A stretch of DNA of 64,000 nucleotides from Eledone cirrhosa (taxonomy: Eukaryota), in assembly GCA_964016885.1 (NCBI GenBank), contig OZ024744.1, positions 64,046,001-64,110,000 of the forward strand, read 5' to 3'. Within the stretch, counting starts at the first letter, position 1. Each line of letters begins with the position of its first letter. Under the pieces are notes generated by a model that ran no database searches, had not been told where the DNA came from, and saw only the letters and a program-made list of their open reading frames with translations. Positions 1 to 64,000 of the stretch are shown in pieces. Both the position numbers and the translations under genes were made by a program.

Positions 1-18
1 GGCATGCAGCTATGTTAA

Positions 19-77
19 GACCGGAAGAGTGCTTGACCGGAAGGGTGCTTGGCCGGAAGGGTGCTCGACCGGAAGGG
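19..77 (+). repeat. ~16-bp tandem repeat (gaccggaagggtgctt) containing four CCGGAAG ETS-like motifs
   Basis: Directly visible tandem copies in a CpG-rich patch at the window start. Confidence 0.7.
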
Positions 78-189
78 CCAGCAGGTCGGCCTCTCTCTAG
101 CGGTGATCAGGAATGTGGTGGACACAAGTTTGGCAGCTCCCGGTGTTAATGAGTTGGATCGTAAGCACGTGGAAGAGGAGAAACCAGCC

Positions 190-218
190 ATGGGATTTAG
201 CGGCGCCTATGGAAAGCG
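190..218 (+). CDS. ENDOV: Candidate first coding exon of ENDOV (MGFSGAYGK-R)
   Basis: ATG in gccATGg context and a strong donor CG|GTAAGT at 219. Phase 2 joins exon 4136 in frame (..GKR|EEDIL..), resembling human WKR|EQ. It lies in LINE-tail-like sequence and lacks the conserved Trp, so it is uncertain. Confidence 0.35.
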
Positions 219-1044
219 GTAAGTGAGATAGCTTTTTCTAACCCATGCTAGCGTGGAAAGTGGATGTTAAACAAGGATGATGATGGTGATGATGATGATC
301 AACAACTAAAATTGGACCAACAGGGGTTCTCACAAGTGGAGCAATCGCTACTAAGTACTATCTCAGACTTGATAACTACTTCCAGCCAACAGGAACCAAT
401 ACTAATTATAATATTTGCAATAGACACTACAGCCATCATAATATGGCTTAGGATTCGCCTGTTGTAATGGAAAATATATAAATGCAGTGACATTCCTTGA
501 CATGGGAAAGAGCATATGCATTGTCAATCATGATGAATGCCATTTTGTATTGGTAATATTTTTATCGCTTATTTCAGACTTGTTTTAGACTGAGATTGGA
601 AAATAATTTCTTTAAGCCAGATAACTAACTGGTCATTCATATCACATGTGTAAGACACAAATGAAGATAGGAGACAGCAATGTATTGCAGAGTTCTCACT
701 TTAGACTTGAACTGCTAGCACCAACAGAAAACATTAAAAAAACATTCACATTCACTAGAAAACATGGTAAAAATCATGTGGTATGAAGAAAGCAAGTATG
801 AAGAAATTTCACAAAATACCAAAACAAGTAAAGCTGAAGGAACACGTTATTAGTCACTATGCCTAAGGAAGAACCCATTCAAACGACTACAGAGACCCCT
901 ATTAGTTAGCATAAGTTACAATACAAAGCCACAATAGGCAACTCAACTTCATACAGTACCAAACAAATAGTATTAAAAACTCAATGACAGAATTGAGAAC
1001 AAAAAACAAGAGTGAAGTATTCATATCGAATCCCCTAACATTGG

Positions 1045-1230
1045 GGGATTGGAAGTATCAGTAGAGGGCCGGATGCCATGCTTTGCAGCATAGAGTTACA
1101 CCCCTTTATGGTGTGAGTTCAAATCCCGCCGAGGTTCACTTTGCCTTTCATCCTTACGGGGTCGATAAAATAAAGTACCAGTAATGTACTGGGGTATTTG
1201 CTGGCCTTGTGCCAATAGTAGAAACAATTA
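1045..1230 (+). mobile_element. tRNA-derived SINE with Meta-like core
   Basis: B-box gagttcaaatcc followed by gcctttcatccttacggggtcgataaaataaagtaccag; further copies at ~17100-17240, 26850-26940, 48145-48310(-), 49678-49858, 54135-54350(-), 54875-55100(-). Confidence 0.75.
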
Positions 1231-1374
1231 TTTTGAACTATACAAAGACACAGGTAATTACATGGGCTATGGAAATCTCAAACTATCACATTCTATCACA
1301 TTCCTAACAAATGATTTCAAATAGTTCAACCAAATGTCACACTGGAGATGTACCTAACTAAATATAAATATCAT

Positions 1375-1690
1375 CATCACCATCATCATCATCATCACCA
1401 TCGTTTAACGTCTATCTTCCACGCTAGCATGGGTTAGACGGGAATTGTCCCACTTGAAGCAAGATTGGTCAGGTGACCGCGTCTCACTTGTATAGGACTG
1501 TATCTGACTGGTTTTCTACAGCTGGATGCCTTCCTAATACCAACCTCATTTACAGTGTGGTCTGGGAACCTTTTTACCGTGTCTCCTACACAACCACTTT
1601 ACAGTGTGGACTGGCTGCTTTTGTCGTGACACCTACGCAACCTCTTTAGTTTGGACTGGATGTTCTGTGGTACCAACATAACTTTACAGA
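1375..1690 (-). mobile_element. (GAT)n-tailed SINE / LINE-3'-end family with internal ~48-bp tandem motif
   Basis: ccatgctagc-tggaa...gacgttaaacgatgatgat tail plus ccactttacagtgtggactgg repeats; many copies (e.g. 6800-7100, 7520-7790, 13010-13270, 18800-19030, 31250-31660). Confidence 0.75.
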
Positions 1691-1799
1691 GAAAGGATGG
1701 TGTTGGTGGGAGTGGGAGAACGGAGTAGGGGTAGTGGGTTGGGTGTATATTTGGTTAAGAGGTGCCTACTGACTGTAGGTTTAACTTTGTACATAAGGA

Positions 1800-2910
1800 A
1801 AGGCGGGTCTTCTGTATTACTGCGTAGCACCAAAGCTCTCAATCCAGTGACATATTCTTAGAGAGGTTTAAGTGTCAGATTTTATCAGGTCGTCCCAGGT
1901 TTTTCTGGGTCTACCTACACCATAGCTTCCATCAATTTTTATCACCTGCACTTTTTTATACAGCTGTCATCTTTTGTGCGCATCACTTGACCATACCAAC
2001 GCAATCTTCTCTCAAGTAAATCTTCTCTCAAGTAAACAGCATTTGATCCCTCTTACTCCTAATTTCTCAGTTTGTTTATGTATATTACTATTATCCAATG
2101 CATGCTTCATTCCTTTCCAATCTGCACAGAATGCCCATGTCTCACTTCCATGTAACATTGCTGTTCGTATACAAGCATCATACAACCTTCCTTTCATTTT
2201 TAGAGAGAAACCTTTTGTGGACAACAGTGGTATTAGCTTTCTGAACTTTTTCAATCCCATTCTAACTCTGGTTACTGTACTTTCAGAGCACCCTCCACCA
2301 CTGCTGATTTTGTCACCCAGGTAATGGAAAGTGTCCACTATTTCTATAGAACCATCTGGGCAATAGAAGGAGCTAGTATCCTGTGGCCACTTGCTACGTA
2401 TTGCACCTGAGCATCGGCCACATATAAAATCTACATTCTTAGATAGCTTGCCTGCGATCCACTACATCTTTTATGTACCAATAGTTTGCATTTGGGGCAT
2501 AGAATGGAATTTCTACCTACTCCTTTCTTACACACTGAGCATGGCCATTTCCCAGAGAGCACCTGTGACCTATTTTCCTTTCTACATACTAGAACTTTAG
2601 TCTTAGACAAGTTAACTTTAAGGCCTTTTGATTCTAGGCCATGCTTTCATGTTTGGAATTTCTTCTCTAGTTCAGCCATAGATTTAGCTATGAGAGTTAG
2701 ATCATCTGCATATAGGAGTTCCCATGGGCAGCCGGTCTTAAACTCTTCTGTTATAGCCTGTAGGGCAATAATAAACAGTGTTAAACTAAGGACAGAGCCT
2801 TAACGAACACCTACTTTTACACTAAATTCTTCACTATATTCATTGTTAATTCTAACCTTGCTGACTGTTCCTGACTGGCTTGTATAGCTCTCACAAGCCA
2901 CTCATCTACT
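1800..2910 (-). mobile_element. RTE-clade LINE fragment (RT C-terminal half, degenerate)
   Basis: Translated segments ELLYADDL, FHYLGDKISSGGGCSES, LYDACIRTAMLHGSETWA; same family as 29002-30408. Confidence 0.9.
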
Positions 2911-4135
2911 AGTTTTCTACACTGACGAGATATGACTGAGACATATGACTGAGATATGACTGAGACATTGATGGGGGATACCCCAAAATGCACCATGAAC
3001 ACATTCGTTCTACATGACTGGAGAGAAATGCCAGACATTGTAAAACTGCCCAAGGGAGACACATATGTTCACAAATGGCATGATCATTCACTAAGAAAAC
3101 GATTAACAAATGTTTTCATACACGACAACTTGACGGTGATAGTATCATATTCAACTGAAGATCAGTATTTAAAGAAATATCTACAGACAAAGACATTACA
3201 TGGGATGGTTGCCTAGACATCTCCATGAGACCAAATTTCAGTACAGCCAACACAGATGCTCCTATCTTGGAGTGAATTTTAACAAAAAAGGGGAAAAAAA
3301 AATGAATTTTTCACAATCAACAATATATATTGTGTACTGGGTGCATTTTAACTTGGCACCAATACTAGGGAGGTTGTCATGTCTTTGACATGACTAAAAT
3401 GTCTTCTCAATCCTTTTTGGGTTTCTATGGCTTGATGCTCTTCATAATGCCAACTATTGTTGGTCATTGACTTGCCTGAAGAACCCTCTCTACCCTATGT
3501 GGGGTGGAATTGTCCTGTGTTTAGGGAAATGGAAGGGAACAAGTAAGAAGAATGATAAGTATGATGTCATGGATAAATTATAATTGGTAACTGAGAAGGG
3601 ACAAACGATGTCATGAGTGTAAAGAGGATGAAGTGAGGAAGAAAAGGGGTAGGAAAGTTTGTCATGGGTGTATGACAATTGTGGTGGAATTTGACAGGGT
3701 GATGTGAAGGAGTAAAGAAGTGGAGCTTATCTCATATAAAGTGGGAGCAGAGAGTGACTATGGTGATGATAAAGAGCTATGACTGGTGTGGTGGGATTTA
3801 ACAGGGTGAAGTAGAGAAGAGAGTAAGAGTGATCCTGGATAAAATGGGATGCTCAGTTGGGTCTACATTTGTAATTATATAGGAATAAAATATGAACATT
3901 GTCCAATTTGTCAATATATCTAGTAGTTTTCAGGTAGTTACACTGGAGTTTCTTTGGAGTTTTTACAAAAACTGGACATCTCCCTATCATCAACTATTCT
4001 GATAATTTGAGTGAGATTTATCTTTTTTTAAATATACAATACAAATTCTCAATTCTAATAACATTGTTAATAAATTAATCAAAATGTTTCATCTTATTTT
4101 AAAATATTTTATTTCACATCTTTTTTCTGTTTCAG

Positions 4136-4304
4136 AGAAGAGGATATACTAAGAGAAAAACTAATTTTGGAGGATGATGGGATACTTGAGGAAATCAGGA
4201 AAAATAAGAATGGTTCTTATTATATTGGAGGTGTTGACGTTTCATTCCAAGATAATGGAAAAGCATGCATAGCTCTCGCTGTTATAAGATTTCCAGATTT
4301 AGAG
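4136..4304 (+). CDS. ENDOV: Endonuclease V exon (EEDILREKL...YIGGVDVSF...FPDLE)
   Basis: ttcag acceptor and gtaatt donor; GGVDVSF motif with the first catalytic Asp, matching human ENDOV GGVDVSF...FPELE. Confidence 0.95.
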
Positions 4305-4556
4305 GTAATTTCAGTCTAGAAATTTCCGCATTCTGACAAAAGTATCTCATTATTCCACATTTTTACAAAAATATCTCATATTCCACCCTTTATGAGGGTG
4401 GTGGATTAGCAATAATGGTAGAGCGTTGAACACCATGCTTTGTGGCATAGAGTTACAGCCCTTTCTGTATTCAAATCCTGCCAAGGTTAGCTTTGTCTTT
4501 CATTCTTCTTAAAAGCCCTTTTAAAAACCTATAATCAAAGGCATTTCCAGACCTAT

Positions 4557-5005
4557 CTAGGGCGGGTAAAATTTCCGAGGGCGGATAAAATTCCTGAGAT
4601 CCATGGACGAGTTCTCTCCGGCGGTCTCTGTCCCTCATTATCGCTGCCATGTCCTGCGTCTCCAACAGACCAGTGTCTGTCCTTAGGGCATCAACATACG
4701 TTAACCTTGGTCTTCCTCTTCCAGTGTGCCCATGTAGGGGCTCCCACAGGAGCACTGAGTGCAATGTCAACTCTGGATGTCGGTGAGCATGTCCGGCTAA
4801 CCTCAGTCTCCTCTGTGTCACTTTTGAGCTGACTTTTGGGAGGCTCCCATACAGCTCTGAGTTTTTCATCCTCAGTGAATACTGATTAATGTTCAGAGCC
4901 ATCCTCAGCATTCTCATGTAGCACCCATCCACCATCTGAGTGAGTTTCTTGGTCAGTGTCCAAGTCTCAGACCCGTACAGCAGCACAGACTGCACTACAG
5001 ACCTG
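4557..5005 (-). mobile_element. RTE-clade LINE 3' fragment (second family)
   Basis: ORF 4471-5055: VLLYGSETWTL...RRLRLAGHAHRH...GRGRPRLTYVD, a typical RTE C-terminus. Confidence 0.9.
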
Positions 5006-6297
5006 CCAACCTCTAAAAGCCCAAATAGGGAGTACCATGAAAAAAAGTGCCCCACAATGGGGAGATTTTACATAATGAAAGTTATACCCATTTTCACAAG
5101 AAAAGACATCTCTCACCCACCCCAAAGTGGGTGGGTGATCTCCCCGCCGGATGGAGAGAGTTGACAGATCTGCATTCCAGTCATGACTATCCTGTCTTCT
5201 GTATATCTATAACTAAAATTATCCAATACCATACATTCCTACATGCTTTCCTCCCTTCTTAAAAAGAGGAAAAATCAAATAGTTTCAGTGAGGAGAGGTA
5301 AAAATTGTACACATGATCTTCATAAACCCTCCCTGATTGGTTAGATTGATGTGGTTGATGCTTAATTTGAACAGTTGCAAATGAAAACCTGTAGAAAAAA
5401 GTAACGATATAACAAAGGAGCCTTTATGTAGTCACTTGACCTTCTAGAAATAGCAACCAAATGTTTCCCAAATAATACCCTACTGTCTGGCCATTGGGTG
5501 TCTTTAACAGGCTTAAATCTGTTGCGAGCATTTGGCACAGGTCTCTGGTTTCAGAATAACTTTTTTTTTCCCTCCTATTTGCCTCAGAGGCTCTGAAAAA
5601 CAAAAGTGTTATAAGCACTGCTTGTCCCTCCTTCATTAACTCATTATCCACTTCATTATAATCATTTTACGTCTGTTTTTCATATTGGCAAGGGCTAAAC
5701 AGTTGTCATGGTTTGAGACTAGACTGGTCAGAGGAACACATCTTGCTTATATATTCCATATTTAGGCATGGTTTCTACAGCTGTACATTCTTCATAATGC
5801 CAGTCACTTGCAGAGTGTACTGGGTGTATTTTATCATGGCATCTGTTCTAGAGAGGTTGTCATATTTTCAGCCAAACTGAAGAATCCCCTCTATCCTATA
5901 TTGCCTTTGTTCCATCACTAACCATTTTACAGAGGCATCATCACTAGAAAGGTTCTCAGGTACCCCTCATGTACAGAGGGTTCTCCCTACTCTATATTGT
6001 CTTGATCATTTTAGGAAGTCTGAAGGCACCTCTCATAACATTTACTTGTAGCATCACAGTGCTTGTACTATTGGCTGGGTATTTTGTATTATGGCATATC
6101 ACCATAATTATAGAAAAGGTAAAAAAAAGAGTAAAAATCGTCATGAGTCAAAATAAAAGAGTAGAGTAGTCATGCCTGGAATGCATGGGTCTACATGATT
6201 GAAGCTCTTCTGGCACTAAACAGCAATGTAGATGGAGAATATATTTGTGGCTTTCTGTTAGAAACCAATATGACTTAACTTTTGTGTATTTCTTCAG

Positions 6298-6432
6298 GTT
6301 GTATACACCAAATACAAGCATTTTGACAGCCTTCTAGAATATATACCAAGTTTCCTTGCTTTCCGCGAAGGTCCTTGTGTTAGAAGTCTTTTCGATGATA
6401 TGAAACAAGAAAATGTTCCCTTCTTCCCACAT
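6298..6432 (+). CDS. ENDOV: Endonuclease V exon (VVYTKYK...EYIPSFLAFREGP...FFPH)
   Basis: ttcag/gtaagt sites; 135 nt, phase 0-0; wedge motif YIPxFLAFRE with the catalytic Glu. Confidence 0.96.
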
Positions 6433-6517
6433 GTAAGTTAAAAATAATTTTAAAAAACTATTTTGTGATGTTTTATATATATAAAATATATATTTTGTGA
6501 TGTTTTATATATATACA

Positions 6518-6786
6518 CTGTATGGGAGCCTCCCAAAAGTCAGCTCAAAAGTGACACAGAGGTTAGCTGGACATGCTCACCGACATCCAGAGTTGACATT
6601 GCACTCAGTGCTCCTGTGGGAGCCCCTTCATGGACACACTGGAAGAGGAAGACCAAGGTTAACATATGTTGATGCCCTAAGGAAGACACTGGTCTGTTGG
6701 AGACGCAGGACATGGCAGTGATAATGAGGGACAGAGACCGCTGGAGAGAACTCGTCCATGGATCTCAGGAATTTTACCCACCCTAG
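6518..6786 (+). mobile_element. Inverted near-identical copy of the RTE 3' fragment at 4557-4854
   Basis: Reverse-complement match along ~270 bp with few substitutions and a short deletion. Confidence 0.92.
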
Positions 6787-7784
6787 ATATATATAAGGTA
6801 GTTGTACTGGTGACACAACAAAAAGCACCCAGTCAACTCTGCAAGGTGGTCGTACTGGTGACACGATGAAAAAGCACCTAGACCACCCTATTAGATGGTC
6901 GTTTAGGTGCCATGATAAAAAGCACCCAGTCCACATTATAATGTGGTTGGTGTTAGGAAGGGCATCCAACTGTAAAAACCAAGCCAGAAACAGTTCCCTA
7001 TAAGCAAGACAGTCACCTGACCTAACTTGTCACATAACATGACAACCTGTGTAACCCATGCAAATATGCAAAATAGACATTAAATGAAATTATGAGGATG
7101 ATATATATATATGGACATGTGATGCGTATGAGGGATGACAGCTGTATAAAAAGGCGCAGGGTGCTCAAAGTTGATGGAAGCCATAGAGTGGGAAGATCCA
7201 GGAAGACTTGAGATAAAGTGATAAAAACTGATCTTGCACAATTGCACCTGTCAAAGGCAATGACACAGGACCGAGATCTCTGGCATTATGCAGTAATACT
7301 GAAGACCTGACTTCCCATAAGCACAAGCTGAAGCATACATACAGTAGGCACCACCTTCACCTCCACCCACCTTCCATACACTTCCCATGAGCACAGGCTG
7401 TGCACCACCTTCACCTCCATCTCCTCCTTCCATACACCTCTCACGTCCTAACACTTCACCCCCTCACACACGCCCATATACCCACCTCCCCAATCCCCAC
7501 ACACCTCCCATCAAAGTCTCCAGCCCACACTGTAAAGTGGTCATATAGGTGACACAACAAAAAGCCCTCAGCCCACACTGTAAAGTGGTTGTGTAGGTGT
7601 CACTTCAAAAAGCACCTAGTATTCACTGTAAATGTAGTTGGCATTAGGAAGAGTATCCAGCTGTAGAAACGAAGCCCAAATCAGTTCTATATGAGCTAGA
7701 CATGGTCACCTGACCTTGCCTATTTCACAACAGGACAACTTGTTTAACACACGCTAGCATGGAAAAATAGATGTTAAACAGTGA

Positions 7785-9025
7785 TGATGAAAAGACCTTT
7801 GACACAGTACCTTGATCTATTATCTGGTGGTCCTTAAGAAAATTAGGTGTAGAAGAATGGTTGGTGAGACCAGTGCAAGCCATGTACAGAGGAGCTGTCA
7901 ACAAAGTGAGAGTAGGAAATGAGTTTAGTGAGGAATTCAAGGTACAAGTAGGAGTTCATCAAGGTTTGGTTCTTACCCACTAATATTCATTATACTCTGG
8001 AGGACTATAATGAATATAACAGAGGAGTTTAAGACTGGTTGCCCATGGAAACTTCTCTATGCAGATGATTTGGCCCTTATAGCTGAATCCATTAAAGAAC
8101 TAGTAAATAAGTTCCGACTATGGAAACAAAGTTTGGAATCAAAAGGTCTAAGAGTAAAGTTAGCCAAAACTAAAGTGCTAGTCAGGGAAGTGGTCTTGCG
8201 TCCTGCTCAATGTGTAGAAAGGGAGTAGGAATAAACTCCATATGATGTACACAATGTAAATCTTGGGTACACAAGATATGTAGTGGGATAACGGCTAGGC
8301 TAACAAGAAGGAAAGATTTTGTATGTAGTAGATGCACAGGAGTAATTGAGGGGGAAGATCACCAATGATATAATCCTTTTCTAGTCACAGGAACGATCTA
8401 TAGAAGAGGTTGATAGCTTCTGCTATCTAAGGGACATAATTGGCAATGGAGGAGGGTACACTGAGTGAATAATAGCAAGAATATGGATAGGGTGGAGGAA
8501 GTTCAGAGAGCTACACCCACTGTTGACCACAAAAGGTTTCTCCCTACATACATAAGGACAATTGTATGACACCTGTGTGCAAAGTGCAATGCTCCATGGT
8601 AGTAAAACATTGGCTGTGACTGCAGAGGATATGTATAGATTGGAGAGAAATAAAACAGCCATGCTTTGTCGGATATATAATGTACGTTTGAGAGAAAGGC
8701 AGAGCTTGGACGAATTAAGGGAGAAGCTGGGTTTAAGAGGAATCCGGGGTGGTGTGCAGGAGAGAAGACTGTGTTAGTTTGGACATGTGGTGCACATTAA
8801 CAATGATCGCTGGGTGAAGAAGTGCCAGGAAATCTCGGTGGAAGGAAGTTGTAGTAGAGGTAGACCAAGAAAGACCTGGGCAGAGATTGTGAGAGCTGAC
8901 TTCAAATCGCTGAGACTCACAGATGAAGAAATGTGGCGAGTGGAGAGATGCCTTACTGAGAAGGACCCATCCAACCTATGCAAGTGTGGAAAATTGGATG
9001 TAGAAACAATGATGATGAAGATGAT
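7785..9025 (+). mobile_element. RTE-clade LINE fragment (RT to 3' tail, degenerate)
   Basis: LLYADDLAL, AMLHGSKT, SRGRPRKTW segments and a gatgatga tail. Confidence 0.9.
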
Positions 9026-9506
9026 ATATGTAAATTTATATAATAAAAGGAATTCCAACTTAGATTATCACATCTTTATTTTAGACATAGTGTATCTAAG
9101 ACTATATTATCCAATGTGTCTTTTCTTTTTTTTTTTTAATTAAAGGAGATTTGGCTGCTATGTCTAGCAGCTCAACTCTCCATAGCCCCTCCCCATTCTC
9201 CAATGGCTTGCTTACATTACAGTTGTTTTAAATACAAAAAAAAATGGTTTGGCAGTATTTTCTTGTTTGTTGTATTGTTAAAAATCACTATGACTCATTG
9301 ATGAGAACTGGGGGAGATTTGGCTGCTTTCTCCAGCAGTTTGAGTGACTACAAAAGTTCTTACATTGCCTTGTATACATATATGTCTTAGAGATACTGCT
9401 TTAGGGTCGTCATTTTGCACCAAATTCCACATACACTGTAACAACAACAACTAACAAAAGTAGTTACAAGATTTGTTTAAAAGTTTCATTATATTTTCTT
9501 CAACAG

Positions 9507-9546
9507 GTTCTTATGATTGATGGAAATGGTATTTTTCATCCAAGAG
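9507..9546 (+). CDS. ENDOV: Endonuclease V exon (VLMIDGNGIFHPR)
   Basis: caacag/gtaag sites; DGNG..HPR motif. Confidence 0.95.
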
Positions 9547-10237
9547 GTAAGAACAAATTGTCTGGAAACATTGAATCTACCAATTATTCTTGATTACAAT
9601 TATTAATTATCTCCATGAATTACTTTTTCATTTCCAAATCAGAAAGTTTTCATTACCATATTTCTAATGAAAGATACACTTTGTGATTTTCAAGTAATAT
9701 TGAAAATAATTAAGAATTCAGGAGGATTTAGTAATATGATTAACTTTCTTGGTATTAAGTTGGTATCTGGTACATAATGTAACCTTTTTGTTACCATATT
9801 TCTAATAAAATAAAGAATTTAGACATAGACAAAATTTAATATTTCATTTCTAAGATAAATGGTTCTTATATAAAATTTATGTTGGAAAATTTCAATTTAA
9901 ATAGGAATCCATTAAAATAGGTGGGTTTTTTTTTCCATAGATCTAGAGCCAATTTTAGGCAGGTTGGTATCAAAAGGGTTAGTAAAGGTTCTTACATAAA
10001 ATGAAGATGGAAGGATTTCAGATAAATTTAAACCTATTAAATAAGTTTGAATCATAAAGCAGGGTGATTTGGTGGGGAGGGGGTATCAAAAAGGTTATGT
10101 GGGTGAATGAGAAAACTTTCCTTGAACGAGAATTGAAATCTTCGTTACAAGCCAATGAATCTTTTAGTTACAAACCCTCCCAAAACTGCCTCTGGTTCTA
10201 TGAAATAATGTTGGTAGTGGTGGTTGCGGTGATAGTG

Positions 10238-10292
<55 letters not shown>

Positions 10293-10377
10293 ATTTAACC
10301 ATTCTAGTTTTTTTATCTAGTTGTTCCAGCCAACTATAATATTCTTTGCAGTAATCATCTCTCTCTCTGATTTTCAG

Positions 10378-10490
10378 ATATTGGCTTAGCTTGCCATGTT
10401 GGAATTGACTTGGATATACCCTGTATAGGTGTTGCTAAATCTCTTTATGTATGCCATGGAATTCAAAGAGATGACCATTTTCACAGAAAG
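10378..10490 (+). CDS. ENDOV: Endonuclease V exon (DIGLACHVGIDLDIPCIGVAKSLY...HRK)
   Basis: ttttcag acceptor and gtttgg donor; GxACHxG and PCIGVAK motifs; frame continuous with flanking exons. Confidence 0.95.
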
Positions 10491-10839
10491 GTTTGGCCTC
10501 TTTAACCCTTTTGTTACCATGTTTCCAATTAAAGATACTTTTTTACTCTTTAACCTATTCCAGCCATCAGGCTGAGGCCATGCTGGGGCACCTATGCCTA
10601 TCATTTTCAAATAATTTTGAAAATAATCAAAAATTTGGAGGGATTTAATAACATAACTAACTTTGTAATTATTAAGATTGTGTTTGGAACATAACTTAAC
10701 AACAGTTCTTATATAAAATTTTGATGGAGTTTCTCTGGTGGGACTCAATAGGGTGCATAGTTCAGATATCAGAGCATCACTCTGCAAAGCCACTACTTCT
10801 CTGAATTGAGAGATCACAGCTCTGATACATGTGGTTAAG

Positions 10840-11700
10840 TTAGAATTGCTGGGCTAATTTTACAGGCAAAGCCAAATGGCAAGAGACCCTGAAGTAGACA
10901 ATGAGTAGATCATAAAGTTTTGCTGGATGCTTTTCTGATAAATTTCTGGCTAATTTTCTCAAACCCTTTTCATAATAAGCAGATGTTACTTTTTTTCTTC
11001 CTTCTAAGAAGTCAGCTAACAAAATGCCTTTAGTATCCCAAAAGACATTTCCTCCTGAATGCTTCATTTTTGCTTTAACCAGACCCTTTCTACCTTTGGG
11101 TAACCATTGCTTTAACTGAGATTTGTCTTTGGAGTCGTACTGGTAAAGCCATGTTTCATCTCTGGCCACAATTTGCCTTAGAAAGCCTTCTGGATTTTGA
11201 TCCTATTTGTTTAAAATTTGTAAAGAAAGCTTTGCTCTTGTTTGTTGTTGATCCAGGCACAACAGTCTTGGCACCCAGTGGGCAGAAAGTTTGCTCAGCT
11301 TTAATTTATCACTTAAAATTGTGTGAACTGAACCAACTGAGATGCCTTTTGCTGTTAATCATCGGTCTCCATCAATTAAATCTGAAACAGCATCAATTCT
11401 TTTTTTCTTCATAAACTGATGTTCATCGACTGCTGGTCTGTTCATCATCTTGAACTCTGTCTCATCAGAAATGAGTTATCCATTTGTAAATTGCTGATTT
11501 TTTAAAAACAAAGTATGTCCATAAACATTTCTCAAAGCTTCAATAATGTCTCTTTTCTTTCAACCAAGTTTTACCATAAATTTGATGTTAGTTGTTGCTT
11601 CAGTTTTGACAGAACACGTTACTTTAAGTGTGGATGTATTTAAAATGGCATAAATTTCAATCTATTGGTTCAAATTACATCTGGATCAGTCATAGAGAAA
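10840..11700 (-). mobile_element. Mariner-family transposase relic
   Basis: DETWLYQYD...QW and VFWDTKGILLADFLE...TSAYY motifs of mariner transposases; upstream part degenerate. Confidence 0.88.
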
Positions 11701-12019
11701 GTATTTAATAACATTTTCCTTTTTTTCTGTTAAAGCAAAAATAATGCGTACAATAGTTGAAATGATTGCAAATAGTTATAAATATTGTTTTTATATATTG
11801 GGATGGAAGCAGGAAATAACATTACAAATCGTTTGCAATTCTTTCAGAATGAAAATATAACCAACATATAAATAAATTTACAGTAGAATAACAAAACAAA
11901 TATGTTTTAAATATATACATAAATAACATTACAAATGCTTAGATAACATTATAAATTGCTCGCGATTCTTTCAGAAAGATATGTTCTTTTAATGTTACAA
12001 TATTAAAGGAATTGTAAAG

Positions 12020-12895
12020 GAAGGGGTGAACAACCAAGCCAACACCAGAGCAGTACTGGGCAACCTCTCTAATGATTTTTGAGGCAAGCCAGCACACTTG
12101 CAGCGTTGCTTCGGGTGATGGCGAGACCTATGTGCTGAAACAGCCAAGTGCCCTCGTGAGATTCGCAATTAACTCTATTAGGCAAGCCGCCAGTGAAGAG
12201 AGGAACCTCGCAGTCAGCGGCCCGACTCTCCCAAACTTCTCAAAAGCCACAGCTTGAAAAATGTAGTTGGCCGACAGATCAGAGTATTTGAGGGTCTTAC
12301 TCCGCTCGGCTGCAGAAGCTGTGGCTCTCGTCCTAACCGCAGCAACCAGGATGTGGGAAAGAGCAAAAGAGTCACTAACAGTGACGTCCCAGACAAGGCA
12401 CCTGCCTCTCGACCAGGGGCACAGGGTAAGGCTGTCATTTCTGGTCAACCCAGATGGTTCCAAGACTGAGAGGATATTCGCCCGGGCCAAAGCTCTCTTC
12501 AGAATGAGGTTTAGCTCCGTATGACGCACGAAGCGGCCGGCATTCAGGCGGCAAGAAAGACCGCGGAGGCCTGTGGAGTCGAGGAGTTTGCCGCATCGGC
12601 ACCTCAAACCCATGCAGACGTCAGCTCCCACTCTGAGGGCGATGGAGACATAAAATTCGTCCAGGCTGAGTAGGCCACCAACGTTGGCCATGGGTAGGGC
12701 ATCGACCCAGTCACCTGAGTATTTGGCACTGGCAGATAGTAAGCGGCACCTTGCAAACTGATCTGACTGGACGAAGAGGGAGTCAAAGGTAGCCTTCGAA
12801 CTTATGCTGTCCCAAGTTCTCTGACTTCGACTGTCCGTCACCTTCTCAGGAAGAGACAAGCCCAACTCACTCCATTGTTGGAGAGCTTCACCCAA
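12020..12895 (-). mobile_element. CRE-like non-LTR retrotransposon 3' part (CCHC knuckle plus restriction-like endonuclease)
   Basis: ORF 12128-12895: CRCG...LSC, RHTELN, LEP, WDVT, AExSKxxKY, as in RLE-type LINEs. Confidence 0.85.
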
Positions 12896-13264
12896 CTATA
12901 GAACTTATATATACATGTTTAATTTTCTGTAAGAAAGTAGCAAAATATTTGCATAGTGTTCCTATAAAAGACATTTTCCACAAACTTTTTGAATGCTACT
13001 CGTACACTCCCCTTTCTCTGTAAAGTTATGTTGGTGCCACAACATCCAGTTCTAAATAAATGAGGTCGTGTAGGTGTCATGACAAAAAACACACAGACCA
13101 CGCTGTAATGTGGCCATGTAGGTAACACGGTAAAAACCTCCCAGTCCACACTGTAAAACCCGCCAGACAGACCTGTACGAGCAAGACAACCAATCTTGCC
13201 TCAAGTGGGACAATTCCCGTCTAAACCCATGCTAGCGTGGAAGATGGACGTTAAACGATGATGA

Positions 13265-14545
13265 TGATGAGGACCCACCTTTGGCACAGTTCAACATCCA
13301 TATTGAATAGTGACATTCATATAGGGACTTTAAGGCTGTCTCTTGATCTCATACTCATGCAGAACCTTTCACAACAGGTCCTGTGGAATGTGATCTGATG
13401 CTTTTTCAAGGTCCATGAAACAAACATACACCTCCTGGTAATACTCGCACAATTTCTCAAAGATCTGCCACAGTGTGAATATTTTGTCAGTTGTGATATG
13501 TCCGGGTTAAAAACCACAGTTTGTCAGCTAGCTTGGATTCAACAAATATCCCTATATCTCTTTGCCAGACACTTAACATAGATTTTTACCGGGGGGGGGG
13601 GGGGGGGGGGGGGCTTAACAAATAGATTCCTTTATAATTAGACTAATCTCTCTTATCACTCTTTTTGAAAACTGAGATTATCACTCCTTATTGCCATGGC
13701 TTTGGTGCCTTTTCGGAGATCTAGGCCACCTGGCACATACGAATCAGCCAGAGAATACCTTCTCTATTTAAGGCTTTAAACATCTCGAGCCTAATTTCAT
13801 CCTCCCCAGAGGTTTGCCACATTTGAGCCTTTAATTATTCTGGTGATCTCAGCCACCGAAAGGTTAGTCTTCACCCCTAGACACCCCTCATGTACACCTG
13901 AAGATGTTGTGACCGGGTTTAGGAGATCAGCAAAGTATTCTCACCACCTTTGAAGGGAGAACTCCTTTTCAGAGACAAGAGCCCCAGACGAGTTCCAGAT
14001 AGCAGGCATGTGGGTGGGATTCTTATTACAAAGTCGATGAATGGTCTGCTAGAATACTTTATTTATGGATCTACAGTCAGATTCTAGTTTAACTCCAAAG
14101 TCCTTCCATGTCTTAATCTTGGACAACTTTACTGTCTCTGCTGCGACTTTTTGCTGCACCTGCTTGTACTGCAAGTGCAAAAAGGAAGACTTATTTCCAA
14201 GCCAAACTTTGTGAGTCTCCTTCTTTGTTCAGATGGCATCTTTAACCTCCTCTTTTGAGATAGGGGGCCCTCCTGCTACCCAGTGCCACATAGAGCCACT
14301 GCCAGTCATAGCATTCAATAGCCGAAACAGAAATTGCTGAACTGTCTCCACTCTGTTTCAACATCTTCAGTTTGTTCAGGTGTACTCTGAATTTAATGCA
14401 ATATTATTCAGATACCAGGTCTTAACCTCCTCATCAGCCAGTGCTTCCCAATTTATCCTGTAGGTCAAGTTGGATCTGGGAGTCTTGCGGGTTTTCTTGA
14501 CTTTAGGTTGTTTCAAGTTATAGATAACTACATAATAATCAGCTG
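13265..14545 (-). mobile_element. Degenerate RTE-type LINE ORF fragment (linker to RT N-terminus)
   Basis: Minus-strand translation gives DEIRLEMFKALN...KAPKPWQ*GVIISVFKK...SNYKGI-like segments with stops. Confidence 0.7.
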
Positions 14546-15029
14546 ATGGTCCCATTCAAAAAATATGTTGTAGTTTTAGTCTTCATCTGGTGTTAAAAAT
14601 ACTGGCAATGGGCCAGCAACTGTCCTGAGTTGCAAGGGACGGACTCACAAAAGTTGCTTATCCCAAGACCATAAAGAGGGTGTTCAGAAGGCAGCAAACG
14701 TTCAGAAGTCAGTTACTTTTCAATGACTCTTTCAAATACAAACACAAAGTTTGCTTACTTCTAGAACAACAGAAATTCTCTAAGTTACACTGATGAAAAA
14801 TGATATGTTTGTTTGTATGTTTGCATGTGTGTGTGTAAGTATGTATGTATGAGTGTAAGTATGTATGTATGAGTGTAAGTATGTATGTATGTGTGTATGT
14901 ATGTATGTTGGATGGCCATTGACTCTTAAGAGTCAATGGCCATCCAAAATCACCGGGAGAGATGACCCCTTAGCCTTTGTCAAGGCAGAATTCTAGGAGA
15001 AGGAAAACTCTGATATAACACCTGCAACC

Positions 15030-15360
15030 CTGATGGTATCCAATGATGTTGACTTGTTCTTCTTTTTGGTAAATATCATCTTAGTTAAGAGAGTGGGAAT
15101 GGCTTTGTGCAGTGCCTTTGCTCACTATAAAAGCTTCACGGCACAGGCATTGCTTTATATCTGAAGATCTCTCTGCACTTGTCATCACATGGTACCATGG
15201 GCCCAGCACTAAGTGTCAATAATTGTCACAAGTGTAGTGTTTGTACCAGAGTTTTCAAGTCACTGGCTGGACTAAAAAGTCACACTCGTTCAGCACATCG
15301 GTAGGGGTTCTCCTACATGGATATAAAGTAGTGGCCGTACTCGAAAACGCGTTGGCAGCC
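15030..15360 (+). repeat. Duplicated segment (second copy 16265-16560) ending in a C2H2-finger LINE C-terminus
   Basis: Near-identical direct repeat; encodes CSVCTRVFKSLAGLKSHTRSAH. Confidence 0.8.
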
Positions 15361-15724
15361 ACCATTTATGTGTGCATGTATGTATGTGTGTAAGTATGTA
15401 TGTATGTATGTATGTGTGTAAGTATGTATGTATGTATGTATGTATGAGTGTAAGTATGTATGTTATCTCTTTCTCTTAATTTCGAGTATTTTTTTTTGAC
15501 CGGCCACCTTCCTGGTGGCAAGGTTGTAAAAGAAAAGAAATTGTCATCCGAAAAGAAATTGTCATCCGTATGTATGTAAGTATGTATGTATGTGTGTATG
15601 TTCTTCTGGTTTTATAATTTCACAAAGTTTTACCAATAGAGAGAGAGTCGGTGGATGTGTATGTTTTGAGTTGTATGTGTGCATGTGTATATGCTTTGTA
15701 TCTGTACATGTGTATATGCAGTTA

Positions 15725-16022
15725 TTAGATGTAAAATTTTTGGAATGTTTTACATATTTTTACTGTTCCATTAATGGATTGTACTTGTAATTTCCTAACT
15801 AGTTGTGTTCTTTCTGTTCCTGTGAAGCCTAGCTTCTCAAGATTTGTATTGAGGCAGTTACTAACATACCCCAGTGCCCCAATAATCACAGGCATAAATC
15901 TGAAGCTGTAATCAGGGTGGAGTATCTGCAGATTTCTCATCAGTTCTGCATAAATATTCTCCTTTTCGCTAATCTTTGATATTATATTGGCATCTGCTGG
16001 GCAGCTAATTTCCACTACTGGT
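15725..16022 (-). mobile_element. R4/Dong-like RLE retrotransposon C-terminus
   Basis: VVEISCPADANI...EKENIYAEL...PVIIGALG, the RLE-domain pattern. Confidence 0.75.
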
Positions 16023-16956
16023 AGATATGTATGCATGCATGTGTAGATATGGATGTTATTGTATGTGTGGATGTGGATGTTTTGAGTTGTATGTGTGCAT
16101 ATACATATGCTTTGAATGTGTACATGTGTATATGCAGTTATTATATGCAAAATTTTTGGAATGTATGTATGTGTGTAAGTATGTATGTATGTATGTATGT
16201 ATGTGTTATATCAGAGTTTTCCTTCTCCTAGAATTCTGCCTTGACAAAGGCTAAGGGGTCATCTCTGATGGTATCCAATGATGTTGACTTGTTCTTCTTT
16301 TTGGTAAATATCATCTTGGTTAAGAGAGTGGGACTGGCTTTGTGCAGTGCCTTTGCTCACTATAAAAGCTTCACGGCACAGGCATTGCTTTATATCTGGA
16401 GATCTCTCTGCACTTGTCGTCACATGTGTAGTGTTTGTACCAGAGTTTTCAAGTCACTGGCTGGACTAAAAAGTCACACTCGTTCAGCGCATCGGTAGGA
16501 GTTCTCCTACATGGATATAAAGTAGTGGCCGTACTCGAAAACGAGTTGGCAGCCACCTTGTGTGTATGTACAAAAGTAGATGAAGACCAACCACAGCCGG
16601 CTACTGCCAGTGAATGTTTTTATCATGGTTGCCAACTCTGTGCAAGACATTTTAGATCATTGGCTTGGCTAAAAAGCCACATTCGATCACAGCACCATAA
16701 ATTATTAATATATGAGTGTGTGTGTGTTTTAATTTTTTTAATTGTGCAATAGCCACACTTGATAACGAGGGGGCAGCCATCATGTGTGTGTGTATGTATG
16801 AGTGTATGTATGTGTGTAAGTACACACACACATACATGTATGCATGTGTGTGTATGTATGTATGTATATGTGTGTGTGCATGTGTGTATGTGTCTATGTG
16901 TATGTAAACATGCATATTACATACAATATAGTTATCAATTTATATCTTATTTTCAG

Positions 16957-17028
16957 GTACAAGATATGAAAGATGGAGGTGATAGTTTTCCTTTACTTCG
17001 AGAATCTGACAACAAAGTTATTGCTGTT
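16957..17028 (+). CDS. ENDOV: Endonuclease V exon (VQDMKDGGDSFPLLRESDNKVIAV)
   Basis: tttcag/gtaagt sites; GDSFPLL as in human ENDOV. Confidence 0.93.
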
Positions 17029-17589
17029 GTAAGTTGTTCATTTACATTGATATTTATTTATTTATTTGTTTCTGCTTTCTCTTAGTTGTTGATCCTGGAC
17101 GGCTAATTGTCAGAGTTGTTAAGACGTCGGATAGAATGCTTTATGGTATTCGTCACACCTCATTGATCCCGGCGGGGTCAACTTTGCATTTCATCCTTTT
17201 GAGGTCAATAAAAAAAAGTACCAGTCCAGTATTGGGGTTGATTCTTCCTCTATAGAAAAATCAGCCGTGTTCAAACCTGGAGAGGGTTGGGCTCTGCCAG
17301 GTTTAAAAAGTGCCCTAGACACGTAGTATGACAATACCTCTATGACTCCACAAGCTGTCATGGGATTTTTATCCTTTATCCTAGCAAATTGAACATTCAT
17401 TAATTGAATATGTCTATTATATTTAGTCTAAATGTGCTGGGGTGTGTTTATATATCATCAGCTTGGTTTAATATTCGTTTTCCCTGCTAGCAAAGGTTGG
17501 ACTATATGTATATATCTGTATTTTATGGATTCAGATATAAGGACCAGATTATCCATATAGACAAGTTACCATGGACTGTCAGTCTTAAA

Positions 17590-18035
17590 CTCCTCTGTTA
17601 TGGCCTGAAGAACTATAATGAACAGCAGTGGGCTGAGAACAGAACCCTGATGAACTCCTATCTGTACCTTGAATTCTTCACTAAACTCGCTACCTACTCT
17701 CACTTTACTGACAGCTCCTCTGCACTGTTCTCACAGGCCATTCTTCTACACCTAATTTTCTTAAGGATTGAGGTACTCTGTCAAAAGCCTTTTCTAGATC
17801 AACATAAGCTAAATATAGTGGCTTATTCTGGGCTAGGAACTTCTCTTGTACTTGTCTCACTAAGAAGATGGTATCTGTAGTACTTTTTCCAGGCATGAAA
17901 CTGAACTGCATCTCATCTAATTTGACTCTTTCACATATTAGCTGTGCTAGAGCTCTTTCTGTCACTTTCATAACTTGGTCCATTAGTTTTATTCCTCTGT
18001 AGTTGTTCCTTTCTAGAGCAGCACCTTTACCTTTC
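17590..18035 (-). mobile_element. RTE LINE RT fragment
   Basis: MQFSFMPGKSTTD...AYVDLEKAFDRVP. Confidence 0.88.
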
Positions 18036-19097
18036 TTCTACTAACTCAAATCATCCAAAGATTTGAAGGCCATTTCAAATCTAGGTTGACAAATAAATAA
18101 CTCTTATAAGTACTCATTAGATATCTTCCTGTTTTCCCTGTTTACTTGTCATCAATATCAAAATGAACAGGTATGAATGAATTTATGCTGAGGACTTAAA
18201 ACAGGTTAACCAAGTCTTCATGGACATAACCCAATTTACCAAAATTTATTTAACGTTATTCAAACAACAATGGCAACACATGTTGACTTACATATGTATA
18301 TACAATCTTACAATCATATATTACATTCATCTCACAACTGCTAAATTTGCATTATGTAGGGCATCATTGAACCTCACATATATTTAATAATTGGTTCTAG
18401 ACAACTGGCTGGGGTCGTGTGTGTGGATGGATGTCTGTGTATGTGTGTGTCATCATCATTTTTTTCATTTCATTTTTACGTCCGCTTTTCCCTGCTTGCA
18501 GGGGTGGGACGGATATGATTTTGGCTTGATTTCTACAGCTGGATGCCCTTCCTAACACCAACCTCATTTACAGTGAGTGCTGGGTGCTTTTTTGCCGTGG
18601 CACCTGCACGACCACTTTGCAGTGGAATGATATGGACCCCAGTCTATCATCTCATTTCTACAGCTGAGTAAACTGGAGCAATGTGAAATAAAGTGTCTTG
18701 CTCAAGGAAACAACACATCACCCGGTGTGAGAATTGAACTCACAACCTTTCGATTGCAAGGCCAATGCTCTAACCACTAAGCCATGTGTGTGTATACATA
18801 TATATTGTCACAACAAAAAGCACCCAGTCCACACTGTAAAGTGGTCGTATAGATGTCATGACAAAAAACATCCAGCACACACTGTAAATGAGGTTGGCAT
18901 TAGGAGAGGCATCCAGCCATAGAAAACCAGAAACAGTCCTCTATGAGCAAGACACGGTCACTCGACCCAACTTGCCTCAAATGAGACAACCCATGCTAGT
19001 GTGGAAAATGGATGTTAAACGGTGATTATGATATGTGCTATTAAAGATATAATAAATGGTTTCATTCTAAAACTGATTTTATATTGCTTTATTTTAG

Positions 19098-19226
19098 GCT
19101 CTCAAAAGTACGAAAGACTCCAAGAAACCTATTTATATATCCCAGGGTCATAAAATATCTCTACCAACTGCAGTATGGCTTGTGAAGCAATGTTGTAAAT
19201 TTAGAGTACCAGAACCAATTCGTATG
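19098..19226 (+). CDS. ENDOV: Endonuclease V exon (ALKSTKDSKKPIYISQGHKISL...FRVPEPIRM)
   Basis: ttttag/gtaagt sites; PIYISxGH and RxPEPIR motifs. Confidence 0.96.
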
Positions 19227-19369
19227 GTAAGTGATGTAGCAGTACTTTTTACACAGTGTATAACACACTATGATCATAAGTTTGTGAGATCTAGGTTTAC
19301 CTAGGGTTAAACAACTCCAAAAACTAGAATTTAACTAGTGTTAAACTTAGCATTAGACCTTAGTTAATT

Positions 19370-19406
<37 letters not shown>

Positions 19407-19720
19407 CCACCACCACCACCACCACCGTCTTCTTCCCCCCCCCTCCCCCCCTCCTCCTCACCCCTTCTCCTCTCCACCCCCTCCTTACTTATTCCTGGGA
19501 GGGTTATATGTCTTCAATAAAAGTACAACACTTGAACATTTGAATGTCTCAGTCATGGAGTCAGTAACTTAGTGGAAGGCTCTTTCAAGTTGAAGTCCTA
19601 CTGTGATTTCACCTTACCCAATTTCTTTATTGTTTACTAGTGTTTCATCAATTTTGTAAAAATTAACTTCTGTGTTTATTGAAAATAACATTAATTTGTT
19701 TTTTTTTCTTTTCTTTGTAG

Positions 19721-19765
19721 GCTGACCAGTTTTCCAGGAAAGTTATAAGAGAATTACAGGCTTAA
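19721..19765 (+). CDS. ENDOV: Endonuclease V last coding exon (ADQFSRKVIRELQA*)
   Basis: Long polypyrimidine tract plus tgtag acceptor; AD..SR motif with the last catalytic Asp; TAA stop. Confidence 0.93.
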   Translation, partial: ADQFSRKVIRELQA

Positions 19766-20495
19766 TCAAAATACATCATCATCATCACCACCATTAAACG
19801 TCCACTTTTCCATGCTTGCATGGATTAGACAGGTTGGCCACGTTAAGAGTCAAGCCTGGCCAGCTGGCCATGCCATACCTTCCTCAAACAGAACTTTATT
19901 TTGGCTGCATTTTCTTTTTACAGCTGGATGCCCTTCCTGACACCAACCATGCTTACAGTGTGGAGCTGGGTGGTCCCAGTATAACGAAGGTCTGACCAGT
20001 TGGCCGTGCCATGCGTTGCTCATAGTGGTATCAATATTTTAAAAAAATAGAAAGAAAAGAAAAAGAAAATACATTTCCATTTCATATAAAAGCTATTGTG
20101 GAAGTCGTTTTAGCCATTTAAAAACTGCTATATTTGCTTTTTTCTTAACTTTCTTTTTTCCATTGTTTATTATGAAGTGTCAGACTTCTGATACATCTTC
20201 TTAGCCGGTTTCAACCTGGGCCGCAGCAACAAAATCCTTCCACCATATATCTTGGTCCAACATGTTTGTGACCTAGTCGCTATCACATTATTCTGCAGAA
20301 GTAAGATGAAACTGTTTCACACTTCATAATAGACAATGCTATTAAGAAATAAGAGAAAAGTGAATGAAACAATTTTTGGAATTCTTAAATGACTAAAATG
20401 GCTCTACTACTATGTAAACCACTCTGTAATTGTTTTAGTTTCAATGTACAAACTTATATCAAGTCATTTTCCATACATATACTACTACTACCACC

Positions 20496-20568
<73 letters not shown>

Positions 20569-21099
20569 CCCCCCCTCCTCCTCATCCTTCTTCTTCCTGG
20601 GAGGGTTGTAGAGGCAGAGTCCTCAAACACCCCTTCCAGCAGGTCCTGTCAGAAGCAACCATCTCCAACTGACCTGGCTGGATACACAAGTGAGACCAAC
20701 AAAAGCTCATGGATGTCATTTTACAAACGTATACAACTTCTAAATTTCTTATAAAAAAAATTACAACAAATGTTTTTATAGAGTGATTTAAAAGCTCTTT
20801 TTGTAAAATCCAATAACATATTTTAAAGAATTATTTTATATATCATTATAAGTGGCTGTGCTGCTAAATTACTGGGTCTCCTTACCAATATTATTATATC
20901 ATTTACTTTTTATGAGATTGGTGAGATTGAGGCCATTGACTATCATCATCATCATCATCATTTTTCAACCATACCCAAATAACTATTTCTGATGGCAGGC
21001 TAAACTTAGTGAGGGAATAGAAGTACTGTCCAGCTCCTCTAAGATGGACACAGTCAAATGTCTAGAGTGGCACCCAAACAAACTTTATATATATGATGT

Positions 21100-21860
21100 G
21101 CTTTGTGTCTCCATTGTCCTCTGAGTGGGAGCCCACGTCTGTATGGGTCTGAAATGTGAGTGTGGTAAGATCCTCGACTCCACAGGCCTCCACGGTCTAT
21201 CTTGCCACCTGAATGACGGTCGCATAACGCATCACACAGAGCTAAACCTCATCTTCACGAGAGTTTTGGCTTGGGCAAACACCCCCTCAATTTTGGAACC
21301 GTCTGCGTTGTCTTACGGCCTTACCCTGTGCCCCTAGTTAAGAGGCAGGTGTCTTATCTGGAACATCATGGTTAGTGACTCTTTTGCTTCTTCCCACATT
21401 CTGGATGAAGTAGCTAGGGTGAGAACCACAGCAACTGCAACTGAATAGAACAAAATCCTAAAATACCGTGATCTGTCGGCTAACTACATTTTCTAGCCTG
21501 TGGCGTACAAGACGTTGGGGGGGAGTCGGGCTACTGACTGCAAGATTCTTATCTTCACTGGTGGCTCATCTAACAGAGGTAACTGGTAAAGCTCGTGAGG
21601 GCGCTTGGTTGTTCCAACACCTCAGCCTTGCCATCACCCGAGGTTATGCTGTGAGCTTGCCTCAAAAAGGCTTGCCTCAAAAATCATTAGAGAGGTTTCC
21701 CAGTGTTCCTTGTTCTTTTGCTCTGGTAGCGGTTCATTTGTACATCCCTTTTGTCTGCCTTTTGTTGTATGTGGTCCCAGATGGGTGTATTACCTGCTTG
21801 TGTGTTTTTTTTTCGTTTTTTTTCCTTTCCCTTTTCTTTCTCTTTTTTAATTATTTGTAA
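21100..21860 (+). mobile_element. Second CRE-like RLE retrotransposon 3' fragment
   Basis: CECGKILDSTGLHGLSC...HTELN...WLFQHLSLAITRG; homologous to 12128-12895. Confidence 0.85.
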
Positions 21861-21947
21861 TCTTATTTATATACAAAATTATATTTTTATATTTTTTCCA
21901 TTAATAAATAATTTAAACCCAACGAAAAAAAAAATATATATATATAT

Positions 21948-24900
21948 AAATGAAATGATTACAAAGGAGAATACATACTGTTAGAACATGTTTATACAAA
22001 AGCACCTACGTACGTTTTGCCCGAACAGGGCTTCTCAAGGGCATACAAGTCTAGAGAGTGTTCATTACAGGACCCAGAAGGGTTTTTTTAGCGATAGTCA
22101 CATCAAACCCACTGCACAACACCTTGCTAGACTCTTTTGAGGAGGACCTGCTCAAGTTGATCAGAAACATTAAGTTTAGGAACAAACACTGATGCAGTAA
22201 TCCATTCTTAACATCCCTGGACGCGCTCATCACTAAGATCAAGAATGACCCACACCTCTTCGTTACCTCTGACAAAACCAAGAAGCTGTATAAGATGGAC
22301 GTGAGTAAGTACAAACAATTCATTTATAACGAATTACACAAAAATTATAAAAAAACACCCATTAATACCTTAAATGACATTAATAGAGTAGGGAAGGATA
22401 TAGTGAATAGCTTAGACATAGATAAGAACACTAACCCATATGTCCCTATGACACCTAGATTCTCTCTTAAGGATCACAAATGTAACTTTAATGAAATCCC
22501 CTCTATTAGATTAAAATGTCCCTCTACATCAGATATAGGTAAGATTAGTAAAGTAATCCTCAATAGAGTAATACTTGAACTCAATAGCAAAGCCAAGGTC
22601 TGTCTCTGGAGCAACACCGACCAAGTCATTAATTGGTTCACCGAGCTGTCTGATAAGACAACTCTAAAGTTCATCTAGTTTGACATAGACAGCTACTATG
22701 CCTCTATCTCCCCCATACTCTTAAACAAGGCCCTTATTTTAGCTAAATCTAACACTAGCCTCACTAAAAAAGAGATAGATATAATATTAGCAGCGCGCAG
22801 AACTATTATTCAGTTTGAGGGTTCCCATTGGACCAGAATCAACCGTCCTGATAACTTTGATATCATGATGGGGTCTAGCGACTCGGCGCAAGCGACCGAC
22901 CTGGTTGGAATATACCTCCTCCATAGACTTAGGGACGAGATCCTGGTCCTACAAGGTGTATATAGGGACGCCGCCCTATTTACCATTAGAAACCATAGCC
23001 CCCGCAGGATTGAGAACCTTAACAAGTGCATACACAGGTTCTTCAAGCCATACGGTCTATCCGTAACTATAGACCTCAACCACCAGATAGTCAACTTCCT
23101 GGACGTGACCCTGGAGTTGGGTACGGGCCTGTACAAGCCATACCATAAGCCCGGCGAGATTCTATCATATATTAATTATGCATCTAACCACCCTAAGTCT
23201 ACTCTCAACTCCATAGTATATAGCATATCCCATAGGATCTCGAGGCTGTTCGCCAACGAGGACATCTTCAACCAAGCGGCCGACTACTACAATAAAGCCT
23301 TGGTAGATGCTGGATATAACCAGAGAATCTCCTACCTCCTTAATGCTAACTCTAGAAACCACCCCCATCATAGGACTAATGTTATAGTAAGCCATACCTA
23401 TAACCGAATACGCAGCGCTCATGATAGAGTCAATAACTATAGTATAGAGAATCGCTCTAAGAAACACGCCCGTACCGTTAACTACATGGGTGGTGGTGTA
23501 GAAGACCTACCACATAATAAGGGTCATGATACGGGCAACGGTAGCTGCTGTAGCCTACTAGAACTATTCCTTACCTATAAGATTAACAATAGCGATGGCC
23601 TATTACCTATACTCTCCAACCGGCATTTAGCTACATGTAAACGTAACGGAAGGAAGGCGCATGCACCCGAGCATAAAGCGAAGGGGACGCGCGGGAGGCT
23701 TCAGCACAGTAGCAACAATAAGAATGCTTACCTAGCCAACACGACCCATAGTAAGCCCACAGCTATGCGTAACCGCCAACGTAATGTCCTATGGTTCCAT
23801 CCTCCCTACTCTTGGAGTGTGGCCTCTGACTTACCCAGGATATTCTTCGAAGCCTTAGAGAAGAATTTCCCACCCAACCACAAGTACAGAAAAATCCTAA
23901 ATAAGAACAATATGAAAATATCCTTCTCCACTACACCTAATCTAGCAGACATCATAGGGATAACTAATTACAGTAAGCTCAACAAAGCACGGCACCATAG
24001 CAGCGATAGGTCTAGACTTGACAGCAACCCTAATAGCCTTAACGTTTCCCTAGCAGCACTCGACAGTGTTGGCGGCAGCTCCAACAGACGCAACCGACAC
24101 AACCGCAGCGAGACTGGGCAGCATACTGGTGACCTGTACATGTCACGAGGCGGCCATAGAAGGCGGTGTGGCGTGCGGAGTGATAATGATACTACCCCGC
24201 ACGCCATAGGATATAATAGTACTAACTACAGAGATAGTGGCGGTGGCGTGGATAATAACATAAGTAGTGATAGTAATGGCCTTACTTCGGGCACTAGGAG
24301 CCATCGTAGCGGCAGAGACCGTGACCGACAATGCAACTGTCGAGATCAGGGAAGCTGTCCACTCGGGAAGTTGCCTGACAGATAATGTTATTTATAGGTG
24401 CACCATAACTAGCCATGATAGCGTCAAGCAGTATATAGAGGCCACCTCTGGCTCGTTCAAAACTAGATTTCGAACACATCTCCACTCTTTTAAAAACAAG
24501 AAGCTAAGATACTCCACGTCACTCGCCAACTACATCACAACATTAAAAGTCTCCAACATTAGCTTCTCCACATACTAGGAAATTGTGAGCAGGGCAACAC
24601 CGTACAACTTCAAGAGGAAGTGCGAGCTCTGCCTCATGGAACTTTACCATATCATAAGAGCACCCCTAGAGCCCATCAACAGCAGAACAGAATCTGTGAT
24701 AAACTGCAGACATAGAATAAAGCAGTCGTTCTATGGTTGGACCCCGGTTGAGAACTGAAGACCACAAACTGGGTCCCCCTGCACCAAACCATAACGCGCC
24801 AGTGGGTAGGCTGTACACCAACTATGCCTCTCAGATCCGGCCTGACTGGGCAATAGTAAAGTAGCACCCATAAAATAGTAATGGAAAACACATCATGCTA

Positions 24901-25160
24901 GCGGATAATAAGCCATTTGGGGACATTTATTCAAACACCGGCCAGAGTTACTCCCTTTGCTCTGTGACAATAACAACATGTCTGTTTGAACCAAGAATGA
25001 ACTTTGATGTGACTATCGCTAAAAACCCTTTCTGGGTCCTTCCTGTACACTCACTAGACTTGTATGCCCTTGAGAAGCCCTGTTCGGGCGAAACGTACGT
25101 AGGTGCTTTTGTATAAACATATTCTAACAGTATGTATTCTCCTTTGTAATCACTTCATTT
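21948..25160 (+). mobile_element. Penelope-like element (Naiad-type RT plus GIY-YIG), 5'-truncated, with an inverted copy of its 3' end
   Basis: RT motifs F(Q>*)FDIDSYYASI, MGSSDSAQ..DLVG, GVYRD, VNFLDVTLEL, WFHPPYS; CNC..CPLG linker; GIY-YIG-type VIYRC..QYIEAT..FKTRF..H..SF..STSLA and CELC; 21948-22107 is the reverse complement of 25003-25160. Disabled by TAG stops and a frameshift. Confidence 0.9.
25066..25106 (+). ncRNA. Minimal hammerhead ribozyme motif (U3-A8 variant) in the Penelope 3' end
   Basis: gccc-TTGAGAA-GCCC(tgttc)GGGC-GAAA-CGTACG-TA-ggtgc; palindromic stem III as in PLE minimal hammerheads. The inverted copy at 22002-22042 has GAAA>AAAA. Confidence 0.65.
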
Positions 25161-25267
25161 GTAACCGCTCTGCTTATATTCTCGCCCGCTAAATATTAAC
25201 GCTTCCGATATTTAACTATATGTATCGCTTATCCCTTCAAACCTCTACTCTCTCACGATATGAAAAT

Positions 25268-25302
<35 letters not shown>

Positions 25303-25304
<2 letters not shown>

Positions 25305-25354
25305 CTTTCCTGATGATCTCCTTCGAATGAAACAGTTCTAGTCCTGTAGAAACC
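25303..25354 (+). ncRNA. Hammerhead ribozyme-like motif
   Basis: ggctttc-CTGATGA-(weak stem II)-GAAA-CAG..CTG-TA-gaaacc. Confidence 0.55.
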
Positions 25355-25482
25355 ATTTCTCTATTAAACATATATCTACTATGTATTGAGTACCTTACTT
25401 ACTGTGGTTACACCCCATTGAACCCGGGATACACACACACACATATATATATGGAATGTAGAAAAGTAACACACGAGTTGAA

Positions 25483-26061
25483 ATATATATAAACAAATAG
25501 TAGAGATGAAAAAGATTTTTTCAGTAGAAAATGTTGAAGAGATTCTTTTAGTATAATATCAAAACATTTATTTATAAAGTGGATATTCCCGCATTTAATA
25601 ATACCGGTTTCAGCATTATATGCTTTTCAAATGCGGATATGCATAATGTGGTTATGTTGCATATTTATACGAATAATAAAAAGAAGAAGAAAAATTATTA
25701 GTTCTTACATACATATTTAGAGAGGAGAGTTTATATCTTTGTCCACCTTTATCCTTTGTTCTCTGTCAGCCAACTAATAGAGAATGAAGGACAAACACGG
25801 AAAAAGATATGAACTCTCATCTCTAAATATGTATGTAAAAACTAATAATTTTTCTTCCCCTTTTTATTATTCGTATAAATATGGAACATAACCACATTAT
25901 GCATATCTGTAGTTGAAAAAGCATATAATGCTGAAACCGGTATTATTAAATGCGGAAATATCCACTTTATAAATAAATGTTTTGATATTATATTGAAAGA
26001 ATCTCTTCAGCATTTTCTACTGAAAAAATCTTTTTCCTCTCTACTATTTGTTTATATATAT
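25483..26061. repeat. ~580-bp fold-back palindrome (~280-bp arms)
   Basis: Left arm is the reverse complement of the right arm around ~25765-25778; contains a hammerhead-like motif at 25909-25946. Confidence 0.9.
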
Positions 26062-27939
26062 ATATACATATATACACATATATAAAATGATCTCTCTTAA
26101 TTTTGCCAACAAAATAGGATATGCTTTGTTGAGGAGATTTTATAAAACTACTTTCACCAGTTGACTTTAAAGACCAGATCTACTCCAGTATTGCACAGTC
26201 TGTTTTGTGTAGAAATGTCAATCAACTGATCTTATTTTAGTCATCTCTGTTGCTTTTTAATTTTTAGATTTTAATCAGCCTTAGAGGGAGTTTTCCATTA
26301 CTAATTGCATGGACAATCTCAATAGATCAACATTTTGCCTTTTACCATATATATTTGAGACCCTACCATATTTTCATTTTATTTGTAATTCAAATTTCAG
26401 GCTTTTTTTTTTTTTTTTTTTTTCACTGTGAAATTGAGATAAGAGTAGAAATAATTTTCATTGCATCAACAAACCACAATGTTGAAAGTCTGGCTGTAGG
26501 TTACTTCACTGCCATTTTAAATTAAGAAATAATTATCTGTAAAAAATTATTAAGCTTAGTTTAATAGACAACCATTGCTGGGGCCACAGGATGGCTAGTG
26601 TGTGGGCCCCATTTACTCATTATAGTGAGTCTTGGAGAGAGCGAGAGAGACAGAGGCAGTGACAGTGGGAGTTTGGTATTTTTGTTTGGATTTGGTGTAT
26701 ATGTATATATATTCATTTACCACACCGCAGACCCGATAATAGCTATAGTTAACTCAACTTATTAAGACATCTTTTCAGTCACAAACCTGTCTTGAAACAA
26801 GTAAAAAAAATATTCTTGTTCTATACATTAACTAAACATTATTTAAAGACTTTGCCTTTCTTCCTTCCGGGGTCAATAGAATAAAGTACCAGTAATGCAT
26901 TGGGTAATTGCTGGCCTTGTGCCAAAAGTAGAAACAATTATTTAAAGACTTATATTGGACTTTCAATTAGTCTTTTCATACTGTTTTTTACATATGCCAA
27001 CATATCTTTGTGCCTGTGATAAAAGTTTTCTATTCTATATCTACGGATATAGAATCTATAAGGAATGTAAATATTTGGTAAAATAGCTCAATAGAAGAAT
27101 ATATTTTTCTAAATTTCTTGCCAATAAAAATATATTGTTACTATTAATTTACAATGAACTTATATATATTTTACTATCAAATTACATAATAGAACCATGT
27201 TTTAACCCATTACTCTATATATACTATTATATTTTTATATACCTCACATAATTATCTCACATAATATCAAATCTGTGAGATTTTGATATTATTTACTTTG
27301 AGAACAATACCTTAACATCAGTATGAGTGGCCAGTTACAGCCAGTTTGAACAGAAAGAGGTGAGAGAATTTTGGCTGGATACAGCCGGTTTAAATGTTTG
27401 TTTTTTTAATCGAACAAATAAATATTTGCATTAATTTTGTTAAAATAATGAGATATAAATTTGAAAATAAAAAATATTTAACTGATTTTTTGAAATATTA
27501 GATTTTTAAAATTAAATTTTAAGATTTTTTTTTGTTTTTTACCAAACTTTTTATACAAATAAAATTGTTAATAATTCATTATTTTGTGTATTTCTTATAA
27601 TTTTTTCTGATCATAATTTAAATGTTGCATACATTTATGATTCTGCTTTCACTTGAATATTGATCAATGTCTAATTTATTGTCTCCTTTTATTTAAGCAT
27701 TATTTTACTGATTTAGTTATATATATATCTATAAAACATAGTGACATGTGTTTATGCTGTATTTGACTATATAGAGTTAGTCTGGGATTTTTAAAAACAC
27801 TCTGAATAGAAAAAATGAGTTTTGATGTACATAGGACATGAACACACATCTTTAGTTTGCCAGACCAATGTGTTATGATTACACCAACACACCACCCATG
27901 CTTCCTTCCATTCAATTAGAAGCTATATAACCATAGCAG

Positions 27940-28133
<194 letters not shown>

Positions 28134-28175
28134 GATATTAATAAATGGAAACTATATTTATAAAACCATATTTAT

Positions 28176-28237
28176 TTCATTATACATATTTCAGGGATAC
28201 CAAATTAAATTATGGTATGCCTTCATCAGACAAAATA
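28176..28237 (-). ncRNA. Hammerhead ribozyme motif
   Basis: On the - strand: tattttgt-CTGATGA-AGG..TACCA(loop)TGGTA..CCT-GAAA-tatgta-TA-atgaaata; stem I of 8 bp including G-U pairs. Confidence 0.65.
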
Positions 28238-29094
28238 CAATATATAACAGTTTTACAAATAAGCTTTGACGTACCCTATTAAAATGCAACCATTGTTTTT
28301 GGAAGCCATCCGGATAGTGATTTGTTTATATTACTTTAATAAGTCATAGTGTTAAGGACAATTAGAAAAAGACGGAGAGAAAGAAAAAAACGTGGAGAAA
28401 TATCGGAGAGAGAGGGATGCATGGAGAAAAAAGAAAGAGATAAGTAAAGACAGGAGGAAAGGAAGAAAGAAGAAAAAAGGAAGAAATAAGAAAAACAGAG
28501 GAAAGCAACAGAGAGATATTAAGTCAACAGACAGATAGAGAAATATTATATATATAGAGAGAGGGAGATTATGAAAACTTTACGTCATGTCATATTAAAT
28601 TGAGTTAACAATTCATATGAAATGAATAATAAAAATATAAATATTAATATTCATGAATGGGACATAAATATATAATATGAGAAATTAAACATTGTTTAAT
28701 AATGACTATATGTTTAGTTTAAACCTTGAGATCAATATACCAAAATTTGGGTTTAATCTCCAAAATGTACACATTGCTAGAGAAGTCAGTATCTCAGGCA
28801 AAGACACACAAATATATATATATATACACGCACGTCCTGAAAATAGAAATTATATTTACTCAAGTCAACAATATAGACATATAAAACGCAGATGATTTCT
28901 CTTAATCACTGCTATACATTCCTTGTGTTATAAAAAGTTCACAGTATATATACATAAATATATACGATTAACATTCATGTCTTCATATATATGATTACCA
29001 TTCATGCATTTAACATTTTGTTAAAATTATGCATATCTGCAATCCAAACTGCGTGGTTATGGATCATAACTCTTACCCACACATATACATATAC

Positions 29095-30440
29095 ACCTAT
29101 ATCATCCCAGGTCATCTTGGGTCTCCCCACTATGCGGTTTTCATTGACTTCTAGTGCTCTGCACCTGTTTATGCAGCTGTCATCCTTCATACGCATCACA
29201 TGTCCATACCAACGCATCCGCCTCTCCTGCACACAGCATTTGATTCCTCTTATGCTCAGTCTCTCTCTCAATTCCTTTATGCTTTGTCGTTCATGTATAT
29301 TACTGTTACACATCCATCGGAGCATGCAGGCTTCATTTCTCTCCAATCTACGCAAGTCTTCCACCTTCAGCGCCCAGGTCTCACTACCATGCAACATTGC
29401 TGTTCGGATACACGCATCATACAGTCTGCCTTTCATTTTGAGGGAGAAGCCTTCTGCAGCTAGCAGTGGTAGTAGTTCCCTGAACTTCTTCCATCCCGTT
29501 CTTACCCTAGTTATTGTACTTTCTGAACACCCACCTCCGCTGCTAATTCGGTCACCTAGGTAGCAGAAGCTGTCGTTTGTCTCTACAGAGCCCTCCCAAA
29601 GATTGGTGGTACTTGTTTGCTGTGGCTGTTTGCTGCTTGCTGTCCCAGTACAGCTACTGCATGTGAAGCCTATATTCTTAATTAAGCTTCCTGAGATCCT
29701 GCTACATCTCTTGTGTACCCATTGTTTGCATTTGGGGCAGAGAATGGAGTTCCTACCTACACCTTTCCTACATACTGAGCAAGGCCATTTCCCTGAGGGG
29801 ATCTGGGTTCTGTTTTCTCGTCTACTTACAAGGACCTTAGTTTTTGTCATGTTGACTTTGGGACCCTTTCTTTCTAGTCCCTGCTTCCAAGTTTGGAATT
29901 TCTTCTCTAGTTCTACCATAGATTCAGCTATAAGTGTGAGGTCATCAGCATACAGGAGTTCCCATGGGCATCCGGTCTTAAATTCCTCCGTTATTGCCTG
30001 CAGGACTATGATGAACAGGGGAGGGCTAAGAACAGAGCCCTGGTGGACACCAACCTGTACGCTAAATTCCTCGCTATACTCATTGCTAATCCTAACTTTG
30101 CTGACTGCTCCCCTATAGATGGCTTGTACAGCTTTCACAAGCCATTCATCTACTCCTAGTTTTCTAAGAGCCCACCAGATTACAGCACGTGGAACTCTGT
30201 CAAAAGCTTTCTCGAGATCGACGAATGCCAGGTAGAGTGGCTTACTTTTAGCTAGGTACTTTTCCTGTAACTGCCTCACAAGGAAGAGGGCATCAGTGGT
30301 GCCTCTTCCTGGTACAAACCCAAATTGCATCTCATCTAGTTTCACCCAGTCCCTAATCAACTGTGCTATAACTCTTTCTGTTACTTTCATGACCTGGTCC
30401 ATCAGCATTATACCTCTATAGGTTCCTCTATCGAGTGCAT
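29095..30440 (-). mobile_element. RTE-clade LINE RT fragment with intact frame and an embedded C4HC3 zinc finger
   Basis: 468-aa ORF: QFGFVPGRGTTD, DLEKAFDRVP, GVHQGSVLSP, LLYADDL, CSVC..CPKC..HKRC..CSSC, YLGD, LHGSETW, GRPKMTW. Confidence 0.95.
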
Positions 30441-30446
30441 CATATA

Positions 30447-30522
<76 letters not shown>

Positions 30523-32713
30523 GGGAGAGACAAAGAAGGCCTTGTTTAGAAACAGCTAGCGAATTTAAAAATTAGCTAGTAACATGTGCTTATGCCGTAT
30601 TTGACTATATAGAATTAGTAGGTATATATATATGTATATAAATACTCATCCTTTTTTCCATTCAGAGGGTTTTTTAAATCTCAACTAACAGACTAATTCT
30701 CTTCCAATTTTCCAAATATATCTTTAGCGGTTAAGTTATATTATAGTTAGTAGCGCCACGAGTAATTAGTTTGGCAGAAAGATGTGGTAAGAACATCAAC
30801 AATGACTTTGTCTTGTTTTACATTATTTATTAACAAGGTTGAGCTGTGTAGAGCTGAGTAGAGCAGGCATGACAAGAGTAATAAAACAAACGAATTAAGA
30901 ATTTCAGAAGGCACGGTCTACTGGCTGAAGTGTTGCCAGGGCGTGGTTAAGTTGTTGTGTTACATGAAAGACGACAGCTGTATAACAAAGTGCAGGGCAA
31001 TAAAGATAGACGGTAGCCACGGAGTAGACAGACCCAGAAAAACATGGGACGAGCTGATAAATTCCGACCTCACACGCTTACACCTCTCCAAGACAATGTC
31101 ACTGGACCGAGACTTTTGGCGGTACTCAGTAATAGAGAAGACCCGCCTTACCTAAATACAAAGTAAAAACCTACTACAGTCAGTAGGCATCTCTATCAAA
31201 ACACACCCCCGTCCCACCACCTCCACCCCATCCACACCGCCCCTTTCAATGTAAAGTTATGTTGGTCCCACAACATCCAGGCCGAAACAAATGAGATCGT
31301 GTAGGTGTCACGACAAAAAAACACACAGTCCACGCTGTAAATGTGGCCGTGTAGGCAACACGGTAAAAACCTCCCAGCCCCACACTGTAAATGTGGTTGG
31401 TGTTAGGAAGGGCATCCAGCTGTAGAAAACCCGCCAGACAGTCCACGCTGTAATGTGGCCATGTAGGCAACACGGTAAAAACCTCCCAGCCCCACACTGT
31501 AAATGTGGTTGGTGTTAGGAAGGGCATCCAACTGTAGAAAACCCGCCAGACAGTCCTATGCGAGCAAGACAACCACTCTTGCCTCAAGTGGGAAAACCCC
31601 CGTCCAAACCCATACAAGCGTGGAACACGGACGCTAAACCTGATGATGATGATGATGATGTTACATGTTGGCTAGTGATTTCACAGTGAAAGAAAGTTAG
31701 TTGTTTACCTTTTCACAGTCAGGATGCAAGAGACAGATTTCTCAAATCAACGCGGGAATTTTTCCCTCAGGGCGCGTAGAGATACATTCTCCTCCGCTGG
31801 CGGTCATTGGCTGGGCTGAGCCAAATAACGCACAGAGAATGTATGTGAGCCCACGGAATGTAGGTCACTACAATACCCCCTCCTAGTCATAAGACGATAC
31901 AGATTATTGAATCAGTAGGGAAAAATGCTGAAAGAGCACATCAGTGAAAAAATAATTGAACAGAAGGATGCATGCAAGAAAAAAAATGAGGCGCTAAGGG
32001 CCATGTTGAGCCGCTGTGTCAAATGACTAGCTGATTTGTAGTTTATACATGACCACCAAGGGTCTAACAGAAAACGGATAAAGTCTGACATGGGCGAAGT
32101 TGCTGTTCTCGCATTAAATGTTAATGGTAAGTGCTGTACCAGTAGCTGTGGGTGAAGCTGTTATGGTAGTTTACCAGTGCTGGCAAGAAGATGATGGGTA
32201 GGCGAGAAAATGTCGGCCGCCCAGATGTATTGCCGAAAGTGCTAGGCAGCCAGGAAAAAATGGCTGATTGCTTTGAAAAGAAAAAAGCAAGTTGAATCTG
32301 TAGGTGGGTAGTAGTTGAAATATAAATTCCATAACTCTGGCGAATCCATAGAAATGGTGGAAATGCTGACAGGTCCAGTTCCATTTGCTGTTTTCCCAGT
32401 GAGTCGGGTAAAGTAACAAGATGGAGGTTGAGTGTGCAACGATATGCGAAACTGTTTGAATCCAGCTGCAATTAGCATTCTCGTGTTGCGGTGCAGGTGA
32501 ATTAAGTGCATGGTTGAGATCAGCTCTAGCAAGCTCTACCCAGCTTTTTTTTTTAGTCTTCCTCTTTTGTGGTTACCTTCCACTGGTGTCTCCTGGCACT
32601 TCTTTGCCAAACAAACATCATCCTTAAGCATTATACCAGCATGGTTTTCTCATTGCACACTATATCTGATTCCTCTCATGCTTTTTTTTTGTCTCAGTTC
32701 ATCCACCCCATCA

Positions 32714-35700
32714 TGGTACCAGCACTACCACTTTACAGAGTTGACTCGGTGATTTTTGTTGTCATCAGCACTTTATAAGTTTGACTGTATGCTTATTGTT
32801 GAGGCACCAGCACTACCACTTTACAGAGTGAACTGAATGTATTTTACTGTGGCACCTACACTACAACTTTACAGAGTGGAGTGGATGTATTTTACTGTGC
32901 CACTATCACTACCACTTTACAGAGTGGACTGAATGTATTTTACTGTGGCACTATCACTACCACTTTACAGAGTGGACTGAATGTATTTTACTGTGGCACT
33001 ATCACTACCACTTTACAGAGTGGAGTGGATGTATTTTACTGTGCCACTACCATTACCACTTTACAGAGTGGAGTGGATGTATTTATTGTAGCACCATAAC
33101 TACCACTTTACAGAGTGGAGTGGATGTATTTATTGTAGCACCATAACTACCACTTTCCAGAGTAGAGTGGATGTATTTTATTGTGGCACCATAACTACCA
33201 CTTTCCAGAGTAGAGTGGATGTATTTTATTGTGGCACCAACACTACCACTTTCCAGAGTAGAGTGGATGTATTTTACTGTGGCACCAACACTACCACTTT
33301 ACAGAGTGGAGTGGATGTATTTTACTGTGGCACCAACACTACCACTTTCCAGAGTAGAGTGGATGTATTTTACTGTGGCACCAACACTACCACTTTACAG
33401 AGTGGAGTGGATGTATTTTATTGTGGCACCAACACTACCACTTTACAGAGTGGAGTGGATGTATTTTACTGTGGCACCAACACTACCACTTTACAGAGTG
33501 GAGTGGATGTATTTTACTGTGGCACCAACACTACCACTTTACAGAGTGGAGTGGATGTATTTTACTGTGGCACCAACACTACCACTTTACAGAGTGGAGT
33601 GGATGTATTTTACTGTGGCACCAACACTACCACTTTACAGAGTGGAGTGGATGTATTTTACTGTGGCACCAACACTACCACTTTACAGAGTAGAGTGGAT
33701 GTATTTTACTGTGGCACTATCACTACCACTTTACAGAGTGGAGTGGATGTATTTTACTGTGCCACTACCATTACCACTTTACAGAGTGGAGTGGATGTAT
33801 TTATTGTAGCACCATAACTACCACTTTACAGAGTGGAGTGGATGTATTTATTGTAGCACCATAACTACCACTTTCCAGAGTAGAGTGGATGTATTTTATT
33901 GTGGCACCATAACTACCACTTTCCAGAGTAGAGTGGATGTATTTTATTGTGGCACCAACACTACCACTTTCCAGAGTAGAGTGGATGTATTTTACTGTGG
34001 CACCAACACTACCACTTTACAGAGTGGAGTGGATGTATTTTACTGTGGCACCAACACTACCACTTTCCAGAGTAGAGTGGATGTATTTTACTGTGGCACC
34101 AACACTACCACTTTACAGAGTGGAGTGGATGTATTTTATTGTGGCACCAACACTACCACTTTACAGAGTGGAGTGGATGTATTTTACTGTGGCACCAACA
34201 CTACCACTTTACAGAGTGGAGTGGATGTATTTTACTGTGGCACCAACACTACCACTTTACAGAGTGGAGTGGATGTATTTTACTGTGGCACCAACACTAC
34301 CACTTTACAGAGTGGAGTGGATGTATTTTACTGTGGCACCAACACTACCACTTTACAGAGTAGAGTGGATGTATTTTACTGTGGCACCAACACTACCACT
34401 TTACAGAGTGGAGTGGATGTATTTTATTGTGGCACCAACACTACCACTTTACAGAGTGGAGTGGATGTATTTTACTGTGGCACCAACACTACCACTTTAC
34501 AGAGTGGAGTGGATGTATTTTACTGTGGCACCAACACTACCACTTTACAGAGTGGAGTGGATGTATTTTACTGTGGCACCAACACTACCACTTTACAGAG
34601 TGGAGTGGATGTATTTTACTGTGGCACCAACACTACCACTTTACAGAGTAGAGTGGATGTATTTTACTGTGGCACTATCACTACCACTTTACAGAGTGGA
34701 GTGGATGTATTTTACTGTGCCACTACCATTACCACTTTACAGAGTGGAGTGGATGTATTTATTGTAGCACCATAACTACCACTTTACAGAGTGGAGTGGA
34801 TGTATTTATTGTAGCACCATAACTACCACTTTCCAGAGTAGAGTGGATGTATTTTATTGTGGCACCATAACTACCACTTTCCAGAGTAGAGTGGATGTAT
34901 TTTATTGTGGCACCAACACTACCACTTTCCAGAGTAGAGTGGATGTATTTTACTGTGGCACCAACACTACCACTTTACAGAGTGGAGTGGATGTATTTTA
35001 CTGTGGCACCAACACTACCACTTTCCAGAGTAGAGTGGATGTATTTTACTGTGGCACCAACACTACCACTTTACAGAGTGGAGTGGATGTATTTTATTGT
35101 GGCACCAACACTACCACTTTACAGAGTGGAGTGGATGTATTTTACTGTGGCACCAACACTACCACTTTACAGAGTGGAGTGGATGTATTTTATTGTGGCA
35201 CCAACACTACCACTTTACAGAGTGGAGTGGATGTATTTTACTGTGGCACCAACACTACCACTTTACAGAGTGGAGTGGATGTATTTTACTGTGGCACCAA
35301 CACTACCACTTTACAGAGTGGAGTGGATGTATTTTACTGTGGCACCAACACTACCACTTTACAGAGTGGAGTGGATGTATTTTACTGTGGCACCAACACT
35401 ACCACTTTACAGAGTGGAGTGGATGTATTTTACTGTGGCACCAACACTACCACTTTACAGAGTAGAGTGGATGTATTTTACTGTGGCACCAACACTACTA
35501 CTTTACAGAGTGGAGTGGATGTATTTTACTGTGGCAATATCACTACCACTACCACTTTACAGAGTGGAGTGGATGTATTTTATTGTGGCACCAACACTAC
35601 CACTTTACAGAGTGGAGTGGATGTATTTTATTGTGGCACCAACACTACCACTTTACAGAGTGGAGTGGATGTATTTTATTGTGGCACCAACACTACCACT

Positions 35701-36490
35701 TTACAGAGTAGAGTGGATGTATTTTACTGTGGTACCAACACTACTACTTTATCACAACACTGATATCAAGAAGTCCTCTTGTGAACGTGACCTGGGCATT
35801 ACTGTCAGCAGCGATTTGCATTGGACAAAGCACATCTCTAAAATTGTCAAGAAGGCTGAGGGTGTCTTGGCATCACTCAGCAAGACCTTTGTTAGCCGCT
35901 CTCCAGCCATCTATAAAAGTGGATGTATTTTACTGTGGCATCAACACTACCACTTTACAGAGTGGAGTGGACGTATTTTACTGTGCCACTACCACTACTA
36001 CTTTATAGAGTGGACTGGATGTATTTTACTGTGGCACCATCACTACCACTTTACAGAGTGGACTGGATGTATTTTATTGTGGCACCAACACTACTACTTT
36101 ACACAGAGTGGATTCGATGTATTTTACTGTGGCACCATAACTATTACTTTACAGAGTGGGCTGTGTGCAGTTTACTGTGGCACTATCACTACCACTTTAC
36201 AGAGTAGTCTGTGTGCAGTTTAAGTGTGGCACCATAATTACCACTTTACAGAGTGGACTGGATGCATTTTACTGTGGCACCATCACTACTACTTTACAGA
36301 GTGGAGTGGATGTATTTTACTGTGGTACCACTATTTTACAGTGGTACCATCACTACTACTTTAAAGAGTGGACTGTGTGCAGTTTATTGTGGCAAAAGCA
36401 CTATCACCTTACAGTGTGAACTGAGTGATTTTTGCCATGGCACCAGCACTACCACCTTGCAGGGTAAACTGGGTGCTTTTATTTGTGACA
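32714..36490. repeat. 48-bp tandem satellite (gtggcaccaacactaccactttacagagtggagtggatgtattttact) with higher-order repeats
   Basis: Contiguous 48-bp units, homogeneous centre and degenerate edges; variant blocks recur at 718 and 958 bp spacing. Confidence 0.97.
35751..35917 (+). mobile_element. CR1/L2-type LINE RT fragment inside the satellite
   Basis: Translates IKKSSCERDLGITVSSDLHWTKHISKIVKKAEGVL..LSKTF, the ERDLG...W..H motif of CR1-group RT. Confidence 0.8.
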
Positions 36491-38473
36491 CCAGAATAGA
36501 TCATACGATTGTATGTACAAAATATAAGATGAAACAATAGATTCAGTTTTTTTAAAATGTTTATTTGATATACAGTCAGCAATAAGTTACATTTAGTTTT
36601 TTTAATCAGCAAAAATAAGACCTGGATACCTGAGAGTCTGATTTGATATTAATTATTTTTCAAGATTTCTTTCAATAAATTAAATTTAAGAGTGAGAAAT
36701 ATAATTTCCTTATTTATAACAGACACGAAGGTTAATATGGTTTGTGACATTCATCCCTTTCCAATGGGCACTAGTGTTGAATGTAATAGTTCGACCTAAA
36801 AAAACCTATACAAATCACTGAGAGTTTACATTTAAGATATGGCACAATTCTCACATTAGAAGAATATTTTCTTATTTTCATTTAAATTTAGTTTGTTTTG
36901 TTTTGTTACAAGATGTTTAACCTCAGGTCAGACTGATTGAATCAACCTAGGTATTACAGCTGTGATCATCATCACATCTCTTTAGAAAGTAGAGAGTGAT
37001 TTAATGTGATTAAACAGTTGAGTGTGGTTGGGATTTGGCTGTTATTTTTAGCTCCTACATTGGCTCATTGTCACATAATTTTAGTGAATTAGTATTTTGA
37101 TAAGAAAGACAAAACTAAAGAAAAACCCTATCTTGGTTGCTATCATCATTATCATCTATATTTGTTACAATCTATCATTAACTCTTAACATCCTGTAATG
37201 ATTTAGTACAAAATATCTAAAAACAGGTTTGTTAATTCAAATGTTTATAGTATCTCCACTAGTGAACAGATTTTTGTGAATATTTACAGAAACAAAAGTA
37301 AAGACTTTGATGCAATCATAGTGCTATTTTAAACTTATTAAAAATGTTTTGCTAATACAGTTTCATGTGGTACAGGACATTAAGAATGAAATAAATAGTA
37401 AATGACAAAAGGAGACCAATGTTCTTCAAGTAAAGGAGAACATTTCCAAGATTTCTTTCTTGAAATCAGTGTTCAAAATCTTATGCCTAGGACACAGGAT
37501 ATTTTCCTTTATTTTCTTAACTGTCACCATCACTATCACATCTTTACTAAATTGATCAGTAGACCTTTTATTAAAACAAACTAAAAAAGAATTGTATAGA
37601 AAGAGATTATGACTTATTAAGGTTCTACATCTCAGTCTTAGAAATGAATTGTAAAGTTATGTTCCAAATGTAACTCAGCGCCATTTGTTGTTTCACCTAC
37701 CAACTAAAATCAAAAGCATTGTCTTGAAGTCTAAATTCAAGACATATACTAACCAAAGTATATTTTGGTAGCAATAAGGCACAAAATATTGATAGGAAAC
37801 CTTTGTCAAATGTATATTTTTCAAATCTATAATATATTTGTTCAGCTCTGGAGAAGTTTGTAGCAGCAGAATTAGAAAATATTAATTAAATTAATTAAAT
37901 CAGATTTAATCCTTCCATCATTATATTTATAACATAAATACACTGCCTGTGTATTTCAATATAATTTTCAAAATAAAAATGATATGGGTCTGTTTGATAA
38001 AATAACTAACTTGTTTATTTAATGATTTAAATATAACTTCAAAAATGTTTCTTATATATATATATATATATAAAACTACAATGAATATTTGTCTAATGAA
38101 ATGCTATAATATTCATGTAACAACGAGATTTCAGTTGAGATTTTAACTTAAACAAGGTACTATGGCCGGTTTCAGGCAGGTTTCAGAATGAGACCAAGGA
38201 TGGTCTTGTGTGAATATCAAAATGGTTAAACAGGAATTTAAAAAAAAAGGAGAAAACTGGTATAATTTGAGTAACTATTAAAAATTACTATTATGTGTAT
38301 AATTCAAAATAATAAAAATATTAAAAGCTTGCATTAGATAAAAATATGTGAAATGATAAATATGTAGTAGTAAATTAAAATAAAATAACATGCTTCAGAA
38401 GAAGGTTAATGGAAAATAACTGGTTTAAAAGAAACAATAATGAAAACACATTTTATTCCTTATTTTACTTAAA

Positions 38474-38538
<65 letters not shown>

Positions 38539-38633
38539 CAAAAGGGATGTTTAATTTGTTGGTAATTCAACAAATATATATATTTATAACTGATTCAAAG
38601 CACTCTACAAGTTTTCTGGAGTATAATATCAAT

Positions 38634-38875
38634 GATATTAATAAATGGAAACTATATTTATAAAACCATATTTATTCTATTATATATATTTCAAGGGTAC
38701 CAAAACTTTGGTATGTTCTCATCCAGGAAAAACTTGAACTGTTAAGATCTCCTTCCTGGATATATCAATATTTATAAAACAAACTTTGTATTTTTATCTG
38801 ATGAGAGCGTACCCTTGAAATATATATAATAGTATATATATGGTTTTATAAATCTAGTTTCCATTTATTATATTA
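38634..38875. repeat. Inverted repeat carrying a hammerhead motif (same family as 28135-28237)
   Basis: Arms aataaatggaaactatatttataaaaccata / tatggttttataaatctagtttccatttatt; CTGATGA-gag..ctt-GAAA-tatata-TA at 38798-38828. Confidence 0.75.
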
Positions 38876-38876
38876 C

Positions 38877-38929
<53 letters not shown>

Positions 38930-39170
38930 AAATAGAGGATTGGGTTTTTTTTTAGAGTCTAACAGACAAAAAAGTTTATCTGAACTACCAACTTGAGACA
39001 TCATAGCACAAAGGCTCCAGATCAAAATTAACAAATAACTTTCGGGAAGCTTGTGTAAACGCTAATACACACACACACATTATATATATATATAATCATA
39101 TGAATGCATATGTATATATATATATATTATATATATATATATATATACACACACATATATATATACGTAC

Positions 39171-39221
<51 letters not shown>

Positions 39222-39946
39222 CATGTGTGTGTGTGTGTGTGTGTGCAAGAAATGGGGTGTTCAAATGAAAAAAATAAAACTTAATACATATATTAGTTTG
39301 TTAATTTATTTTGAAGTTGAAGACTCAGCATTGAATAAATGATTGCGTATGCATGTCTAGTTTTAAACTTTTCAACTAAATTAGATGAAGCAGCATTTAT
39401 ATGTTCCTAAAGATAAATTAAGTTTAAAACTGGCAATATATTTAATTTGATGACATTTTTACAATTTTTTGTTTTTATAACAATATTTTATATTTAGTTT
39501 AAATATAAGATTTTTAAGATTTAAACAAAACCATAAAAAATATTTAATATGAGGGTTAAATCAGTCAGAATTATTAAATTAGTGAAATTTACTCTGGCTC
39601 AAAAAGATCTTTTGGGGATTGTTGTGCTGTAGTTAGCAACATTTAATATCAGTTTATATACATAGATATCAACATAAAATCTATAAAATAATATCTATAA
39701 TATCTATAAAATCTTTTTCTAGTTGTAAATATATATATTCTCAAAAGCAATAATTTGTATAAGAGTGTAGATAAAACATATAAGGATATATATATATAAT
39801 TTATTTCAGTATTTCAGATGTAGATTATCGTATATCAAGTCATGTATGAAAATATTTAATTAATTGAAAAAAAAAAATGAATCCCTCCAGAAAATTTATA
39901 CTCCTACCAGAATAATTTCTAAAATATGTATATGACAAAGTATTAT

Positions 39947-40099
39947 TTAACTAGAATGGCGCATCTTTTCCAAGATAGGGATAATCATATCAAACTTTGG
40001 GCGGCGGCCTGGTTCTTCATTCATGCAAATCTTCAGGAGTTGACTCATGTGTGAAGATATTCCTGGTGGAATTTTGATTCTTAAATCTTCCAGTGTAAT
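39947..40099 (-). CDS. ILK: ILK last coding exon ([18 protein letters not shown]...[18 protein letters not shown])
   Basis: ctcag acceptor; matches the human C-terminus IPPGISPH...KRPKFDMIVPILEKM; TAA stop. Confidence 0.96.
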
Positions 40100-40217
40100 C
40101 TGAGAATACAAACAAGAAAAACATTAAATTACGATTGAAAAGGAAGAATGGTTAGTTCGTTGTAAACTCCTCATGTCCTGTATATAAACAAACTATATGT
40201 TTGAAGAGTATCTAAAC

Positions 40218-40616
40218 CAGAAGCTCACAAAGTGGGCGCTACTGTCTCGTGGGGGGTGTTGAGAAGGTCTAGGGGGTGCTGGGGTCAAAGGGGCCGGTAG
40301 AGATGATATTTTAAATATCAAATGATACATATTATATAAAAATATAGTAAAATATAGTAAAAAATATATAATATTAAATATCAAATGATATATATTATAT
40401 ATAAATATAGTAAAATATTGTAAAAAAATATATAATATTTATTTATACATAATTTATATATAATAAGTAATATAATGTATACTAACAATTTTATTTATTA
40501 TATATTATTTACAATTTGCATGTAGGCAGGTCTCCCTGGAAATAGGGTTTGGTGGCGCTGAGGGTATTATGTAGCTGTGAGGGGGTGCAGTGGCCCAAAA
40601 CATTTGAGAACCTCTG
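40218..40616. mobile_element. hAT (Charlie-like) MITE
   Basis: Termini cagaagctcacaaa / tttgagaacctctg; 8-bp TSD atctaaac / ttctaaac. Confidence 0.8.
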
Positions 40617-41080
40617 TTCTAAACTAATTAACAAGTAGTTCTATGATTTCCTATTGATCATAGTGGTAGTGAAGAAGAAGGAGAATTATGTGTTGGTGGA
40701 GATAATAAGGTTAATGATGGAGAGGGTGTTGGTAGAGATAGCGAAAGTGATGGTGGTGAGGATGTTGTTGTTTAGCCCAGGGTCAACTCGTATTGAGCAG
40801 AGAGACATGTTAAAAGGCTTTCAAAGTGTGACAATCCTGTCTTCAGACAGATGCATTCTAACTAATGTGCATTTCGTTTTATAAAATGGAAGGGTATGCG
40901 AGTTGAAGAAGATTTTCCTGCTGTTTCTAACAGGCTTAACAACTATGTGAAGGAGCTCTCAAGCTGTACCTTTAGTCAAAGTTCATGCCTCTTACTTTCA
41001 TATTACATTTAAGAGATTGGTTATGGGAAAAAACAACTAGCAGTAAAAACATTTTCACAATCAAACCCTATTTTATCCAT

Positions 41081-41909
41081 TACTAGCAGTAAAGCCTGGC
41101 GTTGCTCGGGGTCGCTCAGTAGCTGTGTTAAAGTTACAATGTTAAGTTTCTTTTTTGGCTTAAAAACTGTAGTGTCTACTGTGCAGACTTGCATGTGGTG
41201 TTTTTGATTAATATTCCCTCAAACAACAATATGCCTTATGAAGTTAAGAAAACATAACGATAACCCGAATGTTATAACAAAAGAGGATGCTGGGGATAAA
41301 AACTGCACTGGTTATTTATTAACAAAGATCGAAAATGTAAACACTGCAACGCAGATAAAAACATTAGCGTAACCAAATTATCAGTTATGTCTGTCTGCAC
41401 GCCTATATCACCTCTCTGCACGACTGTCTGTCTGCACGCGTATATCACCTCTCTGCACGACTGTCTGTCTGCACGCCTAACGACGAAATATTTGCTTGTT
41501 TTACGTAGTCTTTAAATAGACTTGTTTTCAAGTAAAAATATTGTTTTAAAATGCTTTTAAATGGAAATGAAGCAAAACGGAAGCTTAGTGTTCGAACTGA
41601 TGAATTTTGCAGGTCAATATTTTGCTGGCTCGACAACTGTTAAAGCCGGCGTAATTTTTTACGTAAGACGCTCAATGTAAACAGAACAAAGGGAAATAAC
41701 TGATCACTTACGCTCAAAAATCGATACATTATATTCGATTTCGTCACATAGGGTGGGTCAATTTGAAATTTTTTTTCTTCCGATGTCTTCGCTAGGGCTC
41801 AATGTACAAGTATAGCAATTTCGGTGCAATTCCGTGAGAGATTCTAAGAGGAGATGTGTGCCAAAAATCGATAGACAGACAGACAACCACAGTTTTATAT
41901 ATATAGATT
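41081..41909 (+). mobile_element. Non-autonomous Helitron/Helentron-type (HINE/DINE-like) element
   Basis: Starts tactag..cctggcgttgc, ends (gaca)n...ttttatatatatagat; internal ~36-bp tandem at 41387-41480. Confidence 0.6.
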
Positions 41910-41993
41910 AGCAAGTATTTGGCATATCATTTGTAGTGGTGAGATTGTCGTTCAGTATGAAATAATTGGTTTGTGTTTTAGACAGAACGAGTG

Positions 41994-42238
41994 TTAACCC
42001 TTTCAATACCTGAAACTGCCCTTGGTTCTATTATACAAAACTGTTTTATTTTAAAGTGTTTATAGTTTCTAAAAAAATTCCCACCATAATGCTATGTAAA
42101 GTACTTTTGTTAAGTTATGTACTAAACACCAACTTAATAATAAAAAGGTTAGTTATTCAGTGAATGCCTTCAAATTAATGGTTATTTTAAAAATATAGAC
42201 AGTGTCTTTCAGTAGAAATGTGGTAATGAAAAAGTTAA
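41994..42238. mobile_element. TTAA-flanked piggyBac-like MITE (family with copies at ~58186-58435, 63506-63728, 9640-9980)
   Basis: ttaaccctttcaatacc ... ggtaatgaaaaagttaa termini recurring across the window. Confidence 0.6.
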
Positions 42239-42653
42239 AGAGAACTTCCATAAATGCATGATGTAAGTGTCTCAATAGAAACAGCCAATCTTGATAATTG
42301 GTAAAGTGGTAAAGTAAACCTACCAATGACAGTGCCCCAGCATGATCTCAGCCACTCAACTGGGACATGTAATAGAGTAACCAATGCCAACTTATGTAAA
42401 AATCGATCCGTAAAGCAATATATCTAATAATATTAAAATTATTAGCACTGTTGAGTCACTGAACGAAAGAATCTTTAAATTCATTTGAAGCACATTTTAG
42501 TTAAATTTTTCTAAGTCCTTTCTTAATTGTATTTAAAACATGTAGGGTAAAAATAGAAATTTTTTTTCTACAGGAATACAAAGACATTACAAGGTGTCAT
42601 CCCTTGGAATTAAGCAGTAAAGCAATATTAAAGAAAAAAAAGAGTCAGATTAC

Positions 42654-42784
42654 CTTCATCCCTATCTCCATTGGTGAAAGGTCTGCAAAAGGCACCTCTC
42701 TTGTCTCCATTTCCCACAGAAGAATAGCATAGCTCCACATATCTGCAGCTTTTACATTCATCTCTTCAGGTTTTTTCTGTAGAG
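42654..42784 (-). CDS. ILK: ILK exon ([44 protein letters not shown])
   Basis: ttgaag acceptor and gtaatc donor; near-identical to human ALQKKPED...[15 protein letters not shown]. Confidence 0.96.
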
Positions 42785-42939
42785 CTTCAATGAAATCATA
42801 GTAAAATACATGATATATGATACAACAATTAAAATACAGCAGGATATGAAATAGTATTTTAACTCTTTTGATACCAAACTGTCCGAAACCAACTTCCGTT
42901 CTATGAAACAAAACTACCCATTTTAAAGAGTTCATATTT

Positions 42940-43660
42940 AATTTGAGTGCCCTGCACTTTTTTATATAGCTGTCACCCTTCATATGCATTACATGACCAT
43001 ACCGATGGAATCTCCTCTCCTGCACACTGCATGTAATCCTCTTATGCCCAGTTTCTCTCTTAGTTCATTAATCCTTTACCATTCTTGTATATTACTATTA
43101 CATATCCAATAAAGTATGCCAGGGCTCACTCCCATGTACACATGCATCATACAATCTGCCCACCATTTTGAGGGGAAAACCTTTTGTAGCTAGCAGCGGT
43201 AGTAACTCCCTGAACTTTTTCCATCCCATCCTCATGCTGGCTACAGTACTTTCCAAACACCTACTTCCACTGCTAATCTGGTCAGGTAAGTAACAGAAGC
43301 TGTCAACTATAGTACCTTCCTAGAATTTGAGAACACTTGTTTCCTGTGATAATTTGTTACTTATTGTTCCTATGCAACAGTCACATGTAAAACCTACATT
43401 CTTAGCTAACTTACCTTGGATCCAACTACATTTCGGACAGAAGATGGAATTTCTACCCATCCCTTTCCTACACACTGAACAGGGCCATTTCCCAGAAGGG
43501 ACCAGATCCTTGTTTTCCTTACTACTAACTAAAACTTTGGTGTTTGCCAAATTGACTTTAAGACCTTTTGATTCCAAGTTATGCTTCCAGGTCAGGAATT
43601 TTTTCTCTAGTTCTGCCCTGGATTCAGCAATGAGAGTTAGGTCATCAGTATACAGGAGTT
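42940..43660 (-). mobile_element. RTE LINE fragment
   Basis: KGLKVNLANTKVL...KWPCSVCRKG; [12 protein letters not shown]. Confidence 0.85.
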
Positions 43661-43887
43661 ACCTAGAGCATTCTGTATGAGCAAGACATGGTCATCTTAT
43701 CTGGCTTGTCTCACAATAGGGCAACTCATCTAACCCATGCTAGCATGGAAAAAATGAACATTAAATGGTGATGATGATGATTAGGAGTGATGCATACTGT
43801 GTTTTGCTTTATGAATTTTTAATGACATTTTCATCTATTCTATAACTAGGGTGCATTGGTCTTTGTAGTATGCATATATATGAATAC

Positions 43888-44221
43888 AGTTGTCCCCTGG
43901 AAAGTGTGGGGGTTATGTTCCTAGACCACCCGCAAAGAGTGAAAAATCATGAATATTGGACGTGGTCCATAAATGTCAAAACATAACGTAAAATATAGGC
44001 TGGCAAATACAGTATATTGTTATTAATAATTTAGAGTTAAAAAGAGGGAAAAAATATATATTGCCACAAAAAAAAAAAACATAAAAAAAATCATGGAAGA
44101 TATTTAGGATTCCGCTAATATGTGGTGGTTTCCACAAACAATTATTAGGTAGGTTCTAAGGAAAATTCTGCGAATAATCGGGACCGCAAATGCCAGGGGC
44201 GGTGGTGGTGGGGGTACACTG

Positions 44222-44222
<1 letters not shown>
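43888..44222. mobile_element. Tigger/pogo-like MITE
   Basis: TA-cagtt...actg-TA termini with Tigger-like subterminal motifs; a second Tigger-like fragment lies at ~48920-49200. Confidence 0.55.
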
Positions 44223-44254
<32 letters not shown>

Positions 44255-44480
44255 GGTTTTGTTGATACTGATGATGAAAAAAGGAGCACTCAATACCAGT
44301 AGAGTACAGATAATTATTGTGTTTTATTTCATGAGTTAACCATGAGACAAAAGACATTCGATAAATTACATACGGACACGCACACACACACAGAAGTTTC
44401 TTTGATTAAATCACACAAAACATAACACTCTGTCAAGTAACTTAATATCAAACAATAATAGGTTTAAGAATAAGTTTTAC

Positions 44481-44580
44481 CTTCTGGAGCCATCCATGCT
44501 GGGGAATAAATCTTTCCTCTCTCGTGAAATGAGAAACGGTAGTCTGCCATGTTAATTCTGGCTGTCAGATCTTCATCTAT
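44481..44580 (-). CDS. ILK: ILK exon ([33 protein letters not shown])
   Basis: ttatag/gtaaaac sites; matches human IDEDMTARISMADVKFSF...PAWVAPE. Confidence 0.96.
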
Positions 44581-46370
44581 CTATAAACACAGCAAATATA
44601 TTGAGAAATAATTACTATAAGAAAATAATTAATTGAGAAATAAGCCCCTATCCACTACTTCCACAACTATTTAACATAACCCTTTAGCATTTACATTGCT
44701 CTATATTTACTATTTATTTTCACAGTAAACACTTTATCATCTTCCTCCACATCATTATTGTCCTTTTAATGACCAAGATGATTGAAAGACTACATTTATT
44801 TCAGCAGAAATTTGTACCCAGAATGCAGAAGAACAAACTAGATAAGTTTTTTAATATTGCTTAATCTAATGTATTTACTGCTTCTGTTATTGCACAACTC
44901 TTAAGTGAAGATTATTTATTTGAAATGAAATAATTCAACAATTTAGTGCAGAGAAAAAATATTGTGATATATCTAGCTTTTAAAATATGGAAGTTCATTT
45001 ATTAAGTCAAGACTAGCTTTTAGTTAATAGTGAGCAATTTTTCTGATATAGACTTACAAGCTCTGTTGCACATGACTATAATACCTATTGAGACTTCTGA
45101 TGGGCTGATATGGCTTAGTTGTGCAGCAAAAGTAATAATTTGATCCACTGCCATAAGGTCTACATTTTTACAAATGTATATGTGTATAATATATGTATAT
45201 ACTTATAAAGGTATGGTAAGGACCCCCTCTGGTCACGAATGACCATGGGATTTGCACCTAGAAAGTTCCCCTCCAAGGCACAAGTCCGGGCAAGGCTGTT
45301 TATGGAAAACCAGCAGTCACTCATGCATACCAGTCTCCCCTCTCCACACCACCGATGTTGTCCAAGGGAAAGGCAAAGGCTGATACAGCTTGGCACCAGT
45401 GACATTGCAACTCATTTCTACAACAGAGTGAATTGGAGTATCATACATAATTGTGTATAAGTTGCACAAGAATACAATGTTAAAAACTAACATGTGACTT
45501 TTCTACTGGACCTACAAAACCTTGAAACACAATACATTGAATTCTTTTTTTCAATTCCAGGTGTAATTTATTCAATATTTTTCAATTTTTACTGTGGTCA
45601 TTTGCATTGGGATGCACACATTTCACATTTTCCCAATGCTTTTAATTCAACCACTTTGTTTATACAGTACATTGTAAATGTAAGTAAAATAGAGATACTT
45701 TTGTTCTTAATCATGAGAACTTTAATTATATTACTAAATCCCTCCAAATTCTTGATTATTTTCAAAATTACTTGAAAATAATAGGCAGTTTTTCATTAGA
45801 AATACGGTTATGAAACATTTAAGACAGTAGGGTGTAATTTGAGGGTGATTTGGCTGCTCTTTCCAGCAAGACGAGTGACTGCTTAGAGTCTCTTGGCCAT
45901 GGCTTACACTAACTTGCTGTGTTGTAAGTATTACATTGGTTATTTATTACTATTATAATTCTCCTCTTCATATTTTCAAAAACTGAAAAATAAGTTTTTA
46001 ATGAAAAAAAAATATTAGATATCTCTTGCTAATAGACTAATAAGATAAATAGCACAAAGAAGCGTATGCAAAGTCTTGAGACAGGATTCCTGCAGAGGAA
46101 TGCACACTAAAATGGATAATGAAAGCCAACTGCAACATTCACCAGCAATCTAGGCGTTTTTTTTATGATGACTAAAATAAATGCTAGGGCTGTTTCTTTT
46201 CAACAGGACTACATGCTGTGTAAGGAGAACTCTATAAAAACACTGTAACAAGTTTCTTAATACCTATATGTATATATATATATATATAACGAAGGAGTTG
46301 TGATAAGGAACCAGATGGACCATAACGCACCAGAGTACTCAATACTTAGGGTAGCAGAGTGGGTAATAGG

Positions 46371-46526
46371 AGAAAGTATGACCCCGACGGCAGAGCTCAA
46401 GCCATTTCGACGGCTATTTCTGGACTAAAATAGAATTTTTAATCTGGCCAGACTAAAAATTCTAATTTAGTCCAGAAATAACCGTCAAAACGGCTTGAGC
46501 TCTGCCGTCGGGGTCATATTTTCTTC
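46371..46526. repeat. Near-perfect palindrome centred on tctggccaga
   Basis: atgaccccgacggcagagctcaagcc... / ...ggcttgagctctgccgtcggggtcat; related copies at 49896-50013 (palindromic) and 56720-56850. Confidence 0.9.
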
Positions 46527-47315
46527 TCTCTCGCTATATATATATATATATATACACCAACAAAGCAATACATGCTAGGAAAAAAAAATTGTTTTGTTTT
46601 GCTCATTAATTTTTTCAAAGTTTTAAACTAATAAACTATTATATAATCAATTCCTGAGTTGTGCTCATTCAGCAAGTGATTTGACATTGAGATTTTCGTT
46701 GTAACTAAAACAACTGCAGCATTTTGGTGTCATATTAGCCATTTAAAACACATACACACATATATCCCATTTTGTTTTACTATGTGTGGCATTTTAGCCG
46801 AAAGTGTGTTTTAATTGGGCTAATATGACAACCAATTTGCAACTGATACAAATAAAACAAAATAATATTTTTTATTTAAGAACAAGAAGAGGAGAAAAAA
46901 TTAAATTATAATAAAATTATATACTAATATATTTGAACTAGTGTATTCATTTTGTTTGTTATAATCACAATGTTTTAGTTGCTGTAAATTTTGGCCTTCT
47001 TCAGGAGCCTGTTATATTCTCCGAATTTTGCACTGAACCTTTTATTCAATCTGTTCTCATTTCACTTTCCATGCCTTTGTTGCTTGCTCATTCTGTTTAA
47101 ATCTTAAAATCTTGTACCACACAGAACAACATTAATAAAATAGTCTTAAAGAGTACAAAACAGCACTATGGTTGCATCATATGAAAATCTTTTACTCTAA
47201 TAATCTTTGTTTCCATAATGACCTATCCACTAGTAAAGATACTATAAACATTGAATTAACAAACCCGTTTTTAGATAACTTCTAAATCATAACAGGATGT
47301 TAAGATTTAATTAGA

Positions 47316-47354
<39 letters not shown>

Positions 47355-47909
47355 TAATAATAATAATAAATGTGAAGACTAAAATCCAAAGAGGGCTCGA
47401 TAAGGATAAATATATAGTTTCAGAAGATTCTGTTAAGGGTGAAAGCAGCGATTCTTTGCTTAAACTTTAATCTGTTATTTTAATAAATATATATATATAG
47501 CACTCACTGTAAATGAGGTTGGTGTTAGGAAGGGCATCCAGCTGTAGAAATCAAGCCAGAATCAGTTCCCGTCCCACCCTTGCAAGCAGGGAAAAGTGGA
47601 TGTAAAATGATGATGATGATGATGATATATATATACACACTAGTCTAAGCAGAAGAAGCAAGTGATATTACAAATAACTAATTAACTTATATGAAGATAA
47701 TCTAGGCATAGGCAACAGAATAAGAACAATCTACCACATCCCCTTGGTTTGAATAAAGGGTTGAGTTCAAAATTTTGAGAACATTATCAAATGTAACAGG
47801 TACCTAAAGAAAACCAGAAGATGCAACATTCAAAACATTATGACTATAACAACCAAGATGAAAACACTAATATGAATATATTAATAATTCCTTGTCTCAA
47901 AAATTCAGA

Positions 47910-47940
<31 letters not shown>

Positions 47941-48859
47941 TATATTTATTATTAGCACAGATTAAAAGTTTAAGCAATGAATTTCTGTTTTGAATTTCAG
48001 ATGATCTTGCTTAGAATGAAAGCAGAAATTTATTGCTTCAACTTTTAATCTGTACTAATAATAAATATTTGCTCTATGGGTTTAAATAATATATATACAT
48101 ATATAAAATATATATATATATATATATATCTATAAAATATATGTAATTGTTTCTACTTTAGGCACAAGGCCAGCAATTACCCAGTGCATTACTGGTACTT
48201 TATTTTATCGACCCCGTAAGGATGAAAGGCAAAGTTAACCTCGGTGGCATTTGAACTCAGAATGGCAAGGGCCATAACTCTATGCATCAAAGCATGGCGT
48301 CCGACCCTCTATATATTATATAATATATATATACAACCCTTATCGAGTCCTCTTTAGATATAGGTGTTTGTAATTATTATTATTACACATACACACATAT
48401 AATAAAAGAGCATAAATTCTTAAAACAGCAACAATAATAATAACTCAATAATAGTGATTTATCACACAGGTAGGAAGCTGCAAACTTATAGGAAGAGGAA
48501 AATGGGATGTTGCAACATCCATGGCTTTTCCAATGGCACCAGCAGAATAAACAAAACAAAAGTTGAAAAGGGTGACTATATTGTGAATTTCATTCATGAA
48601 GAATATCCTGCCATATCACGATGCCAACAATGGTAATAATAATAGTAATAAACAATAACGACAATGCTAATAAACACCAACAATATCACAAGTAATTAAT
48701 AACAATTATTTTTAATAAACAAGAACAACAACAACTGCAATGCACAAGTTAAAACAAAAACAAAACCCCCCAAAATAGAATGCAAAAATAAAAAAGAAAC
48801 ATAAAAAAACATCAAATAAAATTAAAAACAACATATCTGTTGAAATAGAAATAACAACA

Positions 48860-48892
<33 letters not shown>

Positions 48893-49196
48893 TACACATA
48901 TATATACACACACACACACACCTCTCTTCACGAACAAATCGGTCCACAAACAATTTTTCCAAACACAAAACGTCCTGGTTGACAAACGGTGTCTCGAGTG
49001 ACAAACATGCAAGCCAGCAACAATGGTTGGCGACAAGCTAGGAGTATTGGCAGAAGAGTGTCACTTGCTGTGTAGTTAGTTACTTTCACACAGTCTCTCT
49101 CTCACAGTATTTCTCTTTAAACATTTTGTATGGAGAAAATAGTTTCAGTTTACGAACGGCCTTCAGGAACGAATAAGTTCATGAACCGAAGTTCCA

Positions 49197-49255
<59 letters not shown>

Positions 49256-52099
49256 TACATACATACATACATATATATATACATTTTATATATATATATA
49301 TATACTGTTACACAGTAGGACCTTTTAAATTACAGGTACAGTTCATCCAACGGGCTTCCAAACAGTTTCTGTCTACCCTGGTTAACCCATACAACCCGAG
49401 TCAACCTAAGGCAGGATGCCACACAGTGGGGGTCAGACCCAGGACCTATTCATTGTAAAGCTAACCTCTTAGCCATTTGGCCACACATACACAGGCATAT
49501 GTACATGCACACACACACACACACACAGTCATCTGCATGTACATACAGACATACACAAACTAATTAGTACATAGTAACATGAAACAATAAGCAGCAGTGT
49601 TTCGTGTGAACTTTACATAATAATTCAAACAAAGAAGTCTGTTACTTCATACCACTGTTTATTATATATCTGTATGTGGATTGGCAGTATCGGTAGAGGG
49701 TCGGACGCTATGCTTTGACGCATAGTTACGTCCCTTTACGGACTGAGTTCAAATCCCGCTGAGGTTAACTTTGCCTTTCATCCTTACAGGGTCGATAAAA
49801 TAAAGTACCAGTAATATACTGAGTATTTGTTGGCCTTGTGCCAAAAGTAGAAACAATTATATATCTGTATGTACACACACACACACACACAATATGAAAG
49901 AATCAAGACCCCAACGGCTGAGCTCTTGCCGTTTCAACAGCTGGTTCCAAATTGAGTTTGGAACTAGCTGCTGAAATAGCAAGTGCTCAACCGTTGGGGG
50001 CTCTGATTCTTTCATATTATCACACTCTACTACTCCAAGTATTGAGTACTCAGGTGAGTAATGGTCTAACAGGTTTTTACTGCATCCATTTTGATATATA
50101 TATATATAATGGAAAAATTTGAACAGGAACAAAACAGAGAGGCAGTACAACGAATGTTTATTAATTTCACGCTCTGGAGAGTGGAGTGGTGGTGGGGAAC
50201 TATATATATATACACACGTGTGCCTACATACACATATATATCACAGTATATGTTAAGGGAAGAGTGAGGTATAATCAGCATTATATCAAACAACTATTTC
50301 ACCAAAATAACAAATCATCATGCATAAAGAAGGGATGGCTGATGGAAGAGGGGAGGAAGGAGGAACAATAAAACAACAAACATACAACACAACATAACAA
50401 AATACATCTATTTTATTTGTGTCAATGTCTACAAACAATACAAATAACAGGTGATAATTTTATAAATATCTTTACCCTTTCTATTCAGTTTGGATTGCTT
50501 GTCACAGACCAGTAAAATTACATTGATAACTTCCACCCACCTACCACCTATATCTCAGCCTTTCAAGTACTGAAACCATTCACTTTTTATTTCAAATTTC
50601 TAACATACATTTGAAATTTCAATCCACATTGTAAACAATCAACGTTTTTTTTTTAATATTTGGGGAGGGTCATGTTGTTCTAATATGGCAATATTAAAAC
50701 AACATGACCTCTCCAAATATAACAATATGTTTCAACACATGATTTCATATAAAAAATCTTGCAAAACAAACACATCACCGGTTTTTTTAAATGCTTTTTG
50801 TTGTATTTTTAATATTGCTTGTTTAAACATGGCATCAGATAAATGAATTAAATTAGTCATAATCTTGTGATAAATATGAATGTGAAGAAAGAATTAATAT
50901 ACTCATATTAGACAAATATATTCATTTTTCTTTACAATGATTGATCAAATATCATTAGTCATGAGAACAGTATTTTTTTTCTTAGAATTAATTTGAAAAC
51001 TATAAAACAGCACTATGATTGTAGTATATTAACTATTAAGGTCTTTAGTTTACTGCAAATTTTTACCACAAATTTGTCCACTAAAAAAGATACTATAAAT
51101 ATTTGAATCAATCATTATAGGATGTTAAGAGTTAATTATTTATCATCCTTTGTGTGTGGTCCAACATTGTGAGATCTGACCTATATATATATATATTTTA
51201 AGCACCGAAACATCTATGATCTACAGTTAACAGCTGATGAAGGATTTCTTCTCTTGTTTCGTCCATATTACCATCTTAAACTTTGTTTAAAGCACGTTTC
51301 ATACATATATATACATCAATTGATTTTTTTTTCTTCAAACTATTATTCCGTTATGTGGGCTCATTGCCTGGTGGGGGTGAGTGGGAGGACACTCAGTGAC
51401 ACTTCCCCTTACTTTTCAACAGTGCACCCTCAGATTTAGAAAAAAAAAAAAAGATTTACAGTGATATGCTTTTACCAAAACTCCACCTTAGAATTATTGT
51501 GAATCAGAATGTCTAACCAGAATGTTCTGGAACCCCAAAGCCTAGCGACAAGCGTGTTATAAGAGTCATGAAATATATTTTTTCTTGCAGTCATTTTGAA
51601 AATGTTTAAGTAAAAAAGGAAAAGCAGGTGTAAAGGATTGCAAAAATAAATAAATAAATAAATAAATAAATGGGTAAAAATAAAATAAATGATTAATTCA
51701 ACACAAAATATCAACTGCAGACATTAGTCATCTCCTGCACAGAAAACAATACGTTACAAAAATGGTATTATAAAACTGAAATGGTTTAACATTGAAAATT
51801 GATTTACAATTCTAATAAGGCATAATAAATAACAATGCTATATTTAAGATATTCAGTTTAAAAATTGACAAATTTTTTTGTTCTTCCAGTGGTAGATAAT
51901 CTGAATAGACATATACAATTAGAATATTAAAAGAACCGATAACATATTATTTATTGTCATTCAAGAAAAGCATTAAAAATAAACACTAAAATTAAAACAT
52001 TTTCAAATAACATATATAAGAAGGTTTTGAAAGAATTTTATATTAAAACTAGAATTTATCTTGAACATAAATTATTCTTCGTTCAAATAAATAAATTTA

Positions 52100-52720
52100 A
52101 TTGCAGATCCACAGTTGACGAGTTTAAACTGTATCTGCTCTCTTGTCACCACAGTACAGATTGTTTCACTTGATACACTGCCTTGAATGACTTCACTAGA
52201 AGGAGCCTTGATGCAGCTGTTTTCCTGTTGGAATTGGAGCCTGTTAGCATTGACCTCAGTGATGGTAGGTGCTCAGAGAAATAACCCTTTCCCCATTTGA
52301 GGGAGGTAGGTTGCTTATTTACAATGCCACATATTGCATCATGTTCTACAGTTCCAATTTCATTACCTCATCTACAAGTCTGGGCACTGCTGCCAATAAT
52401 GCAGAAGAGTGGAAGATAAAAAAAAGAGATTTGACCAATTATTCCTTTTTGTGCTGGTTACCATTGAGACTTCCAGTGTCCTCAGTCACCAGATTGCTTT
52501 TTCTTCTGAAAGATTATGAGAAATGTATCTCACTGCGAGGTGGAAGGACTGATGCAGTGGATGTTCCTGGCTGTTCTCCATCTTGTCCATTGGATGCACT
52601 TGAGACATACTACCCAACCAAGGGTGTAGAGTTTCCCCACTTCCTTTTTTTTAAATTCTAATTTACACCCCCTTTTCCTTTTTATACCCCCACCCCACCT
52701 GTTTCTTATTTATTATCTGT
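52100..52720 (+). mobile_element. Old CRE-like RLE retrotransposon fragment
   Basis: LEPVSIDLSDGR..ITLSPFEGGRLLIYNAT...GTAANNAEEWK, a degenerate RLE domain. Confidence 0.65.
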
Positions 52721-53657
52721 CCCAATAAATAAAAATCAAGCTACAATTTCAAAATTATTTTAATTTACTAATGCTAGATAAAATTGAAATAGTTCTATAC
52801 TTGAAATGGATGAAAATCTAAAATAGTACTAAGTTATAAAGTCTATAATGTTCAGATCTTAACAGTTTCGTAACCATTTCGTTATAAGTTAAATTTTTCT
52901 GTTTTTAGGAGTTGTTTATGTTTATATAAACCTAATTATGTTGAATATTTTATGGAGGTGAAGAATAGTTTGGATGGGTTTATAATTAATCATTCAACGA
53001 CTGAATGTATTTTGTAGAATCAACTTCACTAGACAGAGTTCTGCGAGTTATTTTTCAGTTAAGTTGAAACACTAAATAGAATTAATTGCTCAAGGACATT
53101 AACCTATACTTGCAACAGTATAGAAGATCATAATACACTCACACACACACATATATATACATATGTAGATTTATCAAAACACTCAAACATTTTAACCCCT
53201 CACTTAACATCAATTAAGTAAATAACAAAATAGCATATAAATAACATTATATATATATATACACACACTTATATATACTTTTATATATATATTTATATAT
53301 ATATTCTTTTATATTTTTTACCGGTTTTAATCATTAGACTATGGCCATGCTGGGGTACCACCTTGATTTTAGTCGATCATGTCAACCCCAGTACTTATTT
53401 TTTCTAAGTCTGCTTCTTATTTAATGGTCTCTTTTGTTGAACTGTTAAGTTATAGGACATAAACACAGACACAAACATAAACATGGACACACACACACAC
53501 ACACATACGATAGGCTTCTGCAGTTTCTGCTGACCAAATTTCACTCACAAGGCATTGGTCAACATAAGGCTATAGTAGAAAGCACTTTAACCAAGATATC
53601 ACACAGTGGGACTGAACATGTGGTTATAAAGTGAACTTCTTAATCACTCAGCCATGC

Positions 53658-53704
<47 letters not shown>

Positions 53705-54712
53705 CATACACGCACACATACACACAATCACACACACACATTCATGCACACAAACTAGCTGTAAGAATAGATAGAAAAAGAACATTTAAAAAAAAAATTA
53801 ATATTACTAATAATATTGTTGATAATTATATTTCTGATAATAATTAAAATAAAATTGATAAAGAGAAAAAAGGAAAATAAAATGATGACAACTGTGATTC
53901 GCATATCACAACCCGCAGTGTCTCTCTAAGATTCTAAGGCATCAGCAAGACAGCCATAAGAATTAAAATACTAAAGGAATTGGTAGTGCTGGTGGTGGGA
54001 GAATTAAGAAAAAAAACAACAAAAAAACAAAACAAACAACTATAAGTAAATACATAAAATAAAATAAAGCACTACTGACTGCAATAATCTAATAATAATA
54101 ATAATAATAATAAAAATAACAACAGTAATAAAAATAATGGTTTCTGATTTAGGCACAAGGCCAAATATTTGAATGGGGACAGGAAAGTCGATTAAATCGA
54201 CTCCAGTACATTGCTGGTACTTTATTTTATTCACCCCGTAAGGATGAAATACAAAGCTAACCTCGGCGGGATTTGAACTCAGAATGTAAAGGATCGTAAC
54301 TCTATGCCACAAAGCATGTTGTCCGACGCTCTACCGGTTCTGCCAATCCAATAATAATAATAATAATGACAGTGATGAGGATAATGATGATGGTGGTGGC
54401 CGTGGTGCTGATGATAGTGATGATGGTGATAGAGATGATGACAATAATAATAATTAATAACAATATATAATAAATAATTAATAATAATGATAATAATAGT
54501 AATACTAATAATAATAACTATATCAGTACTAAATAAGGTGTTAGTATATATATATATGTGTAAGTAAAAAATATATAAATAAATAAAAAGAGTTAGTAAT
54601 ATGGCATAGTGGTGGCTGCAAAATGGTCAACTAAACTGCATGAACCATAGTAATAATAGTAGTAGTAGTAGTCATAACACACAGGCACAAAAACAAATGT
54701 ATGTTGTTTTAC

Positions 54713-54784
54713 CCCGTTGATTGCGACATCCCGAGCAGAATACTTAGGATCATCGATATTTATTTTAGCCAGGTCTTCATCAAT
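54713..54784 (-). CDS. ILK: Candidate alternative ILK exon, paralogous to exon 44481-44580 (IDEDLAKINIDDPKYSARDVAING)
   Basis: ttctgttttag acceptor and GTAAAAC donor; 72 nt, phase 0-0, no stop; homologous to [17 protein letters not shown] with mostly third-position differences. Confidence 0.7.
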
Positions 54785-56935
54785 CTAAAACAGAATATAG
54801 TTATCACAAACACACACACACAAACACACTGAGAAACAACAAACAATAATGATGAAATAATAAATGAAGATTTCTGAATTTAGGCACAAGGCCAGCAATT
54901 TGTAGGGAGGGAGAGAGAGAGGAGAGAAAGTCAATTATAGTGACTCTAGTACTTTTACTGGTACTTTATTTTATCAACTCCTGGAAGGATGTAAGGTAGA
55001 GTTGACCTTGATAGCAGGGATTTGAACTCTGAATGTAAAGGGTCGTAACCTGATGCCTCAAAGCACTTGGTCCGATGCTCTAACACTCCTGTCAATCCAC
55101 CTTCCTTCTTGATGATAAAAACATAATGATAAGGTTCTAATGATGGAGGGTGGAGAATTATTAAGTATGAGGTGTTGGCATATAGAGGTTGGGAAAAAAG
55201 ATTATAATGTGTGTGTGTGTTTGTGAAGTAGTTTACTTAGAGATAGTATAAAAATGTAGTGCTACATGCACTTGTGCATTTTCTTTTCTTTTCTTTTTTT
55301 GTCAGAGAGGGAAGGGTAGTTCCTCTGATCCATCTATTTCAGGGTCTCTTTGTCTGGTGAAAGGGAGTGAGATAGGAAGGTATCCTTAAACTAGAAACCT
55401 ATCCCAAGTGCTTGTAACAAAGTGGCCTTCGCTAAAGGTATCCAAGGGCCGATTGGTGACATTAAACCAGGTGACAGATTAAGTTAATCACCTAAGTAGG
55501 CCACAGTGGGATTTGAACACAGAATGCAAAAACCAGAACGAATACTATTAGGCACCTTATGTAATGCTTCAACAATTCTGCTAATGCAATACATTGCAAT
55601 GATTTGGTATTTTATTTTATCAACCCCGAAAGGCTGAAAGGTGAAATTGGCCATAGTGAGATTTGAACTCAGAATGCAGAGATCTGAAACAAATACTGCA
55701 AGAAGTCATTGTCCTATGTTCTAACAACTGCACAGATAAGAAGATGCAAGACTAGATTCAATGTACTTATTATATTGATAAAGTGGGTTGATATCAGGAG
55801 ACAGTACATAAGTAATATAGTATCGCATGTAACAGTATTGGTGAGTAGAGATAAGAGCCACATATATGATTGGGAGGAATAGAGATAAGAGAATGCCTTG
55901 CACCACATGTTAGATATATATAGAAGAAGGTACATGTTAGATTGAAGTAGTCTAATAGTTTGGTGTTTTTGTCACTGTATAGTAGAAGAGATAGTCAAAT
56001 AGAATAGTGAGAGTGTGAGTGTGTATCTAATAAATATATACATATACATCAGGTCCGAACACAAAGGAACCAAACTCCCACTGTCACTGCCTTCATTTCT
56101 CACTATTATGAAACAATAGGGGCCCACATGCTGGCCACCCTGCTGTTCCAGGTGGATAGAATAGAGAAGGCGTTTCCCCAGAGGATGGTGAGGGAGATGC
56201 ACTAGAAGAACCACGTAGCTAAAGAAGCTATTTAAAATCATGTAACAATGTTACATACTAAATATTTAATTGATAATAACTATTGATTAAATAATGAAGG
56301 TACATGACTTAATGGTTAGGCTGTTAGGCTCAAAATCATAAGGTCATGAGTTCATGAAATCATAAGGTCATGAGTTCATCATAAGGTTCATGGACCTGAT
56401 GCTACATTGTGTACACATTGCTTCAGTCAATCCATCATAAAAAATATGAGCATCACTAGCAGCTAAGGGTTAATGGTGTCCTGTCCAAGCTGGGTTGAGT
56501 CTGGTATTCTCAACTGCTTAATGCCTAATGAAACAGGAATAAGCTCTAGACAGATGAGCCTTAATGTTCAAGAAATACTTTAATTAAACAAATTTAGAAG
56601 TTGTGCTTGGCTGGCAAGTGACTTGATCTGAGACTGTGTTGAAATTAAAACAATTACTGTGTAGATGAATCATTTTAGCCATTTTAAACCACACAAAACT
56701 GTTAACTTATATATATATAGATAACAAAGATACCAGGTGGACCAAAACGCACCAGAGTACTCAATACATAGGGTAGTAAAGTGGGTAATTTGTTCGGATC
56801 TAGCTGTCGAAACGGCCGGAGCTCAGTTGTCGGGGTCCTGACACTTTTTCATATATATATATATAATAGAAGGCTGTCCAATGCCTTGAGCATGAATTTG
56901 GTAGACAGAAACTGTAAGGAAGCCTGTCATATGCA

Positions 56936-56966
<31 letters not shown>

Positions 56967-59552
56967 ATGCATGTGCTTGTATGTGTGTGTGTGTGTTTGT
57001 ATGTCAGTTGCCACAAACATCATATCAACGCCATCAATAAAGCCTGTAGCAACAGTTATCTATGTCACTCATAAATAATGTCAGGCAGTGTAGTGGTTCG
57101 ATAAAACCTTAGTGGCATATATACCATACTTGGAATAAGGTATTGGTTGGCATCAGGAAGGGAATTAGGTTGTAGAAAAATCTTCCAGAAAAGATTTCAT
57201 CCAATCCATGCTAGCACGGAAAAAAAATGGACATAAAAACAATGATGGTAGTGGAAGTAGTGTTGTTGTTGGTGATGGGGTTGTTGTTGGTGCTAGTGAT
57301 TTTTGGTGGTGGTAGAGGTGTTGTGGATGATGATGATGATGATGATACAAGCTATCAGTTTATTTTGAAATATTAGAGCTGTTTACCTTTCTATGAAGAC
57401 AATAATGTATCAGTACCACTTTCATGTTGGAACAGTAAGATTGGAAATGAAACTATGATGGCTAAACATGTTGTTACCATGACCAATTAAAATTATCACC
57501 AACATTAAGCATGAAATAAATATCTGATTTACTTATGTATTTTATCAGTTCATATTACAAAGGATGATGGGATAAATATATATATAATACTGGTAATAAT
57601 ACAAGTTTTTTTTTTTGTAGAAAACTGATGAATTCAGTTTAAATTGAATATATTTAAAATTGATGAATTATTTTCCTTATTTTTTTAGCTATTTATAATA
57701 TATATTGAGAAATATAACCAATGGGGATGTAGATGAGAATATATGAAGTGAAGACAAATGCTGTTCTATTAAATAGTTGATAGATGGGTAGAGAAATAGA
57801 CACACACAAATATATATATATATATATATGTGAGAGAGGGGAGAGATAAATAAGTAGGTAGGTACATGGGTACATAGACAAATGGACAGAGAGCTAAATA
57901 GCCAGACAGATTGATAGATAGACAATTAGTGCAGATAAACAGACAATCACGAAGATAGTTTGCCCAATAGGTGGAAAGGTAAATAGATAGGTGGATAAAT
58001 TAAAAGAGAGAGAGAGAATGAAAAATAAATTTGAATAAGCTATTTTTTAATGTTTCTGTAGAAAATAAAGTTATAATATGAGTGTAATTAGGAAATGTTA
58101 ATCAAATTTCTCATTGAAGTAATGAAATATATTTTGACTACAATATGCAAGGATTTAAAATTCTAGTTATGAAATTTCCATCATTAACCCTTTTTATATG
58201 AACTCGCTTGAAAGCGCCCTTGATATAAAACTGTTTGTTTTAAAGTGTTTACATTTATCTAAAAACCTTTCATCATAATATTCTTTAAAAAAAACCTTTG
58301 TTAAATTATGTGCCAAGCGCTAGCTTAATAACAAGAAATTTATTACTAAATCCCTCCAAATTCTTGATTCTTTCCAAAATTATTTAAGAATCACAGGCAG
58401 TGTCTTTCTTTAGAAATATGGTAATGAAAGATTCTTCTAAAGTTCCATTAATGATAACAAATCGTCATTTCAATCCAGCTGTTTTCAAACCACTGTTTGA
58501 GTAAGCTTTAGTAAATAGGCTTTTAGGCCTACTGGTCAGATGTAGGTTGGACAGGGAGTCCCATCGTCAGGTAATTAGTCCTTACCATAAGCATATAATT
58601 GGCAACAAAACACCAAACTTAAATATAAATATAAAATGTTTGATACTGATAAATAATTATTCAATGATATGAAATCATAATTAGGAAAATTTGAAAATTA
58701 CACAATTTTGCAAAGAAATTCTAGCAAGAAAAGAAAGAAAATTGCTAAGTTTTAACCATAATTAATTATATTGGTTATACTTTAAATAATGATTTTGTAT
58801 TAAGATTCGAGGTCAATCTTTGTAAGAGAGAAAAATTGTTGTTGCTACACCTTATACCTGCAGGTTTAGCTGGCCTCATATGAGGTATCATCTCATGGGA
58901 AGATTCTTGAATGATAGGCCTATAATTTCACCATTTGGTGACAGGAGGAAAAATAAATTTAAACTCAGAATGCACAGAGCCAGAACAGACACAAGGTATA
59001 CTCTCTGACACTCTAACAATTCCACTGATCAATACTTGGATCAATACTTTATTTATTGACCCCAAAAAGATGAAAAGCAAAGTTGACATTGGCATGATTT
59101 GAACTCTGAGCACTAAAAGTCAGAACATTTATGAAAAGTATTTACCCAATGTTCTAATGATTATGCTAATACACCACTAGGGAGGGATTTGTCTTGATTG
59201 AAATCTCCCTTAGAAAAGAGTGAACTGAGATCGTAAGTAGAAAGTAATATTTTATATTAAAATATATAAATAACTGAGGAAATTGAATAAAATTATAATG
59301 TAGAAAATGTTTATCTAATGGCAAATATTTTGAAGACATGAAACAATGCCAACTTAAAATGATTTTGAAAGAAAACAATTAAGAGTATAAAAAGGCAACA
59401 AAATAAATACAAATTAAAACATGATCCATATAAAAAATGAATTAAACACCTGAATAAGTAAGTAATTAAGGAAATTGGGGACATGAAATGAGATGAATAC
59501 ATACTGAAAGACCAGTGATTGTTTAAAATGAGAAGCACGAAAAAGAACTTAC

Positions 59553-59674
59553 CATGACGTGTTTACTATTAACGGCAATATTTGGTATCATGGGTTCCAT
59601 GGAGTGAAGAAACTCCATACCTCTTGCAATATCCAAGGCAAATCTCAAAGCTTGGTTTTGATCAACAACAATAT
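59553..59674 (-). CDS. ILK: ILK exon ([27 protein letters not shown]...NSKHVM)
   Basis: aatag/gtaagt sites; matches human [22 protein letters not shown]; degenerate catalytic loop (IAVN) typical of the ILK pseudokinase. Confidence 0.96.
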
Positions 59675-59772
59675 CTATTTTAAAACAGAAAATCAAATAC
59701 TCAGTAAAACCTACTAAAATATGATATCATTATAATTCATACAACTGGAGGAAAACAACAACAATGACAATT

Positions 59773-59978
59773 TTGAAAATAGGTAGTAATATGTGCTTAT
59801 GCCGTATTTGACTACATAGAATTAGTCTGTTAGTTGGTCCGACAAGATGTGGGTTCGTATCCCATGTACAGCAATACTCATCCTTTCTTCCATTCAGGGC
59901 TGCTTTTAAAATCCCAACTAACAGACTAATTTTATTTAGTCAAATACAGAATAAGCACATGTTACTACCTGCTTTCAA
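59773..59978. mobile_element. MITE-like inverted-repeat element (partial copies at ~27740-27810 and 30575-30700)
   Basis: ~60-bp inverted arms gtagtaatatgtgcttat..gactacatagaattagtctgttagttgg / ccaactaacagactaat..agtcaaatac..ataagcacatgttactac. Confidence 0.7.
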
Positions 59979-60460
59979 ACTTTGCTCGCTGTTTATAAAC
60001 AAAGCCTGCTTTTTATCTCTCTATAACAATGACAAGTGTTTTAAGGCCATCTTTCCCGATAAAGCATAAGTTAGCCTTGTGAGTCCCACTGACGAGCTTC
60101 TTCATTTTCCCCTATCATCTACATCCCACCTCACCAACTTTCATCTGGCTTTCATTTCCCCCTCCATCACCCTCAGCCATGTCTTTCTTGGTCTTCCTCT
60201 TCTTCTAGATTAATTTCCCCCCCCCCCCCCTCCCCACATTTTCATCTTTCTTCAAATGATCCAACAACCATCTTATTCTATTCCTCTTCTCAACATTCAT
60301 TACTGGTTCTATTTCCATCATTCTCTGTGATACATTGTTAAGTCTGAAATAATTAATAAGTTCAATAAATCACTCAAAATTCTTCAATAAATAATTGAAA
60401 TAGAGTTTATTTCATGAGAAATATAGTATAGTCGCAAAATGGTTAAAGAAGGAATTTTAC

Positions 60461-60582
60461 CTGTTTCTCCATGAAGGACATTATAAAGTGATCCATGAAC
60501 CATATATTGACTAATAACGACCAAGTTGGGAAGCTCATTACAACAGGCCAAAACAGGAAGAATATTGGCATGGTTGAATATC
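60461..60582 (-). CDS. ILK: ILK exon (IFNHANILPVLACC...GSLYNVLHGET)
   Basis: tttcag/gtaaaa sites; GSLYNVLH motif; phases consistent. Confidence 0.95.
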
Positions 60583-60624
60583 CTGAAAAATTTAGCAATA
60601 TAGCATCAGAAATACACACCACAC

Positions 60625-60712
<88 letters not shown>

Positions 60713-60825
60713 CACACACACACATATATATGTAGGGAAAATATCAACAAGCAGAAAGAGCACACTATATATAAACAGAGTTAATGTATATTTATAATGA
60801 TTTGTACGCATGATTATCTATTCAA

Positions 60826-60990
60826 AACCACCAAAGATTTCATGAACTAACAAAGCCTGCATAAGCACAGGCTATGTTTGTTAATCATATCATAAGATGA
60901 ATGTGCAAATATTCATTCCAGCTGATGACAAGACTAACAAATATAGCTTGCGCTCATAAAAGTTTTGTTAGCTCATGAATCCTTTGGTTG
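60826..60990. repeat. Hairpin/MITE-like palindrome in an ILK intron
   Basis: ccaaagattcatgaactaacaaa... / ...ttttgttagctcatgaatcctttgg. Confidence 0.7.
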
Positions 60991-61268
60991 CAAATGGATT
61001 AATGTGTGTGTGTGGCCATCATTAATAAGAATACATTAATACATTGAAACAACACAACACTATATGAAAAAGCTGATGATAACAACGACAGTGACAGCGA
61101 TGGTGGCGAAAATGATGATGATATGTAAGAAGTAAAAATGGACATTAGATGATGATGATGATGATGATGATGAGTAAAATAAAAGTACAAATAATCTCAA
61201 TAACTTAATCTGCCATAAAAATGTAGATTAAAATAAGGTGGTGATAACAAGGGATTGTGGATCCTTAC

Positions 61269-61378
61269 CTCAATCGAGGAAATTCTTCTTGAAAATCACG
61301 AGACATTCTTAAAGTACACTCCCTCAACTTTAGTTCTTTGGCTACAATTTCACTCCCTTGCCAAAGCCCATGCAATGT
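61269..61378 (-). CDS. ILK: ILK exon ([16 protein letters not shown]...[12 protein letters not shown])
   Basis: cttag/gtaagg sites; VAK lysine and SRDFxEExPRLR as in ILK. Confidence 0.95.
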
Positions 61379-63779
61379 CTAAGATGAAAAAACAACAAAA
61401 CATAATAATGATTAATTCCATTAGCTTATGGTCAGACATCAACTATAAGGTTTGGGAATAAATAAAGTATCTCAACCACAATTTATTACTGGTATTCATG
61501 AGAAATTTTACTAAAAAAGAAAAACATGTATGCTAAATCTACATCTTGATTAGTTTCATTTGAAATGGTTGATTGGTTGATATGAAAAAAAAGGTATATC
61601 ATTTTTCAATCAAAGGTAGAATTTTTCCAATAGAAAATTCTACTTTTTTTTTAAATTTAGAAAAAAAAAATTTTAATGAAACCCCCCAAAAAAAAGAAAA
61701 GGAAAGAAGAAAAATGAGAATGAAACAACAAAGAAAAAGGAGGGAGGGAGGGGAAAACTCTACAACCCAGCCTGAGTGGTAATTCGCCAAGTTATGCAGA
61801 CACAATGGCAAAGGCATTGCCATGAAAATGGCCAGTGACACCTGCTGCAACAGCTTCATGGGATTCCTTCCTCAGGCAGCTGCTGTCTTTCCAATTTTGT
61901 GGAAGAGAATTTCTTCCAAATTTGTGAAAAAAGCAGTGCAGGGACAAAGGACACCACAGATCTCAATGGTGACTGGTACAAAAACGAAGTAGTTGGAAAA
62001 TTCCCGCTATTTGTTTATCATCTCCTCTGAATATTGGGCAGCAGTTCCCAGGTTTGTGACAGAGAATGAGTCACATGTTGCATCCCATCTTAGGGATTTA
62101 TCTCCCTTGAATCCGGAGAGGCGGGTTTTAAACTTTAAATGTGAAGTTTCATAACTAAATATAACATAACAGTCAATCTAATATTTCTATTGGAATTATT
62201 GTATTTTTTAAAATTATTATAATCATTTAATACATATTGATTGTTGTTGCTGCTGTCCTTGTAACTTAAGTGGTTATCTACCTTTGTGTAAACAACAACA
62301 CAGAACTCAGTTAAACTGAAATCAGTCCAAATATCATTCTTGATATGAAAGGATTTTAACCCTTTAACATTTAAACCAGCCATATCCAGCCAGAATTCTC
62401 TCACCTCGTTCTGTTCAAACCAGCTATAACCGCCCACTTATACTGACATTAAGGTATTGTTCTCAAAATTAATAATATCATTAAAATTTCCTAGATTCCA
62501 TATTATGTAAGATAATTAATTATGTGAGGTAAAGCCTTTACCATGAAAATATAATAGTTGAGTAATGTAAACAACATACACTGTTTACTTTATTCACAGT
62601 TGCATAAATAATATTACAAATAGAATGTCATTGATAAACACAATTATAAACACATATAACAAATACAATTAACTATTGCTAGGAACCTCACAAATACAAT
62701 GCACCAAAATATACGAACAGAGCGGAAAGAAAAAAAAGGGGAGGAACCGAAAACAATAATGACCATCAATTCACCACAAAGTGCGACAATCAGCCCCATA
62801 TCACAAGGGTCAATGGAATATTTTGAGGCAAACAAATATGCTCGCATTGTTAATGCAACACCTTTGTTGTTGGGACTGTCAGTTCCAACGATGTCTATTC
62901 CAGTTGATCGAACAACAGAACAGCCTGCTCATGAAATTAATGTGTACGTGGCTGAGCCCTCCACAGACACATGTACTCTTAATACAATTCTCAGGGAGAT
63001 TCAGTATGACACATTGTGTGACAAGGCTAGCCCTTTGAATGAAAGTACAACTCATTTTTGCCAGCTAAGAGAACTGGGGTAACATTAAATAAAGTGCCTT
63101 GCTCAATGACATGCCAGGAATTGAACTGATGATGTTATGATCATGAGCTGAATACTCTAACCACTAAGCCACACACTTTCATTACCTTTACATTGGTAAT
63201 CAGAAACATACCCAATCAGCTGGGTTTCTCATTAACAAAGATAAAGATTCACTCACTGACAAATTACAATTATTGAGCTCACAGAATCTACCTCATTTAC
63301 TGCCATCACAACCTCTACTCTTCTGAATTTGTTATACATTAACTGCCATGGACATTCCTTTCTTATAAAAAACATAATCACCACCACTATCCCTTTGCCT
63401 GGGTTTTTATTTTTCCTTACTGATATCAACTTTGAAACTAAACACCAACCACATCAACAACATCAAAGATCGTGAATACACCCCCTTCCTTCTGACTTAA
63501 ATATTTAACCCTTTTAATACCAGCCAGCCTAAAACAGTCTCTGGCTCTATGGAACAAAAATCACCCCTATTCAATTAAAATCTTCCAACATAATTTGATG
63601 TAATAACCTTTTGTTATGTTGTTACAAATACCATCTTAATAATTAAACAATTACTTTAGATTCTTCCAATTTCTTCATTAACATATTCAAATATAGTTTC
63701 ACAAGAAATGGGGTCATGAAAAGGTTAAGGAAACAAAAATTACACCAAATGGAATTAAAACTTAAAAGCTTGTACTTAC

Positions 63780-63865
63780 CAGACCTGAATGGGAGTTAGC
63801 AAGTGCTTGTGAGAGTTTTAGTTGTGAAAACTTAACACCTGTATACCTGGATAATGTAGCGTCTC
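63780..63865 (-). CDS. ILK: Integrin-linked kinase exon (DATLSRYTGVKFSQLKL...NSHSGL)
   Basis: ttcag/gtaagt on the - strand; matches human NGTLNKHSGIDFKQL...NHSGEL. Confidence 0.92.
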
Positions 63866-64000
63866 CTGAAATACAAAATTGAAGGTCATTTTACATAATT
63901 TTATATCAATTCCATATGAAATAAACAAAATAGAATTGTTCTGTATTCAAAACCACTATGGTCTACTTTGGCGGTTGGCATAATTTGTTGACTGGTTTAA

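Follow-up and report, generated by a model that had tools for sequence, protein, structure and literature searches.

The ILK gene of the window

Few adhesion scaffolds are as conserved as ILK, whose pseudokinase core is generally regarded as fixed. In a stretch of 64,000 nucleotides of Eledone cirrhosa DNA, hereafter the window, a reading of the sequence alone had pointed to a hidden duplicated exon within the ILK gene and proposed that it rewrites the DFG and activation segment of the pseudokinase. We asked whether this exon is real, what protein its inclusion yields and how widely it is kept.

Comparison with human ILK (phmmer, E 4e-105) indicated that the host protein, composed of N-terminal ankyrin repeats and a kinase-fold domain, is orthologous to ILK/PAT-4, with a degenerate catalytic loop and a DxK motif replacing DFG; AVNSKH and DYR in the window align to ALNSRS and DVK of the human protein. 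The ILK exons of the window were 76-100% identical to Octopus sinensis ILK over the tblastn matches, which identifies the animal as an octopod. The gene occupies about 71 kb on contig C28 and extends past the window to G000:C28:64156779, and a genome search, whose counts are lower bounds, found at least one complete set of ILK exons. The window protein shares with human ILK in complex with alpha-parvin (PDB 3KMW) the ankyrin repeats and the pseudokinase, its canonical exon being intact. In human ILK, D339 is described as holding Mg and K341 the gamma-phosphate (PMC4718504, PMC3014569), and K341 as relaying to R349 at the parvin interface (PMC8933812). Human residue numbers are counted here from D339 in the alignment to human ILK. 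The features of the locus are as follows.

about 63783-63869, 61268-61378 and 60459-60587, minus strand: three further upstream ILK exons (tblastn limits)
59553-59674, minus strand: upstream constitutive ILK exon, ending ...NSKHVM, with the catalytic-loop equivalent and the start of beta7
54785-54810, minus strand: 3' splice acceptor of the cassette, T-rich tract and TTTTAG
54713-54784, minus strand: alternative cassette exon, 72 nt, AG..GT, phase 0-0
54706-54712, minus strand: 5' splice donor of the cassette, GTAAAAC after GGG
54593-54712, minus strand: intronic read-through frame, 39 codons and a stop, not conserved
54592-54597, minus strand: first ACTAAC motif of putative Quaking/ASD-2 type, +116 from the donor
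54540-54545, minus strand: second such motif, also a putative binding site, +168 from the donor
44481-44580, minus strand: canonical ILK exon, 100 nt, phase 0-1, parent of the duplicate
42654-42784, minus strand: next ILK exon, 131 nt, phase 1-0
39951-40099, minus strand: last coding ILK exon, stop codon included

The cassette is a partial duplicate of the canonical exon

The cassette lies in the 15-kb intron separating the exon that ends at 59553 from the canonical exon 44580-44481, which carries the end of beta7, beta8, DYR (DVK in human ILK), the activation segment and APE. Translation of window positions 54784-54713 on the minus strand is stop-free and gives IDEDLAKINIDDPKYSARDVAING. The 72-nt exon with its clean acceptor was confirmed as previously read, and all seven donor bases, GTAAAAC, are identical between cassette and canonical exon. 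Alignment with a one-codon gap revealed that 10 of the first 16 aligned residues are identical, with a nucleotide identity of 29/48, and 7 of the 10 matching residues use a different synonymous codon in the two exons; six of these had been listed before, the seventh being TCT/TCA. The BLOSUM62 local score of 41 between the two was reached by none of 20000 shuffles of the cassette and was the highest across the six frames of the 15-kb intron, the runner-up scoring 34. Chance likeness and an assembly artefact were both rejected.

Being adjacent, homologous beyond chance and of the same 5' phase, the two exons constitute a tandem exon duplication, and the cassette duplicates in part the ILK beta8/DFG (DxK) exon, namely its first 16 codons. 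By alignment, DPK of the Eledone cassette would be the counterpart of the canonical DYR and of human DVK. The order of exons seen in the window was also found in loci L008, L011 and L014.

Long and short isoforms in four phyla

The 24 cassette residues are present in RefSeq isoform X1 of both O. sinensis (XP_029648883.1) and O. bimaculoides (XP_014769821.1), identical letter for letter to those of the window, and the exon can no longer be called hidden. The cassette motif was carried by 53 of the 412 collected proteins. In 23/23 species pairs, drawn from Mollusca, Brachiopoda, Nemertea and Annelida, the cassette is all that distinguishes the long form from the short one. The pairs comprise 3 cephalopods, 10 bivalves, 4 gastropods, including two species of Patella, and one more Mytilus group entry, together with a chiton, Lingula, Lineus, Tubulanus and Owenia; the long forms of the chiton, the brachiopod, the two nemerteans, Owenia, a cuttlefish and an oyster were found as cluster-mates of short forms and not via the motif. 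Ridgeia likewise carries the cassette. Inclusion and skipping forms thus occur within the same species in every database pair, Eledone being known from the genome alone, and the tandem inclusion of 24 residues, one of several outcomes proposed earlier, is what these pairs show.

A search with the 40-codon read-through gave 11 proteins from 405 candidates, namely ten ILKs (nine named as molluscan and one unnamed) and one fragment, while the Owenia cassette region as query gave 4 matches among 9 candidates, all of them molluscs already in the set. No verbatim cassette was present among the 50% representatives in the 150 matches listed, and the ESM Atlas gave no usable match to the cassette. The cassette was absent from arthropod, priapulid, crinoid (echinoderm), fish and bird ILKs among the matches listed, as judged by annotation only (15 of 40, 15 of 17 and 15 of 22 in the larger clusters). 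Mollusca, Brachiopoda, Nemertea and Annelida were already separate by the Cambrian. Taken over their sequences, the cassette is identified as an ancient, lineage-wide optional exon of ILK shared by four lophotrochozoan phyla, a wider scope than the sequence-only reading had given it and not one of cephalopods alone.

The lophotrochozoan records XP_029648883.1, XP_014769821.1, XP_013399637.1, XP_064636790.1 and CAH1777358.1 represent the identical event. They are automated models, and no paper was found on its origin, conservation, regulation or function. A literature search in which most subscription papers were outside reach found no published description of the ILK cassette, and the accessible text of the SmILK paper (PMC5289644) makes no mention of any insertion. 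The isoform is apparently undescribed in print although already in databases by automatic annotation; the previous statement that no such ILK isoform is known exaggerated its obscurity.

Transcript evidence and retention of the canonical exon

RefSeq X-isoforms are usually based on RNA-seq. Whole inclusion reading frames of 474-477 aa were found on Logan/JGI contigs of 1.6-2.3 kb (P0172, P0175, P0033 and P0010), which are too short to hold the introns and must be transcripts. Nine metagenome loci carried the cassette motif; eight are genomic and one, L010, is a cDNA in which the upstream exon is spliced onto the cassette acceptor. The homologous exons, whose comparison had been proposed on reading the sequence, retain frame and splice sites: AG stands at the acceptor position in 8/8 genomic homologous loci, GGG/GTA closes the cassette in 10/10 cassettes examined, and the length of 72-81 nt is a multiple of three in 10/10 loci. 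Spliced contigs are known for both long and short forms. Contig counts of short versus long forms were 116 versus 3 in the squid/cuttlefish-type cluster and 285 versus 2 in C. gigas, which suggests that inclusion is restricted, the counts being no measure of it since assemblies drop rare variants.

In 49/53 cassette-bearing proteins the cassette runs straight into the full canonical exon, and the remaining 4/53 continue into intron-derived residues. Since the canonical exon is retained in the long form, the DFG-equivalent is not replaced, and the notion that the duplicate rewrites the DFG and activation segment finds no support.

Constraint on the cassette peptide

All collected cassettes together contain 5 distinct 15-mers at codons 1-15, followed at codons 16-24 by a variable linker that mostly ends in G, the whole cassette measuring 21-27 aa. 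The cassette keeps the equivalents of I327-L331, A333, I335, N336, D339 and K341, lacks T332, and fixes K334, I/V/F337, D338, P340 and Y342. Among 144 distinct canonical ILK segments, D338, P340 and Y342 each occurred 0 times and I/V/F337 once; the corresponding zero for the T332 deletion is a product of the filter and no evidence. Because D338, P340, Y342 and I/V/F337 are foreign to the canonical slot, the cassette is under a constraint of its own and is not a drifting spare. Codon differences from the window amounted to 5-9 synonymous versus 0-2 non-synonymous per locus, the latter number being biased low as the loci were found with the motif. The earlier view that the tandem duplication is old and constrained at the coding level was right, and the cassette is very probably conserved and functional. 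Its DPKY may resemble the NPxY motifs of integrin tails.

The K341 equivalent of the cassette is K in 32/33 cases and R in 1/33, while in these animals the canonical copy has K15, R9, C4, V2 and single T, S and Q. In a separate comparison of canonical segments, the K341 equivalent was K in 75/83 ILK segments without Y/H340 and in 34/61 with Y/H340, the latter mostly lophotrochozoan (canonical DYR, region of window 44541-44543), hinting at a possible relaxation of ATP-site constraint in the clade that carries the cassette.

Predicted structure of the long form

An AlphaFold model of the long form, built on a 120-row alignment, had a mean pLDDT of 88.5 and placed beta7 at 322-326 and beta8, taken from the canonical copy, at 352-357, while residues 331-349 were mostly under pLDDT 50. 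Superposition on chain A of 3KMW gave a TM of 0.96 and an rmsd of 1.5 A. The cassette is thus predicted to protrude as a loop, between beta7 and beta8, from a fold that stays intact. About 90 of the 120 rows lack the cassette and are aligned on the second copy, which biases the model, so that it shows looping-out to be compatible with the fold and not to be preferred. The inclusion-only AlphaFold run gave a C-lobe pLDDT under 50 for residues 270-474.

P0211 and P0216, two unnamed divergent ILKs among the 50% representatives, have 26-27 aa inserted at the junction that the cassette occupies elsewhere, and it is their second copy that retains the beta8 pattern. They possibly represent a lineage in which inclusion became fixed; their inserts scored 0.3 bits or not at all against the cassette HMM. 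The start of the second copy is decayed in both.

CTAAC motifs downstream of the cassette donor

Two ACTAAC motifs follow the cassette donor of the window, whereas none follows six other ILK donors; two or more such motifs occurred in 23/991 windows. Over ten loci, CTAAC behind the cassette donor was seen 9 times versus 1.25 expected. After removal of two close relatives, CTAAC was the top of all 1024 5-mers in the eight remaining loci (8 seen versus 1.36 expected, in 6/8 loci), a rank that is borderline after correction (p 8.6e-5 x 1024) and concerns a motif first noticed in the window. CTAAC followed 6/9 genomic cassette donors versus 0/26 other ILK donors (Fisher p 5e-5), about three of the 26 being probably false pattern matches and two locus pairs being close relatives. 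CTAAC/CTGAC also fits the branch-point consensus. RBFOX-type TGCATG was not found near the window cassette and was present in 3/10 loci (p 0.07).

A cluster of CUAAC/ACUAAY in the proximal downstream intron is the sequence arrangement of STAR/QKI-regulated exons, and a STAR_dimer gene is present in the genome of the window. STAR proteins act in glia and other cells as well as in muscle. CUAAC has been reported as the binding element of the muscle factor ASD-2, and ASD-2/SUP-12 acting on it as causing intron retention and a switch of 3' ends in unc-60 (PMC3469465), while QKI bound downstream is reported to accompany exon inclusion in cardiac cells (PMC9122611). Like these STAR-regulated muscle exons, the cassette has CUAAC/ACUAA within 200 nt past its donor; it is likened to them by this sequence motif alone, the literature search having found no lophotrochozoan case. 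The CTAAC motifs behind the cassette donor suggest muscle-type regulation.

Interpretation and alternative explanations

The explanation that we consider rather probable is that of an optional ILK exon by which, probably in muscle, an intact pseudokinase domain would gain a surface loop. The first cassette residues would complete beta7, and the canonical exon would remain the source of beta8, of the nucleotide site (DxK) and of the activation segment that contacts parvin, so that the binding of ATP and parvin may be kept in the long form. The AKINIDDPKY stretch and the linker would project from the beta7-beta8 hairpin, the invariant part of the cassette acting as a putative docking motif for a partner protein. 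A STAR-family protein of the Quaking/How/ASD-2 type would promote inclusion from the downstream CUAAC in a minority of cell types, with muscle the likeliest, which would give adhesion-site ILK one extra binding surface.

A different use of the same protein, doubtful but deserving weight, is that the DPK of the cassette takes the beta8/DxK slot, or that the two copies toggle, so that the canonical activation segment with its R349 equivalent is pushed out by 24 residues and the coupling of ATP to parvin is altered. The cassette copy stands immediately after beta7 and retains 10/16 positions, including the equivalents of the Mg-binding D339 and the gamma-phosphate K341, from which a path to R349 and parvin is described in human ILK (PMC8933812). 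K341, moreover, varies less in the cassette than in the canonical copy, a difference that the surface-loop explanation does not account for. Against this register stand the residues D338, P340 and Y342, never seen, and I/V/F337, seen once, in the 144 natural slot sequences, the need for a hairpin shorter by one residue, the AlphaFold model with the canonical copy in the slot (from a biased alignment), and the divergent insert-bearing ILKs, which retain the beta8 pattern of the second copy. The stronger form, in which lophotrochozoan muscle ILK has two interchangeable copies of beta8 and DxK, would fold in either register and has been kept since the Cambrian as an alternate-frame switch that links the ATP site to, or disconnects it from, the activation segment to which parvin binds, is less probable still.

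Other explanations place the effect of the exon at the level of ILK output. Inclusion, or the form that reads through or retains the intron, might mainly lower the amount of ILK by way of a less stable or C-lobe-truncated protein, the peptide mattering little. The spliced records L010, P0401 and P0188 do read from the cassette into the intron, in the window the cassette and read-through make 63 codons with an AATAAA at about 54231, some 360 nt past the read-through stop, and the retention and 3'-end switching attributed to ASD-2/SUP-12 on CUAAC in unc-60 offer a precedent (PMC3469465). The tails are, however, unrelated between species, so that the records look like partly spliced, unproductive or minor RNA; the 186-nt tail of L010 has no poly(A) signal, and no Pfam family was found in the 40-aa read-through of the window. 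The read-through proposed earlier appears in these few records, its frame not being conserved. As the frame is kept in 10/10 loci, and 15 residues are near-invariant in four phyla with the excess of synonymous codon differences given above (the non-synonymous count biased low), such dampening is improbable. Still further down we place the use of the cassette instead of the canonical exon, with a frameshift and NMD or an in-frame deletion of the C-lobe. The frameshift arithmetic is correct, joining 42784 giving LYRKNLKR and a stop; tandem duplicates are described as often mutually exclusive (PMC9013439); and NMD targets would be under-represented among proteins. The cassette, however, is 3n in 10/10 loci (72 nt, 0-0, in the window) versus 3n+1 (100 nt, 0-1) for its parent, these phases forbid a clean substitution, and the APE half of the parent exon is lacking. 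Unlike mutually exclusive exons, which would match in length modulo three and in phases, the two stand together in 49/53 proteins; replacement of the canonical exon was seen in 0/53 cassette-bearing proteins, and no frameshifting or C-lobe-deleting form, including the proposed joining of the cassette to 40099, was among them.

Comparison with other duplicated exons

Tandem duplicated exon substitutions described elsewhere (PMC9013439, PMC8373072, PMC9741552) share with the ILK cassette adjacent homologous exons that are ancient and conserved; as far as these accounts go, the ILK copy differs in being partial, in being added in tandem and in having phases that forbid substitution. The closest concept is the H2d-H2a exon of vertebrate COE/EBF, described as a clade-specific tandem duplicate beside its parent that repeats one secondary-structure element (PMC2394523). 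In that account inclusion became mandatory, whereas both ILK forms persist in 23/23 pairs and the repeated element is a core strand of the kinase fold. Human ILK2 and ILK3 are described with changes in the N-terminal, ankyrin and PH-like parts; the available part of that source describes no beta7-beta8 insertion, unlike the lophotrochozoan long form (PMC8799556).

A near-invariant optional insert beside the nucleotide motif offers a natural tool for the role of the ILK ATP site and its cross-talk with parvin. For Lophotrochozoa the cassette also offers a derived character held in common, and it is a conserved candidate for STAR-directed splicing in animals whose muscle splicing programmes are barely mapped.

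Other observations

Further inserts were noted in bivalve ILKs. The oyster proteins P0189 (Crassostrea virginica XP_022325071.1) and P0063 have, precisely at the cassette junction, another insert of 7 residues, which likewise begins with ID and is possibly a microexon; a pattern-limited search of the 15-kb window intron did not find an oyster-type microexon starting with ID. In P0020 (Argopecten) and P0038 (Mytilus), alternative inserts of 6 and 9 residues follow residue 176, where two exons meet within the linker that precedes the kinase domain.

A processed ILK retro-fragment, with the spliced exons for residues 35-121 at 96-97% nucleotide identity, lies at L003:3023-4024 (G000:C3, about 252447.0-252448.0 kb) and adjoins a copy, 757 bp long, inverted and 93% identical, of window 39065-39817, a segment just past the ILK stop and probably 3' UTR. 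This retrocopy is inverted, internally deleted and without the kinase domain; considered as a witness of inclusion, it is silent, the kinase region being missing.

Elsewhere in the window, long frames at 22193-24382 (plus strand) and at 29005-30555, 12131-12895, 17708-18037 and 4474-5067 (all minus strand) resemble by eye remnants of retrotransposon reverse transcriptases, and a large minisatellite array at about 32800-36400 gives rise to long repetitive open frames. Frames at 4074-4316 and about 9350-9420, both on the plus strand, resemble what we take to be exons of an endonuclease V-like gene. An apparently intronless gene with ankyrin repeats and a kinase domain, whose 859-codon frame is 27% identical to the ILK kinase domain, was found at G000:C4:6927780-6929579 on the minus strand.
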